Source: an uncultured Gemmataceae bacterium
GTDB taxonomy: Bacteria; Planctomycetota; Planctomycetia; Gemmatales; Gemmataceae
DNA: 64,000 bases
Direction of reading: 5' to 3'
Assembly (NCBI GenBank): GCA_963750165.1
Contig: CAVVPN010000011.1
Span: 800,001 to 864,000, forward strand
The translations under genes were made by a program, and so were the position numbers. Under the pieces are notes generated by a model. It saw nothing but the letters and a program-made list of their open reading frames with translations, had not been told where the DNA came from and ran no database searches. This document shows, piece after piece, positions 1 through 64,000 of the stretch; positions within the stretch are counted from its first letter, which is position 1; each line of letters starts with the position of its first letter.

Positions 1-1
1 G

Positions 2-388
2 GTGGAATTCCCTCGACGGCGTGATGCCACGCCTGAACCCTACGTCACGCCCGACGAAGCGGATAGTTGCTGGAAGAAACCGGGGCCGGCGGCGGGACCG
101 TTCGAGGCGAAACTGGGGGACGGCAGCGTGGTCACATATTACTGGTACCGGTTTGCCGACCAGCCCGCCTTGCTGAACGCCGACCTGACCGCGGACGAGC
201 GGGAGAACCTCCAGAAACGGGTGGAGATGCTGCACAAGAAGTGGACCAAGGACCGCGAGTACCTTCCCCCTCCGACGGTCGGCAAGCTCGCCGATCTCGA
301 CCCGGCGCTGATCGTGACTCCTCCGAAGGGCATGGAGATCGGCTACGTGCCCATTGTGACACGACAAGCCGCGAAACAGAAGAAGTAA
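2..388 (+). CDS. Hypothetical protein, C-terminal part (runs off the window)
   Basis: Open frame from the window edge with protein-like composition (YYWYRFADQPAL...GYVPIV), TAA at 386-388. Confidence 0.7.
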   Translation: MEFPRRRDATPEPYVTPDEADSCWKKPGPAAGPFEAKLGDGSVVTYYWYRFADQPALLNADLTADERENLQKRVEMLHKKWTKDREYLPPPTVGKLADLDPALIVTPPKGMEIGYVPIVTRQAAKQKK

Positions 389-472
389 GATCCCCCCAGC
401 GTTGTGAGGGCACCCCTGACGATCCACCTCGCGACGAAGCGGACTGCGAAGAGTTCGGCTGTCCCTGGGACT

Positions 473-538
473 GGAAAATGAGACAGGCACGTTTTTCAGC
501 GCAATGAGGTCCGAAATAAATGTGCCTGTCCCTTTTCC
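473..538. repeat. REP-like inverted repeat between convergent genes
   Basis: ggaaaatgagacaggcacgttt (473-494) pairs with aaatgtgcctgtcccttttcc (518-538). Confidence 0.65.
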
Positions 539-569
539 CGTTTCTCGCGTCCGACACACGCCACACCGG

Positions 570-3500
570 TCACGCCAGGCTCAGCGCCAGGATTTCCACG
601 TTGCCGTTACCGGGCAACCGGATGCTCTGCACGGTTTTGCCCGCGAGCAAGCTCAGGCTGTAGCCGTACACGTGGAACGTGTGGCTGTCCCGGCCGCCGC
701 TGGCCAGGTCGCGGTAGGCCAGGTCCACGGCGTCGGACTCGCCGGCGTAGTGCTGCGGCGTGTACCAGTCACTGATGCTTTGCGTGAACGTCTGCGTGCT
801 GCCGTCGGTGTAGGTCACCACGAACGTCTGGTTCGGCTGGTTGCCGTTCACGGCGGTCGCCAGGAAGTTCAGCGTCGTGTAACTCCCTACGGGCAGGCTG
901 ATCGTCTGGCCGGCCGCGGCGATGACGTTGTTGCCGCCGGCCGCGCCCAGGGTGAACTGGGTGCCGTTCCACGTCTGGCTGGTCCCCAGCAGGTTCGCCG
1001 AGAGCGCGGCGCCGCCGCCGTCCAGGCCGCCCGTGAAGGTGCTGCCGTCATTGACGATGCCGACCCGGTTGAAGGCGCCGGCCAGGGACACCGAGCGCCC
1101 GCCCGCCGGCGAGACCGGGTCCACGAAGTTGTCGAAGCGGACGTGGCCGGTGAAGCTCGCGGGCGTCGCGGTGCGGAAGCCCGGCTTCACCGCCGACGCC
1201 GTGCCCAGTGTCGTCAGGCCCGTGATCGAGTACGACACGGGCGCCAGCACGGTCGTCCCGGTGCCGACTCCCGTCGGGCCGTAATCGACCAGCGAGAACG
1301 TGCCCGAGAAGCTGCCCGATGCCGTCTCCTTCGTGGTGAAGATCAGGTCGAGCCAGTCGCCGGCGGTGATGGTGCCAGTCGGCCGGGTGTTGTTGGTCGA
1401 GGTGGCGGGCGAGGCGCCGTTGTCGTACTGGAACTCGACGGTGTTGTTGCCGAGGATGTGCGCGGAGATGAACGAGAAGCCGGCGTTGAAGCCCGTGGAC
1501 GTCGGCGCCAGGAAGCCGACCTGCAACGGCTTGTCGCCGCTGCCCAGGCCCGAGACGGCCGTCACGTACTCCGAGAGGGTGTGGATCTGGCTGTCGGACA
1601 GGTTCACCGTTGAGGGGGTGTAGATCGCCGTGGCGTCGATGGCGACGCTGCCGCTGGACTGCACGCCGCCGCCCGCCGCGGGGCCCGGCTGGTCCTGCAC
1701 GCCGAACGCCGCGCCCCACGACAGGCTCGTGTTGTTGGCGCCGCCGTTGTTATACAACGTGAAGTTCGACGTGAAGGTACTCGCCCCGGCGTTGAAGTTG
1801 ATGTTGACCCCCGTGACGGCCGTGATCGTGAACGAACTGGATGTGGCGCCGGTCAAGGTACCGTCGCTGGCGGCCAGGGTATAGGTGCCGGCCGTGTTGA
1901 TGGCGAGGTTGCCGAACGTGGCGACGCCGTTGACGGCGGCCGCGCTCACGGTGCTGGAACCGCCGGCGAAGGTGCCGCTGCTGAGCGTCAATGTCACGGT
2001 AGAAGTGTTGCCGGGGACCGTGTTGCCGTTGGCGTCCTGCACCGCGACCGTCACCGCGGGGGTGATGGTGGCGCCGGCAGTCGCGTTGCTCGGCTGCTGG
2101 GCGAACGCCAGCCTGGCCGCGGCGCCGGCGGTGATTGCGAACGAAGTGGAGGTGACGCCGGTCAGCGTGCCGTCACTGGCGGTCAGCGTGTAACTGCCGG
2201 CGGCGTTGATGACGAGACTGCTGAAGGTGGCGACGCCATTGACCGCGGCCGCGCTCACGGTGCTGGAGCCGCCGGCGAAGGTGCCGCCGCTGAGTGTCAG
2301 CGTCACGGTGGACGTGTTGCCGGTGACGGTGTTGCCGAGGGCGTCCTGCACCGCCACCGTCACGGCGGGACTGATCGCCATGCCGGCGGCGGTGTTCGTC
2401 GGCTGCTGGGCGAACGCCAGCTTGGCCGCGGCGGCGGGGTTGATCGTGAACGGGCCGTAGCCCGGATCGAGGTTGGGGTTGGTGTCCGTGGCCCGCAGGA
2501 TGTAGCTGCCGGCGGCGTTGATGACCAGGTTGCTGAAAGTGGCCATGCCGTCCACAGCCTGGGCGCTGACGGTGGTGCTGCCGTTGGCGAAGGTGCCGTG
2601 GCTGAGCCCCGCCGTGACGGTGGACGTGTCGCCGACGAGGATGTTGGAGTTGATGTCCTCGACGGCGGCGACAAAGGCGCCCAGGGGCACCCCGGCCGTG
2701 CCGCTGCTGGGCTGTTGCAGGTACGCCAGCTTCGCGGCCGTGGAATCGACCAGGAAATTGTCGAACGCCAGGGTGCCGGTGCCGCCGCTGTTGGAGGTGC
2801 GGAAGCCCGCGTACATGGTGGCGGCGGTGCCCACGGTGGTCAGGCCGGTCACGGTGTAGGCCACCGGCGCCAGCACCAGTGTCGGCGCGGCGGTGCCGGT
2901 CGGGCCGTAGTCGAGCAACGAGAACGTGCCGTGGAAACTGCCCGAGGCAGTTTCCTGTGTGGTGAAGACCAGCTGCAGCCAGTCGCCGGTGGTGATGGTG
3001 CCCGTCGGCGTGGTGGTGTCGAGGGCGACGGCACTGGTGCCGGCTCCGTTGCCGGACTGGAACTCCACCTGGTGGTTGCCGTAGACGCGGGCCGAGATGA
3101 ACGAGAAACCCGCGTTGAACCCGGCCGTCCGCGAGGTCAGGAAGCCGATCTGCAGGGTGCGGTCGCCGGCGGGGCGAACCGGGGCGGTCACAAATTCCGA
3201 GACCGTGTGAACGGCCCCGTCCGAGAGGTTGAAGGTGGTCGGCGTGTAGACGGCCGTCTCGTCGGTGGCGGTGCCGATGATGCCGCCGCCAGCCGCGCTG
3301 CCGGCCTGGTCGTCGATGCCGGCGGTGGCGCTCCAGGTAAGGGCGGTGCCGCCTGCCACGCCGGCGAGGTTGGTGGCGAACGGTGTCGTGAAACTGCTCG
3401 CGCCGCTGTTGAAGTTGACGAAGGCGGTCGCCCCGATGGTGAACGTGTTGGACACGACGGCGGCGAGGGTGCCGTCGGAGGCGGTCAGGGTGTAGGTGCC

Positions 3501-6500
3501 GTTGTTGGCGACGGCCAAGGTCCTGAAGGTGGCCACGCCGGCCACGGCCTGGACGCTGACGGTGTTGCCGCCGCCGGTGAAGATGCCGCCGCTGCTGAGC
3601 GTCAACGTCACCGTGGACGTGTCGCCCGGCAGCACACTACCGGCGGCGTCCTCGACCGCCACGCGGACGGCCGGGCTGATGACGGTGCCGCTCGACGTGC
3701 CGCTCGGCTGCTGCAGCACGGCGAGTTTTGCCGCGGGGCCGTAATCGACGTTGATGTAGGCGGTGACGCCGGTGACGTTGTAGTCCGTGGTGTCGGTCGG
3801 CGTGAAGACGACGCCGAGGGGCTGGTGCTGTCCGGGAGCGAGCACGGTCCCGGCGGCCGGGTTGTAGGTGAAGGTGCCGGGCACGTTCGCGGTGGCGTCG
3901 AGCTGGGTCACGCTCAGAGGGGTGCCGTCGGTGATGTCGGCGGGGTTGGCCCAGGTGATGACGGGCGTGGCCGGGTCCACGTCCACGTCGGACTGGGCCG
4001 TCACGGTGTTGTAGTCGGCGGTGTCGGTCGGCGTGAACGTGACACTCAGGGGGAAGTTCTGGCCGGTGGGCGGGATGGTGCCGGCTCCCGGAGTGTAGAC
4101 GAAGCTGCCGGGGATGGTGACGCCGTTGACCGTGGCGGTGGCGTTGAGCTGGGCCGGCCCCAGGGCTTGACCGTAGGTCATGTCGGTGTCGGGACCGGTC
4201 CAGGTGATGACGGGCGTGGCCTTGACCACATTGACGAGCACCGTGGCGTTGGCCGTGGCGTAGTCAGCCGAGTCCGTCGGCGTGAACGTGACCGTGAGCG
4301 GCTGGTTCTGCCCCACGGGCAGGACGGTCCCGGCCGGCGGCGAATAGCTGAAGGTGCCGGCGAAACCCGCGTAATTGCTCACGAAGGCGTCGAGTTCAGT
4401 GCCGTCCAGGGCGGTGCCGTAGGTCAGGTTGGCGGGCGTGGCCCAGGCCAGGGTGGGCGTCGCCGGGCCGACGACGAAATCGTCGATGGAGACGGTGCCG
4501 CTAACGACCTTGACCACGATGGTGTGGCTGCCCGCCGTCAGCAGCGGACTGGTGTAGACCGGGGCGATGACCGACGTGGCAGCCGTGAGGTTGACCTGTG
4601 TCGGCGAGTTGCCGTCGATGAAGACCTGGGCGGCGCCGCCGGTCGGCGTCAGGGCGGCGTAGAGGGTGATGAGGGTGCCGGTGAACGTGACCGTGGCGGT
4701 GTCGCCGCCAGTGCTGTCGCTGGTGATGGTGCCGCCGTTGTTGTTCGGCAGGCTCGTCGGCGTCTGCACCCAGTTCGTGGTCGGGTTGGAGTAAACGACC
4801 TGCGGGATGCTGCCGGTGTTGTTGGCGTTGTTGTCGTCGATGACGGTCAGCGTGTGGGTGCCGATGGTGAACGCAAACGACGTGGCGGCGGTCAGGCCCG
4901 GGTCGGTGGCGGTGAGGGTGTAGGTACCCGGCGCGGTGATGACGAGGTTGTTGAAGCTGGCGACGCCGTTCACGGCCGCGGCGGTGGCGGTGGTGCCGCC
5001 GCCGAAGAAGGTGCCGCCGCTCAGCGTCAGCGTCACGGTGTCAGTGTTGCCCGTGGCGACGTTGCCGAAGCCGTCCTCCAGGGCCACGGCCACCGAGGGA
5101 TTGACCGCCTCACCGGCATAGGTGTTGTTCGGCTGCTGCGTGAAGACGAGCTGCGTGGCCTGGGCGACGACGTTGAACGGGTTGGACTGCACCGCGGGCA
5201 GCACGCCGTCGGTGGCGGTCAGGTTGTAGCTGCCGGTGACGTTGAGGACGAGGTTGCTAAACGTGGCCACGCCGTTGACGGCCTGGGCGCTGACGGTGGT
5301 GCTGCCGTTGGCGAAGGCGCCGTGGCTGAGCGTGAGCGTCACCAGGGAATTGTCGGTGGTGATGACGTTGCCCGCGGAATTCTCGACGGCGGCGGTGACG
5401 GCGGGACGGACCGCGACGCCGGCGACGGTCTGTGTCGGCTGCTGGGTGAAGGCGAGCCGGGTGCTGGCGGCGATGGTGAAGGGACTGGACGTGGCACTCG
5501 TTAGCAGGCCGTCCGTGGCAGTCAGCGTGTAGGTGCCGGCGGCGCTGATGAGCAGGTTGCTGAACGTGGCGACGCCGCTGGTCATCTGGGCGGTCACGGT
5601 AGTGCCGCCGCCGACGAAGGCGCCGCCGCTCAGCGTCAGCGTCACGGTGGAGGAACTGTCGGCGGTGAAGATGTTGTTGAACTGGTCCTCGGCCGAGACC
5701 ATGATCGGCGGACTCAGGGCGATGCCGGCGCTGCCGGTCGCCGGGGGCTGAGTGGTGAACACCAGCTTCGTCTCCGCCGCGGGCGGGATCGGCGTGCTGC
5801 GGCTGCCGCTCGTGTGGTCGCCGGCGGCATCGGTGATGCTCACGGTGTTGGTGACGCTGGTCGTGCCGACGGGAATGCTGGCGTTGAGATCGACGGAGAA
5901 GACCACCGACCCCGTGACGCCGGCGCCGAGACTGCCCACCGTGAAGGTGTAGGTCGAGCCGGCGCCGCCGCTGCCCGAGGTCAGCGTCCAGCCCGACGTG
6001 CTGTCGGCCAGGTCGGCGGTGGTGTTGGCCGGCACCGTCTCGGTCAGCACCACACCGGTCGCGGCCGTGCCGAGACTGTTCACGATGCTGCCGGCGTCGT
6101 TGTAGTTGATGGTGTAGGGGATGGTGCTCTGGGCCGTGGGGAGGATGTTGCCGTCGGTCAGCGACACGCCGAGCTGCGCGGCCGAGCCCGTCGTCGGCGT
6201 GATTTCCAAGCGGTCAATGGAGATGGTGTTGCTGGCGGCGTTGTTCAGGATCTCGAAGGTGTGCGTGCCGGCTCCGAGTCCCGAGACGGTGTAGACGAGC
6301 ACGTCGCCGGCGCCCATGCCGTTGGGCGAGCTGTTGGCCGGTGACAGCAACACCGACTGCGTGCTGCCGCCATCGACGGAGAAGGTCGCCGTGCCGTAGC
6401 CGCTCACCTCGTTGGCGTACACCTTGATCTGCGAACCGGTGAACGTGAGCGTGGCGTAGTCGCCCTGCACGTTGTCCGTGCTGACCGTGCCGTCGAAGGT

Positions 6501-8543
6501 GCCCATCGTGGAACTGCCGGTGATGTGCGTCCAGCCGGTGCCGACGTAGTTGAACTGGTTCATGCCGGTGCCGGTGACGGCATCATCGACGATGGTGTCG
6601 CCGGTGAGGCCGAACGCCTGGATGCTGTGTGTGCCGACGAAGACATCGCCGCGGGCAACGGCGATGCTGTTGTACTTGCCGCCCAGGCCCACCTCCTGGT
6701 AGGCGCTGCTCCAGATCGGCTGCATGGTCAGAGCGTTGTAAGCGTAGAGAACCGGGTCGCCGTTGGAAAAGCTGGTGAGGCTGTCGGTGCGCTGCACGCC
6801 GGCGTCCACCACCCAGTCGATCTCGTTGGCGGTGCCGTTGCCGGTGATGAGGTTCGAGCCGGGGTTGCTCATGACCGCCGTGTTCGAGGCCACCACCTGC
6901 AGGTAGGCGGGCTGGCCGGGACTGTGCATCACCTTCGTGAGAATCAGCGACGGGGCCACCGGCGTGCTGGAACCGACGCCCGACTTGCTGCTGCCGGCGA
7001 AGATCACGTACTGACTGCCGTCGGGCCCGGTGAAGGTCGCTGGCGTGTCGCGCGCCTTGGCGGTGTTGCCCGAGGCGCTGGACTCGTTGTAGGGGCCGAA
7101 CAGGGACAGCGGGCCGTCCTGCGCCGGGAAGCCCTGCCAGTAGGTGCGCACGCCCGTGCTGGTGGTGTCGTACAGCGATGGGTCCTGGTCCGGGGACAGA
7201 CCGCTGGGCGGCCGGGACGTGAGGCTGGCCGGGTAGGCGGCCGGGCTGCCGTTGGGGTTGGCCGTCGGGTTGTTCAGGTGGTTGCCGGCGTCGGCGAGGT
7301 AGCCGTTGCCCTGCTTGCCGCCGAAGGCCGCCAGCTCGGTGGTCGTGGACGAGCCGGCCGGCAGGTTGATGAGGATGGGCGAGCCGCCACCGAGGTCGCT
7401 GTCGATGGTGTCCTGGGTCGGGTAGTTCCACGGCGTGTAGACGCCGGTGAGCGTCAGCGTCTGACTGGGGCCGAACTCCAGCAGGGAGTTGCCCCAGTCG
7501 CCGGCCGGGTTGCCGGTGCCGCCGGGCGAGTCGCCGGTCGTGACGAAGACGTTGCCGTTGCTGTCGATGGTCGGCCCACCTGCCCCCCACATGCCGCCGT
7601 TGGCGCTGGTGGCGGTGCTATCGACCGCCGAATAAGCGCTGACGATGGCCGGCGTCTGGCCGTTGGCCGTCCCGTTGGTGACGCCGGTGGCCACGGTCGT
7701 CATCCAGCCGGGGTTGCTGGCGCCGTAGCAGGCAAAGTCCACGTAGAGCGTGCTGCCGTCCGCGCTGAGGTTCAGCCCCCCGCGCTGGTCGGCGCCGCTG
7801 GACGAGAAGGGCACCGCAATGCCCGGACCCTGCAGCGTGTTCTGGTTCAGCGAATCGAGCAGCGACTGGGTGAAGATCAGCGGCCAGCCCGAGACGAGAC
7901 TGCCGTCGTGCAGGCTCAGGGCGAAGACCTCAAAATTGTTGCCGCCGTGGTTGGGGTTGCCGGCCGCGGAGAGGTAGTCGGTCACCGACGCGGTCACGTA
8001 GAGCCGGCCGCTGGCCAGGTCGATGACCGGGGTGCTCAGGACGCCGATGCTGTTGCCGTCCACGCCGGCGTAGGGGTTGCCGAGGTGCGTCTTCCACAGG
8101 ATGGTGCCGGGGGCGATGCCGGTCGGGCCGTTGGTGTCCTGGGCCGCGATGGCGTAGACGGTGCCGCCGCCGGTGGCCGCGAAGACGACGCCCAGCGACT
8201 TGTTCTGAAACGACGCACTCTGAACGCCGTCGCCGGAGTGGTTGGCAGCGTTGCCGGGGCCGGAGATGAGTAAGCTGTCCAGGAACAGCGGCGTGGCGTA
8301 GATGGCGCCGTCGAGCTGGGGCGACTGCCAGACCTGGCCGAAGCCCGACGCCACGTTGGTCGGGGTCAGCACGGTTTCCACGGAGTTGAAGCCGGTGCGG
8401 GCGGCGTCGCCGTGGAACTCGGTGTTGCTGGGGGCGCCGGGCTGCTGCCCGAGGGTGAAGGACGGCGTCAGGCGGTCTTCCAACCGCTCCAGGTGCAGGC
8501 GTGAACGGGGGGCCTTTTGGGGGCGGGGAACGCGGCGCGGCAT
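570..8543 (-). CDS. Giant secreted multidomain protein (~2657 aa): planctomycete export motif, PQQ-like propeller, CBM-like domains, DUF11, many Ig-like repeats, MBG-like repeats
   Basis: ATG at 8543 with RBS (gagaagga); RSRLHLERLEDRLTPS; repeats KLAFxQQP...NGVATFSNLVINAAGxYTLTAxD and ATPVITWANPAD; Thr/Gly/Ser rich. Confidence 0.88.
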   Translation of the reverse strand: MPRRVPRPQKAPRSRLHLERLEDRLTPSFTLGQQPGAPSNTEFHGDAARTGFNSVETVLTPTNVASGFGQVWQSPQLDGAIYATPLFLDSLLISGPGNAANHSGDGVQSASFQNKSLGVVFAATGGGTVYAIAAQDTNGPTGIAPGTILWKTHLGNPYAGVDGNSIGVLSTPVIDLASGRLYVTASVTDYLSAAGNPNHGGNNFEVFALSLHDGSLVSGWPLIFTQSLLDSLNQNTLQGPGIAVPFSSSGADQRGGLNLSADGSTLYVDFACYGASNPGWMTTVATGVTNGTANGQTPAIVSAYSAVDSTATSANGGMWGAGGPTIDSNGNVFVTTGDSPGGTGNPAGDWGNSLLEFGPSQTLTLTGVYTPWNYPTQDTIDSDLGGGSPILINLPAGSSTTTELAAFGGKQGNGYLADAGNHLNNPTANPNGSPAAYPASLTSRPPSGLSPDQDPSLYDTTSTGVRTYWQGFPAQDGPLSLFGPYNESSASGNTAKARDTPATFTGPDGSQYVIFAGSSKSGVGSSTPVAPSLILTKVMHSPGQPAYLQVVASNTAVMSNPGSNLITGNGTANEIDWVVDAGVQRTDSLTSFSNGDPVLYAYNALTMQPIWSSAYQEVGLGGKYNSIAVARGDVFVGTHSIQAFGLTGDTIVDDAVTGTGMNQFNYVGTGWTHITGSSTMGTFDGTVSTDNVQGDYATLTFTGSQIKVYANEVSGYGTATFSVDGGSTQSVLLSPANSSPNGMGAGDVLVYTVSGLGAGTHTFEILNNAASNTISIDRLEITPTTGSAAQLGVSLTDGNILPTAQSTIPYTINYNDAGSIVNSLGTAATGVVLTETVPANTTADLADSTSGWTLTSGSGGAGSTYTFTVGSLGAGVTGSVVFSVDLNASIPVGTTSVTNTVSITDAAGDHTSGSRSTPIPPAAETKLVFTTQPPATGSAGIALSPPIMVSAEDQFNNIFTADSSSTVTLTLSGGAFVGGGTTVTAQMTSGVATFSNLLISAAGTYTLTATDGLLTSATSSPFTIAASTRLAFTQQPTQTVAGVAVRPAVTAAVENSAGNVITTDNSLVTLTLSHGAFANGSTTVSAQAVNGVATFSNLVLNVTGSYNLTATDGVLPAVQSNPFNVVAQATQLVFTQQPNNTYAGEAVNPSVAVALEDGFGNVATGNTDTVTLTLSGGTFFGGGTTATAAAVNGVASFNNLVITAPGTYTLTATDPGLTAATSFAFTIGTHTLTVIDDNNANNTGSIPQVVYSNPTTNWVQTPTSLPNNNGGTITSDSTGGDTATVTFTGTLITLYAALTPTGGAAQVFIDGNSPTQVNLTAATSVIAPVYTSPLLTAGSHTIVVKVVSGTVSIDDFVVGPATPTLAWATPANLTYGTALDGTELDAFVSNYAGFAGTFSYSPPAGTVLPVGQNQPLTVTFTPTDSADYATANATVLVNVVKATPVITWTGPDTDMTYGQALGPAQLNATATVNGVTIPGSFVYTPGAGTIPPTGQNFPLSVTFTPTDTADYNTVTAQSDVDVDPATPVITWANPADITDGTPLSVTQLDATANVPGTFTYNPAAGTVLAPGQHQPLGVVFTPTDTTDYNVTGVTAYINVDYGPAAKLAVLQQPSGTSSGTVISPAVRVAVEDAAGSVLPGDTSTVTLTLSSGGIFTGGGNTVSVQAVAGVATFRTLAVANNGTYTLTASDGTLAAVVSNTFTIGATAFVNFNSGASSFTTPFATNLAGVAGGTALTWSATAGIDDQAGSAAGGGIIGTATDETAVYTPTTFNLSDGAVHTVSEFVTAPVRPAGDRTLQIGFLTSRTAGFNAGFSFISARVYGNHQVEFQSGNGAGTSAVALDTTTPTGTITTGDWLQLVFTTQETASGSFHGTFSLLDYGPTGTAAPTLVLAPVAYTVTGLTTVGTAATMYAGFRTSNSGGTGTLAFDNFLVDSTAAKLAYLQQPSSGTAGVPLGAFVAAVEDINSNILVGDTSTVTAGLSHGTFANGSTTVSAQAVDGMATFSNLVINAAGSYILRATDTNPNLDPGYGPFTINPAAAAKLAFAQQPTNTAAGMAISPAVTVAVQDALGNTVTGNTSTVTLTLSGGTFAGGSSTVSAAAVNGVATFSSLVINAAGSYTLTASDGTLTGVTSTSFAITAGAAARLAFAQQPSNATAGATITPAVTVAVQDANGNTVPGNTSTVTLTLSSGTFAGGSSTVSAAAVNGVATFGNLAINTAGTYTLAASDGTLTGATSSSFTITAVTGVNINFNAGASTFTSNFTLYNNGGANNTSLSWGAAFGVQDQPGPAAGGGVQSSGSVAIDATAIYTPSTVNLSDSQIHTLSEYVTAVSGLGSGDKPLQVGFLAPTSTGFNAGFSFISAHILGNNTVEFQYDNGASPATSTNNTRPTGTITAGDWLDLIFTTKETASGSFSGTFSLVDYGPTGVGTGTTVLAPVSYSITGLTTLGTASAVKPGFRTATPASFTGHVRFDNFVDPVSPAGGRSVSLAGAFNRVGIVNDGSTFTGGLDGGGAALSANLLGTSQTWNGTQFTLGAAGGNNVIAAAGQTISLPVGSYTTLNFLATAVNGNQPNQTFVVTYTDGSTQTFTQSISDWYTPQHYAGESDAVDLAYRDLASGGRDSHTFHVYGYSLSLLAGKTVQSIRLPGNGNVEILALSLA

Positions 8544-8972
8544 GGGTCCTTCTCTCCGATGCAAGAGGACGGGTACCGGGGCAACGGGTTTACGGGCAAC
8601 GGGGCGACTGCGGACGACGTGAGGGGCACTGCAGGGAATCCCGCGATTAGCCCCGGACACCCACGGATACAAATTGGCGAAATAGATGTGAGAGAACGTA
8701 GCCCGCCTGGGTCGGGTGGTCAAGGAAAAAATGAAAATCCGTGGTCAGAATGCAAGCCGAAATGACTCGGGGTCTCCGAACTCGCAATCCTCAACGGGGA
8801 AATCCAGCTTCTCAGGTCTTGTCCCGCAACGTGTAGGCCGCGGCCAATAAGCGCGGCCGCTTCCCGAGAGTTCGGCTCCACAATGTCTATCGAATCTCCG
8901 AGGGGAACTGACAGTCGGGTCGTCGCCGTCCCCAGGGAAGCGCAGCATTGGCGAAAAGCGATGCCGAACGTT

Positions 8973-9046
8973 GCCGGGTCGCCCTGGGCGGTTACCCACC
9001 CAGGGCTCCCACAGATCCGGACGTGCGGAATTACCGCATCCGGCTC
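8973..9046 (-). ncRNA. Group II intron catalytic domains V and VI
   Basis: AGC triad in a 34-nt DV; DVI stem GCCCTGGGTGG-GTAA-CCGCCCAGGGC followed by the branch A at 8979. Confidence 0.9.
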
Positions 9047-9060
9047 GTCCGGCCAACGGT

Positions 9061-9886
9061 TCACACGCGCCGGTACACCGAGTGGACCACCCGTGCTGCC
9101 GGCAGCGGATACCGCTCCAGCAGTCCCCACAGGCTCGCCCAGCCGAAGCAGCCTTTCCAGCTACGCCGAGAAAGCCACTTCCGCCAGATTCGCGCCACGA
9201 TTGCTCGCACACGGTCCAACGAGGAGCAGTTCCCCGTCACCCCGTAGTAGACGTCGTGGCCGCGTAGCTTCTGGCTCAGTGTCGCGTGCTGCTCCTGGAT
9301 CGGTCGGTGCCGGTTGCGCCGACACCATTCCCCTATCGCTTTCGCGAACCGGCGGATTCGGCTGGCTGCCGTCCGTTTCTTGACTGCCGCGTTGTTCTTC
9401 CTCGACTTCCCCCAATAATGGGTGAACCCCAGGAAGTCAAACGTCCGCAGTTGGTTGCCCCCCTGCGGTCCCTCTTGTCCTTTCTGCTCCCGGGGCCGCG
9501 CGAACGGCACCAGTCGCGTCTTGTCCGGGTGGATCGACAGCCCGTACTTGCCGAAACGCTTCGGCAGCACCTCCATCACTCGTCGTGCGTCTGACTCATC
9601 GGTGAACCCGATTACGAAGTCGTCGGCGTAACGGATCAGGAAGGTTCGGCCCAAAAGACGTGGCTTAACCACTTCTTCCCACCAGACGTCCAGCACGTAG
9701 TGCAGATAGACGTTGGAAAGCAAAGGAGAGATCACCCCGCCCTGGGGGGAGCCTGTCGAGGGATACGTCACTGCACCCCCCTCCATCACTCCCGCGGAAA
9801 GCCATTTGCCGATCAGTCGTAGCGCTACCCCGTCACGTACCCTTTGCCTGAGCAGTTCCCGCAAGTGGGCATGATCCAGCGTGTCA
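9061..9886 (-). pseudogene. ltrA: Group II intron RT/maturase, C-terminal part (no endonuclease domain)
   Basis: DTLDHAHLRELL, GSPQGGVISPLLSNVYLH, RYADDF, FDFLGF, thumb/X domain. Confidence 0.92.
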
Positions 9887-9887
9887 A

Positions 9888-10226
9888 ACGACCTACCAAC
9901 ATGATGCCCCCTTCGAGCACCCGCCTGAGGAGCCTGAAGAGGTCGAGGTGACCGACCCGACCCACCCGCTGTTCGGGCGGCGTTTCCGTGTCGTGTCCAT
10001 CAGCCATCCGCCGCGACGCCCCGGCCAGGTCACCGTGGCCTACCGGCAGGGGATGCGTCTGCGCATCCCCGTCCTGGCCACTAACCTGGTCCCTGGCACT
10101 GCTGCGTCGCCTCGCAGTAAGCTCACCAGAGTAGCCCTGCTCGATCTCCTCGCTCTGGTGAAGGAGTGCGAAGCCTCATGTCCCGTTCCCCCCGGCGCGT
10201 CTGGTCCGGACTCTCCGATGGCCTGA
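9888..10226 (+). CDS. Small Y4bD/DUF5372-like protein; full-length start only formed in the circular element (internal GTG at 9948)
   Basis: VEVTDPTHPLFGRRF motif; frame open back to the left junction. Confidence 0.7.
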   Translation, partial: TTYQHDAPFEHPPEEPEEVEVTDPTHPLFGRRFRVVSISHPPRRPGQVTVAYRQGMRLRIPVLATNLVPGTAASPRSKLTRVALLDLLALVKECEASCPVPPGASGPDSPMA

Positions 10227-10393
10227 AAAAACAGGTCATTGGCGATCTTCTTTCTGTCTTCAAGGAGGTACTCCATGAGCTTGCCCGAAACCATTCAACC
10301 CACCCACCTGGATCGCCTGGCCGTCGTCTACGTCCGCCAGTCCAGCCCCCACCAGGCCCTTGCCAATCAGGAGAGTCTCAAACTCCAGTATGA
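10178..10393 (+). CDS. Small hypothetical protein of the LSR element, overlapping both neighbours
   Basis: ATG at 10178 after gaaggag; VWSGLSDGLKKQVIGDLLSVFKEVLHE helix. Confidence 0.5.
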   Translation: MSRSPRRVWSGLSDGLKKQVIGDLLSVFKEVLHELARNHSTHPPGSPGRRLRPPVQPPPGPCQSGESQTPV

Positions 10394-12343
10394 TCTGCGC
10401 CACAAGGCCCAGGCTGCCGGCTGGGACCCTGGCCGGATCCGGGTCATCGACACCGAGCTGGGCCGCACCGGCCGCTCCGCCACAGGACGCGCCGGCTTCC
10501 AGGAGCTGGTCACCCTGGTCAACCAGGAGCAGGTCGGCATCATCTTCGCCTACGACGTCACTCGCCTGGCCCGCAACTGCACCGACTGGTATCAGCTCCT
10601 CGACCTGTGCGGCTGGCGGCACTGTCTGGTCGGCGATCAGGACGGCATATACGACTCTACCACTCCCAATGGCAGACTTATCCTGGGACTCAAGGGCTTG
10701 ATCTCCGAACTGGAGCTGCACACCTTGCGGGCCCGCCTGACCGCCGGCCTGCTCAACAAAGCCCAGCGCGGTGAGCTGGCCAAACCGCTACCCATCGGAT
10801 TAATTCGCGACCCGCTGGGGCGGGTGCTCAAGCATCCCGACCAGGAGGTCCAGGGCCGGCTGGACCTGGTCTTCGCCACCTTCCTGCAGCTCCGAGCCGC
10901 CTGCCGGGTGGTCCGCCACTTCAACGGCCATGAGTTGCTGTTGCCGCGGCGAGATCGCTTTGGCGATCTGGTTTGGCGGCAACCGACGGTCCCGGCCATT
11001 CTGTCCATCCTGAAGAACCCCGCCTACGCCGGCGCGTTTGTCTACGGCCGGACCCGGACGGTGCCCAGGGCCGTGCGCCTCACGAGCGGACCCAGAAAAC
11101 GCTGCCGATGGACGAGTGGAAAATCCGCATCCCTGACAAGTATCCGGCCTACATTGATTGGCCGACGTTTGAGACAATCCAGGGTATGATCCGCGACAAC
11201 CACTCTGAGTATGATCGCAACCAGACCCGGGGTGTGCCTCGCCCCGGCAAGGCGCTGCTGCACGGCATCGTCTGCTGTGGCGAGTGTGGCCACCGGATGG
11301 TGGTGCAGTACAAGAAGGGGACCCGCTACCTCTGTAACTATCTGCGTCAGCACTGGCAGGTGCCGGTCTGTCAGAACCTGCCGGCCGACTCCATCGATGA
11401 CTGGGTCGTTGGGACCTTTTTCGATGTGCTTTCTCCGGCGGAACTGGATCTGTACAGCCAGGCCGTGGCGGCGTTACAGCAGGACGATGACCAGGTGCGG
11501 CAGGCACAGCGGCAACAGCTCGAACGGCTCCGCTACCAGGCGCGGCTGGCCGAGCGGCAGTACAACCAGGCCGACTCGGACAACCGGCTGGTGGCCGCCG
11601 AACTGGAGCGGCGCTGGGAGGCGGCACTGCGGGAACTGAAGGACGCGGAAGAGAAGTTCCAGCAGCAGCAACAACAGCCGCGGCTGGCCGAAGCGTTGAC
11701 TGCGGCAGAGAGGGAAGCGTTCCTGCAGGCCGGCAAGAAAATCCCCCAGTTGTGGCAACAGGGCCGGTTGTCGCAGCAGCAGAAGAAGGCGTTCCTGCAC
11801 TGCCTGATCGACAAGGTGGTCGTCCACCGCTCCGCTCCAGATACTATTCAGGTGCGTATTGTTTGGAGAGGTGGCGAGGCGACGGCCAAGGCGCTGACGG
11901 TGACGGTGGGCTCGCTGGCGCGGCGGTCGGGGTCGGCGGAGATGGAAAAGAAGATCCTCGAAATGGTCAAAGAGAACAAGAGCGATGAAGAGATTGCCAC
12001 TCTGTTGACCCGAGAAGGGCATCGTTCGCCGAAGCACGACGCCGTGCTGGTCAGCACGGTGCGAACCATCCGCCTGCGCCACCGCCTGTTCCGCAAGCGT
12101 AGCCAGTCCCACCCGCGCCACATCCCCGGCCACCTGACCATCCCGGAACTTGCGGACCGCCTGCGCCTCAAGCCAGGCTGGCTCTACCACCAGATTCACA
12201 ACGGCACGATCCAGGTCGCGCGCGACGCGGAAACGAACCTCTACCTGTTCCCCGACCACCCCAGTACCATCGCCCGGTTCGAGCAACTCCGGGCTGGCAA
12301 GATCCAGAAGTTGCGTTTTTATGGAGGGTATCAAGATGCGTGA
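10275..12343 (+). CDS. Large serine recombinase (resolvase + recombinase + Zn ribbon + coiled coil + C-terminal HTH); apparent frameshift near 11070
   Basis: RBS aaggagg; YVRQSS catalytic motif, DVTRLARN, ILKNPAYAG, CGECG...C...C; split over ORFs 10239-11189 and 10973-12343. Confidence 0.9.
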
Positions 12344-12346
12344 TCG

Positions 12347-12864
12347 AAGAATTTGCGGATGTCCACTTCCAAGACCCAGCCGCCCCCGTTCTTCATCAAG
12401 TGCTGCCGTAGGTCTTCCAGAGCCTGGTGTGCCGATCGGCCTGGCCGAAACCCGTACGAGCAGGGCTTGAAGTCCTGCTCATAGATCGGTTGCAGTAGCA
12501 GGACGATCGCCCGCTGGAGGACCTTGTCCTCCAGCGTTGGTATCCCGATCGGCCGGGTCTCAGCAGACCCGGGTCCTTTCGCGATATGCACCCGTCGCAC
12601 CGGCGGTGCCCGGTAGGAGCCGGACTTGGCCCGTTCCAGAAGCGAACGCAGATTGGCAGTCAGGTCCGCTTCGTAGTCCGCGGCGGTGATCCCGTCCACA
12701 CCAGAAGCACCATCCCGGCGCGTGCTCCAGTAGGCCACGAGCAACCAGGTGAAGTCGAGGTGGTGGTTCAGGGAAGCGAATCCCATTTGCGGGGCTTGCC
12801 GCGCAAGCTCCGCTATCCGCCGTTGTCGCGTTGACACGGGATCGGCTCCTGGAATAGCCGCCAT
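12347..12864 (-). pseudogene. ltrA: Group II intron RT/maturase, N-terminal part
   Basis: GASGVDG, YRAPPVRRVHIAK, RPIGIPTLEDKVLQRA, SYGFRPGRSAHQAL, WVLEVDIRKFF; RBS ggaggg. Confidence 0.92.
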
Positions 12865-13772
12865 GTTTCCCTCCAGCGGATCGTTGACCAGAGGCCCCCT
12901 TCCCTGTCCAGGCTCCGGGCCGGGGTAGCCCGTTCGCCTGACGTAGCGGTACTATGAGGCCTTCCGACTCCTGCCTGCCCATCGGCCCAAGCTCATTGGG
13001 TTCGCCGAGGACCTACCGCCGTGTGCCAGCGATGAGTTCGCTCCCTTCGCGGCTCGCTGGCAACCGCGGGGCCCGGGCACCTTGAATCGGCTGACCCGCA
13101 CAGCCGAGAGTAACGGCGGGAACAGACAGGCCTCCCAGGTTCCTGGGGAACCCCAAGGTGGCCGCGCCGACTTCTAAAGACCCCGGCGGGACCGCCCCCC
13201 AGGCCAGTACAGGAGAGCAGGCGCGGCCACCACATGCGCGCACGGCAGGGGCTCCCGCGAAGAGACCTAATTTCGGGGCTGAATGGGCCGGCTCGGGACA
13301 CAGGCTGTCTACGCTTCGCCCGCCAGGTCGCCCTGGAGGACGCAAGACTCGCTTCCGGCTGTTGGCCAGACTCTACCGGGTGGGCTCGATGACCCACTGG
13401 GTTCCACCGAAAGGTTTTGAGCTGTTTCCTACATCTCTCCTCCTTCCCCAGGCTTTCCCTGGCGCAGCGCGCTTCGGTCCGCCCCACCGAAGTGAGTTCG
13501 TGTCGAAGCGTTCGACGCGGAGGTCACATCGGCCGCTGGATCGACCAAGCGGGCACAGTCCGTGAGCACCCCGCAGCGCCAGTGCCCGCGGGTAGGCGCC
13601 CGCCACCTTCGTCTTCGGCGTTCGTAACCGAGCGCTGGCGTTGCGGCGCGTCTGCCGACCGTGTCCCGTGTTCATTTTCCCTTCAGCATCGGTCTCAGGC
13701 TTGACCCGCCCGGCAGCCGGCGGTAGCTGTGAAGGCGCCCACCGGGTGACGGGGATTCGGCGTCGCGGCACG

Positions 13773-14192
13773 CTACTTCTTCTTCTCGCGCAACGGCTGA
13801 TTCGCTTCGCGCACCATCGTGAGCACGACGGCCCCGGCCTGGAGGGGGTTGCCGCGCCGCTGGTCGCGGACACCGGCGTTGGGCCAGATGGTCAGTTTCA
13901 GCCGGCCGCCCTCCAACCAGTTGGTGCAGACCACCGTCTCCCGGTCGCCTGCCAGGTCCAGGAGCCCGGCCGCGACGTTCACCCTGGCCCCGCCGCGGCT
14001 GCCGCCGAACGGGCTGACGAACGCGAACGACTCCCCGTTCAAAGTCAGGCGGTAGGGCGTGGCGGCCGGGTCGATGTCCAGGGCGCCCCGGGCGGTCTCC
14101 ATCCGCACGGCAGCCCAGGTGCCGGACAGTTCCGGCGGCGCGTCCTGGGGCGCGGCGTAGCACAGGGTGGTGAGGACCAGGGTACGGAACAT
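13773..14192 (-). CDS. Secreted planctomycete TIGR03067-like domain protein
   Basis: Signal-like N-terminus, ELSGTWAAVRME, LEGGRLKL. Confidence 0.6.
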   Translation of the reverse strand: MFRTLVLTTLCYAAPQDAPPELSGTWAAVRMETARGALDIDPAATPYRLTLNGESFAFVSPFGGSRGGARVNVAAGLLDLAGDRETVVCTNWLEGGRLKLTIWPNAGVRDQRRGNPLQAGAVVLTMVREANQPLREKKK

Positions 14193-14456
14193 GGTCGGGG
14201 ACTACTGGGGCGGAACCGGGCTGCGACCAGTTCAACTGGGCGCAATCGCCAGGTCAAGTGGAGGCCCCGGATGGCCCTGAGTTTTTCGTTGACGGCGGCG
14301 CGGGCCGGCCGGAAGATGTCGTGGGGGTGACGAAAGGCACGGATTGCGCTTCACCGCCGGGGTGTCGGTGCTCGCGGCTTGCGGCCGCCGAACAGCCGGA
14401 TCGTCGGCATGACCCGGTGTTTACCTCGTTTCAATCATAAGGAAGGAGTTGCTCTC

Positions 14457-16679
14457 ATGCTCCGGCACCTACTTTTGCCAGCCTTGCTTTGCCTGGGAGG
14501 ACCAGTTGTTGCCTCCGCGCAGAACCCGGCCGCCGGCAAACGATCGGTCGCGGACCTCATTGCCGGACTCAAAAAAAGCGAGTATGAGAAAACGCAAGCT
14601 TTTCAGGAACTGGAGGCCCTCGGCCCAAAGGCGGCGGCGGCCATCGAGGCCCTGGTGGAGGTGCTGGCAGAAAATAATAAAAATGATCACCTGCGAGCGC
14701 TTATCGTCCTTGGGAAAATCGGCAAGCCTGCGGTGGAGCGGCTTACCCAGCTCCTGACCTGTGAGGACGAGGAGATCCGGCTTTATGCCGTCTGGGGGCT
14801 GGCCCTGGTCGGCCCTCCAGCCAAAGACGCGGCGCCGGCAGTGATCCAGGCGTTGGCGGATAAATCGGCCGGCGTGAGAGCGAAAGCGGCGTACGCCCTG
14901 AGCCGCATTCACCCGGAGCCGGAACAAGCCGTCCCCGCCCTGGTCAAGGCTCTGGCCGATGATGAGGAATCCGTGCGTCAAGCGGCGGCGGCGAGTCTGC
15001 CCCCCATGGGCAAGGCCGCCGTTGCCCCCCTGATCAATACCTTGCAATCCAACAAGGCCGGTCTCCGCGCAATCGCGGTCAGAATCCTCGTTGAGATCGG
15101 GGCGGCCGCGGAACCAGCCATTCCGCAGTTAAAGACCTTCCTGCTCCGGCCGGAAAAAGGAATTGCCGAATCGGCCGCCGAGGTCCTCGCCGGCCTTGGC
15201 GCCCCCGCAGTTCCCGTCCTGCGTGTGGCCGCCACCAATCCGGACAACAAGGTCCGCGACCTGGCGCTACGGTCGCTGCAAAAAATCGGCGCCCCCGCGA
15301 TTCCTACCCTGGTGGATCTCCTGGGCGACCAGAATCAGGAGTTGCGCCGCCGGGTCGCGGGGATTCTCGGCTCCATGCAGATTCACGACAAGATGGTGGT
15401 GAACGGCCTGGGGTACGCCCTCAAGGACAAGGACTTTCAGGTGCGGCGCAGTGCCTTGCAAGCCTTGCGCAGTTTCGGCACCGAGGCCAAGTTGGCGGAG
15501 CCTGACGTCAGCGCCTTGCTGACCGACCTCCACCCACAACTTCGACTGGAGGCATTTCAGACGTTACAGGGTCTGGGCGTTGACCCGCGTCCCATTTTGA
15601 AGAAGGCATTGAGCCATCCCGACCCCGCCGTTCGCACCCCTATCGCCAGCCTCATGGTGCAGCTCAAGGTGGAAGTCGATCTGGCAGAGCCGGTTCTCCT
15701 CCAGGGATTGAAGGAGAAGAACGGCGCCCTGAAGATGCTGGCGGCTCTGTCCCTGGCGCAACGCGGTTTGCAAGCCGACGTGGTCTTGCCCATCTTCATC
15801 GACGGCCTCAAGAACGAGGAGACCAGCGTCCGGCGGCAGGCGGCAGAAGCCATAGCCCGCTACGGCCCCAAGGGACGCATAGCGGAGGCCAACCTCACGG
15901 CCGCTCTGGACGATCCGGACGGCGGCGTCCGGTTACAGGCCCTGCTGGCACTGCGGAAGGTCGCAGATGCCAAAACGCTGATGCCGGCCATGATCAGGGT
16001 ACTCAAACAAAAGGACACCATCCTACACCGTCAGGCGGCCCAGGTTATTTTCCAGGTCGGGCCCGAGGCGGTGGGATTCATCGTGGCGGTTCTCAAGCAG
16101 GAGGACGCGCCGGCCGTACGGCTGGTGTGTTTGCAGACGTTGGCGATGGTCGGGCCGCGGGCCAAGGAAGCCGTGCCCGAGTTGATCAAGGCGCTGAAGG
16201 AGCCTGCGCCACGGGCCAGACTGAACGCCGCCCGCGCCCTGGGCAACATTGGTCCCGACGCCAGGGAGGCTCGAACGGCACTGGCCCAGGCCGAGAAGGA
16301 TGCCGACGACACCGTGCAAAAAATCGCCAGTGCCGCTCTGGCCCAGATCATTGCCGACCCCAAACAGACAATATTCGAGGCGCAGGGGTTGCTCGCTCCA
16401 GGCGATCCGCTCGATCGAGTGCGCACCGGTGCCTTCCACGTGGTTCATACCTTCCCGATGAAAGCCGGTAAAACCTACACGGTCAACCTGAAGTCGCCCT
16501 GGGATAATTTCCTGCGCTTGGAAGACCCGCAAGGCCAGCAGGTGGCTCAGGACGACGACAGTGGCGGGATGCTCAACGCCCGGATCATTTACGTGGCCCC
16601 AACCGACGGCTGGTATCGGATCATTGTCACCAGTTACGGCAATGGTGTCTCGGGGAATTACACGTTGAAGGTTGAGTGA
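14457..16679 (+). CDS. Secreted HEAT-repeat protein with C-terminal PPC-like domain
   Basis: RBS aaggaaggag, signal peptide, many VRxxAAxAL repeats, DNFLRLEDPQG...AQDDDSGGMLNARI. Confidence 0.88.
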   Translation: MLRHLLLPALLCLGGPVVASAQNPAAGKRSVADLIAGLKKSEYEKTQAFQELEALGPKAAAAIEALVEVLAENNKNDHLRALIVLGKIGKPAVERLTQLLTCEDEEIRLYAVWGLALVGPPAKDAAPAVIQALADKSAGVRAKAAYALSRIHPEPEQAVPALVKALADDEESVRQAAAASLPPMGKAAVAPLINTLQSNKAGLRAIAVRILVEIGAAAEPAIPQLKTFLLRPEKGIAESAAEVLAGLGAPAVPVLRVAATNPDNKVRDLALRSLQKIGAPAIPTLVDLLGDQNQELRRRVAGILGSMQIHDKMVVNGLGYALKDKDFQVRRSALQALRSFGTEAKLAEPDVSALLTDLHPQLRLEAFQTLQGLGVDPRPILKKALSHPDPAVRTPIASLMVQLKVEVDLAEPVLLQGLKEKNGALKMLAALSLAQRGLQADVVLPIFIDGLKNEETSVRRQAAEAIARYGPKGRIAEANLTAALDDPDGGVRLQALLALRKVADAKTLMPAMIRVLKQKDTILHRQAAQVIFQVGPEAVGFIVAVLKQEDAPAVRLVCLQTLAMVGPRAKEAVPELIKALKEPAPRARLNAARALGNIGPDAREARTALAQAEKDADDTVQKIASAALAQIIADPKQTIFEAQGLLAPGDPLDRVRTGAFHVVHTFPMKAGKTYTVNLKSPWDNFLRLEDPQGQQVAQDDDSGGMLNARIIYVAPTDGWYRIIVTSYGNGVSGNYTLKVE

Positions 16680-16971
16680 GGGCAAGCCGATGTCCGTTGC
16701 GCGTCGGTCCGCCCCTTCTCTGCACGGAACGCACTTTCGCCAAGCTGCTTCGGACACAACGCCGGGGGCAGTAACGAAGTACTGGGGGCTCACCGCGGGA
16801 TTGACTGGCGGCAGTCGCAGGAAGAGGGTTGGCGAGGTCGCCGGCCCGGCGGGCTTCGTACAATCTTTTCATTGCCTCTGCGCCGCCGGCATACGCGCCC
16901 TGCGGCCACGTCAAGGAGGTGCCGGACGGGGCGAGCGCCTGCCCTTGGTTTTCCTCGCACCTGGAAGGTAG

Positions 16972-17593
16972 GTGACCGTGTTCCGCGTGTGCCTGCTCAG
17001 TGCCCTGCTCCTGACCCCATTGGCGGCCGACCAACCGGAGCAGGAGCCGCCCTACCAGATCCCCACGCCCACGGGGTGGGCCAAGGAGACCATCGCCCTG
17101 CCGCCGGCATTCGCGCCGGACATGAAGTGGAAGGGGGCCGAGGAGTTGCGCTTCGCCCCGGGCATGTTCAAGGCGGACGCCCCCGACTTCTTCTCCTACG
17201 CCCTGCTGTTCTGGCTGCCCGAGGGTGCGGAGATCGACGCCAAGACGATGGAGCGGGAGTTGCTCGCCTACTTCCGGGGCCTCGCCGCGGCGGTGTTGAA
17301 AGGCAAGAAGCAGGCGGTGGACACGAAGACCTTCCGCCTGACCATCACGGCCGCTCAGCGGCAGCCCGACAAGCGGCCTGGGGGTGAGGGGGTGGCAGGC
17401 TACGTCGGCGAACTGAAGTGGACCGAGCCGTTCGCCACCGGCAAGCCCCAGACGCTCCGCCTGGAGATCCACAGCTGGCCGAGGCGCGAAGCACAAGCAC
17501 CACTGCGTCTTCGTCTGTGCCTCGCCCCAGCCGGAGGCCGGCGCGGTGTGGAAAACCCTGCGCGAGATCCGGGCCGGCTGCACCTTCCGCTAA
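16972..17593 (+). CDS. Hypothetical secreted protein; apparent frameshift near 17485
   Basis: Signal peptide, WAKETIALPPAFAP...EELRFAPGMF; protein-like C-terminus (VFVCASPQP...VWKTLREI) in another frame ending TAA 17593. Confidence 0.65.
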
Positions 17594-17996
17594 CCGACCA
17601 GGCAGGGCGCTGTAGACCGCTGAGGCGTGTCGGACCGCTGCGCGCTGTGGACTTCGGCTTGCTCGCGTCGGTCGGGGTGACCGGAGCAGATTAGCAGAAT
17701 TGCCGAGCGGGTAGAGGCGGGGCGGGCCAAAGCGCGCATGGGGAATCGTTAACAGAAAATGACTCCAGCAAAGCTCAGGTGCTTTTTCCTTGAACCGCTG
17801 CGAACTCGATGTTACCCTGTCGATTGTACGGGGCCGTATCAATAACTTCTCCGGAGTCTGACACCGTGTTCCTGTCGCGAGTCCTCCCGTCTGCGGCGAT
17901 GTCGGCAGCGGGCCTTCCTCGAGAGCGGAAGGAAGCCTGGAAAGTCCACGGTTGCCGCACACCGGCCTCCGGCGCCCCCACTCCGGAGTGCTTCGG

Positions 17997-18515
17997 ATGA
18001 GCCGCTCAGGCCGGCGCCGGGCGCCACAGTCCGAGCCTGCTCCTTCGGCAGCCCGGGTGCAGGCTGGCCACAACCTGGCCCTTGGTCTGCGGGCCGCTTA
18101 CCTGATGATGCACCGCCGGGCCAACGCCGTGTTCAGTCGGTTCGGGCTGACGGCCGACCAGTTCGTCCTGCTGACAGCGTTGGCCGGGGGCGACGGGGTG
18201 ACGCAGAAGGAACTGGCGCGGCGCACTCACTCCGACCCGAACACGATGAGCGAGATGCTCGGCCGGCTGGAGCGGCGGGGATTGATCCTGCGAGAACGCC
18301 ACGCCGACGACGGGCGGGCCTTGAGGGTGTCCCTGACCGAGGCCGGTTGGGCTGCACAGCGGCGGGCCATGGAGGGAGTGGCTCCGTTCTGCGGGGCGCT
18401 CGCAGACCTCGTCCCGGCGGACGAGGGGGAGAAGTTGCTCGGCAACCTCAACCGGATCGCCGGCGGGATGGGTGCGACGGACTCGCCCTCGGCCCGCGAC
18501 GCGGGCGTCCGCTGA
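17997..18515 (+). CDS. MarR family transcriptional regulator
   Basis: GLTADQFVLL...TQKELARR...LERRGLI...DGRALRVSLTEAG. Confidence 0.9.
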   Translation: MSRSGRRRAPQSEPAPSAARVQAGHNLALGLRAAYLMMHRRANAVFSRFGLTADQFVLLTALAGGDGVTQKELARRTHSDPNTMSEMLGRLERRGLILRERHADDGRALRVSLTEAGWAAQRRAMEGVAPFCGALADLVPADEGEKLLGNLNRIAGGMGATDSPSARDAGVR

Positions 18516-18582
18516 CCCGCCCTGCCGTTGCGTTTCTCGGACTTCCGATTCGTTTCCTGGTGAACTCTCTGGGAGGCCTGCG

Positions 18583-19503
18583 ATGAAGACGGTGGCGAAA
18601 CACGCGTGCTTGTTGACCGGGCTCGTCCTGACGGCCACCCTGCTGCCGGCCCGGGCGGCCGGCGAAGGCAAGGCCCCGGCGAATCAACAGGAAGGCGCCG
18701 TCCCCAAGGGGCAGCGCCTCTTCTACGCCTCGCACAGCCTGATGTGGTACGTCCCGACGCCGCTGGGCGAGTTGGCCGATGCCGCGGGGATCAAGGGCCA
18801 CAAACTGGTCGGCCTCCAGATGCTCGGCGCCTCCAGGACCGCGCAACACTGGAACCTGCCCGAGGAGAAGAACAAGGCCAAACAGGCGCTGAAAAAGGGC
18901 GGGGTGGACGTTCTCGTCCTGTCGCCGATCCAGTTCCCCGACGAGGGCATCGCCAACTTCGTCAAGCTCGGCCTGGAGCACAACCCCAACATGCGTTTCG
19001 TCGTCCAGGTTTCCTGGGGCGGCTGGGACATTGACAACCAGGACTTCCCCAAGGGGGCTACCGGCAAGGTGGACCGGAACAAGACGCCGGAGCAGCTGAA
19101 GAAACTCTACGCGCGCAACATCAAGGCCGCGGAGGAGCAGGCGGACGCGATCAACAAGAAGGCGGGCAAAAGGGTCCTGTTCCTGGTGCCCAGCGCCCAG
19201 GCGGTCGTGACCCTGCGGACGAAGATTCACAACAAGGAAATGCCCGGCCTGACCAGCCAGGCCGAACTGTTCCGCGACCCGATCAGCCACCCCGCGACGC
19301 CGCTGGAAGCCCTCAATACCTATCTGCATTACGCCGTGATTTATGGCCGAAGCCCGGTCGGCCTGCCCAGGCCCGCCCTGTTGAAGAACGCCAAAAAGGA
19401 AGCCTGGGATGACCAGTTCAACCGCACCTTGCAGGAGATCGCCTGGGAGACAGTGAGCGGCTACCCCTACAGCGGCGTCGCGGCTGCGGCGAAAGAAAAG
19501 TAA
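18583..19503 (+). CDS. Secreted hypothetical protein, possibly SGNH-like
   Basis: RBS gggagg, signal peptide, ASHSL and DPISHP motifs. Confidence 0.75.
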   Translation: MKTVAKHACLLTGLVLTATLLPARAAGEGKAPANQQEGAVPKGQRLFYASHSLMWYVPTPLGELADAAGIKGHKLVGLQMLGASRTAQHWNLPEEKNKAKQALKKGGVDVLVLSPIQFPDEGIANFVKLGLEHNPNMRFVVQVSWGGWDIDNQDFPKGATGKVDRNKTPEQLKKLYARNIKAAEEQADAINKKAGKRVLFLVPSAQAVVTLRTKIHNKEMPGLTSQAELFRDPISHPATPLEALNTYLHYAVIYGRSPVGLPRPALLKNAKKEAWDDQFNRTLQEIAWETVSGYPYSGVAAAAKEK

Positions 19504-19534
19504 TGGCGTTCGGAGAGCAGGAGCGGGCAATGCC

Positions 19535-20850
19535 ATGAAAGCTCTCGTTGTCGGTGGCGGCATTGGCGGCCTCACCACCGCACTGTGCCTCCATGAGATC
19601 GGGGTCGAGGCCCGGGTGTTTGAATCCGTCGAGACGATTCGCCCGCTCGGAGTCGGCATCAACCTCTTGCCCCATGCCGTGCGGGTCCTCGATCAACTTG
19701 GGCTGTTGCCCCGGCTCACCGCGTCGGCCGTCACGACGGCGGACCTCGCTTACTTCAACAAGTTCGGTCAGTTGATCTGGCGGGAACCTCGGGGCCTGGC
19801 TGCCGGCTACGCCTGGCCGCAACTCTCCATTCACCGCGGCCGCTTGCAGGCGATCCTCCTCGACGAGGTGCGGCGTCGCCTGGGCCCGGACTCGGTTCGC
19901 ACCGGGTGCCATCTGGCTGAATTTGAGGACCGCGGCCGCGAAGTGTTCGCCCGCTTCGTGAAACGCAAGAGTGGCGCGACCCCCGTCTCGGAAACGGGTG
20001 ACCTGTTGGTGGGTGCGGACGGCATTCACTCTTGCGTTCGGACCACCTTTTACCCCAACGAAGGCGCCCGCGCTTCGCAGGGAAGATGCTCTGGCGCGCG
20101 ACCACGGAAACGGCGGCGTTCCTCACGGGCCGCTCGATGATCATGGCGGGACATGCGGCGCAGAAATTCGTTGCCTATCCGATCTGCCCCGCGGCCGCCG
20201 CGCAAGGCCGCTCCCTCGTCAACTGGGTGGCCGAGCTGGACGTCGGTACGAACCTGCCGGAGCGGCGCGACTGGAACCTGCGCGGCAGCAAGGCCGACTT
20301 CGCTTCCGCCTTCGCGGCCTGGCGTTTTGACTGGCTCGACATTCCGGCACTCATTGAAGGCGCCGCGGAGGTCTTCGTGTTTCCCATGGTCGATCGCGAC
20401 CCGCTGGAGCGCTGGAGTTTCGGCCGCGTCACCCTGCTGGGTGACGCCGCTCACCCGATGTACCCGGTCGGCTCCAATGGGGCTTCCCAGGCCGTTCTGG
20501 ACGCGGAGTCGCTGGCGGCGTCACTCGCCTCTTCAGCCGATGTTACCTCCGGCCTCCGGCAGTTTGAATCCGACAGACTGCCGGTCACGGCCACTGTCGT
20601 GCACAGCAATCGACACCTGGGGCCCGAAGTCGTCATGCAATTGGTGGAAGAGCGAGCGCCGGAAGGGTTCAAACAACTCAGTGACGTGATCACGCAGAGA
20701 GAGTTGGAGGAAGTGGCGGCACGCTACAAGGTGATCGCCGGGTTTGACCGGGACTCCCTCAACCGCACCGAACGCTCAACCCCGCCGGGAGTCGGTGGGG
20801 CCAGAAACGGTGGCGGTTTTGGAGCACCTCACGTGGTGGATGATTCATGA
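19535..20850 (+). CDS. FAD-dependent monooxygenase; apparent frameshift near 20065
   Basis: GGGIGG, VGADGIHS, LLGDAAHPMYPVGSNGASQA across two ORFs. Confidence 0.88.
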
Positions 20851-21767
20851 GTCGTTTCTCTCAAGCCTTGTTCGGGGCGGCCCTCGCCATGCTGGTGGGC
20901 CTTGCCACAGCCGTGGCACAGAATCCGGGCGGTCAGCCGCCGGGCGGCAAGCAACCCGCGGGCGCCGGCGGTTCCGGCCCGTACAAGGCGATCGTCATCG
21001 GTGAGCCGACCCTGGCGTCGCACGCCGTTTACCGCCCCAGGGACCTCTCGCCCTTCGGCAAGGACAACAAGCTGTCGATCGTCCTGTGGGGCAACGGCGG
21101 CGGCGCCAACAGTTCCAGCAGCTATGCCCGATTCCTCACGGAAATCGCCTCGCACGGGTTCCTCGTGGTGGCCATCGGTCCGGTGAAAGGCGCGGCGAAG
21201 GACGGCAAGGGGGCTGGCGGCAAGGGGGGCGGGACCAAATCCTCCCAGTTGCTTGACGGGCTGAACTGGGCCATCGCCCAGAACGAAGGGGACGGCGACT
21301 ACAAGGGGAAACTCGACACGAAGAAGGTTGCCGCGATGGGCCATTCCCTCGGCGGGTTGCAGGCCCTGGAAATCTCCACCGATCCCCGCATCACGACGAC
21401 CGTCTGCTGGAACAGCGGGGTGCTCGGCGGCGGCAAGGCGCTGGGGCCCAAGGTGTCCCGGGATGACTTGAACAAGTTGCACGGGCCGCTCGCATATTTC
21501 AACGGCGGGCCGAAGGACATCGCGACCCCGAACGCGGAGGCCGACTTCAAGGCAATCAAGACCCTTCCGGTCTTTTTCGCCAGCTGCGACGTGGGGCACG
21601 GTGGGACTTTTGTGCAACCGAATGGCGGCGGGTACGGGGTGGTGGGGGTGGCCTGGTTGAAGTGGCAGCTCAAGGGAGACGAGGAGGCCGCCAGGATGTT
21701 CCGGGGCGACCCCCCCGGGCTGGCCGCCGACAAAAAGTGGACCGTAAAGGCGAAGAACCTGAAATAG
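20847..21767 (+). CDS. Secreted alpha/beta hydrolase (cutinase/chlorophyllase-like)
   Basis: Signal peptide, IASHGFLVVA, GHSLGG nucleophile, D and H downstream; ATGA overlap with the upstream gene. Confidence 0.85.
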   Translation: MSRFSQALFGAALAMLVGLATAVAQNPGGQPPGGKQPAGAGGSGPYKAIVIGEPTLASHAVYRPRDLSPFGKDNKLSIVLWGNGGGANSSSSYARFLTEIASHGFLVVAIGPVKGAAKDGKGAGGKGGGTKSSQLLDGLNWAIAQNEGDGDYKGKLDTKKVAAMGHSLGGLQALEISTDPRITTTVCWNSGVLGGGKALGPKVSRDDLNKLHGPLAYFNGGPKDIATPNAEADFKAIKTLPVFFASCDVGHGGTFVQPNGGGYGVVGVAWLKWQLKGDEEAARMFRGDPPGLAADKKWTVKAKNLK

Positions 21768-21774
21768 TAGAAAA

Positions 21775-21811
21775 CCCCTCCCCCCTCCCCTGCGAGGAGA
21801 GGGGGGAGGGG
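21775..21811. repeat. Palindromic REP-like hairpin / possible bidirectional terminator
   Basis: cccctccccctc...gaggggggagggg between convergent genes. Confidence 0.6.
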
Positions 21812-21838
21812 CATCCTACAGAGCATGACTGTCTGCGA

Positions 21839-22378
21839 TTATTCGGTTGTGAAGCGGACCTCGTCGCACACCAGGTAACCGCCCGGCGGCGCGCCCGAAA
21901 AGCGGATGTAGGCGATCGCCGAACCCTTCACCGTCAGCTCGAAGCTCGGGATCGGCTGCTCCGGCCTGGTTCGCTTCGGCACCTTCTCCCGCGACGCCCT
22001 GGCCACCACCTTGCCGTCCCTGTCACACGCCTCCACGAGGGCCGCGCTGCCGACCGACCCCCACAACACCAGCGTGACGCTCGACACCGGTTTCGGAAAG
22101 CGGACCTCGACCGGGATCGACTCGTTGGCCATCGCGTTGAGAATGCCCTTCCGCGGTGTCTTCAGGTGCGGAAAGAACATCACCCGCCCCGCAGCCTTGC
22201 TCCTGGCCGGCTGATGCGCCGGGGCGAAGACGACGCCCTGGTTGGTGTAACTCGGCATCGGCTTTCCCGTTTCGACCTTGTCGAAGGTGATGGTCACCGG
22301 CCCCTGGGCCGGCGCCGCGCCTGCGGGCGCGAAGAGACCGCTGAGGACCGCCAGGCTGATTATTCGCGTGTGCGTCAT
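21839..22378 (-). CDS. Secreted hypothetical protein
   Basis: Signal peptide, beta-sandwich-like sequence; 3 bp downstream of DUF1552. Confidence 0.75.
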   Translation of the reverse strand: MTHTRIISLAVLSGLFAPAGAAPAQGPVTITFDKVETGKPMPSYTNQGVVFAPAHQPARSKAAGRVMFFPHLKTPRKGILNAMANESIPVEVRFPKPVSSVTLVLWGSVGSAALVEACDRDGKVVARASREKVPKRTRPEQPIPSFELTVKGSAIAYIRFSGAPPGGYLVCDEVRFTTE

Positions 22379-22381
22379 GGT

Positions 22382-23698
22382 TCACACCATTTCCAGCCCG
22401 CGCATCGTGCCCGTCGAGGGGCCGAAGCTGTTCTGATTGATCCCCATCCGTCGTAGCATCGACACGAACAGGTTGGGGAGCGGATAGTTGCGACTGCGGT
22501 CGAAGGTCAGGTGCTGGCCGTGCCGGAAGCCGCCGCCGGCAAACAGGGTCGGCAGGTTCGTTGTCGAGTGCGCGTTGGCGTCCCCCAGGTTGGAGCCGTA
22601 CAGGACCATCGTGCGGTCCAGGAGCCGCGCCCCGCCTTCCCGCACCTCCTTCAAGCCCTGGAGCAGGCCGGCCAGCAGCCGCATGTGCCCTTCGTCGATC
22701 ACCCGGAGTTGCGCCAGCTTTTCCTCGGCCATGCCGTGGTGCGACAGGTTGTGATAGCTGTCGGTGATCGTGGCGCCGGCGATCTGCAGGACCGGCGTGC
22801 CGACGCTGTTGAGCATCAGCGTGATGGCGCGGGTCGAATCGGTCTCGAAGGCCAGGCGCGCCAGGTCGTACATGACCTGCACGCGGGCCATGTACTGCGC
22901 CGGGCTGGCGGGGTCGGTCGGGGCACTGACGTTGACCCGCGGCCTCGGGCGGTCGGCCCAGCCGCGCGACTCCTGGAGCCGGTGCTCCAGGTCGCGGACG
23001 CTGGAAAAATACTGGTCGAGCCGGCCGCGGTCGCGGGCGCCGACCTGCCGTTGGAGGTCCCTGGCCTGCCCAGCGACCGCGTCCAGGATGCTCCGCCCCG
23101 TGTCGATTTCCCGGATCTGGGCCTCGACCTGGGCGGGGGTGCCTTGCAGGAAGAGCTGGTTGAACACCCGGGACGCCTGGTTTTCCGGCGGGATCGCCAC
23201 GCCGGTGCGCGTCCACGACAGGCTGCGGCCGCCGTTGACCGCCAGCGTCAGCGACGGGAACCGCGTCGAATTGCCGACCCGCTCGGCCACCAACTGGTCG
23301 AGCGAGATCGAGTTGCGGAACGAGCTGCTGGCCGGGTGCGGGGCCGCGGTCAAAAAGCAGATGTCCGACGGGTGGCCGCCGTCCACGCCCGGGTGCGACA
23401 CGCCGCTCAGCACGGTGAAGTCGGCGCGGTGCTCTTGCAGCAGCGTCAGGTAGGGCGAGGGCGTGAAATCACGGCCGGCGTCCCGGGGGAAGAAGCGGTC
23501 CGGCAGCAGGCCCAGGTTGTTGCAGATGCAAAACATCCGCGGCGGCGGGCCTGGGTTCTGCGCGGACGGCGCCTGCATCGACTCCAGCAGCGGCAGCGCC
23601 AGCGCCACGGCCGCGCCGCGGAGGAAGCGCCGCCGCGAGATCGGCCGCCGGGTGGATGCGAACGGGGCCGTGAACGCTGAGCCGGTTTGCGGGTTCAT
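22382..23698 (-). CDS. DUF1552 family protein (Tat-exported)
   Basis: SRRRFLRGAAVALALPLLESM, SISLDQL, LLDRTMVLYGSNLGDANAH. Confidence 0.92.
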   Translation of the reverse strand: MNPQTGSAFTAPFASTRRPISRRRFLRGAAVALALPLLESMQAPSAQNPGPPPRMFCICNNLGLLPDRFFPRDAGRDFTPSPYLTLLQEHRADFTVLSGVSHPGVDGGHPSDICFLTAAPHPASSSFRNSISLDQLVAERVGNSTRFPSLTLAVNGGRSLSWTRTGVAIPPENQASRVFNQLFLQGTPAQVEAQIREIDTGRSILDAVAGQARDLQRQVGARDRGRLDQYFSSVRDLEHRLQESRGWADRPRPRVNVSAPTDPASPAQYMARVQVMYDLARLAFETDSTRAITLMLNSVGTPVLQIAGATITDSYHNLSHHGMAEEKLAQLRVIDEGHMRLLAGLLQGLKEVREGGARLLDRTMVLYGSNLGDANAHSTTNLPTLFAGGGFRHGQHLTFDRSRNYPLPNLFVSMLRRMGINQNSFGPSTGTMRGLEMV

Positions 23699-23726
23699 CG
23701 CCGGTCTTCCCTACTGGTTGCGGAAC
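23692..23726. repeat. Left copy of DUF1592-stop/DUF1552-start junction repeat (partner 30458-30492)
   Basis: ggttcatcgc-cggt-cttccctactggttgcggaac vs ggttcatcgc-tctc-cttccctactggttccggaac. Confidence 0.8.
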
Positions 23727-24153
23727 GCCCTTGGGGCCACGGCGGCGGATTTGGGAGTCCAGCTTACCCAACCGGAGGCACGGGGGCAATAAGTTTCCCT
23801 TTGATAACGCTGCCGAGAGCCACCCTATCGCCGCCTGATACCTGTTCCGGCGGTTCCTGTCCGGTTCCCTCCCCCTGGGTGGGGTTGAGTTTGCCACTTT
23901 GCCAGATTGCCAGATTACACCTATCCCATGACGGCACTTCGGCACGGACTGGCAACCCTCGGCACCGCCACACCCCACCGCAACGCGCTATAATCTGGCT
24001 GTGTCCCCCCACCTTCCCTCTCCCCCCTGGCGGGGGAGAGGGAACCGGACACCCTCTCCCGGTTCGTGTATGAGCCGGACGCACAAGTGGCCTATCTGGC
24101 CTTTGGGGCAGGTGCTTGTACCTGATCGATGAAGCTGTCCCTGGCAAGCTGGC

Positions 24154-24630
24154 TTACGTGATCAGCACCGCCTCGACGGCGTCGTACCAGGCGACGACGC
24201 GATCAACCACGTCCCCAAGCAAGACGTCCGTCAGTGGGGCGCAATTCGCCTGCGTGTGGTGGACGAGCTTCGGGCCGTCCCCGTTCACGACCGGCTCCGC
24301 GAGCCAGGAGAAAAACGCCTGTTCGTCCCGCACCGTGAAGAAGAACAGGCAGACGGGGTAGGTGAATTTCCTCAGTCCCTGGAAGAAGCCCATCGTCGGT
24401 CCGAGAACCTTGTTCGCCTGCTCGGCAGTCGTGGGGGAGGGCACGCCGCGCAGCAGGACGCCGAAGACAATCCGCATCGGCTTGTCCTCGCGGTCCACGT
24501 AGACGTGGAGGTCCAGGTCTGTCTGCTCCTTTGTCTCCACGACGCGCAGGTCGTCCCTCCGGGTGAGGATGACGTTGGCCCTGGAACGCACCTGGTCGCC
24601 GATATAACGCTCGTTCGTCTCCCTGGTCAT
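24154..24630 (-). CDS. DUF4365-like PD-(D/E)XK-fold protein, probably with degenerate catalytic motif
   Basis: DLDLHV...FGVLLRG, YPVCLFFF. Confidence 0.7.
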   Translation of the reverse strand: MTRETNERYIGDQVRSRANVILTRRDDLRVVETKEQTDLDLHVYVDREDKPMRIVFGVLLRGVPSPTTAEQANKVLGPTMGFFQGLRKFTYPVCLFFFTVRDEQAFFSWLAEPVVNGDGPKLVHHTQANCAPLTDVLLGDVVDRVVAWYDAVEAVLIT

Positions 24631-24639
24631 GGCGAGTCC

Positions 24640-25134
24640 TCATTGGTTGTGAAAAGACGACGAGGTCCGCCTCATATCGCGGCCTTGCCAGAACCCGCGT
24701 ACTTCCTCCCACAGTCGCAGGAGGGTCGCGCCGTTCAACTCGTGAGCCGTGGTGATGGACGGGATCGCCGCGCTCATGCCCTGGTGAACCGAGATGACGA
24801 ACGCCCGTTCGTCGCGTTCCTGGACTCCGATGACGTAGGTGGGGGCCGGGAATGCGACCATCTGGCGAATATCCTCCTCAGCGAACTCGACCCGAAGGCG
24901 TGGAGGGTTCTGCGTCCTGGTGTAGTCCTTCCGGGTAGTCTTCACCTGCACGAAGAAGAAGGGCGTGCTGGGGCCGACGTCAACCAGTTCGACCAGGAAG
25001 TCGAACGTCTGCTTCTTCTCACCCAGGAAGTGCGGCCAGAAGTAAGGCAGGTCGGCGTCGGTCCGCCAGATCCGGTCGAACCGCATCGAGGCAATCGACT
25101 CGCCTCTACCCCCGATGTAGTCGGATTTTCCCAT
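24640..25134 (-). CDS. DUF4365-like PD-(D/E)XK nuclease-fold protein
   Basis: GGRGE, FDFLVEL...FFVQVKTT. Confidence 0.75.
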   Translation of the reverse strand: MGKSDYIGGRGESIASMRFDRIWRTDADLPYFWPHFLGEKKQTFDFLVELVDVGPSTPFFFVQVKTTRKDYTRTQNPPRLRVEFAEEDIRQMVAFPAPTYVIGVQERDERAFVISVHQGMSAAIPSITTAHELNGATLLRLWEEVRGFWQGRDMRRTSSSFHNQ

Positions 25135-25337
25135 CGGCGCCCCTTCCCACACAATCCTTTCTGTTGATTCTACGGAAGTGGCGGCTGGAGAGCCGCGCGT
25201 TGTCGTCGAGAGCCACCCTATCGCGGCCTGAGCCGGGCGCAGAAGTGGCCGGTCTGGTGCGCGGCGATCCACACGCCGATAGCAATGTGACTGCCGCGCC
25301 GAGGGCTTCGACGCGAACGCACCTCGGTGTGTCCGGC

Positions 25338-25532
25338 GAATGGCACTAGCTTAAGCGCAAGCTGTGGATTGGTAATACTTTACTGCGCAGCACCGCGGTT
25401 GGGGGCCTGCGGCCTCCCTCACGAGGCGCTGAAATCCGCAGGCCTCATCCATCAGCGCCGGCGAGCCGACTTTTCGGCGCTACTGCGCAAGTCGTTACGA
25501 GAAAGCCACTTGCGATTAAGCTAGTGCCATTC
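25338..25532. mobile_element. 195-bp MITE with IS4-like terminal inverted repeats and 11-bp target duplication
   Basis: TIR gaatggcactagcttaa / ttaagctagtgccattc; TSD gtgtgtccggc at 25327-25337 and 25533-25543. Confidence 0.9.
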
Positions 25533-25681
25533 GTGTGTCCGGCCGCAGGCGCAACGAACATCGTCTTGTCCACGCTGCGTCTCGAAAAGCAATCATGCGG
25601 CCCCCGGCTGCTTTTCGTCTTCGTCAACCGTATTCGCATGGACAAAATTTCACTTGACGCTTTGCTGTGTGCTTATAAAAC

Positions 25682-27039
25682 CTGACCGTCACGGATTGTG
25701 GGGCGAATGATTTCCGCGGCGGTATCCACCCAGGGAAGCGGATACCAAGAGGTTTTGGAGCCAGTCGTCGTGATACCGGTGCTGGTTGATCCGCTCCGCC
25801 GGGCTGCGCCAGCCGCCGTGGGCCCGCGCCGTCGCGGGGTGCCACGGCCGGAAGTTGTGCAACAGCGCCCACCCCCGACAGTGCAGGGCACAGGCCGCGG
25901 CGCTGCCGTGCAGGTGCTGCGCGTCCTCGAAGTAGCGGCTCATGGACCGCATCAGCCGGTCCAGCATGGTGCTGGTCCGGTGGCCGCCCGGGTGCCGGTA
26001 CGCCACGCCATACTCCCGCGCCCGGCCGCACAACTTCTCGACCTGTTCCAGCAACCAGGCGGTCAGGGGTTGGACCCGCGCCCACTGCCCCAACCGCCGC
26101 AGCCGTTGCGCGAAACTCCGGCGGTCCGGGCGCGGAACGCCTCCCACACCTTCCGGGACAGTTCCGCGAACGCCGCGCTGAGTTTGCCCCGGCTGCGGAG
26201 GTTGAGCCAGCCGTGCAAGAAGCAGCGCAACAACACCACCAGCGGGAACAAAGTCCGCCACGCCTGGTGGGTGGCCGCCCAGCCATCCACACTCACCGTC
26301 TGGGGTCGGTAGTCGGGCTGCACGTCGTGCGCCTCCTCCTGGAAGGTCGTGTAGGCGGCTTGCAAGTCCTCGGCGCCGGCCGTCTGGGCCAGGGCCGCCC
26401 CCAGGCAACAGCCCTCCCCGACCGTGGTGGCGATGTAGTTCTTCAGGCCGGCGCGGCTCTGGTGGTGCTCGTCGGCGAGCAGGTGCTCGGGCAGGGGGGC
26501 GCGGCGGAGGGTGGTGCCGACGATGCTGTGGCGCCCCAGGCCGACCGCCAGGCGATACCAGTACATGGCGTCCCTGCCGAAGACGCGGGCCAGGGCCCAG
26601 AAGGGCACGCCGAAGGCCCGCAGGAACAAGGGCGCCTGCACCTGGTCGGCCGAACCGGTCTGGTACGGCAGGGCGAAACTGGGGCGGACGGAGAAGGCCT
26701 GGCCGGTGGCCCGCAGGCGGAGGCGGCGCAGCGCAGGCCGGTCTTGGCGGAGCGGCGGCTGTCCTTGAGGCGGTAGCCCAGGGCGAAGTCTTGGGGGAAC
26801 AACTCCGGCCAGGAGCGGAAGGCTTGATCGAGCCAGCCGCGAAACCGCCTTGGGTCCTCGACGAGGTCTTGGTAGGCGTCTGTGCCGATGGGCAAACAAA
26901 TGGTAGAACAAGAGCGGGCCAAGGGTCACCTCCGCGTCGTGCGGGTTTACAGCAAAGGTGATTCTTGGCCCGTTTCATGCGCTTGTCCCCTGGACGCTTG
27001 TTTACAACTCCAGGCCGCCCCTCAATCCGTGACGGTCAG
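25682..27039 (-). mobile_element. Insertion sequence (1358 bp), family unassigned
   Basis: TIR ctgaccgtcacggattg.ggggcg at both ends; 8-bp TSD tataaaac at 25674-25681 and 27040-27047. Confidence 0.92.
25689..26922 (-). CDS. DDE transposase, with apparent frameshifts near 26745 and 26125
   Basis: LLADEHH, VSVDGW, RCFLH, RTSTMLDRLM, LLHNF spread over three frames. Confidence 0.8.
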
Positions 27040-27131
27040 TATAAAACTAGCAATTAATGCCGGCGAGCGGCAATTCCCGGAGTAACTTCCTCTAGGTCCA
27101 CAGATACCAACCTCCAACTCGAGGTCCACCC

Positions 27132-28613
27132 ATGAGCCCGCAACCCTCGACATCATGCCGCGCAGTTCGCTCCTTGGTTCTGGCTGGCGCGGTTGTTGCT
27201 TTTCTGGCCCTCGCTTCCGACCTGTTCGCCGGACCCCCAATTTCTTTCATCAACGGTGACGACTTTCGCCTATCTCGTTTCGGCGACACGGAAGGCCGCC
27301 TGATGGCCGTCCCGGCTCGCGGCCCTTCGGGGGTGAGGGGTGCCTTTGGTCGAGTCGGCGGCGTTTTGTTTCAAGGGACGGCAAAACCCGCGAACCCCAT
27401 CAAGGGCCCCATCAAGCTTTCGTTCAAACCAAAAGGTAAACATGATGCCAGCCTCCAGGTCGAGTTCGACGGGATGCAAGGCTCATCTGAAGTGCCGGCC
27501 TGGGTTTGGGTTGTCGCGGCACGATTCGCGGCAAACGGCAACACAGCGGCAATCAGCCTGTACGGCAACCCCGAAACCAAGGCCGATGTCGATTACCTCA
27601 GGGCCAATCCCGATGGGTTTTTGGTTAATTATCATCCTGAGTTGGCAAACACGTTGGTAGGATTCATGCTCTTTTTGTCTGACACAATGTTTGTCCAAGG
27701 TAACCCCAACCTCATGCGCAAGGCCACCACGAAGCTGCAGGATTTTGATAAGTACTCAGGTTACCACCAAAAGTTCAATGAACCGAAAAGCGCCGCGGCG
27801 GCGAAACAGCTCGCGGCGGCCATCAACGTCGGCGATTGGCAAACCTACATGCTCAACGACGTCGCGACCGATTACACATTCGCCGTCGCCGGCGGCGCAC
27901 TGAAGTTAACGGGAGTGCCGGATTACCAATTCGCCAAATTCGACAAGAAGTTGGAAATTAAGAATGGTAAACTCACCAATAACGATCCAAAAGACAAAAC
28001 AACCAAGGTGGCCTGCAAGACGCACAAGTTCATGATGGAGGCTGGCGAGGCGTACAAAATCCGCATGGTGAGCAGCGAGGTGGATGCTTTCCTCCGCCTC
28101 GAAGACAAAGACGGTAAACAGTTGGCGGAAAACGACGACGAGAACAAAAGCACCTTTAACGCGCGAATCGACTTCGTGTGCAACGCAACTGCGGAGTATC
28201 ACATCATCGCCACCTGCTATCCGAAACCGGTGGATCCTAAGTTAGCGACGGTGGGAAAGTATCAACTAACTGTGGAGCAGATGGTTGCGGTTAACAACGC
28301 CTCAAAGGCGATCCGGGACAACCGTAACTTGCTTTACGACCTGAACCCTCAACTTTATGCCGTGGTCGATGACTTCGCCCAGATGGTGGCATTTTTCAAT
28401 TACGTCAAGGCCCAGAATCCTGCCGGCTTCAAGGCGTTTGTGAACCAACTCGGCGATGTGATGAAGATCATACCCGAGATGAAAACCCCCGCAGGTTGGG
28501 CGCCCAAGGCCGTCAAATCCACACTCTCGGGATCCCACGCGCGGCCACTTGTCCATTGGGCAGGGTCCGAAGTTACGCGACGCTACTCCGAGGTGTCAGG
28601 CTTGTCCTATTGA
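27132..28613 (+). CDS. Secreted hypothetical protein with internal PPC-like domain
   Basis: Signal-like N-terminus; DAFLRLEDKDGKQLAENDD...NARI. Confidence 0.8.
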   Translation: MSPQPSTSCRAVRSLVLAGAVVAFLALASDLFAGPPISFINGDDFRLSRFGDTEGRLMAVPARGPSGVRGAFGRVGGVLFQGTAKPANPIKGPIKLSFKPKGKHDASLQVEFDGMQGSSEVPAWVWVVAARFAANGNTAAISLYGNPETKADVDYLRANPDGFLVNYHPELANTLVGFMLFLSDTMFVQGNPNLMRKATTKLQDFDKYSGYHQKFNEPKSAAAAKQLAAAINVGDWQTYMLNDVATDYTFAVAGGALKLTGVPDYQFAKFDKKLEIKNGKLTNNDPKDKTTKVACKTHKFMMEAGEAYKIRMVSSEVDAFLRLEDKDGKQLAENDDENKSTFNARIDFVCNATAEYHIIATCYPKPVDPKLATVGKYQLTVEQMVAVNNASKAIRDNRNLLYDLNPQLYAVVDDFAQMVAFFNYVKAQNPAGFKAFVNQLGDVMKIIPEMKTPAGWAPKAVKSTLSGSHARPLVHWAGSEVTRRYSEVSGLSY

Positions 28614-28650
28614 GTTCGCGTAGCCATCCTGCCAAGGCGAGTGGAGAGAG

Positions 28651-29676
28651 TTGTCATTGGAGCGTACACCATCTGACAACCTGAACAACCGATTTTACCA
28701 CTCTTTTCCGAGGCGAGCGAAGGAGGATTCTGTTGCCCAAGGTCTTGCAATCCTCCAGTCCATCCTGGAAACGGGACTCTTACTGGTCCCCGAACTGAAT
28801 GAATTCCCAGGCGAGTTAGACGAGGACACTGGCCAGGTCGGGTCTCCGCTCAGGGCTTTCCGGCGAAGGTTCTGCCTCACACAGCTTTCGGCCGCCGAAG
28901 TTGGCGGTCACGGGGCCGTGTTCGGCAATTTCCACCTTGCGTTTACCTGGCAAGTGGTGAGGCTGCTTGGTGCAATCCCGGTGATCTACATTCCCCAGCC
29001 GCTTGGAGTGGGCCAACACGACCTCGGCCTCCTGGGTAACACCCTGGTCCATCGGATGTTCGAAATTCAACAGTTACTCGAAGACCTCGACAACCTTAAT
29101 CAATCTATTGCCGCGAACCGCGAGTGCTCGCAGATCGAGCTCAACGTCGCAGATCGCAAGCGGGTCTTTAGGACGGAGGACCTATCTTGGTTATTGTCTT
29201 CCTTGACCGATCGACGACAGCCTTTGGCCGTGTTGGCGGCGGTGACCAAGGTCATGTCGGCGTTTTTTCATCCCACGGAGTACTATGCAGAAGAAAAGGG
29301 AAGCTGGGGTGCCGGTAGGTTAGGGGCAGCCAAGGGCCTGTCCTATTACAAGCAGCGCGAGTGGCGGATCGTAGGCGACATTGTGTTGAAGCAGGAGAAA
29401 CTTGACCGAAAATTGTTAGACACCGAAAGTCGTCGGCTCCTGTCTTTTGACGGCGAGTTTTTCGGTCGTCAAATGGAGTTCCCTTCGGGCAAATGGCGGT
29501 TGGTGGACAAATGCACGACGATCGAGGCCGTCGGGGGTAAGCACGTCCGGTTCTTAATAGACGCGATCATCGTGCCTAACGAGGCGTTGGAGCGCGCGGC
29601 GCAATTGGCGCAACAGTTCGGGCTGGTTGGTGACGCGGTAACGACCATCGACGAGTTAACGAGGCGTGCACAATGA
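28651..29676 (+). CDS. AbiGi-like (ART-fold) protein
   Basis: FYHSF, ILQSILETGL, FCLTQL...H...FG, GAIPVIY, YYKQREWR; TTG start after ggagag; lower GC. Confidence 0.65.
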   Translation: MSLERTPSDNLNNRFYHSFPRRAKEDSVAQGLAILQSILETGLLLVPELNEFPGELDEDTGQVGSPLRAFRRRFCLTQLSAAEVGGHGAVFGNFHLAFTWQVVRLLGAIPVIYIPQPLGVGQHDLGLLGNTLVHRMFEIQQLLEDLDNLNQSIAANRECSQIELNVADRKRVFRTEDLSWLLSSLTDRRQPLAVLAAVTKVMSAFFHPTEYYAEEKGSWGAGRLGAAKGLSYYKQREWRIVGDIVLKQEKLDRKLLDTESRRLLSFDGEFFGRQMEFPSGKWRLVDKCTTIEAVGGKHVRFLIDAIIVPNEALERAAQLAQQFGLVGDAVTTIDELTRRAQ

Positions 29677-30401
29677 ACTCCACTTGGAACAGCTTGGAAG
29701 TGGCTAAACTGTTCGTTTCCTTCCTGACTCCCCTGGTCGTTTTGCTCGTCGGCGTTTGGGTGCGCAAGCTTCTGGAGAAGTTGGAATCCGCTCAGTGGGT
29801 AAATCAAACAGTCATCGAGTGGAAGATGCGGGCTTACGAAGAAATGGCGCCCGCGTTAAACGATGTGTTTTGCTACATGTTGTATGTTGGCAGTTGGAAG
29901 GAGTTGACGCCCCCGAAGATCCTCGAAACAAAGCGGTTCTTGGACAAAAAAATTGCTGTGCTCGGACCGCTGTTTTCTGATGGCCCTCATGTCGCGCTGC
30001 GGGAATTCATGGATCTTTGCTTCAAGACCTGGCGCAGGCGCAACTCGGACGCGGGGTTCCGTACGGATTTTGATTCGCGGAGGGAGGCGCTGGGTAATCA
30101 ATGGAATAAGGAATGGGAGGCTCTGTTTGTCGAGGAGCGGGAAAAATCGAGCCGGGAACAGATCGAAGCGAAATACAAGGAACTGGTGAGGCTGTTGGTG
30201 CGAGACCTTAACCTGTCGCTTCATATCGAGTCGGTTGGGCAACGTGCGGTGTCGGGCGCACAGGTGGCGAACGCTGGCGCGCCACTGGATCAGAATGGCT
30301 TGCCTGGCACCGCAGGCCGAGGGCAACAGTCAGCCGAACATGCTGAACCGTTCCCTCCCGGGACAGCAGCAAGGGAATCTATCGTGCGAGAATCCCAATA
30401 G
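29673..30401 (+). CDS. Hypothetical membrane-anchored protein coupled to the AbiGi-like gene
   Basis: ATGA overlap; N-terminal TM (LFVSFLTPLVVLLVGVWV), helical body. Confidence 0.75.
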   Translation: MNSTWNSLEVAKLFVSFLTPLVVLLVGVWVRKLLEKLESAQWVNQTVIEWKMRAYEEMAPALNDVFCYMLYVGSWKELTPPKILETKRFLDKKIAVLGPLFSDGPHVALREFMDLCFKTWRRRNSDAGFRTDFDSRREALGNQWNKEWEALFVEEREKSSREQIEAKYKELVRLLVRDLNLSLHIESVGQRAVSGAQVANAGAPLDQNGLPGTAGRGQQSAEHAEPFPPGTAARESIVRESQ

Positions 30402-30457
30402 GCGTTGGACGGTCCAACGCTACAGGATGTGGGGCCCGAAACCTCCAGCGGGTTGCT

Positions 30458-30492
30458 GGTTCATCGCTCTCCTTCCCTACTGGTTCCGGAAC
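30458..30492. repeat. Right copy of DUF1592-stop/DUF1552-start junction repeat
   Basis: See 23692-23726; RBS and ATG at 30464 (minus) lead into only 14 codons. Confidence 0.8.
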
Positions 30493-33239
30493 AGTTCGCT
30501 CTGCACGAGCGCGTGAACCAGGCTGCGAACGCCATACCGCCTTCCCCGCGCCGCGTCGAGGATGCGCTCAACCTCGCCCCGGTCGGAAAACCGCACCGGC
30601 GCGCCGGTGGCGTAGACCGTCAGCTGCCGGACCAGGTTCCGCGCGATCGGCGCCTCGTCCTGCACCAACAGCTTCCTGAGTTCGCGCACGTCCTTGAACG
30701 GCCGGCCGTCGGGGAGCGTGCCGGCCGAATCGACCGGCAGGGCGTAATGGAATTTGAACGCCTGCCCGTTCATGCCGAAGCCCTTGACCGCGGGCACCTT
30801 GTCGGACACCGCCCGGTAGCGCGCACGGTAGCCGCCCATCACGTCGAAGCTCTCCAGCGCGAAGCCCGGCGGGTCCATCTTGCTGTGGCAGGCCGCGCAG
30901 CTCGCGCTCTGCCGGTGCTTGTCCAGCTGCTGGCGGATCGTCACCGCGCCGCGGATGTCCGGTTCGACGGCCTCGACCGACGGCGGCGGGGGCGGCGTCT
31001 CCAGCCCGAGGACGTGCTCCGTGATCCAGTGGCCGCGCAGCACCGGCGAGGTCGTCGTGCCGTTGGCGGTCACCGTGAGGACGCTGGCCTGCGTCATCAG
31101 CCCGCCGCGAAAGCTGTCGGGCGGCAACTTCACCTTGCGGAACTGGACGCCCGAGACGCCCTTGATTTGGTAATGCTCGGCCAGCCGCTCGTTCAGGAAC
31201 GTGAAGTCCGAGGCGACGACGTTCCGCGCTGGCAGGTCGGCGCGCAGCAGTTCCGCGAAGAACAGCCGCGTCTCCTCCAGCGTCGCCAGCTTCAGCGCGT
31301 CGTCGAGTTCGTAATCGTTGTACAGGGTCGTGGACGGCGCCGTGTCGTTGATCTTGCGCAGGTCGAGCCAGTAATCGGTGAACGCCTCGACGAAGCGCCG
31401 CGCCTTCGGGTCGTTCAGCAGCCGCTCGGTCTGTGCCCGCAGCACGGCCGCCTTGCTCAGCTCGCCGCGGTCCGCCAGCGTCCGCAGCGCGTCGTCCGGG
31501 GTCGAGTTCCACAGGAACAGGGACAGCCGCGTGGCCAGCGCGTGGTCGTCGAGTTTGCCCGGCCGGGCCGCGACGAACAGGAAGCCGGGCGACGACAGGA
31601 CGGCCGTGTAGGCGGTCAGCAGGGAGCGCGTGAAGCCGTGGCCCTTTTTGAACTGGTCATCGTACAGCGCCAGGAATCGCTGCACGTCGGCCTCGGCGAC
31701 CGGACGGCGATACGCCTTCTTCAGGAACGAGCGCAGCAACCGCTCGGCGTCCATGCGCGGCGCCTTGGATTCAACCTCGTAGGGGGCTTCGCGCACCGGG
31801 GGGCGGCCGAACCCCTTCCCCTTCGGCCCACCTTTTTTCGGGCCGGCTGCCGGGTCCGGGCCGAGTTCCAGCAGGACGCCCGTCCGCGCCTCCTTCGACG
31901 GCACCAGCGGCAACTGGTCGAACAACAACCGATAGCCCACGCCGCCCACCGGGTCGTCGAAGAACGGGCCCTCGATCTCGATCCACTGCACGGCGTAGCC
32001 GGGGATGCCGTCCGCGGTCGCCAGGGGGTTGACGTATTGCTCGTCGGTGCCGTTGACGCGCGTGCGGAAGAGCCGCGAACCGTCGGTCCGCACGACCTCG
32101 TTGGCCACCAGGAAGACATCCAGTTCGCGCACCGCCGGCTTCGGCGTGAAATCAACGGCCCCGATCGGGCGGGTCTGGCCGCCGCCGGAGGCGTAGACGG
32201 CGATCGGTTCGTTGCGCCGGCCGGGGTAGACCTCGTCCAGGTTCGGGCGGTGCCACAGGAGCGTGTGATACACCGGCGCTTTCGCGGGCCCCTGGCCTTC
32301 ATAGAACCAGCGCGCCACGCCGCCGCCGCCGACCCAGATCGTGTACCCGGCAATGCGCAGCTTGTAGCGCGCCGCGACCGGCGCACGCCAGCCGTTCCAG
32401 CTGTAGCCGCCCGCGTCACTGAAAATGCTCGACACCTTGCCGACCGCCTCGCGCTCCCGGGTCGCCGGGCTGGTCGCCGGGGCGCGGCCCGCGCGGACCT
32501 CCGGCTGGGCGCGGCCGTCGAGCACGGGGAACGACAGCCGGTCGGGCAGGGTCCCGTTCTCGCGCGGCCACCAGTTGCGCAGGGAAGGCTCGTCGCGGGC
32601 GTACAGCTTGCGGGTCGTCTTCGCCGGCCGCGGCAGGCCAGTCGCCACCGCCAGCCGCAGGGCATAGTCGGCCGAGTCCAGGAACCGCGCCATCTGGACG
32701 TGGGACATGTCGAGCGCTTCGCCACTCTTGTTGAAGCGGTAGGCCTCGCCGTCCTCGGGCAGCCGGCTGGCGAGTTGCGCCCACGGGACGCCGAGCAGGT
32801 CGCGCAAGGCGTTCTCATATTCCTGGCGGTTGAGCCGGCGCAGCAGCGCCCGGCCTTCGCCGGCCAGGGCCGAGTGCTCCGCGGCGAGGATCGACTTCTC
32901 CAGGCCCGCGACGAAGGCTTTCTGCCGGGCCGCGTCGGGCCTGGCCTTTTTTGCGGGCGGCATCTCGCCGGCCTGCACGCGGTCGTGCACCTTGATCCAA
33001 ACGGCCAGGTTGGCCGCATCCCTGGGGTCAAACGCCAGCTTGGCCAGGTCGAGCTGGCCTTTCTTGGTCACGCCGCTGTGACAGCTCGTGCAGTAGTCCT
33101 GGACAAAGCCCTTGTCGGGCGCGGGCGGCTGGGCCACAGCGGCTGGCGGGACCGCGAGCAGGGCCAGTGCCGCGAGTCCGGCAAGCCGCAGGCATGACGC
33201 GGCATGCGAAAGCCGTGGGAGTCCGTCGGCGTGCTTCAT
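30477..33239 (-). CDS. DUF1592/DUF1588/DUF1585 family protein with planctomycete cytochrome c domain
   Basis: CTSCH, LRRLNRQEYEN, LATRLSLFLWNSTPD, TSPVLRG, CAACH, SELFRNQ. Confidence 0.93.
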   Translation of the reverse strand: MKHADGLPRLSHAASCLRLAGLAALALLAVPPAAVAQPPAPDKGFVQDYCTSCHSGVTKKGQLDLAKLAFDPRDAANLAVWIKVHDRVQAGEMPPAKKARPDAARQKAFVAGLEKSILAAEHSALAGEGRALLRRLNRQEYENALRDLLGVPWAQLASRLPEDGEAYRFNKSGEALDMSHVQMARFLDSADYALRLAVATGLPRPAKTTRKLYARDEPSLRNWWPRENGTLPDRLSFPVLDGRAQPEVRAGRAPATSPATREREAVGKVSSIFSDAGGYSWNGWRAPVAARYKLRIAGYTIWVGGGGVARWFYEGQGPAKAPVYHTLLWHRPNLDEVYPGRRNEPIAVYASGGGQTRPIGAVDFTPKPAVRELDVFLVANEVVRTDGSRLFRTRVNGTDEQYVNPLATADGIPGYAVQWIEIEGPFFDDPVGGVGYRLLFDQLPLVPSKEARTGVLLELGPDPAAGPKKGGPKGKGFGRPPVREAPYEVESKAPRMDAERLLRSFLKKAYRRPVAEADVQRFLALYDDQFKKGHGFTRSLLTAYTAVLSSPGFLFVAARPGKLDDHALATRLSLFLWNSTPDDALRTLADRGELSKAAVLRAQTERLLNDPKARRFVEAFTDYWLDLRKINDTAPSTTLYNDYELDDALKLATLEETRLFFAELLRADLPARNVVASDFTFLNERLAEHYQIKGVSGVQFRKVKLPPDSFRGGLMTQASVLTVTANGTTTSPVLRGHWITEHVLGLETPPPPPSVEAVEPDIRGAVTIRQQLDKHRQSASCAACHSKMDPPGFALESFDVMGGYRARYRAVSDKVPAVKGFGMNGQAFKFHYALPVDSAGTLPDGRPFKDVRELRKLLVQDEAPIARNLVRQLTVYATGAPVRFSDRGEVERILDAARGRRYGVRSLVHALVQSELFRNQ

Positions 33240-33269
33240 TGGGGGCTCCTGACACCTTGGCCGCAGGAC

Positions 33270-36200
33270 TTATTCGCGTAATTCGAGCGTCAAGGCGATG
33301 ATGACCGGGGCGGTCGTGTCGCCGCCCTGAACGAACTCGATGCGGTCGATCACGTCCGCGCGCCGGGGCTGGATGCTCAGGTACCGCGCTTGCTGCTTGC
33401 CGTCAAACAGGAAGGCAAACCTGGAACCCGGCACGTCGTTGCGCTTGATGTAGTCGGCGAAGTGCTCACCGTTCATGAGTTTGTGCTCCTCGACGCTGCC
33501 GTCCTTGTAATGGAGCTTCACGACCATCGACACCGACTTCTCTTTCGTGTAGGGATAGCCCCAGCCGCTGACGCCGCTGAGCAGGTGAATCGCCTTCGCC
33601 GGGGCGTTCAATGGCAGGCTGACCGATTTCGGCATCTTCGGCGCCCGGGCCCCCAGCGGGCCATACAGCAGCACCATGTTGGGCTTCTTGTCCCCTTGCG
33701 GGTCGATGATCTGGAAGGGGATGCCGTCCACCATCCTGGTCTTCCAGTCCTTGAGCGCCATGCGTTCCGCCTTGCTGGTTTCGGCGTTGAACATGCCCCT
33801 GGTGCTGACGACGTTGGCGATCCGGTCCAGCGGCAGCGGCAAGTATTTGCCGAACTCGCGCGTCGTCAAGAATTCCAGCAGGTCGGCGAGTTGCTTAGGG
33901 TTCAGGTGCGTCTCGAAGCCGTCGGGCATCAGCGACTTCTTCGTTTCCCTGAGTTGCTCGATGTCCTCACGCAGAATGACCAGCTTTTTGCCCTCGGCGT
34001 CATACAGTTCAACGGCGGTCTTGGATTCCGACGCCAGCAGGCCGTTGAGCACCTGGCCGTTGGTTTTAACAACACTCCAGGCCTTGTAATTGCCCTCGAC
34101 ACTGCGGCTGGGGTCCATGATTTCCGTCAGCAGGTGCTCCTTGGTGTGGACCGCCATGCCGGTCAGGTCCGGCCCGATTTGCGTCCCTTCGCCGCTGTGG
34201 ACGTGGCACTTGCTGCACGTGTTTTTGAAGACCACCTTGCCGGCCGCGGCGTCGCCCTTGTCGTGCAGCAGGGCCGGTTCCCCCTTGCCGTTTTTGACGG
34301 CCAGCAACCCGTCGATCACCTTCTGGCGGTCGGCGTTGGGCAGCGCGCCGCGGGTCTTCATGAGGGCCACGGCGCGCTTCTCGGATCTTGGCGTTCGGGT
34401 GGTTGGCGAGGGCCGGCTTTTGCTCCAGCGACAGGTCGGCGAACTGGAGCTTGCCCTTCTCGACGAAGTCCAGGAAGGTCGTGGTCCACTCGGCGCGGCT
34501 CAGCAGCACCCCCAGGGCGGCCGAGCGCACGGCCGGCGTCAGCTTCGGAATCTGCTCGGCAATGCGCTGACCGACCTCCGGCCCTGCGCCGGCCTTCAGC
34601 GCCTGCAGCAAACCCAGGTTGACTTCCGGTGCCGCGCGGGCGTCGATTTGCTCCAGGATCGCGTCCAGGATTTTTTTGTCCTTGCCGCCGGTCTCCAGCA
34701 ACGCGCGGGCGGCGGCCGCGCGCTCCTCGGCACTGAGCTTGTCGTTTCTCACCCTGGCCAGCAGGGTGTTCACCGACTCGGCGACGATGCTGTTGAACTG
34801 CTTGCTGCCCCAGGAAGCCGCCAGCTGGGCCACGGCGCCTTGATCGGCTTTCGGCAGACGCAGGGCCAGGCGACCGAGGTCTTTTTCAAACTGGGCGTCC
34901 AGGGTGGGCCGACTGTCTTTGGGCCAACCCCGGGCGAGCCCGCGCACCACGGGGTCGATGACCGCGGGGTCGGCGTCGGCCAGCCTGGCGATGACGGTTT
35001 TGATGGAATCGACCGGCCCGCCGCGGGCGTAATGCTCCGCGACGATCAGCGCGACGGACAGCACCCGGTCGCTGGGCTTTTTCTGCGCGGCCAGGGCGGT
35101 CAGAAACTCGACGCTGTGCCGGGCGGCCGCCGCGGTGGCCGCGTCGGTGATCAACTTATCGCCGGGTTTGGCCAGGGCGTCGATGATCGCCTGGCCAGCG
35201 CTCGTTTTCTGAGTGGGTTGGTCGGCCATTGCCAGCATGGCGGCCAACCGGACGTTGGCATCGCCGTCATTGAGCAAGCCTGCCTCGATGATGGCGGTGA
35301 CCGACTTCGCATCCCTGGGCAAAACCTGAACGGCGTTGAGCCGCACGCCCGGCGACGGGTGCTTGAGGGCGGAATAGGCAGCCGCGGCGGTGTTGGTGTT
35401 AACGGGGTTCAACATGCCCAGGCCGTGCAGGGTCCACAGGGCGTGAATCGCACCGCAGTTCAGGCCGATCTCGTCGAAACTCTGGTCCCGAACCAGCTTG
35501 ATCAACTCCGGGACCACGTCCTGCTTTCCGCGTTCCACGAGCAGGCGCTGGGCGTGCAGCCGCCAGAAGCGGTTGTCATGTTTGAGGGTGGCCACCAGCT
35601 GTTGCGGCGTGGCGCCCTTGAGCGTCATCGGCCGGGTCGGCGGCTTGTAGTTGTCGGGCACGACGCGGTAGATGCGGCCAAAATTGGATTTGCGCAACTC
35701 GGTCGAGTAGGCTCCGCCGACGCCGGTCTTGAAGCCCGGAGGGGTCGGGTTGTGCTGGACGATGTAGCTGTACCAGTCGGTCACCCAGACGTTGCCGTCC
35801 GGCCCGACTTCCGCGCGGATGGGCGCGGTCCATTCGTCATTGCTGGCGAGCAAATTACAGGGATTCGTCGAGCGGAACTGGGCGCCGTCGCGCGTCAGCA
35901 CGAACGTGCCGACGAGGTGCCCGGTGGGCTCACACACGAACGCGGTGCGGTTCCAGTATTCCTGCGGATACGTGCGGGCGGTGTACAGCGCGTGCCCCGC
36001 CGCGGCGGTGTACATGCCAAACCAATCCACCTGGCGGACCTTGTCGGTGACGGGTTTGAACCGCGGGCTGCCCGCGATGCCGTTCTTGGCCAAACCCTTC
36101 GCGGCCCACCCGCGGACCGACTCGTAATAGCGATTGGGGATCGGCACGTAAACGCTCGGGTTGCCGTTGGCCGTCGAACCGAAGACCAGGCCCTCTTCGC

Positions 36201-37746
36201 TGAACCCGAGGCCCCAGGTGTTGTTATTGGTCGAGCGGATGAATTCCAGGTGTTTGCCGTCGGGCGTGAAGCGGAAGAAACCCTGCTTGAACGTATGCCT
36301 GGCGCCGCTGCCATCGACGACGGTTGAATTGTTGTAACCCTGCATGGCCCAGATCCAGTTGTCCAGGCCGTATTGCATGTTACTGACGCCGCCGTGCGTG
36401 TCGCCCTGGGCCCAGGTGCCCATCATCTCCTTGCGGTAGTCGGCCTTGCCGGTCCCCTTGGTGTCCTTGAGGAACACGGTCTTCTTGCCTTCAAAGACGA
36501 TGACGCCGCCGTTGGAAAACGTGAACCCGGCGGGGATGCTGAGCTGGTCGGCGAAGACGGTGAACCTGTCCATCCGGCCGGTGCCCTTGGTGTCTTCGCA
36601 AATGATGATGCGGTCGCGACCCTTGCCGTTGCCGGAGGTCTGCATGGTGTGAGGATAATCCTGAGATTCCGCGACCCACAAACGGCCCTGCTCGTCCCAG
36701 GCCGTGAAGATCGGCCGGCGGATGTCGGGGTCGCCGACCACGAACTCCACGTGGAAGCCCCGGGGAACCACCATGTGCTTCATCGATTCCTCGGGGCGGA
36801 CGGGCTGCTGCTGCAGGTTCAAGGTGGCGCCCTTGCCGCCCTTGTAATTGGGAATCTGCTTGCCAACGTCCTTGTATTCAAATGGCTTGACGCTTTTGGG
36901 GAGGGCGGTCATTTCGGGCGTCTTGAAGGGCCGGTCGTAAGCAGATTTGGGCACTTCGCGCGCCTGGCCGGTTGGTCGCGGCGTCGGGTCGGTGCCGACG
37001 GCCCAGCGGATGCCACGCTCGAGCAACTCGTGGAAGCCGGGATTGCTCCAGGTCCGTTGGTCGTGGCCCCAGGCGGTGTAAAACACACGGCCCTTGCCCT
37101 GGGTGCGGACCCACGTCCAGGGCTCCTTGACCTTGCCGTCCACGCGATATTCCAGCACGGTCCGGTCTTGCTCATTGTGTTTGGAATGCACGTAGGTTTC
37201 GTCCCAGCTTTCAAAGCCCTTGAAACCTTTCATGAGAGGATGATCCGGCTCCGCAAGGATGGTCCGGAACGTGCCCGTGCCGTGGCTCTTGAACTGGGCG
37301 CCGACCAGGGCGATGTATTTGGGTGAATTGTGAAAGGCATAGGACGCACAGTGAAGCGCGATCAGGCCCTTGCCGCCCTCGACGTAGTCCAGCAAGTCCT
37401 TTTCCTGTTCGGGCGTGATCCTGGTGGTGTTGGTGTAGAGGATCAGGCCGTCGTAGCGGGCCAGCGTCTTGGCGTTGATGGCGGCGACGTTGCCGACGAA
37501 GTCGATGTCAATGCCGCGCTCGCGCATGAGCTTGTCGATTTGCCGGTAGCGCAGCTCCGGCTGATGGCCGCTCCTGTCGCCGAAGAACAGCAGTTTGAGC
37601 GGTTTCGGTTGTTGCCCGGCGGTCGCGACGTTGGCCGGAACCGCCGCGAGCGGACGACCCGGCGCCGGTTGATCAGCAAACGTCAACGCGACGAAGGCCA
37701 GTGTGGCAAGGAAGCAATAACCCATGCGTGCGAATCGACGTTGCAT
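33270..37746 (-). CDS. PVC-type heme-binding CxxCH protein with ThuA domain, beta-propeller and HEAT repeats; apparent frameshift near 34375
   Basis: GRVFYTAWGH, GLDNWIW, NTWGLGF, CSKCH...IGPDLTG, SLMPDGFE. Confidence 0.9.
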
Positions 37747-37882
37747 GAACAATCTCCCAATGAAATCAGGCACCATGAGCACCGGGGTTGCTGTCAAAAC
37801 CGCCTGCGTTCCGAGCAAAGGGTGCAAGGAGCAAAGTCGGCGAAGCGCCAACGAGGGGGAAGAAGAACCGGTGCCGGCTGCT

Positions 37883-40800
37883 CTACCTGGGCGAAATGGG
37901 CCGGCATCCGGGTCCGGCACCGGGCACTCGGCCTGTCTTCTTCTGGGGAGGCGCCGGCGCCTTGTCGCGCAGCGTTTCCAGATAACTGATCAGGTCGGCA
38001 AAATCCGCGGGCGTCAGGCCCCCCTGCAGGCCGTCCGGCATCACCGACTTGCCGGTCTTCTTTTTGCTCTCCACCTCACCCGTTTTGATGGAATGCTTGG
38101 CCCCTGCGGCGTCGATGAGGTTCAGTTCGTCGGCGGTTTCACTGCGAATGACGCCAATCAGCGTGCGGCCTGACGTTAGCTCTACCAGATAGGATTCGTA
38201 CCCATCCAGGATGTTCCTGGACGGGTACAGCACTTCGTCGATGAGCTGGGCGCGGTTGTATTTGGCGCCGACCCCGCTGAGGTCCGGCCCCACATCACCG
38301 CCCTGCTTGTGGACGGTGTGGCACTTGCTGCACGCCGCCCCCCTGGCGTCGAAAAAGATCTTGCGGCCGCGCTCGACATTGCCCTTCAACCGGGCGACCG
38401 CGGTGGCGTATTCTGCCAGCGCCAGCGTGCTGACCTCCACCGAAAACAGCCGGCTCTTCGCCGCCGCCGCGTCGCCGGCGTAGACCTTCTGCAGCTGGAC
38501 AATCACCTCGGCCGACAGCGCCGGTTTCTGTGCCAGGCGCGCCTCGATGACCGGCAGCGCTTCCTTTTTCAGGGCTGTCACCGCCTTGAGACAGGCGGCC
38601 CGTTGATCGACGTTCTTGCCGCCCAACCCTTCCAGGTAGGCGGAAAACGCGCGCGGGTCCGGCGTCTGGGCCAGGGCGTTGATGACCTCAAAGCGCAGTT
38701 CCCCGTCCGCCAGGAGTTTCAGCAGCGGGGCCACGGCGGCTTTCTCTTTGCGGGTTGTGAGGGCGACCACCGCCGCCTTGCGAACCGTGATGGCTTTGTC
38801 CTGCAGGGCGGTGATCAGCGCCTCGGCGGCCGGCGTGCCCGCGCGACTGGTCAGGAGTCGCACCGCCGCGGCGCGGACGCCGTCGTCCGTGTGCTTCAGG
38901 TGCGCCACCAGCGCGGTGGTGACCTCGGGCGATTTGGCCTTGCCGAGCGTTTCCAGGAGCGTGACCAGCTGCGCCGGCGGCAGGTCGGCACTGGCACGCT
39001 TCATGAGCGCCTCGGTTAATTCCGGCGTGATCGACGGCAGGCTCACTGCGAAGGCCAGCGCCTGCACCACGAACCCGGGGTCCATCTTCGGATCGCTCAG
39101 CACCTCGGCGGCGAGCCGGTTGCCCGCCTTCGTGAACGCCGTATTGGGGTTCCGCACCGCCGCCAGGATGCCCAGCATTTTCTGGCGGCTCTGGGCGTCT
39201 TTTTCCCTGGGAACATGGTTCAGCAGTTCGAGGGTCAACTCGGGGTCATTGCTCGCGACCATCGCCTCGGCGGCACCCAGTCGCACCAGGGCGTCAGGGT
39301 CCCGCAACCCCGCCCGCAGCGCACCTTGAACTCTGGCGGTCCCGGCCCAGCTAACCGTGTGGGCCGGCGGCTTCGTCGCGGCCGGCTTGATGTTCCACCA
39401 TTTGCCGGTCCAGGCCGGGGGCTTGAGATCGAGGTCGGCGAGCAGTTTCACGACTTCCATGCGCGTACCCGCTGGTTTCTGCGGGGCGGCGGCGTAGGCC
39501 GCGAGCGCCTCCACGGCGCCGACCTCGTAGGTGGCGCGGAAGGCGAACAGCGTCGCCTCGCGGATTGTCGCCTTGTCGGAGTTCAGGCCCGCGGCGATGG
39601 CCAGCCACGCTTTCGGGTCACTCCGGCCGATGCGGTTCAACGCCGTGAACGCCGCGTAGCGCGCGAACAGGTCAGACTCGTCCAGCGCCGGCAGCAACGC
39701 CGCGACGCCTTGCACGTCGCCGATGCGGCCCAGCGCGGTGGCCGCCTGGAAGCGAACGGAGCGGTCGGTGTGGCCCATCAGTTTGGAAAGAGCCGGGACC
39801 GCCGCCCGCACGGCCCGGTCCCCCAGCTGCCGCGCGGCCTGCCGGCGCACGGACGGGTCGGCGTCGTCCAGGCTCGCGATGATCGCCGCGCGGCCGTCCT
39901 TGCCGGCGTCGATGCGGTCCAGCGTCCAGACGGCGCTCCAGCGTGCCACGGGCGGTTTGGTTTTGTCCTGCAACACCTTGACCAGCAGTGGCACGACACC
40001 TGGGCCGCGGTCGGCCAGGCGGCGCATGGCCACCAGTCGCACGCCCTGGGCGGGATGACTCAGCGCTTCGAGGAGTTCTTCGGTCGTTGCCTTGAACGGT
40101 TGGCCCAGCGCGGCGGGCACCAGCCACGCCGGCTTCGGCGCGGCCTGACTCTTACCGGTGTAGGTCATCTTGAGGAGGCGGCCGACGGGCGGCCCCTTGC
40201 GATTGGACCAGCCGTTGTAGTTCCAGTCCGCGACGTAAAAGCTCATGCCGTCGGGCGCGACGGTGATGCCCACGGGCCGGAATTCCTTGCCGCCCTTGGC
40301 CCGGTTGAGGAGGACCTCACGCTGCTTGATGCGGTAGCTGGCGCCCTGACGCTCGACCGCGAAGCGAACCACCTGCCCCTTGCCCCATTCGAGCATGAAC
40401 AGGTTGCCGCGGTAGGCTTCCGGCAGGGCGTCTTCGTTGTAGGCCACGCCCCCGGTGGGCGAGCCGCCGCCGTAGTCGGCGATCATCCAGAGCGTGTAGG
40501 GCTTGCGCTTCCGGTAGTCGTGAGGGTAGCCGTAGTAGCCGCCGTCCACCATGTGCGTAAAGCGCGTGTGCCAGCCCAGGCCGTCGTCGGTGTTGTCGTA
40601 GGTGAACTTCTCATCCTCGGCGTCGATCGCGACTTCGAGATGATTGCGCGTGCCGGTGGAGTAGACTTCCAGCTGCGTGCCGTCGGGGCGGAGGCGCAGG
40701 ATGCCGCCGCCGTGCAGCTCAGCCTTGCTGCCGTCGCGGCCGACGGCGCCGTAGATGCCCTTGTCCCCGGTGCTCATGTAGAGCCAGCCGTCCATCCCCA

Positions 40801-41245
40801 GGCGGATGCCGCTTGGGATGTGGTCGTTCATCCCGGCCCACGGCCTGGGGTTGGTGCAGTCGATCAGATCGATGCGGTTCTTGCCGACCGTGCCCCCGTC
40901 GTCGAAGACACTGAGCTTGGGGCAATGATGCACGTAGAGCTTGCCGTCGATATATTGCAGTCCGAAGACGGCATAGAGTTTGTCGGCGAACACGGTCCAG
41001 GTGCCGTCGAGCTGCCGGCACAGGATGCGGTCGCCGGGCTGGTTCGGCGGCCCGATCTGGTCCATCGGGTCTTCGGCGAGAAAGATGCGGCCGTCCGGGG
41101 CGCAGCACACCACCGAGCAGTATTTGACGGTGGGGTACTCGGCGATCACCTCCACTTTCCAATCGGGGGAAGTGCTCTGCGGCCCCTGGGCAGACGCCAG
41201 GGAAGGCGCGGCCAAAACCAACAGCACGATGACCCAGAACCGCAT
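37883..41245 (-). CDS. PVC-type heme-binding CxxCH protein (dehydrogenase-like propeller, HEAT repeats, cytochrome c)
   Basis: Signal peptide, GMDGWLYMSTGD, GTRN, HEAT repeats, CSKCH...VGPDLS. Confidence 0.92.
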   Translation of the reverse strand: MRFWVIVLLVLAAPSLASAQGPQSTSPDWKVEVIAEYPTVKYCSVVCCAPDGRIFLAEDPMDQIGPPNQPGDRILCRQLDGTWTVFADKLYAVFGLQYIDGKLYVHHCPKLSVFDDGGTVGKNRIDLIDCTNPRPWAGMNDHIPSGIRLGMDGWLYMSTGDKGIYGAVGRDGSKAELHGGGILRLRPDGTQLEVYSTGTRNHLEVAIDAEDEKFTYDNTDDGLGWHTRFTHMVDGGYYGYPHDYRKRKPYTLWMIADYGGGSPTGGVAYNEDALPEAYRGNLFMLEWGKGQVVRFAVERQGASYRIKQREVLLNRAKGGKEFRPVGITVAPDGMSFYVADWNYNGWSNRKGPPVGRLLKMTYTGKSQAAPKPAWLVPAALGQPFKATTEELLEALSHPAQGVRLVAMRRLADRGPGVVPLLVKVLQDKTKPPVARWSAVWTLDRIDAGKDGRAAIIASLDDADPSVRRQAARQLGDRAVRAAVPALSKLMGHTDRSVRFQAATALGRIGDVQGVAALLPALDESDLFARYAAFTALNRIGRSDPKAWLAIAAGLNSDKATIREATLFAFRATYEVGAVEALAAYAAAPQKPAGTRMEVVKLLADLDLKPPAWTGKWWNIKPAATKPPAHTVSWAGTARVQGALRAGLRDPDALVRLGAAEAMVASNDPELTLELLNHVPREKDAQSRQKMLGILAAVRNPNTAFTKAGNRLAAEVLSDPKMDPGFVVQALAFAVSLPSITPELTEALMKRASADLPPAQLVTLLETLGKAKSPEVTTALVAHLKHTDDGVRAAAVRLLTSRAGTPAAEALITALQDKAITVRKAAVVALTTRKEKAAVAPLLKLLADGELRFEVINALAQTPDPRAFSAYLEGLGGKNVDQRAACLKAVTALKKEALPVIEARLAQKPALSAEVIVQLQKVYAGDAAAAKSRLFSVEVSTLALAEYATAVARLKGNVERGRKIFFDARGAACSKCHTVHKQGGDVGPDLSGVGAKYNRAQLIDEVLYPSRNILDGYESYLVELTSGRTLIGVIRSETADELNLIDAAGAKHSIKTGEVESKKKTGKSVMPDGLQGGLTPADFADLISYLETLRDKAPAPPQKKTGRVPGAGPGCRPISPR

Positions 41246-41309
41246 TACTGAATCTCCGTGAAGCACAGGGATGAGGGATGAAAGGAAGGACCCATCATGT
41301 TCTCGTTTG

Positions 41310-41464
41310 TTCTCGTTCCCAAACTCCTGTTTGGGAACGCCTGTCTTCCGAAACTCCTGTTTCGGCCGGCGCTCAAACCCAGTTTCCACAGAAAGTTCCA
41401 CCCGGGGCGGCGAAACAGGAGTTTCGCGGAAGGGCGTTCCCAAACAGGAGTTTGGGAACGAGAA
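41310..41464. repeat. REP/REPIN-like palindromic element
   Basis: ttctcgttcccaaactcctgtttgggaacgc (41310-41340) inverted at 41434-41464; four copies of the aaactcctgttt core. Confidence 0.85.
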
Positions 41465-41518
41465 ATAGTTTTCTCTCGACTTCGACCCTTCTTCCTCAAC
41501 CTCGCTCATACCGCAGAC

Positions 41519-42088
41519 TTATTTTCTTCCGGAAACGATTCGGTTGGATGGTTGCTTCACCATGTGGTCGCCCCGCCAGTATTTCAGATCGAGGTGGACC
41601 CGTTGGATTCCCTCCGATTTTGCCACTTGGAGCGCAAAATCCTGAAACTTTTGACTAACTTCTGGCGAAAGGCCGATAACAGTTTTCCATCGTGGAAGGT
41701 GCTGGGAGCCTTTTTCCCCTGCCAGTCCTTTCGCAACATGGCTATCGAGTGGAACTTCAAGCCAGCTTTCCAATGACTCCAACCGGTAGTGCTCGCACAA
41801 GTACCGGTTATAAAGACACCCTCGGAAGAAGATGTTCAAGAATTTGCGCGAACTACCCCAATACCTGGCACCTGAAGGAAGGCTTTGTTTTAGCTCAAGG
41901 GTTGCCTTTTCAAGCTGAACAAGAAACTCCGCCTCGGTTCGACATTTGAGGGCAGCAAGGTCAAACTGCTCCAAGAATGACCGTGCTGCGGGGATTGTGC
42001 CTTTTGGCCCCATTCCGCGCACAGTCGAATGACCGATTGAGAGCCTTCCGATTCGACGTTGCAAGAGAGTCCGGAACTTGCTGTTCAT
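41519..42088 (-). CDS. Hypothetical protein, possible HhH/glycosylase-like fold
   Basis: Clean 189-aa ORF, lower GC; WGSSRKFLNIF, EVPLDSHV, HLDLKYW. Confidence 0.7.
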   Translation of the reverse strand: MNSKFRTLLQRRIGRLSIGHSTVRGMGPKGTIPAARSFLEQFDLAALKCRTEAEFLVQLEKATLELKQSLPSGARYWGSSRKFLNIFFRGCLYNRYLCEHYRLESLESWLEVPLDSHVAKGLAGEKGSQHLPRWKTVIGLSPEVSQKFQDFALQVAKSEGIQRVHLDLKYWRGDHMVKQPSNRIVSGRK

Positions 42089-42140
42089 GTTGCTGGCCTC
42101 TGTGCGGATTGATGACCTTTCAAAATTCGCGAGTTGTGAG

Positions 42141-42230
42141 CCCGAACAACATAGCTTACATGCGGGCCACTCGACTTCAAGTCCTCACTACAGCCGTAGT
42201 TGGCCCGTCACGTGCAACGGCTGGTTCGGG
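42141..42230 (-). other. attC-like integron recombination site
   Basis: cccgaac...gttcggg terminal boxes; inner gttgcacgtgacgggcca / tggcccgcatgtaagc pairing with unpaired bases; 90 bp between two co-oriented genes. Confidence 0.6.
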
Positions 42231-42260
42231 ATAATTCTCTCTCGACTACGACCCTGCTTC

Positions 42261-42866
42261 CTACGACCCTGGTAGCACTTCGTGCTGGCCTTGCAAGGAG
42301 GGCCCGGCTTCAGCCGCAACCAGTTCGGAGTCGGGGGTTGTTGCAGTCTCGGGCCTCAGGCTGGCAGCCTGGATGCGGCGAATAAGCAATTCGGCGAACC
42401 ACTGAGGGATGCGGGCCCTATCATTGCTCCAGTTGAGTGTCCCCAGCTTGACGGGCTCCATCCCGGGCTGCGGGGTGATCCTGTTCGCCAACGTGAATGG
42501 CTTGATTATGAATTGTTGCCAGTGCTCGCCAAACGTGGGCGTCAGGTTTCGAGCCTTGAACGACTCAGGGTATCTGTCGCGCACACCCGCTGGGTACTCG
42601 ATCTGGTCCGTGGTCCATTCGCTCCTTGGAAGGCGTTCGGCCACATACATCACAGCGGCCACGCCAACCCGGTAAACGATCAGTACATCACCGACGCGAA
42701 TCTCATCGGCCTTTCTTGTGAATAGGATTTCTACCTCAGCCTCACCGAAGTTCTCTTTTACCGACCCGTTCATGACAATGGGGCGGTCCCCAAGCCCGAT
42801 AGGCTTGAGCCAGAATCGCCTGTTCGCTGCGTCTTCCAGCAATTGATTCAAGCGATCGTTATCCAC
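42261..42866 (-). CDS. Hypothetical protein, EVE/PUA-like domain
   Basis: GTG start after ggagaaag; FWLKPIG, IRVGDVLIVYRVG, RYP. Confidence 0.6.
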   Translation of the reverse strand: MDNDRLNQLLEDAANRRFWLKPIGLGDRPIVMNGSVKENFGEAEVEILFTRKADEIRVGDVLIVYRVGVAAVMYVAERLPRSEWTTDQIEYPAGVRDRYPESFKARNLTPTFGEHWQQFIIKPFTLANRITPQPGMEPVKLGTLNWSNDRARIPQWFAELLIRRIQAASLRPETATTPDSELVAAEAGPSLQGQHEVLPGS

Positions 42867-42940
42867 GGCACTTTCTCCACATGGCTGTCGCCGGACGCCT
42901 GCTGGTATTTGCGCCCGAACAGGTAATTCTTCTGACCGGG

Positions 42941-42993
42941 CGGTCACGGTAGCAAGTCCCGGTCAGGGTAGCAAGGCTCCGGTCACGGTAGCA
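42941..42993. repeat. Three tandem direct repeats, 19-20 bp period
   Basis: cggtca(c/g)ggtagca at 42941, 42960 and 42980. Confidence 0.8.
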
Positions 42994-43512
42994 CCGCGTT
43001 TCCCCCCGTAGAAGCCGGCAGAGCCAGCGTAACCACCCCCTTTTCGGATTGCAAGCAAGAACCACGGGGAACATACAAGCCACTCGAATCATCTCAAAAT
43101 CACTGAATGAAACCTCCCTGCCGGGGTGGTGATGCGCAGCCGAACCGGGGTCCGACTCCCCAGGTGTCCCGCTGAAAAAAACCGGGGAGTGCCGGGCCGG
43201 GTCGGGCGATGCCGGGGCAAGCCGATCCAGGCAAGGCTGCCAGGTGCGGGCTCGCGGGAACCTGGCAGCCTTGGCACCCTTTCTCGGGTTGGCAGCACCT
43301 GGCCCGGCCTGGCCACGTCCGGGGTCGTCGTCTGGCACCGCCACGGCCCGGCACCCCTGGCACCCTTTCCCGGCCTGGCAACCGCTGGCACACTTCGCCC
43401 TCCGCGGCGGCGCCGTCAAGGGGCCAGGGCGCCCGCCGGGCCATCGGAACTTTCGCCTCCCACCGCCATCCACGCAAATACTGTTTGTCTCCGGAAGGGT
43501 CAGGCACGGGGC

Positions 43513-43567
43513 TGGAGTTCACGCTTGAGCGTGGCGGGCGGGCCGGCACGCTCAAGCGTGAACTCCA
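43513..43567. repeat. Perfect 21-bp inverted repeat (REP-like)
   Basis: tggagttcacgcttgagcgtg / cacgctcaagcgtgaactcca. Confidence 0.85.
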
Positions 43568-43613
43568 ACCCCGACCCCCGAACCCTTCCAGAACCGACTG
43601 TTATCGAGTTGCC

Positions 43614-47339
<3,726 letters not shown>

Positions 47340-48025
47340 TGCCGTCGTGCCGACCGGGGCGAAAATATGTATACGCATTAAACCCCGGCATCTTACCCGA
47401 CCGGTGGCCAAAGTCCACTGAAAAATCGGGGGTGATGGAAACAGGCCGGGGAGCAATTCCCGCGGCGGTCGCGGGCGGCGACAGCTACCCGTTGCAGACG
47501 GGGAACGGGGGAACCCTCCCCACGCTCACCGTGGCGGTGGGTGAGTCGCGTGAATCGAGCCAGTGGAAGCAAGCCCTGCTCTCCTGGTCCCGTCCCAGTC
47601 CTCCCTTGCCGCGGGGACGACCATTCTCGTTCAAACCCTGGGGAGCCTGACCCCACCGGGACGTCTCCGTGACAGGCGCCTGCGCCTGGGCAAGGCGGCG
47701 ATTCCTGGGAACAACGGTTCCTGGCCTTGGCCGAGCACCACCCCGACCACAACTTCCAGGCCGCCGAGGGGCTCCGCAAGGCCGTCCAAACGACCGACGT
47801 TTCGGGGTCTGCCTGACCTGGGAGAGCGGTTTGAGATTCGCCTACTTCGGACGGAAGCCGAGAAAGTCCTGAACACGGCGCCGGTATGCGGCCCAAGGAA
47901 CGGACGCTAGACTCCGGGGAAACAAGCAGCCGCAACAGAGTTGAGAGTTGCCATGCGAAGAACGATCGAACTTGTACTTGGCCCAACGAATTGCTATCCA
48001 CCTTGCGCGCGTCGGTCCGCTCCAC

Positions 48026-48126
48026 GAATGGCGCTAGCTTAAGCGAAAAACCGTCACAATGGAGAAGATGGGCAGCTACCCATTTTGCCCAGCTTCTCGT
48101 TTTCGCCCTTAAGCTACGCGCCATTC
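48026..48126. mobile_element. 101-bp MITE with IS4-like TIRs and 11-bp target duplication
   Basis: gaatggcgctagcttaag / cttaagctacgcgccattc; TSD gtccgctccac at 48015-48025 and 48127-48137. Confidence 0.88.
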
Positions 48127-48424
48127 GTCCGCTCCACCTCCGTACGAATCGCGGTTCCGCCAATCTGCGGCGGTCACATCGGCCGACGCAGCGATCAGCT
48201 CTGTAGCCGAATCGCCCCCGATCATTTCGATGAGGGGCTCAAACCGTGCGGAAATCCTCAGGTTGGACTATTGATCTGATAGGATTGGTGATAGGAAACG
48301 CTGCCGAAAACAGCCATTTCCTGCGGAATCCTATCAAAAGCAGTCGTTTTAACCTTGTTGTAAACTATATGATGACAACATCTTATGTCATGTAATTTGA
48401 ACAGGCGTTTAGAGGATTGACTGC

Positions 48425-48467
48425 CTGAAAATCCTTAGGTCGCCGGTTCGATCCCGGCTCTGTCCAC
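48425..48467 (+). pseudogene. tRNA-Phe(GAA) 3' half, probable att site of an integrative element
   Basis: ctGAAaa anticodon loop, T arm gccgg-ttcgatc-ccggc, acceptor 3' strand tctgtcca; no D arm or 5' acceptor strand upstream. Confidence 0.8.
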
Positions 48468-48472
48468 TACGC

Positions 48473-48510
48473 AAGGCCATGAGTCCACGAGACTTATGGC
48501 CTTTCCCTTT
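48473..48510 (+). terminator. Hairpin with T-rich tail after the tRNA fragment
   Basis: aaggccatgagtc...gacttatggcctt followed by tcccttt. Confidence 0.55.
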
Positions 48511-49666
48511 CGCCCCGCTCTGGGCGGCCGTTCACTCTATTTTACTGCGATTCCATACGGATTTCAATGAATTCTGTACGGATTGTGTACGGCTGAACCG
48601 CACTTTCCCTGCTCTAAATCCTGCCTGACAGGTGCTGCGTTCAGAATTCCGTGCGGAACATTGTCCCCCGCTCGTCCCCCAATCCGTTCAGAATGACCGG
48701 ATTCTGTACGGCGGTCGCCGCCTGTCACTTTCCCCTGCATCGCCTCCCCTTTTTCTCCGGCTCCGCCGCGGGCTGGGCCTCGTTCACCTCCACCTCCGGC
48801 GTCGGCTCTTCCTGGGCTTCCCGCTTCTGCCGATCCAGTTCCTCCCGCAGCGGATGACCGGGCGGCTCGCTATGCGACGTGCTTCCATTCCTCGATGGAA
48901 TCGTCCATGATACACCCTCCACATTGAACCGTGGAGGGAGCCTGGCGATACTTGTGGAAACACGCAAGCGTTAGGCTCTCATGACTTTAAGGTGTCCGCA
49001 TGGAACCGCTGCACTACCTACTGATCGCCGACGCCGTCATCGCGCTCGTCGTCCTCCTGTGGCCACGCGGCCGGTGCGTCCGACGTTGGCGCTGGTCGTT
49101 CCTCCGCTCGGTCGCGAGGGCCACACTCAAGGCTACCCGACGGAACTCTTCGCTGACCGGCCGCCCGGTCAGAGATCGACCCGAACGAGCGGTGCCGATC
49201 CCTGCAAAACGCGCGCGTCTGGCGCCTTTGTCTGTTTCGGCGTGCAGGTCGATTGGCTGCCCCCGCGTGTCGAACCGTGCGCGCCAACTTCTACCCCGCA
49301 GCCTGACATGGTGTTTGCTTCCCGAGAAAACGGTAAACTGCTCTTCGCGACGTCGCCTGCGAACCCCAACCGCGGCCTGGCCCGGACGGTCGGAGGCCAC
49401 GAAGGCAGCGGCACCGGCATCCATGGCGGTCACCCTGGCCGACGCCGAATGGGAGCATATGCTCGGCGCCCTCCGCGAGGTGGGGTGCTGGTCGGCCTGG
49501 AGTGGGCGCGGCCCGCCTGGGGATGAAGCGCTGCACGCTGTTCAAGAAGCTGAAGTAGCTCGGCATCTCCCGCCTCTCCCAGAAGCGCCGCGGACCACGC
49601 GCAGGCCGCCGAGCCCGGCGATGAGCTGTTAAGTGATCAACCCTGTGCCGTACCCTGACCTGATAC

Positions 49667-52600
49667 TCACCGCGGCGTTTGGGCACGGCGGAGCAGGGCG
49701 GCAACCTCCTGCCAAAAAGCGAGACACGTGGCGCGCTCATTCGGGGGCAGTTGCGCGAGTGCGTCCGGTTCGCGCAGCCCCGCCAGGTCGGTGTGGGCCT
49801 GCCAGTGCTGCAACACGCGCCGGACCCCGGCGCTGGTCTGGGCGTCGCCGCGGTCGAGCGCCCAGCCCCACCCGGTGAGGTCTGCGCGGAGCCAGTCCAG
49901 AGCCTGCCGCCGCCAGCGGGCGCGTTCCTCGTCTGCCAACCGGGCCGCGTCCTTGCCGCGACCACAGCCCGCCAGCGCCGCGGCACAGGCGGCGGTGTAG
50001 CGCAGGCCCGCCACGCCCGCGGCCACCTGGGGGGCCGCGGCGAACGCATCGCGGTAGAAGCGCACCGCGGCGGCGTGGTGCTGCTTCAGCCGGCACATTT
50101 GGGCGAACTCGATCTGCTCGGCCGCGCCGGCCGGCTGCGCCGTCCCCCCCAGGACGGCGGGGAGCCTGGCGTCCAGGTCCACGAAGCGCCGACAGGTGCG
50201 CTGCATCGGTTGCAGCTGCTCCCGGAGCGGGGACGGCGCCGGTAACAACTCGTCCGCCTTGGCTAGCGCCGCGGCCGCCTCGTCGAACCGGGCCTGCCGC
50301 AGCAGCGCGGCGCCAAGGTTTTGATACGCCTGGCCGGAGTCCGGCTGCAGCCGGACCACCTGGCGGAAGGCCGCCTCCGCCGCGCCGTACTGCCCCTGCT
50401 GGAACAGCGCGCTGCCGAGGTTGAGGTGCGCCGCGGCGAAGGTGGGTTCCAGGTCGGCGGCCTTGCGGAAGGCCGCCGACGCCGCGCGGTACTGGCCCTG
50501 CGCCATCAGGGCGTCGCCGAGGTTGTAGTGCGCCAGGGTGAGGTCGGGCTTGAGGTCGATGGCCTTGCGGAAGGCCGCCGCCGCCGCGGCGTACTGCCGC
50601 CGTTTGTGCAGGGTGACTCCGAGCTGGACGAGGGTCTCGACCCACTGAGGCTCGAGGTCGAGGACCTGACGGAAGATCGCCTCCGCCGCGTCGTAGCGCT
50701 GCTGACAAAACAGGGCGATGCCCAGGTTGTAGTGCGCGTGGGTGAAACCGGGTTTGAGCTTGAGCGCCTTGCGGTAAGCCGCCTCCGCCGCGCCGAACTG
50801 GCTCTGACGCAGGAGTGCGCTGCCGAGGGTGTTTTGGGTGAAGGGGTCGTCGGGCTGGAGGCCGAGGGCGCGGCGGCAGGCGTCCTCCGCCGCGGCGTAC
50901 CGCCTCAGGCGCAGCAGGACGCAGCCGAGGTTGCCGTGGGCCCCGGCGAACTCGGGCTGGAGGCTGACGGCCCGGCGGCAGCCCGCCTCCGCCTCGGCAT
51001 ACTTCCCTTGACCCAACCGGGCGACGCCGAGCAGGAAGTGGAGCGCGGCGTTGTCGTCGTGCGCCCGCCGGCGGACCAGATCCTCCAGCACCTCCGCCGC
51101 CTCGTCCGTCTTGCCGGCGGCGAGCAGCGCCCGGCCCAGGGCAAGGCCCAGGTGCGGGCGCCGGCTGCGCGCCGCCGTGTAATACCCGATGGCGTCCGCG
51201 AGCCGGGACTGCCGGTCCAGCAACTTCCCCAGGGCGCTGAGCAGGACCACCTGCTCCGGCCGGGCCGTCGCCGCCTGGCGCAGCACTTGCTCCGCCCCCG
51301 CGATGTCCCCCACGGCGGCGCACGCCTCGGCCAGGGCCACCACCGTCAGGGCCGGCTCCGTCCGGGGGTCGATCTCGCGGCGCAGCTCCCGCAAGGTCCG
51401 CCAGGCGCTGCCGTGCGGCAACTCCCACAGCGCCGGCCAGGGCGCCCCCACCCCGACCACCCCGGCCACGCCGTCGGCGCGCGGCGGCGCCGCACCGACC
51501 AGCAGCGCCCGCAGCCGCCGGCGCTGCGCGCTGCCGTCCAGCTGGTCCGCCACGCGCGCCAGGCGCCGCCACTCGGCCTCGGGGCGCTGCCGCCGCCGCT
51601 CCAGCATCCAGCCGTCCAGGCCCGCGACCAGTTCCTGCACCGCCAGGTCAGGCTCCGCCGCCAACCGGGCGACCGCCTCCGCCTCCGGCGTGCCGTCCAC
51701 GTCCAGGCCCCAGCGGCGGAACGCGGCGGCGTACTGGGCGTCCGCGCTGGGCGGGGCCAGCACCATCGGTTCGCCCGCACGGCCGGCGAGGTAGGCAACG
51801 GTCTCGTGCGGCACCGGCACGTCCTGGAGTGCCACCAGCAGGGCGCGCGTCTTCTCCGTCCGTTGCAGCCGCCCGGCGGCCTCCTCCCGGAACGCCTCGG
51901 CCTGCCGCCGCACGGCGTCGCTGGCCCCGCCGCGGCGGGCCAGCTCCGCCGCCCGGTCAGCCTCGCTCCGGGCCTGGGCCAGCTGCACCGGGTCCACCGC
52001 CTGCCAGCCTTCGTCGAGCAGGCCACGCGCCTTCGTCAGGGCGGCGCGGACTTCCCGGTCGGTCTGCGCCTGCCGCTCCTGGGCGATGACCTGTTGTCGG
52101 TAGAGCAGCCAGGCGCCGGCGGGCCCGAGGACCGCGTGCAGCGCCACGGCGACCAGCAGCCCCGTCAGCGCCGGCCGGCGCCGCACCCATTTGCACGCGC
52201 GCTCCGCCGCGCCGACCGGCCGCGCCAGCACGGGCTCGCCGCGGAGGAATCTCTGCAGGTCCTCCGCCAGCCCGCGGGCGCTGGCGTAGCGGCGTTTCGG
52301 CTCCTTGGCGAGGCACTTCAGGCAAATGGTCTGCAGGTCGCGCGGCACGCCGGGGTTCAGCCGCGCCGGCGGCACCGGCTCGTCGGCCAGCACCAGCTGC
52401 AGCGTCGCCGCCCCGCTCTCGGCGCGGAACGGCGGCCGGCCCGTGAGCAGCTCGTACAGGATCGCCCCCAGCGCGTACACGTCCGTGGCCGGCCCGAGGG
52501 TGTAGCTGTCGCCGCGCGCCTGCTCGGGGGCCATGTAGCTCGGCGTGCCCACCGGGGCGTCCCTGAGCGTCAGCCCGCCGTCGCCTTCGAGCCGCCGGGC

Positions 52601-53266
52601 CAGGCCGAAGTCCGTCACCTTGGGCGTGCCGTCCGCGGCGAGCAGGATGTTGCCCGGCTTGAGATCGCGGTGCAGGATCCTGCTCTGGTGCGCCACCTCG
52701 ATCGCGTCGGCCAGCGTCGCCACCAGGGCGGCGGCCGGTCGCGCCGGTTGCGGGGTGCCCTGGATGTGCTCGGCCAGGCTGCAGCCCTCGACCAGTTCCA
52801 TCGTGAAGTAGGGCCGGCCGTCCACGTCGCCGGCGTCGTACAGCTGCACGACGTTGGGGTGGCGCAGCGCGGCCACCGCCTCCGCCTCGCGCTGGAACCG
52901 CTCCCGGTCGGCCGGCTCGGCATAGGCGCCTGCCAGCAGCATTTTCAGGGCGACGGGGCGGTTGAGGCGCAGGTGCCAGGCCCGATAGACGATGCCCATG
53001 CCGCCGCGGCCCAGCACCCCCTGCACGTCATAGCCGGGCACCTGGGGCAGAGCCGTGCCCGCCGGCGGCAGCGCCTGCGGGCTCCCGCCCTGCTCGGGCG
53101 AAGCCGGGAACAGCGCGTCGAGTTCTGCCTGGAGGCGGTGGAGCTTCTGCCACCGGTCGCGGACCTGGGGCAGCAGCTCGGGGCAGGTCGCGCACACCTC
53201 TTCCGGCGTCGCTTGCGCGTTGAGCAGCTCATCGAACAGTTGCCGCAGGCGTTCGTCGTCGGTCAT
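49667..53266 (-). CDS. Ser/Thr protein kinase with TM segment and TPR repeats
   Basis: LGRGGMGIVY, VALKM, HRDLKPGN, DFGLA, GTPSYMAPEQ; TPRs AHYNLG. Confidence 0.95.
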   Translation of the reverse strand: MTDDERLRQLFDELLNAQATPEEVCATCPELLPQVRDRWQKLHRLQAELDALFPASPEQGGSPQALPPAGTALPQVPGYDVQGVLGRGGMGIVYRAWHLRLNRPVALKMLLAGAYAEPADRERFQREAEAVAALRHPNVVQLYDAGDVDGRPYFTMELVEGCSLAEHIQGTPQPARPAAALVATLADAIEVAHQSRILHRDLKPGNILLAADGTPKVTDFGLARRLEGDGGLTLRDAPVGTPSYMAPEQARGDSYTLGPATDVYALGAILYELLTGRPPFRAESGAATLQLVLADEPVPPARLNPGVPRDLQTICLKCLAKEPKRRYASARGLAEDLQRFLRGEPVLARPVGAAERACKWVRRRPALTGLLVAVALHAVLGPAGAWLLYRQQVIAQERQAQTDREVRAALTKARGLLDEGWQAVDPVQLAQARSEADRAAELARRGGASDAVRRQAEAFREEAAGRLQRTEKTRALLVALQDVPVPHETVAYLAGRAGEPMVLAPPSADAQYAAAFRRWGLDVDGTPEAEAVARLAAEPDLAVQELVAGLDGWMLERRRQRPEAEWRRLARVADQLDGSAQRRRLRALLVGAAPPRADGVAGVVGVGAPWPALWELPHGSAWRTLRELRREIDPRTEPALTVVALAEACAAVGDIAGAEQVLRQAATARPEQVVLLSALGKLLDRQSRLADAIGYYTAARSRRPHLGLALGRALLAAGKTDEAAEVLEDLVRRRAHDDNAALHFLLGVARLGQGKYAEAEAGCRRAVSLQPEFAGAHGNLGCVLLRLRRYAAAEDACRRALGLQPDDPFTQNTLGSALLRQSQFGAAEAAYRKALKLKPGFTHAHYNLGIALFCQQRYDAAEAIFRQVLDLEPQWVETLVQLGVTLHKRRQYAAAAAAFRKAIDLKPDLTLAHYNLGDALMAQGQYRAASAAFRKAADLEPTFAAAHLNLGSALFQQGQYGAAEAAFRQVVRLQPDSGQAYQNLGAALLRQARFDEAAAALAKADELLPAPSPLREQLQPMQRTCRRFVDLDARLPAVLGGTAQPAGAAEQIEFAQMCRLKQHHAAAVRFYRDAFAAAPQVAAGVAGLRYTAACAAALAGCGRGKDAARLADEERARWRRQALDWLRADLTGWGWALDRGDAQTSAGVRRVLQHWQAHTDLAGLREPDALAQLPPNERATCLAFWQEVAALLRRAQTPR

Positions 53267-53274
53267 CGCACGGC

Positions 53275-56200
53275 TCACTTCGTTGATTGGGCCCGACGCA
53301 GCAAGGCTGCAACCTCTTGCCACAGCGCCAGGCATTCCTGTCGTTCGGCCGGAGGCAATCTCTCCAGGGCGTTCGAGTCGCGCAGCCCGGCCAGGTCGGG
53401 GTCATCCCGCCAAGGCGCCAACGTCTTCCGAGCATGGATGCGATCCGCCTCCGTGCCGGTGTCCACCTTCTTGGCCCACGCGGCCATGTCGTGTCGCAAC
53501 CAGTCTCGCGCCTGTTTGCGCAACCCCGCCAGCTCCGGCTTCCCAAGCCCGGCGACGTCGTCGCCATGACCGCTGCCGGCCAGGGCGGCGGCACAGGCGG
53601 CGTTGAACCGGTGCCCGGGCGCAGGTCCTCGGTCAATTGGGGTGTGGCCGCCAGCGCCTCGGCATACAGGCGTGCGGCCGTGGCGTAGTGCTTCTTGACG
53701 AAACAGAGTTCCGCCAGGTCGAGGCAGTCGTCGTCGGCGGGCTTCTTTCCCTGGACGACGGCGGGGAGACGACCTTCCAGGGGCGCAGGCGCTGGCAACG
53801 CTTCAGTTGGCCTTCCAGGTTCGCTCGGAGCTTCTTTTCGCTCGCGGGGAGGAAGTCGAGGCTCCGCCGGATCTCGGCCTCGGCCTCGGTGAACTCCCGC
53901 CGGGCGAGGAGTGCCTGGCCCAGCGCCCCATGGGCCAGGGCGAATTGCGGCTCCAGCCGGACGGCGTGGCGGTAGTGGCCGATGGCTTCCTTCAGTCGGG
54001 CTTCGTCCTGCGAGGGAATGCGGAGCGCGTTACGGGCCGGGGCCCACTTCGGGTCACAGTCGTGGACGTGCCAGTACCAAGCGACCGCCTCACCCTGGGC
54101 TTGACCACGGAACCACTCGAGGGATTTCACGCCATTCGGGTAGCAGTCGTCCACCTCGTCCCGCCGGCCCTTTGCGAGCAGGGCGACACCGAGCGCGTGG
54201 TGGGCCTGGGCCCAATCGGGGTCGAGCGAAAGGGCCTGCCGGTAGTGGTCGATCGCCTCGTTGAGGCCTCCCGAACCGGCCAGGATTTCGCCGAGGTTGA
54301 AACGGGCGGGGGCCAACCGGGGATCGATCTCCAAAGCGTCCCGGTACATCAGCGCCGCCGTTGCCCAATCGCCCTTGACTTTCAGGGCCACGCCGAAGTT
54401 GTTGAAGCCCGGGGCGAACCGGGGATCGCTCTTCACCACCTGATGAAAGACGGTAAGGGCCCCGGGCGGCCCTCCGTCTCGCTCATGGTCCCACACCCAG
54501 TACTTGTCAAGCAGCACGACGCCGAGGTTGTTCAAAACGGCGACCGCTTGCGGGCGGATTTCCAGGGCCTTCTGGTAATAGGCCAGCGCCGGTTTGGGGT
54601 CACCCCCCGGACGCCTTTCCGCGCCGTGCAGGGCCAGGGCCAGCGTAAAGTTGGCCCAGAAGTCCTCGGGTTGTTGCTCCCGGACGCGTCGGAGAAAGCC
54701 GACCCCGTCCTCCCCGGTCGCGGAAAGCCGTTCGCCCAGCGCCAGGGGCAGCGGGACGGGCTGCTCCGCCAGCGGCGCCGTCCGCGCCAGCTCGGCCAGG
54801 GCCTTCCCATCCCTCCAGGCCGCCGGGTCGCGCACCCGGTCGCGCCAGGCGTTGGAGTCCGCCCGGCGTGCCACTCCCAGCACCCAATCCTGCCGGGTCG
54901 GATCGGCGGCACAGACCGCCCAGTCGTCCAGCGCGGCGACAAGGTGGGCGGCCCATTTGGAGGCCCGGACGCGCGCCGCGACCCGCTCCGGGTCGTTGGC
55001 AGGCTCGCCCAGCCCGTGGTCCCGAAAAGCCTCGGCGTAGTCCCGATCTGCCCGGGCCCTGTTAAAGCGCAGCAGGGCACCGTGGCCCTGCTGCCCTTCG
55101 ACGAGGGTGAATCGGTTCATGCGGATCGCCTCGAGCCGGACCAGGAATTGGTGGTCGCGGCGGGCCGCCTCCACAACCGGGTACAGCCAGAACGGCCCGC
55201 CGTCGCCGAGCCGGGACCGGGCCCGCTCCAGTGCGGCGCCGGCCTCGGAGAAGGCCGACTGCTGCTGCAACCGGTCCGCCTCCCGCAAGTCCGCCTCCAC
55301 CGCCCGCGCGATGAGAATCCACTGCCCGATCAGCCAGCCCGCGCCACCAAGCACGGTGGCCGCCACCAACAAGGCGCCGACGAGCAGCGCCGCCGCCGCC
55401 GGGCGACGCCGCGCCCACCGGGCGAGGCGCTCCGGCGGCCCCGCCGGGCGTGCCGCGATAGGCTCCCCCCGAAGGAACCGGCGGAGGTCTTCTGCCAGTG
55501 CGGCGGCGCTGGCGTAACGCCCTGGCGGCGCCTTGGACAAGCACTTTAGGCAAATGGTTGTCAGGTCGCGCGGCACCTGGGGATTCAACCGCGCCGGCGA
55601 CACGGGCTCGTCCGTCAGCACCTGCTGGAGTGTCGCCGCCCCCGAGTTGGCGTTGAAGGGGGGCCGGCCTGTCAGCAGCTCGTACAGGATCGCCCCCAGG
55701 GCGTACACGTCCGTGGCCGGCCCGAGGGCACGGCTGTCGCCGCGCGCCTGCTCGGGGGCCATGTAGTTTGGCGTGCCCAGCGGCACGCCGCTGAGCGTCA
55801 GCCCGCCGTCGCCTTCCAACCGCCGGGCCAGGCCGAAGTCCGCCACCTTGGGCGTGCCGTCCCTGGTGAGCAAGATGTTGCCCGGTTTGAGATCACGATG
55901 CACGATCCCGCTCTGATGCGCTGCGTGAATGGCTTCGGCCAGCGTCGCCACCAGTTCAGCCGCCTGGCGAGCCGGTTGGGGAACCCCCTGAATTTGCCTG
56001 GCCAGGTTGCCGCCCTCGACCAGTTCCATCGTGAAGTAGGGCCGGCCGTCCACGTCGCCGGCGTCGTGAACCTGCACGATGTTGGGGTGGCCCAGCGCGG
56101 CGACCGCCTCCGCCTCGCGCAGGAACCGCTCCCGCTCCGCCGGCTCGGCGTAGGCGCCGGCCAGCAGCATTTTCAGGGCGACCGCGCGGTTGAGGCGCCG

Positions 56201-56494
56201 GTGCCAGGCCCGGTAGACGATGCCCATGCCGCCGCGGCCCAGCACCCCCTGCACGTCATAGCCGGGCACCTGGGGCAGGGCCGTGCCCGCCGGCGGCAGC
56301 GCCGGCGGGCTCCCGCCCTGCTCGGGCGAAGCCGGGAACAGCGCGTCGAGCTCTGCCTGGAGGCAGTGGAGCTTCTGCCACCGGGCGCGCACCTGGGGCA
56401 GCAGCTCGGGGCAGGTCGCGCACACCTCTTCCGGCGTCGCTTGCGAGTTGAGCAACTCGTCGAAGAGTTGCTGCAGGCGTTCGTCGTCGGCCAT
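53275..56494 (-). CDS. Ser/Thr protein kinase with TM segment and TPR repeats; apparent frameshifts near 53780 and 53620
   Basis: Same kinase motifs; C-terminus homologous to the neighbouring kinase (RKQARDWL...DLAGLRD...LWQEVAALL) in shifted frames. Confidence 0.9.
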
Positions 56495-56513
56495 CGCGCG
56501 GCCCTCCCAACTT

Positions 56514-56577
56514 GACACGGTGACAAGGTGAAAGACGAGTATACTCATTCACCTTGTCACCTTGTCACCGTGTCACC
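56514..56577. repeat. Short heptamer inverted/tandem repeat (REP-like)
   Basis: tgacacggtgacaaggtga vs caccttgtcaccttgtcaccgtgtcacc. Confidence 0.7.
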
Positions 56578-57175
56578 CGACGTCCGGGCGGAGGTCGTCC
56601 AGCGTGTCGAGCAATAGTTGCAGGCCCCGATTCAGCCGCCGGTTCACCGTCGCGGTCGAGACGCCGAGCACCTGGGCGGCCTCCGCATGCGTCAGCCCCT
56701 GAATCCTCACCAGGTCGAACGCCTCGCGCTCCTGCTCCGGCAAGTCGGCGATCGCGGCGAGCATGCGGCGGGAGCCCGGCGTGAGCCCCGAGTCGCTGCT
56801 GGCCGGGGCGGCCACCAGCGTCTCGTTCAACTCCACGGCGGCCGGCTGTCCATCTAAGCGGCGGGCCATGTCATTCAGTTCCCAGCGCAGGTGCTGGCAG
56901 GCCAGGGAAAAGAACTGGCGGGGGTTCGCCGGGCGGGCCGCGCGGAGGGCCTTGAGCAGCCGCTCGACCACCGCGCCGAGCAGTTCCTCCGCCTGCACGT
57001 TCAGCGGCGGCCGCGTCAGGCGCGGGTAGCTCCGGTGCAGGAGCGCGGCGCAGAGCTGGTGCAGCCGGCGGACCGCCCGGTCCAGCAAGGCGCGGACGGC
57101 CTGCTCGGCGGGCGCGTCGCCAGCCAGTTCGTCCAGGTAGCGCTGGACGACGACTGTGGTGCGTTCCTCGTGCAT
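56573..57175 (-). CDS. ECF RNA polymerase sigma factor (planctomycete kinase-associated type)
   Basis: Region 2 and region 4 (LPEQEREAFDL...GLTHAEAAQVLGVSTATVNRR); RBS aggagag. Confidence 0.9.
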   Translation of the reverse strand: MHEERTTVVVQRYLDELAGDAPAEQAVRALLDRAVRRLHQLCAALLHRSYPRLTRPPLNVQAEELLGAVVERLLKALRAARPANPRQFFSLACQHLRWELNDMARRLDGQPAAVELNETLVAAPASSDSGLTPGSRRMLAAIADLPEQEREAFDLVRIQGLTHAEAAQVLGVSTATVNRRLNRGLQLLLDTLDDLRPDVG

Positions 57176-57376
57176 GGGGTCTCTCCTGCCGGGAAGCAGC
57201 GATGTCAGACGATTATACCAGGGGCCGGTGCAACACCGCCACGCTTAGGTGGTCGTTGGGGAGGGAACCGATAGCTGGCCGCGGGCCAGCGGATTACTGG
57301 ACGAAGGACGGTCGGGCCGGCGAGAGTTTGCGTCTCGCCAGGATTTGTTCGTCAGGAACCTTGAGAGGAGACTCCC

Positions 57377-59898
57377 ATGTTAGCAGTGCGACAACGGGGA
57401 AGCGCGATCCTCATCGTGATCGCCGCCACGCTGGTTTTCGCCACGGCCGGGCTGGCTCAGATGCCAGGATCTCCCTGGAAGAAGGCGGCACCGTTCCCGG
57501 AACCGGATGAAGAACTCTCCGGCGTCGCCGTGGGCGGCAAGCTGTATGTGATTGGCGGCTGGGGCGGCGGCAAGGGCCGGGGGGCCAACTACGAATACGA
57601 CCCGGCCACCAACAAATGGACGAAGAAGAAGTCGATGCCGCGACCCGCCCACCATGCGGCCCTGGCCGTTGCCAACGGCAAGATTTACGTGTGCGGCGGC
57701 TTCGTCGCCCCGGCGAAAAGCCCACTCCCCGTCGGCGCCGCCTGGGAACCCATTGACGACGTTTGGGAGTACGATCCGGCGGCCGATTCCTGGAAGGCGC
57801 TGGCGCCGCTGCCGGGCAAGCGCGGCGCGGCCGTGGCCGTGGCGGTCGGCGGCAAGATTTACGTGATCGGCGGCGTCACGACGGTGGAAGGCTCCAAGGT
57901 GCCCTTCTTCACGTTCATGGGACCTGCTCGCGACCTCACCACCAATGACGTGTACGACCCCGCGACGAACAAGTGGGAGAGCCGCAGGCCGATGGCGGTG
58001 GGGCGCAACCACGCATTTGCCGCTGCCGTCAACGGTAAGATTTACGTGATCGGCGGCCGCACCGGCCACGGCTTCATCATGAAGGCCACCAACACGGACG
58101 TGGTGGAGGAATACGACCCCACGACCAACACGTGGAGCGCCCCGAAGGAGCGCATGCCGACGGCCCGCAGCGGCGGCGGTTGCGGCACCGACGGCCGCAA
58201 GATTTACGTGGCCGGCGGCGAGGTGACGACCAAACAACTCATCGGCGCATACCGCGCCGTGGAGGCGTACGAACCGGCCACCGATTCCTGGACCACGCTG
58301 CCCTCCATGCCGATGCCGCGTCATGGCGTCGCGGGCGCAGTGGTTGGCAAGCGCTTGCACCTGGTGAGCGGCATGATCCAGTCTGCGGGGGCGATGGCGA
58401 TGCTCGACCCGCACCTGGAAGTCCACACGGCGGCGCATGATGTGCTGGAGCTGGCGGAGGGGAAGAACGAGTTTGGCAAAGGCAGGCTCGACCAGGGGAA
58501 ACGGAAGAATTACACGCGGTATGACATCAAGAGCCTCGAAGGCCAAAAGATGCTCGCGAAATACGAGCGGGCCGTCAAGATCATGAGGGAGTTGCCGGAC
58601 CACGATCCTCATTCCTGGAACTTCTGGTCGTACACCCACTGGATCAAGGGTCCCCCGGCGCACCTCTGGGAGAAGTCCAAGGAACACAAAGCGAAAGTGA
58701 TCGCATTGCTCCCGCCGAGTTCTCAGGCTCTGGCGGAGGCCGTATGGAACGGCTGCCAGGCCCACCCCTACAATCCGGACGACCCGGAGCAGTATCAGCA
58801 ATGGTACTTCCTGCCCTGGCATCGCCTTTACCTCTACCAATTTGAGCAGGTCGTCCGCGAGGTGCTGCGCGATGAGGATTTCTCGCTGCCTTACTGGAAC
58901 CCGGTCACCGGAGACGTCGCTGATCTGTCTCTCCCCGCCGCGTTCCGGGATCCAAGCAGCCCGCTTTATAACGGCACGCGCTTTCCCTGGGTCAATGCGG
59001 GCAAGCGGATCGATACGCCCTTCATGCATTGGCTCACCCTGGACGCCCTCAACGAGAAGCTGTACATCGACTCGCCGACCGGCAGCCTTGGGTTCTGCCC
59101 CAGGTTCGATCAGAACCCGCATTTCTTTACGCATGTCTCCATTGGTGGCGATATGGCTGACTTCGCCACGGTCGGCCAGGACCCGATCTTCTATCTCCAT
59201 CACAGCAACCTGGACCGGATTTGGGAAAGTTGGAACCGGCTCGGCAACAGCAATCCAACCGATCCCAGATACCGCAACCGCAAGTTCGCGTTCGGGGACC
59301 GGAGCGGCAAGCGCGTGGACCTGCCGGTCAGCGCAGCCGACCGTACCGCGCAGCTCGGCTACGAATACGACAGCTATGCCAGGCCGCCGAAGGCGGCGGC
59401 CACGGCGGTCGCGCAAGCCCTGCCCGCCAAGGCCGGCGGGTCCACACCGGCCCCGGCCTGGAGCCTGCCCGACGGGTCCGGCAAGAGCGTCACGCTGGGG
59501 CAGTTCAAGGGCCGGCCGGTGGTGGTGATTTTCTACGAGGGTTCCGGCTGCCTCCAGTGCATGAAGCAGCTCAACAGCTTCGCGCAGAAGGCCCAGGCGT
59601 TTGCCGACGCCGGGATCGGGCTCGTCGCCATCAGTACCGATGCGCCGGGCGATCTCAAGAATGCGCAGGAGCCATATGCGGAAAAAGGGGGCTTCCCCTT
59701 TCCGCTGCTGTCGGATGCGAAACGGGCTGTGTTCAAGGCCTAGGCTGCATTGATTTCGACAACCAGCCGTTGCACGGCACCTTTCTCATCGACGCCCAGG
59801 GCCGGGTTCAGTGGCGGGTCATCAGTGACCGGCCGTTCGACGACCCGACCTTTCTGCTGACAGAGGGGAAGCAGTCCTTGCGCGTGGCGGCCAAGTGA
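57377..59898 (+). CDS. Secreted Kelch propeller + tyrosinase + peroxiredoxin-like redoxin fusion; apparent frameshift at about 59742
   Basis: Six [12 protein letters not shown] repeats; [51 protein letters not shown]. Confidence 0.88.
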
Positions 59899-59976
59899 GT
59901 TCGGAAGGACCAAGGATCAATCAGAGAAGGCTCGTCTTTTTCATCCTTCGTCCTTTATCCTTCCAGGGAGTGTGAC

Positions 59977-61041
59977 ATGAGTATGAACAGGGCCAGGACG
60001 TTCTTGACACTGCTGACGCTGCTGGCGACGCCGTTCGCCGCGCGGGGCTGGGAGCGCGGCAAGGTCGAGCGCTTCGCTACCCTGCCCCCGGGGGAGGCGC
60101 ACCCCGAGGGTATTTGCGTGGACCGCGAGGGCAACGTCTACGTGGTCACCGTGGCAGCGAACAAACCGGACACGAGCAAGGGAACCCTGATCGTGTTCGA
60201 CGCGAAGGGGAAACATCTGCGGACGGTCAGCATCGCTGATTCCAGCAGATTGCTGCTCGACGTGCGTTTCCATCCCCAGACGGGCAAGCTCCTCGTGATC
60301 GATTACGGCGCCGCGAAGGTCCTCACCGTCGATCCCCGGACGGGCGCCTCCTCGGTGTTCATGACCGTCGCCGGCGAAAAGCCCGGTTGGCCGGACCGAC
60401 ACGATAAGCCCGGCCTTGACGGGATGACGTTCGACGCCGCCGGCAACGTGTACGTGACGGACGCGCACCAGGGCATTATCTGGAAAGTGGGCAAAGACGG
60501 CGGCGAGGCGACAGCCTGGGTCGAGAGCCCGCTCCTCAAGCCAACCAGGCCCCCGCCCGCCATCGGCGCGAATGGCCTGTGTTTCACTAACAAGCAGACG
60601 GCGTTGTTCGTCGCCAACACCGCCAACGACACGATTGTGAAAATCCCGGTGAGCGGCGCGCCGCTCAAGCCGGGCAAGCCCGAGGTCTTCGTCAACCGCG
60701 CCGGCGGCGGGCCCGACGGCCTGATCATTGACGAGCACGACAACCTCTGGATCGCGTGCAACCAGTCCAACGAGATCCTCGTGCTCGAGCCGACGCGGGG
60801 CCGGGTGATCGCCAGGCTCGGCGACTTCGGCGGGATCGACAAGGACGGCGCGCCCATCGGTTTTCTCTGGTCGAATAGCCTGGTATTCCACGGCGACGAC
60901 GTCCTCGTCACCAACCTGTCGTTCAACGTTGCCGCCTTCACTTCCCAGAGTCTGCGGACGGTCGATGGGCCGTGGGCCGACCGGGTGAAGGTCCATACGA
61001 TCTCGAAAATCAAGAAGCGGATTCCGAGCGTTCCGAAATGA
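59977..61041 (+). CDS. SMP-30/gluconolactonase-family beta-propeller protein
   Basis: PEGI, LDGMTFD, GANGL, GPDGL; signal peptide. Confidence 0.88.
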   Translation: MSMNRARTFLTLLTLLATPFAARGWERGKVERFATLPPGEAHPEGICVDREGNVYVVTVAANKPDTSKGTLIVFDAKGKHLRTVSIADSSRLLLDVRFHPQTGKLLVIDYGAAKVLTVDPRTGASSVFMTVAGEKPGWPDRHDKPGLDGMTFDAAGNVYVTDAHQGIIWKVGKDGGEATAWVESPLLKPTRPPPAIGANGLCFTNKQTALFVANTANDTIVKIPVSGAPLKPGKPEVFVNRAGGGPDGLIIDEHDNLWIACNQSNEILVLEPTRGRVIARLGDFGGIDKDGAPIGFLWSNSLVFHGDDVLVTNLSFNVAAFTSQSLRTVDGPWADRVKVHTISKIKKRIPSVPK

Positions 61042-61061
61042 CTGGAATGCGCTTGCGGGCG

Positions 61062-61117
61062 TGCGCGAAGACGGGGACTTGGCCTCAAAGCAAAGGCCCA
61101 GTCCCCGTCTTCGCGCA
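61062..61117. repeat. Inverted repeat between convergent genes
   Basis: tgcgcgaagacggggact / agtccccgtcttcgcgca. Confidence 0.8.
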
Positions 61118-61133
61118 GACTTTGAATGGGTCG

Positions 61134-62675
61134 TCAGAAATCGATCTTCGCCCTGAGGCCAAGCACGAGCGACGTCTCGGCACGTTCCAGGACGGGTGTG
61201 ATCACTTGCAAGTCCGTGGTGACGTGACACCAGGGCGTCACGGCCACGTTGTAGAAGAGTTCCAGGCCGCGCTCGTTGCGCAGGGGCACGAGAGCCGGGG
61301 CGACGTTCTTGAAGCCGTCGCTAAACCCGAGGTAGTAATAGGCGACGCCGAAGGTGTCCAGTTCGCGGGTGGGGATCGGGCTGCTGCCGCCGAGGCCAAC
61401 GATGGCCGACCAATGGATCGGGTTGGGGTTGCCATCGCTGATCCCGACGTTGCCGAACACGCCCCAGCTGCGCGTTGGATTCGTGGGGTCTACCCAGAGC
61501 GCCTGGTCGAACAAGTAGGTGACCCACCAGGAACCGTGGACCAGAGACTTCCGGGGAGATCCTTGCAACACTGGGGGAATGAGATTCAACGATTCAGGGC
61601 TCAAGATGGCATAGCGTCCGGAACTATACGCCCCCCAGACGCTCTGGTGTCCCGGCAGGCCGAAAAACTTGGTCGGTAGGCTGACGGTGGGATAGAGAAT
61701 CGCCCCGTTATCGAAGAGTACGTTGAAGCCGCTCGTGGTGGTGTCATTGTTGGTGTCGTACACCGTGAGCGAGGCCACGGGATAACCGCCCATCAGGAAG
61801 GCGGCCCCGGCCCCCATCGTCACGTAGTTCATCGTCCGTCCCAGGATCGGGTTCCAGACGAACGCGGCGTTCATGAAGCCGGCATCGAGTCCGCGCCCGG
61901 GCATGAACGGTTGCTGGACGTTGTCAATCGTATTGATCCGCCCGCCGTACACGATGAGGTTTTCCGAGAGCACTTGCGTGAACCGGACGGCGGTCAGCGC
62001 GGTCTCGTTGCTGAAAAAGACCGGATGGGCCCGGCCGATATTCACCGGCACGACCGCCCCGGTCGCGAGGTTTACGGAATCGCCGTAGACGGTTTCGCCG
62101 TGAAGGTTGACGTACAGCCCTTGCCACAGCCCGGCCTTCTGACCGTCCACGTTGAGCAGATAATCATCGCGGCCGCCAAACCGGAAGGTGTCCTGCAGGC
62201 CGCCACTGGCAGTCCCCTGGTAGTACGTGGTCGAACTGACGTCGAGCGTAAAGCCGTCGTCGCGGAGTTGCTCGCGCAGCCCACACCAGTCGCCAGTCAA
62301 CTTCGGTCGAGCATACCAGGGACCGCCGAACGGCGGGAGCGAGAAAGCACTGATCGAAGCGGCCCCAGCTCTGCCGGCGGACTCGCCGCCGGCTGCCGGG
62401 TTGCCGGCGACGTCCAGGCCGCTCCCGGTGGGGCCGCGACGGGCGCCGTCATAGGGGAATTCAAAGCCGTCGAACAGCGAACGTACGGCCGTGGTTTCGC
62501 AGGCTGCCGGGGCACCGCCGTCGAACAGTTGGAGCCCCTCGAAGGGGGAACCACCTGAACTGCTGCCGGCGGGACTGGCGGGCGCGTTGGGCGCCTGGGC
62601 CACAACGCGAAGGACGCAGGTGCACAGCAAACACAGGGCAACCAGGACTCGACGGCTGAACGTGGACATGGGCAT
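61134..62675 (-). CDS. Carbohydrate-selective porin, OprB family
   Basis: KLTGDWCGLR, ELFYNVAVTPW, C-terminal LGLRAKIDF; start uncertain. Confidence 0.88.
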   Translation of the reverse strand: MPMSTFSRRVLVALCLLCTCVLRVVAQAPNAPASPAGSSSGGSPFEGLQLFDGGAPAACETTAVRSLFDGFEFPYDGARRGPTGSGLDVAGNPAAGGESAGRAGAASISAFSLPPFGGPWYARPKLTGDWCGLREQLRDDGFTLDVSSTTYYQGTASGGLQDTFRFGGRDDYLLNVDGQKAGLWQGLYVNLHGETVYGDSVNLATGAVVPVNIGRAHPVFFSNETALTAVRFTQVLSENLIVYGGRINTIDNVQQPFMPGRGLDAGFMNAAFVWNPILGRTMNYVTMGAGAAFLMGGYPVASLTVYDTNNDTTTSGFNVLFDNGAILYPTVSLPTKFFGLPGHQSVWGAYSSGRYAILSPESLNLIPPVLQGSPRKSLVHGSWWVTYLFDQALWVDPTNPTRSWGVFGNVGISDGNPNPIHWSAIVGLGGSSPIPTRELDTFGVAYYYLGFSDGFKNVAPALVPLRNERGLELFYNVAVTPWCHVTTDLQVITPVLERAETSLVLGLRAKIDF

Positions 62676-62719
62676 GTTGCACTCTGCCGGGTTCCTGAAC
62701 CATCCGCACTCCCCTGCCG

Positions 62720-63565
62720 CTACCAACCGCTATGGGCCTTCGGAGCGGAGACGGTTACTCGCCTGGCAGGCATGCTCGTTACCGGGTCGGGTGCGTTCAG
62801 CCCGTCCGCCGGCACGACTTTGAGAATGACCTGGAAGCCAAAGCTATTCTTGCTGGCACCGTGGAAAGGCTCCCGTGAGCTGACCCATCGAAGATCGAGG
62901 GCGCCTTCGGGGGCAAACTCGGCAGAGGGGCCTCTGCACAGACACCCCCACTGGCTGCCGGTCGCCTGGATGCCGAAGACTTCGTGCAGCACGTACTTGC
63001 CCGGTGCGATAACTACAGAGGCAGGGCCTTCCCGGTTGTAAACGGACAGGTTCTCCCCGCAAGCCACGGAGCGCGCGGGCAGGGTGAGCGCCAGCAGGTC
63101 CTGCGGCCCGCACCGGACAGCGGCGTGGGCGGGGATGGAAACCGCCGCCGTCCCCCCGGGGCCCGCACCGCAGCATTTCGGGCTGCGCAGCAGGCCCACG
63201 ACGCGCGCTTCCATGAGCAGCCTGGCTGCCCGGACCTTCGGGTCGCTGACGACCACTTCAATGTCCTGCGTCAGCTCGAAGGTGTAACTGGCCATACCGT
63301 CACCGAGGGGACTGCTCGTGGCCACGACCACGCCGGTCATGGAGGTGGCAATCGTGGCGCCGGCCGGCTGGGTCACCAGGACATTGCCGCCGCCCGCGTG
63401 GGCACAGCAGGTGCGGTGGGGCGTGGCCGTGCCCTCCCCCGGCCCTAGCACCAGCTGGACCGCGGGTGGGGCCGGCTGCGGCTGGGGCGCCGCGGCCACC
63501 AGGGATGCGGCCAGCAGACCGGCAAGCGCCGCGAACCCGCCGATGACAATCCCAGTCGTCCGCAT
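62720..63565 (-). CDS. Secreted Cys-containing hypothetical protein
   Basis: RBS aggagga, signal peptide, clean ORF. Confidence 0.75.
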   Translation of the reverse strand: MRTTGIVIGGFAALAGLLAASLVAAAPQPQPAPPAVQLVLGPGEGTATPHRTCCAHAGGGNVLVTQPAGATIATSMTGVVVATSSPLGDGMASYTFELTQDIEVVVSDPKVRAARLLMEARVVGLLRSPKCCGAGPGGTAAVSIPAHAAVRCGPQDLLALTLPARSVACGENLSVYNREGPASVVIAPGKYVLHEVFGIQATGSQWGCLCRGPSAEFAPEGALDLRWVSSREPFHGASKNSFGFQVILKVVPADGLNAPDPVTSMPARRVTVSAPKAHSGW

Positions 63566-63700
63566 GCTATCCTCCTGACGAACCGGCGGGGTCGTGGTCC
63601 GCCGGAGGCGCCCTTCGAGGCCTTAGAGCGGTTCACGCACGGTTTGCGCACAAGTGGCGGCGGGCACGGGCTGACCTCCAGCGGCCTGCGCTGCCACAGC

Positions 63701-63729
63701 AAGGGGGCCAAGGGGGCCAAGGGGGCCAA
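63701..63729. repeat. Triple 9-bp tandem repeat
   Basis: aagggggcc x3. Confidence 0.8.
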
Positions 63730-64000
63730 CTTTTTCACACGTCGAGATTCGAGCCTGGGAGCGGCTCGCGCAGTTTGCAGGACGGTTCGGGAGCACTGGC
63801 CTGCCGTTCCTGGTCCACACCACTGCGAACCGCGCTAAGCAAGCCAAAGGACTGCGCATGTAAGAATGCCAAACTCTCCCCACGCAGGGGTCAGTTTCTC
63901 TATCTACCCCGCTCATTCTGAACTGGGTTCCACTCCGTGATCGACGCTGACGTGACGAGGGAGCCAATCATTCCACTTCATCGGTCAGGCGGCGGGCGAG

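Follow-up and report, generated by a model that had tools for sequence, protein, structure and literature searches.

A 2,460-bp element, whose entire gene content is a large serine recombinase (LSR) gene and a DUF5372 gene, is inserted in a group II intron of an uncultured Gemmataceae bacterium. It lies within the window analysed here (64,000 nucleotides of contig CAVVPN010000011.1, positions 800,001 to 864,000). The overall explanation, to which we assign a probability of about 85%, is that the element was inserted site-specifically at the dinucleotide TT in the F-F-D motif of the intron's reverse transcriptase (RT) gene. The insertion is exact, the same RT position is occupied in many different introns, and empty sites exist.

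The element precisely interrupts an intron RT gene

The insert occupies 9887-12346 of the window, inside the RT gene of a minus-strand group II intron (8971-13466). The intron and the insert are arranged as follows, with the crossover marked by a slash.

8971..9886, minus strand: intron 3' segment, with the RT C-half and domains V/VI
9048-8973, minus strand: domains V/VI (Rfam Intron_gpII, RF00029; 36.7 bits, E 1.1e-4; gathering score 40)
9886-9061, minus strand: RT C-half, which begins ..F/DTLDH and holds YADD and the GIIM/X domain
9887..12346, plus strand: inserted element; crossover dinucleotide AA (TT on the RT strand) at 9887-9888, repeated at 12347-12348
12347..13466, minus strand: intron 5' segment, with the ribozyme domain I-IV part and the RT N-half
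12864 to 12347, minus strand: RT N-half, from its ATG at 12864 to ..VDIRKF plus TT
13388-13170, minus strand: ribozyme domain I-IV part (Rfam group-II-D1D4-6, RF02005; 98.1 bits)

Both RT halves match Pfam RVT_1 above the cut-off, over positions 6-81 in the N half and 79-204 in the C half. GIIM was matched in the C half with E 8e-4 and 19.7 bits, below the 23-bit cut-off. The earlier note had described domains V and VI as intact. The score of their match is below the Rfam gathering score, which makes intact domains likely rather than proven.

One junction (minus strand, 12360-12339) reads ...GAC ATC CGC AAA TTC TT/CGATCACGC..., and the other (minus strand, 9893-9871) reads ...GGTCGTT/TGACACGCTGGATCAT...; the only sequence common to both is the dinucleotide TT. 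When 9887-12346 was deleted in silico by a script, the RT halves joined into a 447-aa open frame in which DIRKFFDTLDH falls at residue 168 and YADD at 259. A cut within DIRKFF/DTLDH, repaired by removing 2460 bp, was the starting claim of the earlier note, and it is confirmed by the script and by a contig from public run X1. This contig of 2,046 nt holds an intron 97.5% identical to that of the window and lacks exactly these 2,460 bp: it covers 8971-9886 and resumes at 12347-13466. Two letters at the empty-site joint fit either side, and elsewhere 49 other letters and 2 gaps distinguish the two introns. The X1 contig is independent proof that the insertion in the window is precise. The earlier note had suggested looking for uninterrupted intron copies in the same genome. 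None was found in the window's own genome, which holds a single copy of the element, and the empty copy came from run X1 instead.

The element encodes an LSR and a putative partner whose gene is predicted to be split by attP

The two ends of the element, P and P', are imperfect inverted repeats of each other. Ends and genes are placed as follows.

9889..9914, plus strand: left end, P arm of attP, CGACCTACCAACATGATGCCCCC..
9891..10226, plus strand: DUF5372 gene body (Pfam PF17342, E 5e-5)
10275..12343, plus strand: LSR gene with Resolvase, Recombinase and Zn_ribbon_recom domains (Pfam), frame broken
12321..12346, plus strand: right end, P' arm of attP, with GGAGGG followed by an outward-reading ATG that crosses the junction
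12336-12338, plus strand: predicted DUF5372 start ATG at the right end; a second in-frame ATG is at 12321-12323

The Resolvase domain (PF00239) was detected with E 6e-22 in the first frame piece of the window LSR and with E 1.7e-22 in the relative P0002. PF07508 (Recombinase) and PF13408 (zinc ribbon) were matched in the window pieces and in intact relatives. The LSRs compared share an invariant R-Q-S at P0002 positions 21-23, which we take to be the catalytic serine motif. A heptad-like stretch is located at about residues 400-470. The C-terminus carries about 200 more residues than phage large serine integrases, with weak HTH matches in this region. The window LSR itself is damaged: comparison with L066 and six other relatives reveals a frameshift caused by the loss of 1 nt near 11073, and the usual stop is mutated from TAG to TAT, which extends the frame by 7 codons to the TGA at 12341-12343. 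With a frameshifted LSR and no sister copy in the genome, the copy in the window has probably lost its mobility, provided that the frameshift did not arise in assembly.

No oriT, relaxase or other mobilisation function was found within the 2,460 bp, which places the element outside the IMEs. It is an insertion sequence in the broad sense, being short, limited to mobility functions, bounded by inverted-repeat ends and multi-copy in relatives. Bradyrhizobium plasmids carry it at 1-7 places each, and one MAG holds 3 near-identical copies (L022/L024/L026).

The DUF5372 gene is predicted from the sequence to be cut by attP and to be whole only on the excised circle. This split gene is a new observation, missed in the earlier note. 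The right-end ATG is in frame with the DUF5372 body only once the element ends are joined; in the integrated window copy, translation in this frame could begin no earlier than a GTG at 9948. Joining the ends places the right-end ATG, after a GGAGG, in frame with DUF5372 and free of stops at every locus that retains both ends (36/36). The linker measures 59 or 62 nt, and its length varies by multiples of 3. The left end lacks any in-frame start in 21 of 33 distinct sequences. The same split arrangement was observed in 8/13 further loci, whose ends were set by hand; the ATG normally used is not in frame in three loci, all from one clade. The gene is kept in all clades, whose LSRs are 44-85% identical. 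A scan of viral contigs yielded no excised circle or attP junction (0 found), and no back-joint of an excised element was listed, the comparison with run X1 included.

A complex of the LSR with DUF5372 was predicted with a score of 0.66, compared with 0.00 for the best of 3 controls; the score is the model's own confidence and may lean on solved LSR-RDF structures. The mark applied to such scores is reached by 116/157 solved complexes and by 2/215 mismatched pairs, counts that are rough (own alignments were used). Separate runs share at least 75% of the contacts, and the pLDDT of the partner is 65-66. The predicted interface on the LSR comprises residues 334-363, 385-404 and 471-535, and the contacts at 385-404 and 471-491, like the heptad-like stretch, would fit a coiled coil inserted in the zinc-ribbon domain. 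In the part of PMC11722253 available to us, the RDF site of the SPbeta integrase is formed by DBD2 together with the inter-hinge segments, and the modelled DUF5372 interface is predicted to coincide with this site. DUF5372 itself is predicted to fold as a small SH3-like barrel with a helix, for which solved structures gave no significant match. The models suggest that DUF5372 likely sets the direction or the efficiency of recombination according to the state of the element. This role is the weakest part of the explanation, because a factor made only from the circle runs opposite to a canonical RDF, which promotes excision.

DUF5372 might instead be a canonical RDF that is made from the first rare circle, excises sister copies in trans as a burst, and keeps them from integrating again for as long as it has not been diluted. 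A predicted interface that lies, like that of the SPbeta RDF, on the zinc-ribbon/coiled-coil hinge, and the conservation of the gene in all clades would fit such a factor. However, the integrated state parts the start codon and RBS from the body, so the state that needs an RDF is without DUF5372 and the integrating state has it; the SH3-like barrel with its helix, which gave no significant match among solved structures, also counts against it. We regard a canonical RDF as unlikely, although it retains real weight.

Relatives occupy the same position in many different RT genes

Of the 63 loci whose LSR shares at least 60% identity with P0002, 43 sit in RT genes at the same position, the RT assignment being made by a Pfam RVT_1 match in 35 and by the motif only in 8. 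All RT insertions are antisense to the RT gene and lie at RVT_1 position about 79. Every N-side flank with a Pfam match ends at position 76-78 (20/20), and the C-side flanks with a match (n=23) start at 80-81 in 15, at 99-100 in 7 and at 146 in one (L087). GIIM, HNH or Intron_maturas2 is present in many RT flanks, and intron RNA domains adjoin four loci. More distant relatives in whole genomes (L146, L148/L177 and L178) are also in RT genes at the same place. In one genome (G099), seven copies of one intron were found, of which 2 are occupied and 5 are empty with an intact Y-F-D. The remaining 20 of the 63 close relatives have a non-RT location, including one in a PSD1 gene and several at shared sites. 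Hosts of the element family include Planctomycetota, Pseudomonadota, Acidobacteriota and others. Many of these loci come from short metagenome contigs, in which chimeric joins across repeats may occur.

Where both junctions were available (47 loci), the same dinucleotide flanks the element in 42 and the cores are unlike in 5, and the element measures 2,452-2,483 bp in 44. Among the attB sites, 24 different B arms and 25 different B' arms occur; this high variability of attB DNA among loci was counted against the main reading.

These results bear out two proposals of the earlier note. Its suggestion that a conserved RT motif of group II introns serves as a landing site agrees with the enrichment of homologous LSRs at the motif (43/63), which it had named as the comparison to make, with the three distant cases and with G099. 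Recombination at a 2-bp core is likewise supported by TT at both window junctions, the 2-bp ambiguity in X1 and the 42/47 loci.

Other LSR lineages target other mobile-element genes

Distant LSR clades are each located at one fixed position of another mobile-element gene. The following targets were assigned from the flanks.

TnpB_IS66, first site: flank ends at position 89-90, 14 loci
TnpB_IS66, second site: flank starts at 17, 3 loci
rve: flank from position 20
IstB: one locus
Resolvase (serine recombinase) gene: Pfam flank match
Phage_integrase (tyrosine recombinase): about position 150
DDE_Tnp_1/ISAs1-like transposase: Pfam flank match

Each non-RT target represented by at least 2 rows corresponds to a single clade in the LSR tree (SH-aLRT 99-100). 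The eleven target labels require 10 changes on the tree, which is the minimum possible, and none of 200 shuffles required as few. One copy, on a Bradyrhizobium japonicum plasmid, is bordered on one side by a truncated IS66 tnpB and on the other by the IS66 transposase gene, and is annotated merely as 'recombinase family protein'. The sequence comparisons suggest that every LSR lineage is faithful to a target of its own, in all cases a conserved coding motif that belongs to a different mobile element. The targets in other mobile-element genes and the broken LSR of the window were both missed by the earlier note.

The LSR module could alternatively be intron cargo, with the composite retrohoming by means of an RT/maturase supplied in trans and the LSR taking no part in the choice of site. 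The two occupied G099 copies share 4,462 bp at 99.6%, which corresponds to intron plus element, and composite copying would yield the same G099 picture as site-specific re-insertion. The earlier note's idea that the element might ride in the intron RNA is equally compatible with this picture. However, at least 24 different RT sequences harbour the element, as do IS66, rve, recombinase and other genes, and its target tracks the LSR phylogeny. The window's genome, moreover, contains no second GIIM-bearing gene as a maturase supply. At one informative indel, the occupied G099 introns pair with different empty copies, a weak point in the same direction. We judge the cargo model improbable.

Relaxed, sequence-poor targeting by a multi-targeting LSR like the Tn4451 group, combined with a sampling bias towards repeats, would account for the close relatives located elsewhere and for the degenerate attB arms, and mobile elements are over-represented on metagenome contigs that stop in repeats. 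All RT insertions nevertheless share one codon and one orientation, and the other clades are equally exact at other genes, with target labels that cluster on the tree. DUF4368, described as the mark of the multi-targeting LSR clade in the accessible part of PMC10083194, gave no Pfam match in the element LSRs at E up to 1. Relaxed targeting is thus very improbable. It is scarcely credible that intron and recombinase repeats were misjoined by assembly with nothing really inserted: the genome is in 12 contigs, both partners come from repeat families and some metagenome contigs of relatives look chimeric (L108 is palindromic; L087/L089), but the same architecture, 2-bp repeat and RT position recur at 43 loci across many samples, the arrangement is repeated on long contigs from other genomes, and X1 holds the exact complementary empty site.

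Proposed mechanism and significance

For the preferred reading of site-specific insertion by the LSR, the two inverted-repeat ends of an excised 2.46-kb circle would join to form attP. The LSR would recombine attP with an attB that consists of the conserved coding sequence of the RT, approximately ..GAY ATY nnn nnn TTY TT/Y GAY... Insertion would split the RT gene, and excision would restore it exactly. Reversible switching of the RT would follow if the recombination is conservative, as the exact empty sites suggest. Full DUF5372 protein would be made from the circle alone, with the RBS and ATG supplied by the right end and the body by the left end, and the protein is predicted to bind the zinc-ribbon/coiled-coil hinge of the LSR, where known directionality factors bind. 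Insertion in such motifs of mobile elements would probably do the host no harm, and the motifs are likely to exist in many copies and to pass between cells. The comparison of occupied with empty sites and the multi-copy relatives, on which the claim of mobility rests, indicate that the element family probably propagates through site-specific recombination, with genes of other genetic parasites as its targets.

We tentatively propose, at slightly less than even odds, that these elements are undescribed and widespread two-gene 'hyperparasite' transposons. Their related LSRs would have been repeatedly re-aimed at conserved coding motifs in the enzymes of other mobile elements (intron RT, IS66 TnpB, DDE transposases, IstB, and tyrosine and serine recombinases), and direction of recombination would be encoded in element topology through a partner gene that is whole only on the circle. 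No published description of the family was found in CC-licensed PMC and bioRxiv texts. If the proposal is true, landing only in conserved coding motifs of other parasites is a general strategy of DNA parasites. Since every insertion disables an RT or transposition gene, the elements would act as natural antagonists to group II introns and insertion sequences. The attP-split partner gene would be a simple means of making a directionality or accessory factor dependent on excision. The related LSRs (about 50-85% identical), with different and well-defined attB sites, would form a natural series for learning how serine integrases read DNA and for re-aiming them. The family would also account for genes labelled 'recombinase family protein' that occur in their thousands on Bradyrhizobium plasmids and on metagenome contigs of 2.4-5 kb. 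Such genes currently carry no mobile-element annotation.

Comparison with known systems

Tn4451/Tn4453 of clostridia resemble the element in their large resolvase TnpX, circular intermediate and 2-bp crossover. Their circle forms a promoter for TnpX, as stated in the title of Lyras and Rood 2000 (cited in PMC13023037), and this regulatory role of the circle joint can be likened to that proposed for the joint of the element. According to the available part of PMC5704250, the LSR alone performs both excision and integration in Tn4451/Tn4453. Unlike these transposons, the element measures 2.46 kb, has no cargo or mobilisation gene, targets conserved coding motifs of other mobile elements and has a DUF5372 gene split by attP. 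It also differs from the multi-targeting LSRs of the Tn4451 type in lacking DUF4368 and in its lineage-specific targets, where LSRs of that type have many unrelated target genes per cluster.

The same part of PMC5704250 places serine-recombinase IMEs in conserved genes of Tn5252-type ICEs (Maff2-like, SNF2 and traG). As with the element, a serine recombinase there disrupts a conserved gene of a mobile element at a fixed internal site. By this account, these IMEs are larger, belong to Firmicutes, carry replication and mobilisation genes and hijack conjugation, whereas the element has two genes only and targets introns and insertion sequences, not conjugative elements.

Phage integrases with RDFs (SPbeta, phiC31 and Bxb1) share with the element the Resolvase and Recombinase domains, a zinc ribbon with a coiled coil (putative here), an attP of inverted half-sites and a 2-bp core. 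The small partner of the element is predicted to sit at DBD2 and the coiled-coil hinge, as RDFs do in the available part of PMC11722253. Unlike phage large serine integrases, the element comes without a phage and its partner gene would be assembled on the circle only; in place of one host site, its attB is a family of related coding sequences. IS607-family elements are likewise minimal, insertion-sequence-like and moved by a serine recombinase. From what is available of PMC4058570, their small serine transposases have domains in inverted order and show minimal target specificity, whereas the enzyme of the element is a large and highly site-specific LSR.

Nested and split arrangements also have precedents. 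In archaeal viruses with SSV1-type integrases, attP lies inside a gene of the element that is partitioned on integration, namely the gene of the tyrosine integrase. In the present element, the gene predicted to be split encodes the small partner of the LSR, and only its first four codons and RBS are parted from the rest. IStrons, described in the accessible part of PMC4227781 as one selfish element living inside another, and twintrons share the nesting of selfish elements. These are fusions or introns within introns and are spliced out as RNA, whereas the present DNA element cuts the protein gene of the intron and leaves the ribozyme parts untouched.

The insertion interrupts the RT gene of a group II intron

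An insert of 2,460 bp (window 9887-12346) was observed inside the reverse transcriptase (RT) gene of a group II intron on the minus strand. The features of the intron and of the insert are as follows.

~8971-13466, minus strand: group II intron, with limits taken from an uninterrupted contig
13388-13170, minus strand: group II D1-D4 segment (Rfam, 98.1 bits)
12864-12331, minus strand: ORF for the N-terminal half of the RT, matching RVT_1 positions 6-81, C-terminus ..VDIRKFFDHAS followed by a stop
9900-9061, minus strand: stretch for the C-terminal half of the RT, matching RVT_1 positions 79-204, with a sub-threshold GIIM match
9048-8973, minus strand: domain V/VI match (Rfam, 36.7 bits, under the gathering score of 40; E 1.1e-4)
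Inside the insert, plus strand: DUF5372 ORF (PF17342, E 5e-5)
10239-11189 and 10973-12343, plus strand: large serine recombinase (LSR) gene in two frames, 3' of the DUF5372 ORF, with Resolvase, Recombinase and Zn_ribbon_recom domains

The upstream junction reads ..AAATTCTT/CGATCACGC.. and the downstream junction ..GGTCGTT/TGACACGCTGGATCAT.. (slashes mark junctions), and the only sequence common to both is TT; the insertion is exact, with a 2-bp repeat. Removal of 9887-12346 yields a frame of 447 aa with DIRKFFDTLDH at residue 168 and YADD at residue 259. The GIIM match in the C-terminal half has an E value of 8e-4 and a score of 19.7 bits against the Pfam cut-off of 23 bits. The earlier note had proposed that a mobile element cuts the intron RT gene, which is confirmed by uninterrupted copies of the intron. 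A 2,046-nt contig from the public sequencing run X1 represents the same intron (~97.5% identical) and aligns to 8971-9886 and then to 12347-13466, so that exactly the 2,460 bp are absent and two letters fit either side of the joint. An identical 2,460-bp skip was observed in the soil run X2.

The LSR frame of the window's copy is broken by one missing base near position 11073, as judged against six full-length relatives and the DNA of a related locus (L066); no contig aligned from the public runs spans 11056-11209, and the best run in the index shares 0.09 of the window's words. Its usual stop codon is mutated from TAG to TAT (window 12319-12343), which adds seven codons before a TGA at 12341-12343; the extended frame overlaps an outward-reading ATG at 12336-12338. 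The element is single-copy in the window's genome (9.6 Mb, 12 contigs), where the sole other LSR match is 34% identical and neither another DUF5372 match nor a further GIIM match was found. A second copy of the intron is likewise absent from these contigs, except for a 188-nt stretch (C4:1058693-1058878) that is 84% identical to the 5' end of the intron and lacks the rest. Given the frameshifted LSR, the single copy and the lack of a second intron, GIIM or DUF5372 match in the genome, the window's copy is probably stranded if the frameshift is real and not an artefact of assembly.

Relatives share conserved ends and a 2-bp core

A protein search with the LSR scored 8,000 candidates, of which 4,279 match at E <= 0.001. 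Identity is 70-100% for the best 120, and most of the full-length ones comprise 680-689 aa and lie on contigs of 2.1-6 kb. Loci were taken from species genomes (59), from metagenomes (the best 80 of 238) and additionally from genomes of the window's family; their recorded hosts include Planctomycetota, Bradyrhizobium and other Alphaproteobacteria, Burkholderiales, Acidobacteriota and others. In the LSR relatives, about 200 residues past the coiled coil (~480-681 in the numbering of P0002, the relative used as reference) match no Pfam family over the cut-off, with weak HTH_17 and wHTH matches near 615-648 (E 0.1-0.2); this C-terminal part may be an extra DNA-binding module.

The conserved left end consists of the 2-bp crossover core followed by CGACTCAGCAACATGATGCCCC, and the conserved right end of ..GGAGGGGTATCAAGATGCGTGATCG followed by the core. 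The two ends form imperfect inverted repeats of each other. An identical dinucleotide, which is AA, AG, AT or TA depending on the clade, flanks the element in 42 of the 47 loci with both junctions, and the flanking dinucleotides are unlike in five (L015, L053, L087, L089 and L143). Element size is 2,452-2,483 bp in 44 of these 47 loci. In L015 and L053, the element measures 3,545-3,546 bp with AG/AA cores, and the LSR match spans ~3,053 nt with ~1.06 kb of extra sequence within the LSR gene. Contigs of exact element length (e.g. L010, 2,481 nt; L101, 2,456 nt) were considered as circles and rejected, because they start and stop at the element ends like collapsed repeats.

RT genes are the main target of the close relatives

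Flanks were read in the frame set by the window's junction, because the longest-ORF reading is misleading in this GC-rich DNA, and junction-abutting peptides of at least 30 aa were scanned against Pfam (100 + 66 + 10). An RT gene is the target in 43 of the 63 loci that have a readable flank and an LSR at least 60% identical to P0002; 35 were assigned by an RVT_1 match and eight, with flanks too short for one, by the motif only. All N-side flanks with a Pfam match (20/20) end at RVT_1 position 76-78. Among 23 matching C-side flanks, 15 start at 80-81, seven at 99-100 with the first residues unaligned, and in L087 the best-scoring RVT_1 stretch starts from 146. Pfam additionally detects GIIM, HNH or Intron_maturas2 in many C-side flanks, and Rfam places intron RNA domains next to four loci (L078, L007, L148 and L096). 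In every RT locus, the LSR gene and the RT are antisense to each other; L087 and L089 have an odd second junction. The targets represent more than one intron: 24 different B arms and 25 different B' arms (the target-side flanks) were counted. Conservation of the target site is mostly at the codon level: ..GGA.G.GGACATC....A.TTC [TT] CGACA..ATCGACCA.. Among the 20 loci outside RT are one in a PSD1 gene, three unknown sites that recur, and members of clades with non-RT targets.

Three loci have unusual flanks. In L087 and L089, nothing is unusual at the left junction (core AA, minus-strand RT C-part), and the right junction has a TA core and a second RT C-part (DNIDHEVLL / DNINHDFLL) pointing away on the plus strand. 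One element thus lies between two diverging RT C-parts, an arrangement that a chimeric contig or rearrangement of two insertions could explain. The flanks of L108 are mutual reverse complements, with ..GHVTRARISQI at each side, and this locus is probably a fold-back assembly artefact; its HTH-like target motif (..TRARISQI/MNLLxLAPDIQE) is also present in L109 and L134.

Other clades target other mobile-element genes

IS66 tnpB is the target of LSRs that are ~48-50% identical, mostly from Bradyrhizobium. Fourteen loci have an N-side flank that ends at TnpB_IS66 position 89-90 of 101, and four more loci show the same tnpB motif in the opposite orientation. In a Planctomycetota clade, the C-side flank begins at TnpB_IS66 position 17 (3 loci, Pfam). 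A further clade interrupts an rve transposase at position 20 of the rve domain, and two more enter a tyrosine recombinase at Phage_integrase position ~150 and an ISAs1-like DDE transposase; IstB and a Resolvase gene are each cut in a single locus. On an unrooted LSR tree (70 rows, with five near-duplicates omitted), each non-RT target with at least two rows forms one clade (SH-aLRT 99-100). The 11 target labels require 10 changes, which is the minimum and was reached by 0 of 200 shuffles. The targets are lineage-specific and position-exact. Several clades have RT-targeting rows at their base on this unrooted tree, suggesting that RT may be the ancestral target.

In PLSDB, the IS66-type LSR matches 473 plasmids, at 1-7 places per record, with 3-4 places on some B. 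japonicum plasmids. On one B. japonicum plasmid, the element's neighbours are a truncated tnpB on one side and the IS66 transposase gene on the other, and its annotation is no more than 'recombinase family protein'. On plasmid CP126024.1 (29233-33748), the match to the IS66-type LSR is broken into four pieces and overlaps IS256 and ISRj1 transposase genes; the element is itself struck by insertion sequences. In L055 (1523-1990 and 4326-4883), an element lies within a serine recombinase gene at DEDGV/YDPAHFNDRL. The motif is also present in the LSR of the element family (DQDGIYDPATPNGRL), which suggests that the element may land in its own kind.

Occupied and empty introns coexist

A related genome of the window's family (G099) has multiple copies of both partners. 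Seven copies of one intron are 99-100% identical; two contain the element, at ..DADLKSY/F/DTIPH.., and five are empty with ..AAAAGTTAC TT CGACACG.. intact. The two occupied copies differ at three intron sites and five element sites, and at the single informative indel among the seven introns they group with different empty copies. The balance leans weakly towards two independent insertions, and copying of intron and element as a composite may also have produced the occupied pair. A comparison of L080 with five sister contigs, bearing on composite retrohoming, revealed divergence within the RT flanks.

At L080 (904/3369), contigs of the soil runs X2 and X8 have a joint that skips exactly 2,464 bp, where two letters fit either side; the sides are only 28-30 letters long and the joint is therefore weak. 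In X8, this weak empty joint occurs beside 100%-identical element pieces, i.e. empty and occupied forms in one sample.

The introns of G099 adjoin arrays of a ~44-nt repeat with 67-70 nt spacing (e.g. L177 6187-6407 and C10:966690-967042). More than 70 matches to this repeat, in either orientation, are spread over the genome, and the repeat may serve the intron itself as a homing target. No tandem repeats were found around the window's intron.

The DUF5372 gene is split between the element ends

In many elements, the first codon of the conserved DUF5372 domain is GTA, GTC or GTT, and these elements have no in-frame start codon within the left end. When the right end, core and left end are joined, as they would be on an excised circle, an ATG in the right end, with GGAGG 7-9 nt upstream, is in frame with DUF5372 without a stop. 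All 36 loci that include both ends, the window among them, show this arrangement. Their linker measures 59 or 62 nt, so that length changes are multiples of three, and the crossover falls in codons 4-5 of the joined gene. The same in-frame ATG was found in 8 of 13 further loci with hand-set ends; in three, all of one clade, the frame is open over the junction with other candidate starts. L140 and L111 were dropped from the count, because their hand-set ends gave unlike cores.

The DUF5372 model is a small four-stranded barrel with a helix (pLDDT 78), for which no PDB match was found at E <= 0.001, with weak SH3-like, KOW and Tudor rows only. The predicted complex of LSR and DUF5372 scores 0.66, and the best of three controls scores 0.00. 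Of 157 solved complexes, 116 attain the mark for this score, as do 2 of 215 mismatched pairs; these numbers are rough, as custom alignments were used. The runs share at least 75% of contacts, and the partner pLDDT is 65-66. DUF5372 is predicted to contact the zinc ribbon (334-363), both feet of the coiled coil (385-404 and 471-491) and residues 497-535 of the LSR. The score may owe something to solved complexes of LSRs with recombination directionality factors (RDFs).

A model for transposition and its relation to known systems

We propose that the LSR would catalyse cut-and-paste via a 2.46-kb circle, in which both element ends are joined to form attP, and that attB would be conserved coding DNA of another mobile element. 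DUF5372 would be produced only from the circle and would act on the LSR hinge. Our tentative main reading, to which we assign a probability of roughly 0.4, is that DUF5372 favours or licenses integration. That DUF5372 is a canonical RDF working in trans is somewhat less likely. The SPbeta RDF, as described in PMC11722253, binds its integrase at a zinc ribbon and coiled-coil region equivalent to the predicted contacts, whereas a canonical RDF would be needed in the integrated state, which makes the pro-integration role the more likely of the two. Other roles for DUF5372 take up the rest. An IUPAC pattern of attP gave 0 matches in viral_contigs, and no back-joint was found among the contigs of runs X1-X4, X6, X8 and X24, which says little because contigs drop rare forms.

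In CC-licensed PMC and bioRxiv full text, we found no description of a two-gene LSR element aimed at intron RT, IS66 TnpB or transposase motifs, and the term 'DUF5372' did not appear in any paper. According to a large survey (PMC10083194), LSR targets are enriched in competence genes; the main text of this survey mentions neither RT nor group II introns, and its supplements, where LSR target genes are listed, could include such targets. LSR transposons with circular intermediates are represented by Tn4451 (PMC5704250; PMC13023037), and serine-recombinase IMEs within conserved genes of ICEs have been described (PMC5704250). Since these systems are known and no earlier description of the present family was found, we take it as a new form of known LSR elements, relevant to mobile-DNA research and integrase engineering.

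Follow-up and report, generated by a model that had tools for sequence, protein, structure and literature searches.

A serine-recombinase element whose DUF5372 gene is split over its two ends, whole only at the joined attP, and predicted to encode a partner of the recombinase hinge

Mobile elements with att sites inside one of their own genes have already been described. In the SSV-type "suicidal" tyrosine integrases of archaea (SSV1, pTN3 and pT26-2), the att site lies within the integrase gene itself, which is split by integration and is whole only in the free form (PMC8371274). In mycobacteriophage BPs, attP lies in the repressor gene 33 and the recombination state sets the product of this gene: its C-terminus changes and both forms are made (PMC4557955). 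The large serine recombinase TnpX of Tn4451/Tn4453 moves a small element via a circle whose junction switches expression on, acting as a promoter for the recombinase with no need for a cofactor (PMC5704250). Finally, the RDFs of SPbeta and Nm60 are small proteins that bind the zinc ribbon/coiled-coil hinge (DBD2 and the coiled coil) of serine integrases, whose attP and attB differ by a 5-bp shift, and integration leaves the RDF genes intact (PMC11722253, PMC12286644). The factors that these papers describe at this site favor excision, and an RDF fusion inhibits attP x attB (PMC12286644). The wider question is how transposable elements of the serine-recombinase type achieve their excision as well as their renewed insertion.

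We analyzed a 64,000-nucleotide stretch of DNA from an uncultured Gemmataceae bacterium (hereafter the window) that contains an IS-like element of the large-serine-recombinase type. The element spans 2,462 bp (9887..12348, plus strand) and is filled by three genes: ORF1, ORF2 and the recombinase. In contrast to Tn4451/Tn4453, mobilization and cargo genes are absent and the targets are fixed codons, which across the family lie in intron RTs, IS66 tnpB, IS transposases and other recombinase genes. The genome holds one copy of the element (a single blastn hit); its relatives mostly measure 2,456–2,470 bp and are often present in several copies per genome. Plasmid matches that apparently spanned the N-terminus proved not to be tandem copies; they were cases of the element having inserted into an IS gene or the gene of another recombinase.

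The element is located within, and oriented antisense to, the RT gene of a group II intron. The 5' part of the RT/maturase, up to DIRKF, lies at 12349..12864 (minus strand; RVT_1 and TIGR04416) and its 3' part, from FDTLD to the stop, at 9061..9888 (minus strand). Removing the element in silico yields an empty site with an intact 447-aa RT. Domains D1–D4 of the host intron RNA were matched at 13170..13388 (minus strand; Rfam RF02005, 98.1 bits), and D5/D6-like hairpins at 8970..9046 (minus strand), predicted by RNAfold and under the Rfam gathering score, mark its approximate 3' end.

The recombinase (10275..12343, plus strand) presents resolvase, recombinase and zinc-ribbon domains, a long coiled coil and C-terminal HTHs. 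Its class is further indicated by the sequence YVRQS (Y-x-R-x-S motif) and by four Cys. One base pair is missing near 11066–11073, which shifts the reading frame and had been overlooked in the original prediction; a related contig carries one extra base at 11073, and intact homologs measure 680–700 aa. The loss could be either a real lesion or an assembly error; the frameshift implies that the window copy, as sequenced, is likely inactive in cis. ORF2 (10178..10393, plus strand), also absent from the original prediction, overlaps the end of ORF1 and the start of the recombinase and has its own SD (AAGGAG). It is conserved among relatives: its ATG lies at −97/−94 from the recombinase ATG in 18 of the 19 distinct attP types. 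The conserved part covers ~34 aa and is amphipathic by sequence in the alignment; no match was found in Pfam, NCBIfam or Atlas. ORF2 is a candidate excision factor.

The original prediction was that joining the element ends builds one of the element's own genes. All its coordinates hold: an SD (GGAGG, 12323–12327) is followed after 8 nt by an ATG (12336–12338), and end joining at the AA core yields a 116-aa ORF that ends at 10226. The head of ORF1 (12323..12348, plus strand) comprises this SD, the ATG and the first four codons, and is in frame with the body (9889..10226, plus strand) only once the ends are joined. In the integrated form, the frame opened by the ATG continues for 44 codons antisense to the RT, an antisense reading that had been predicted, and the body is headless: going upstream from the core, a stop is met after 35 nt, and the flank offers no in-frame start. 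The body matches DUF5372 in Pfam (E = 4.7e-05) at 23.8 bits, slightly under the 25-bit cut-off. The arrangement resembles that of the SSV-type elements, except that here the serine recombinase is not split upon integration and it is an accessory gene that loses its SD, ATG and first 4–5 codons. As in BPs, the recombination state sets the product of an element gene; however, it is the start that is removed, the protein model is not repressor-like and the carrier is an IS-sized parasite. Relative to TnpX, whose junction acts as a promoter, the junction here completes the frame of a predicted cofactor.

The novelty claimed by the original prediction must be narrowed, since elements whose att site falls within one of their genes were already known (PMC8371274, PMC4557955); what we did not find in the openly accessible literature searched is an accessory gene whose start codon is supplied across attP. 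No description of a junction-made DUF5372 gene was found in this literature, including parts of Durrant 2022 and its supplements. DUF5372, Y4bD and Y4pK are not named in this sense in the openly accessible papers searched.

We further characterized the att sites. The attL (9865..9910, outer limit approximate) consists of a host B half-site, the AA core (9887–9888), a 14-bp arm and the outer motif GATGCCCC (9903–9910), a predicted zinc-ribbon-domain site whose geometry is conserved in the 19 attP types. The attR (12323..12364) consists of the outer motif/SD (12323–12332), a 14-bp arm, the AA core (12347–12348) and a host half-site in which GATGTCC stands at offset 9. Copies of one element in different targets assign the core to AA: at the left end the nucleotide preceding AA changes with the target, and at the right end the one following it changes too. 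The same comparison rules out TC as the core, although the TC register likewise preserves both frames, as had been noted for the join. The outer motif scores highest at offset 9 in 45 distinct attB, on one attB arm only, and at offset 14 in 19 element arms. Its distance from the core is thus 5 bp shorter in attB than in attP, which together with the 2-bp core agrees with the att sites of serine integrases.

A feature absent from the original prediction is that the junction ribosome-binding site doubles as the outer att-arm motif. Across the 19 attP types, CAT is mirrored in the opposite arm in none, the A of the ATG in three and the TG in 12–14. Since the SD is an att motif and the TG is so often mirrored, the conservation of this region partly reflects DNA recognition. 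In the RNA of the window, an attP hairpin pairs the SD (−16.7 kcal/mol).

We then compared the junction frame among relatives. Of 80 loci collected, 21 were excluded because one end was missing; in the remaining 59, which are GTDB relatives and not mutually independent, the join was in frame in 58, with an end-caller that held the arm spacing fixed at 14 bp. This indicates that the junction frame is not due to chance, where the original prediction had named a random frame among homologs as evidence against it. The frame was also kept in out-groups, down to ~30% recombinase identity: in tnpB-sited plasmid elements (4/4), in a 2.74-kb family (10/10 copies in three genomes), in three transposase-sited 3.4-kb loci and in all four of the loci called among six further plasmid loci, with the caveat that the ATG was part of the end-calling pattern for the first three sets and for some further loci. 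In one set of 15 loci, 10 were joined, three had no called end in the locus and two belonged to another family. The exceptions were L046, which is out of frame (9 aa), and L002, whose arm has no ATG; L002, L129/L116, L134 and L135 are without a settled junction call.

Several properties of the joined gene speak for the split-gene reading. The in-frame ATG is found in 19/19 attP types; it lies at −14, −11 or −8 from the core and always in one frame. The spacer from core to domain measures 56, 62, 65, 71 or 74 nt across 73 called left ends, the same frame being kept throughout. Ahead of any internal start, the linker presents a coding pattern, with pairwise differences of 0.53, 0.37 and 0.58 at codon positions 1, 2 and 3 (16 sequences). 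In contrast, no internal ATG, GTG or TTG is present in 12 of the 19 types, and the other seven have one at several different codons. The GTG at 9948, which would yield a 92-aa form and had been proposed as the sort of conserved internal start that would overturn the prediction, is not conserved (4/19 types have GTG at this codon). The conserved junction frame and the lack of a conserved internal start support the proposed recombination-state switch. Coupling to the recombinase stop (TGA, 12341–12343), also proposed, is plausible: the stop lies at −26/−27, −13 or −6 from the core in 18/19 types. It precedes the SD in 12/19, in which SD and ATG are outside the recombinase coding sequence, and in the 2.74-kb family SD and ATG lie far beyond it.

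The product of ORF1 was analyzed with an AF2 model of its homolog P0010, which presents a disordered N-terminal linker, an SH3/KOW-like barrel and a C-terminal helix; the barrel keeps invariant residues in the homolog alignment. An Atlas search returned DUF5372 clusters. Foldseek found nothing at E ≤ 0.001 and the VIA Z score reached only 5.4; for this modeled structure, such a result denotes a common small barrel, not a function. We modeled the complex of ORF1 and recombinase for homolog L014 and obtained an ipSAE of 0.66 (best control, 0.00), above a mark that was reached by 116 of 157 solved pairs and by 2 of 215 mismatched pairs; the runs agreed to at least 90% and the partner pLDDT was at least 67. 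The predicted contacts involve recombinase residues 334–340, 385–401 and 472–536, corresponding to the zinc ribbon, the coiled-coil base and the post-coil DBD2. A sequence search of the PDB found no similar complex. The DUF5372 protein is therefore predicted to bind the zinc-ribbon/coiled-coil hinge, where RDFs bind serine integrases (PMC11722253, PMC12286644). The guess of a directionality factor made in the original prediction now has a predicted contact behind it, at the place where RDFs bind, but the intact integrated gene typical of RDFs is not found.

The reading that we prefer, to which we assign a probability of about 0.5, is that the split DUF5372 gene becomes whole only at the joined attP and that its protein binds the direction-setting hinge, likely pushing the circle toward integration. 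The recombinase, perhaps with ORF2, whose SD is retained when integrated, would excise the element. On the circle, ribosomes ending the recombinase would re-initiate at the junction ATG, the junction SD presumably being otherwise paired with the other att arm in RNA. ORF1 would then dock on the zinc-ribbon domain and the coiled-coil base and favor attP x attB, and integration would split ORF1 again and turn the cofactor off. The canonical att geometry counts against an integration cofactor, since by precedent the recombinase alone should integrate, and so does the excision-favoring action of the factors described at this site in the papers cited above. A further-reaching version, in which DUF5372 is a "reverse RDF" made only from the attP circle and a broad IS-like family shares this design, is more tentative, and we would bet somewhat against it. 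If true, a three-gene parasite would read its own topology and flip direction without a regulator, ORF2 driving excision and ORF1 overriding ORF2.

Alternatively, ORF1 could be a classical RDF that favors excision: a rare spontaneous circle would make ORF1, which would prevent the circle from returning to the vacated site and would trigger the excision of sibling copies in trans, in a positive feedback. The predicted contact is indeed the canonical RDF site (PMC11722253), the 5-bp attP/attB shift is canonical (PMC3783163) and RDFs have no fold in common (PMC11795197), which leaves room for one that is SH3-like. Multi-copy genomes also exist. However, ORF1 is split exactly when excision is required, ORF2 offers a candidate excision factor that is intact when integrated, and a circle that does not replicate and prevents its own integration would presumably be lost by dilution. 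We consider this role rather improbable.

ORF1 could also serve mainly as a translational coupler, the circle being a closed loop of three overlapping genes in which translation of ORF1 boosts ORF2 and the recombinase and the protein itself matters little. Such a loop fits the overlaps of ORF1 with ORF2 and of ORF2 with the recombinase start, observed in 18/19 types, the recombinase stop that abuts the junction SD, and a consensus scan of the integrated sequence that found no sigma-70-like promoter in 9600–12600, the consensus being one that may not suit this host. Yet ORF2 and the recombinase each have their own SD with no consistent occluding RNA structure, and the modeled barrel is folded, keeps invariant residues and passes the complex test, which makes coupling alone unlikely. 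This mechanism would be a translational version of circle-junction promoters. An attenuator at the ORF1 stop was discarded, the hairpin at 10215–10242 not being conserved in the 19 types.

The least probable reading, that the working protein starts internally at GTG 9948 and is made in both states with the junction ATG a by-product of att-arm sequence, could draw on a usable GAGG upstream (missed by the original prediction), on the many database homologs called from this codon, on the position of every predicted contact residue downstream of it and on the partial mirroring of SD and TG in the other arm, but it is very doubtful given that internal starts are absent or scattered, that the junction start shifts by whole codons only, that spacers differ by multiples of three, that barrel strand 1 (E23–26) of the model would be cut and that database starts are gene-caller choices.

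Evidence for circles, which the original prediction proposed to look for, is mixed. Junction DNA was not found in viral contigs (0 matches), in JGI metagenomes (0 strict matches; 15 loose, none homologous), in multi-copy genomes (0/5) or, as an end-joining joint, in two distantly related Logan DNA runs sharing only 5% of words. One natural protein, P0010, starts with the junction N-terminus (MRDRTTQQHDA) and is encoded on a 2,494-nt Logan contig of about one element length, which could instead be a head-to-tail dimer; a region search for such N-termini returned only P0010 itself.

What this family contributes is DUF5372 as a named candidate, together with a predicted site of binding and a genetic logic built into the element. 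It gives a Pfam DUF a clue to its function and accounts for its inconsistent internal starts in databases. It also constitutes a parasite able to inactivate group II intron RTs and IS genes and later restore them, and its compact recombinases, relaxed codon-shaped attB motifs and possible direction switch could be useful for genome engineering. Cultured carriers include Sinorhizobium fredii NGR234 and S. meliloti; strains with several copies are S. fredii NGR234, S. meliloti 1132 and Singulisphaera acidiphila. The pNGR234a element (NC_000914.2, 33.9–37.3 kb), whose genes we take to be y4bA–y4bD, differs from the window element by its size (3.3 kb), its TT core, its target and an HTH gene plus another small gene in place of ORF2; the ORF2 profile found nothing among the three pNGR234a proteins tested. 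As in the window, DUF5372 comes first and the recombinase last (49% and 29% identity, respectively), and the element lies in a transposase gene with an in-frame junction, its ends having been called from host-gene restoration alone.

The element extends from AA 9887-9888 to AA 12347-12348, antisense within a group II intron reverse transcriptase (RT) gene, and its removal in silico restores a 447-aa RT that is continuous through K-F-F-D-T-L-D. It holds three overlapping genes: the DUF5372 gene ORF1, split between the two ends; the small ORF2 (ATG 10178; start kept in 18 of 19 attP types, about 34 conserved residues); and a recombinase gene encoding resolvase, recombinase and zinc-ribbon domains, a coiled coil (388-466) and C-terminal HTHs. 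As originally predicted, joining the ends brings GGAGG (12323-12327), 8 nt and the ATG at 12336 into the reading frame of the DUF5372 ORF, which ends at 10226, to encode a protein of 116 aa. In the integrated state, translation from this ATG would run for 44 codons on the strand opposite to the RT, and the flank upstream of the ORF1 body offers it no start codon.

Of 165 relatives in GTDB genomes, 80 were retained. The junction frame, which the original prediction allowed might be random among homologues, proved to be conserved in 58 of the 59 loci with both ends (21 loci without one end were left out). All 54 loci called with a pattern free of ATG are in frame, as are four of five further loci joined by hand, L046 being out of frame. 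We judge the circle-only ORF1 gene to be real and conserved. Across the 19 attP types (<85% identity), the ATG is always in frame without a stop, while stops interrupt the other two frames in 17 and 18 of them, in part because of the att motif. The start lies at -11, -14 or -8 from the core, shifting by whole codons only. Five spacer lengths separate core and domain among 73 left ends, and every one keeps the same frame. Because the recombinase stops upstream of the SD in 12 of the 19 types, its coding cannot hold the ATG in place. The SD doubles as an att motif, which counts against selection on the frame; the TG of the ATG is mirrored in the left arm in 12-14 of 19 types, the A in 3 and the full triplet in 0, and no ATG was seen in the L002 arm. 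More distant elements are also in frame: plasmid out-groups (4/4 in one set and 4/4 called in another), a 2.74-kb family (10/10 copies) whose core is GG and whose SD lies well beyond the recombinase stop, three 3.4-kb loci (~30% identity in the C-terminal half) and the pNGR234a element, whose ends were called solely from host-gene restoration; several of the out-group search patterns contained the ATG, and the relatives are not independent of one another.

The joined ends form a symmetric attP composed of an outer motif, 14 bp, AA, 14 bp and the outer motif. In 45 distinct targets the motif score is highest 9 bp from the core, versus 14 bp in the element arms, the same 5-bp shift that distinguishes attB from attP in serine integrases (PMC3783163). 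A TC core was rejected because comparing copies across targets places the core at AA. At six loci (L076, L047, L055, L056, L109, L112) the left and right core dinucleotides are unequal (TA/TT, TA/CA, TT/CT, CA/CT) or TT, and the orientation is often reversed; the ORF1 frame is open with the cores tried. This pattern suggests integration via mismatched cores with core switching. The recombinase C-terminal HTH modules (12130-12300; residues 554-673 in the L014 relative) weakly match the excisionase family (HTH_17, E 0.0087; TIGR01764, E 0.051) and are possibly a built-in regulator or excision aid.

In an AlphaFold2 model of ORF1 built from an alignment of 60 sequences (mean pLDDT 80.6), four strands are followed by a C-terminal helix, and the first 20 residues have lower confidence and no secondary structure. 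Fold searches returned KOW/SH3/Tudor barrels with Z no higher than 5.4; this fold is widespread, and the match does not indicate function. When the L014 recombinase was modeled together with its own ORF1, the score (ipSAE) was 0.66, against 0.00 for the best control. Among reference pairs, 116 of 157 solved ones and 2 of 215 mismatched ones reach the mark applied, rates that are rough because our own alignments were used here. Runs share at least 90% of contacts, with partner pLDDT of at least 67. For the recombinase, the PDB contains homologs of the catalytic domain only, and for ORF1 none, so this score is unlikely to reflect a complex that the predictor had already seen. ORF1 is predicted to bind the recombinase at the zinc ribbon and coiled-coil base, its helix and H-P-L loop contacting these and the post-coil helices, a region bound by the directionality factors of serine integrases (PMC11722253).

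In the window, the SD is predicted to pair within an RNA hairpin formed by the two att arms (-16.7 kcal/mol; less stable in some homologs), which would make ORF1 translation dependent on ribosomes finishing the recombinase. A non-replicating circle would have to re-insert, and a gene whole only on the circle, over such distances, would most simply help re-insertion, a direction that we infer. We give a probability of roughly 0.5 to ORF1 being an integration-favouring cofactor and ORF2 a candidate excision factor. Factors described at the predicted ORF1 site favour excision (PMC12286644), which speaks for ORF1 being a classical recombination directionality factor (RDF) acting through positive feedback; we consider this unlikely. 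That the arrangement is purely translational coupling appears less probable still. Least probable is a working protein made from an internal start, the possibility raised initially: 12 of the 19 types have none, and the GTG equivalent to 9948, found in 4 of the 19, would remove the first barrel strand. The reading of ORF1 as an integration cofactor is the one that we prefer.

The novelty originally proposed stands in part. The TnpX circle junction reportedly makes a promoter. TnpX is described as RDF-independent (PMC5704250), and an att site within an element's own gene is already known from the suicidal tyrosine integrases of archaea (PMC8371274) and from the repressor gene of phage BPs (PMC4557955). 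Unlike the ORF1 junction, none of these systems provides the start codon of an accessory gene, and the element differs from each in at least one defining feature. We found no description of a start codon placed across att, of the split ORF1 layout or of these targets in the literature searched, which covered Durrant et al. 2022 with its supplements but few subscription journals.

Targets were compared for 55 elements called at both ends, the window's included. The same intron-RT codon is hit antisense (D-x-x-x-[FYC]|F-D) by 41 elements; one lies in an RT in the opposite orientation with mismatched cores, four in IS66 tnpB (D-M-R-K-[SG]|F-[DN]) and nine in other targets, eight of these from one genome. 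Hosts include Planctomycetota, Chloroflexota, Cyanobacteria, Verrucomicrobia and Pseudomonadota. Further fixed codons are used by relatives: in tnpB the C-terminal L-E-G-I-D motif, in other recombinase genes Y-D-P, in RTs R-P-L-G-[IM]-P and in IS transposases K-[GA]-[KR]-V-E. The Y-D-P insertions into other large serine recombinase genes (L055, L056, L132, L133, L136, L137), which include DUF5372-type elements of symbiotic plasmids, are, judging from sequence, parasite on parasite inside one family. At five loci (L033, L036, L039, L081, L092) the intron RT that hosts the element also contains or adjoins another recombinase element, only distantly related, which in those joined occupies the R-P-L-G-[IM]-P motif; two parasites share one RT gene there.

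The joined form is represented by one natural protein, P0010, an ORF1 homolog that begins with the junction N-terminus (MRDRTTQQHDA). Its single Logan contig of 2,494 nt is about one element length, which fits a circle or a head-to-tail dimer. No junction DNA was found in viral contigs, JGI metagenomes, five multi-copy genomes or two distantly related Logan runs. Near-identical copies in different targets of multi-copy genomes show recent movement. Some copies carry a left flank from one RT gene and a right flank from another, and the pairings are reciprocal (L024, L025, L026 and L065 in one genome; L033 and L036). Inter-copy recombination appears to exchange N- and C-terminal RT halves between introns, or these may be mis-assemblies; excision from such copies would leave chimeric RTs. 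An intron plus element of ~4.5-4.9 kb is common to copies at different loci with 90-99% identity (L022, L023, L027 [2624-7141]; L032, L034, L037), and the element-bearing intron may itself have moved in trans, which would be one way to gain copies. In one Bdellovibrionales MAG, most of nine copies (L069-L077, L087), with a non-RT target, lie within a common 4.6-kb unit; this unit may be a composite transposon that carries the element.

The element is present once in its own genome, where no second intact copy was found. Its recombinase gene is split over two frames, and this copy is therefore either dead in cis or affected by an assembly error in that gene; a related contig has one additional base at 11073, and intact homologs are 680-700 aa long. 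The genome also contains another RT gene (38% identity; G000:C11:1754842-1755465) and a distant recombinase fragment (33% identity; G000:C11:1857956-1858402). Directly downstream of the intron, a 2,717-aa ORF with Ig-like repeats (570-8723, minus strand) was judged by eye to be a planctomycete-type surface protein.
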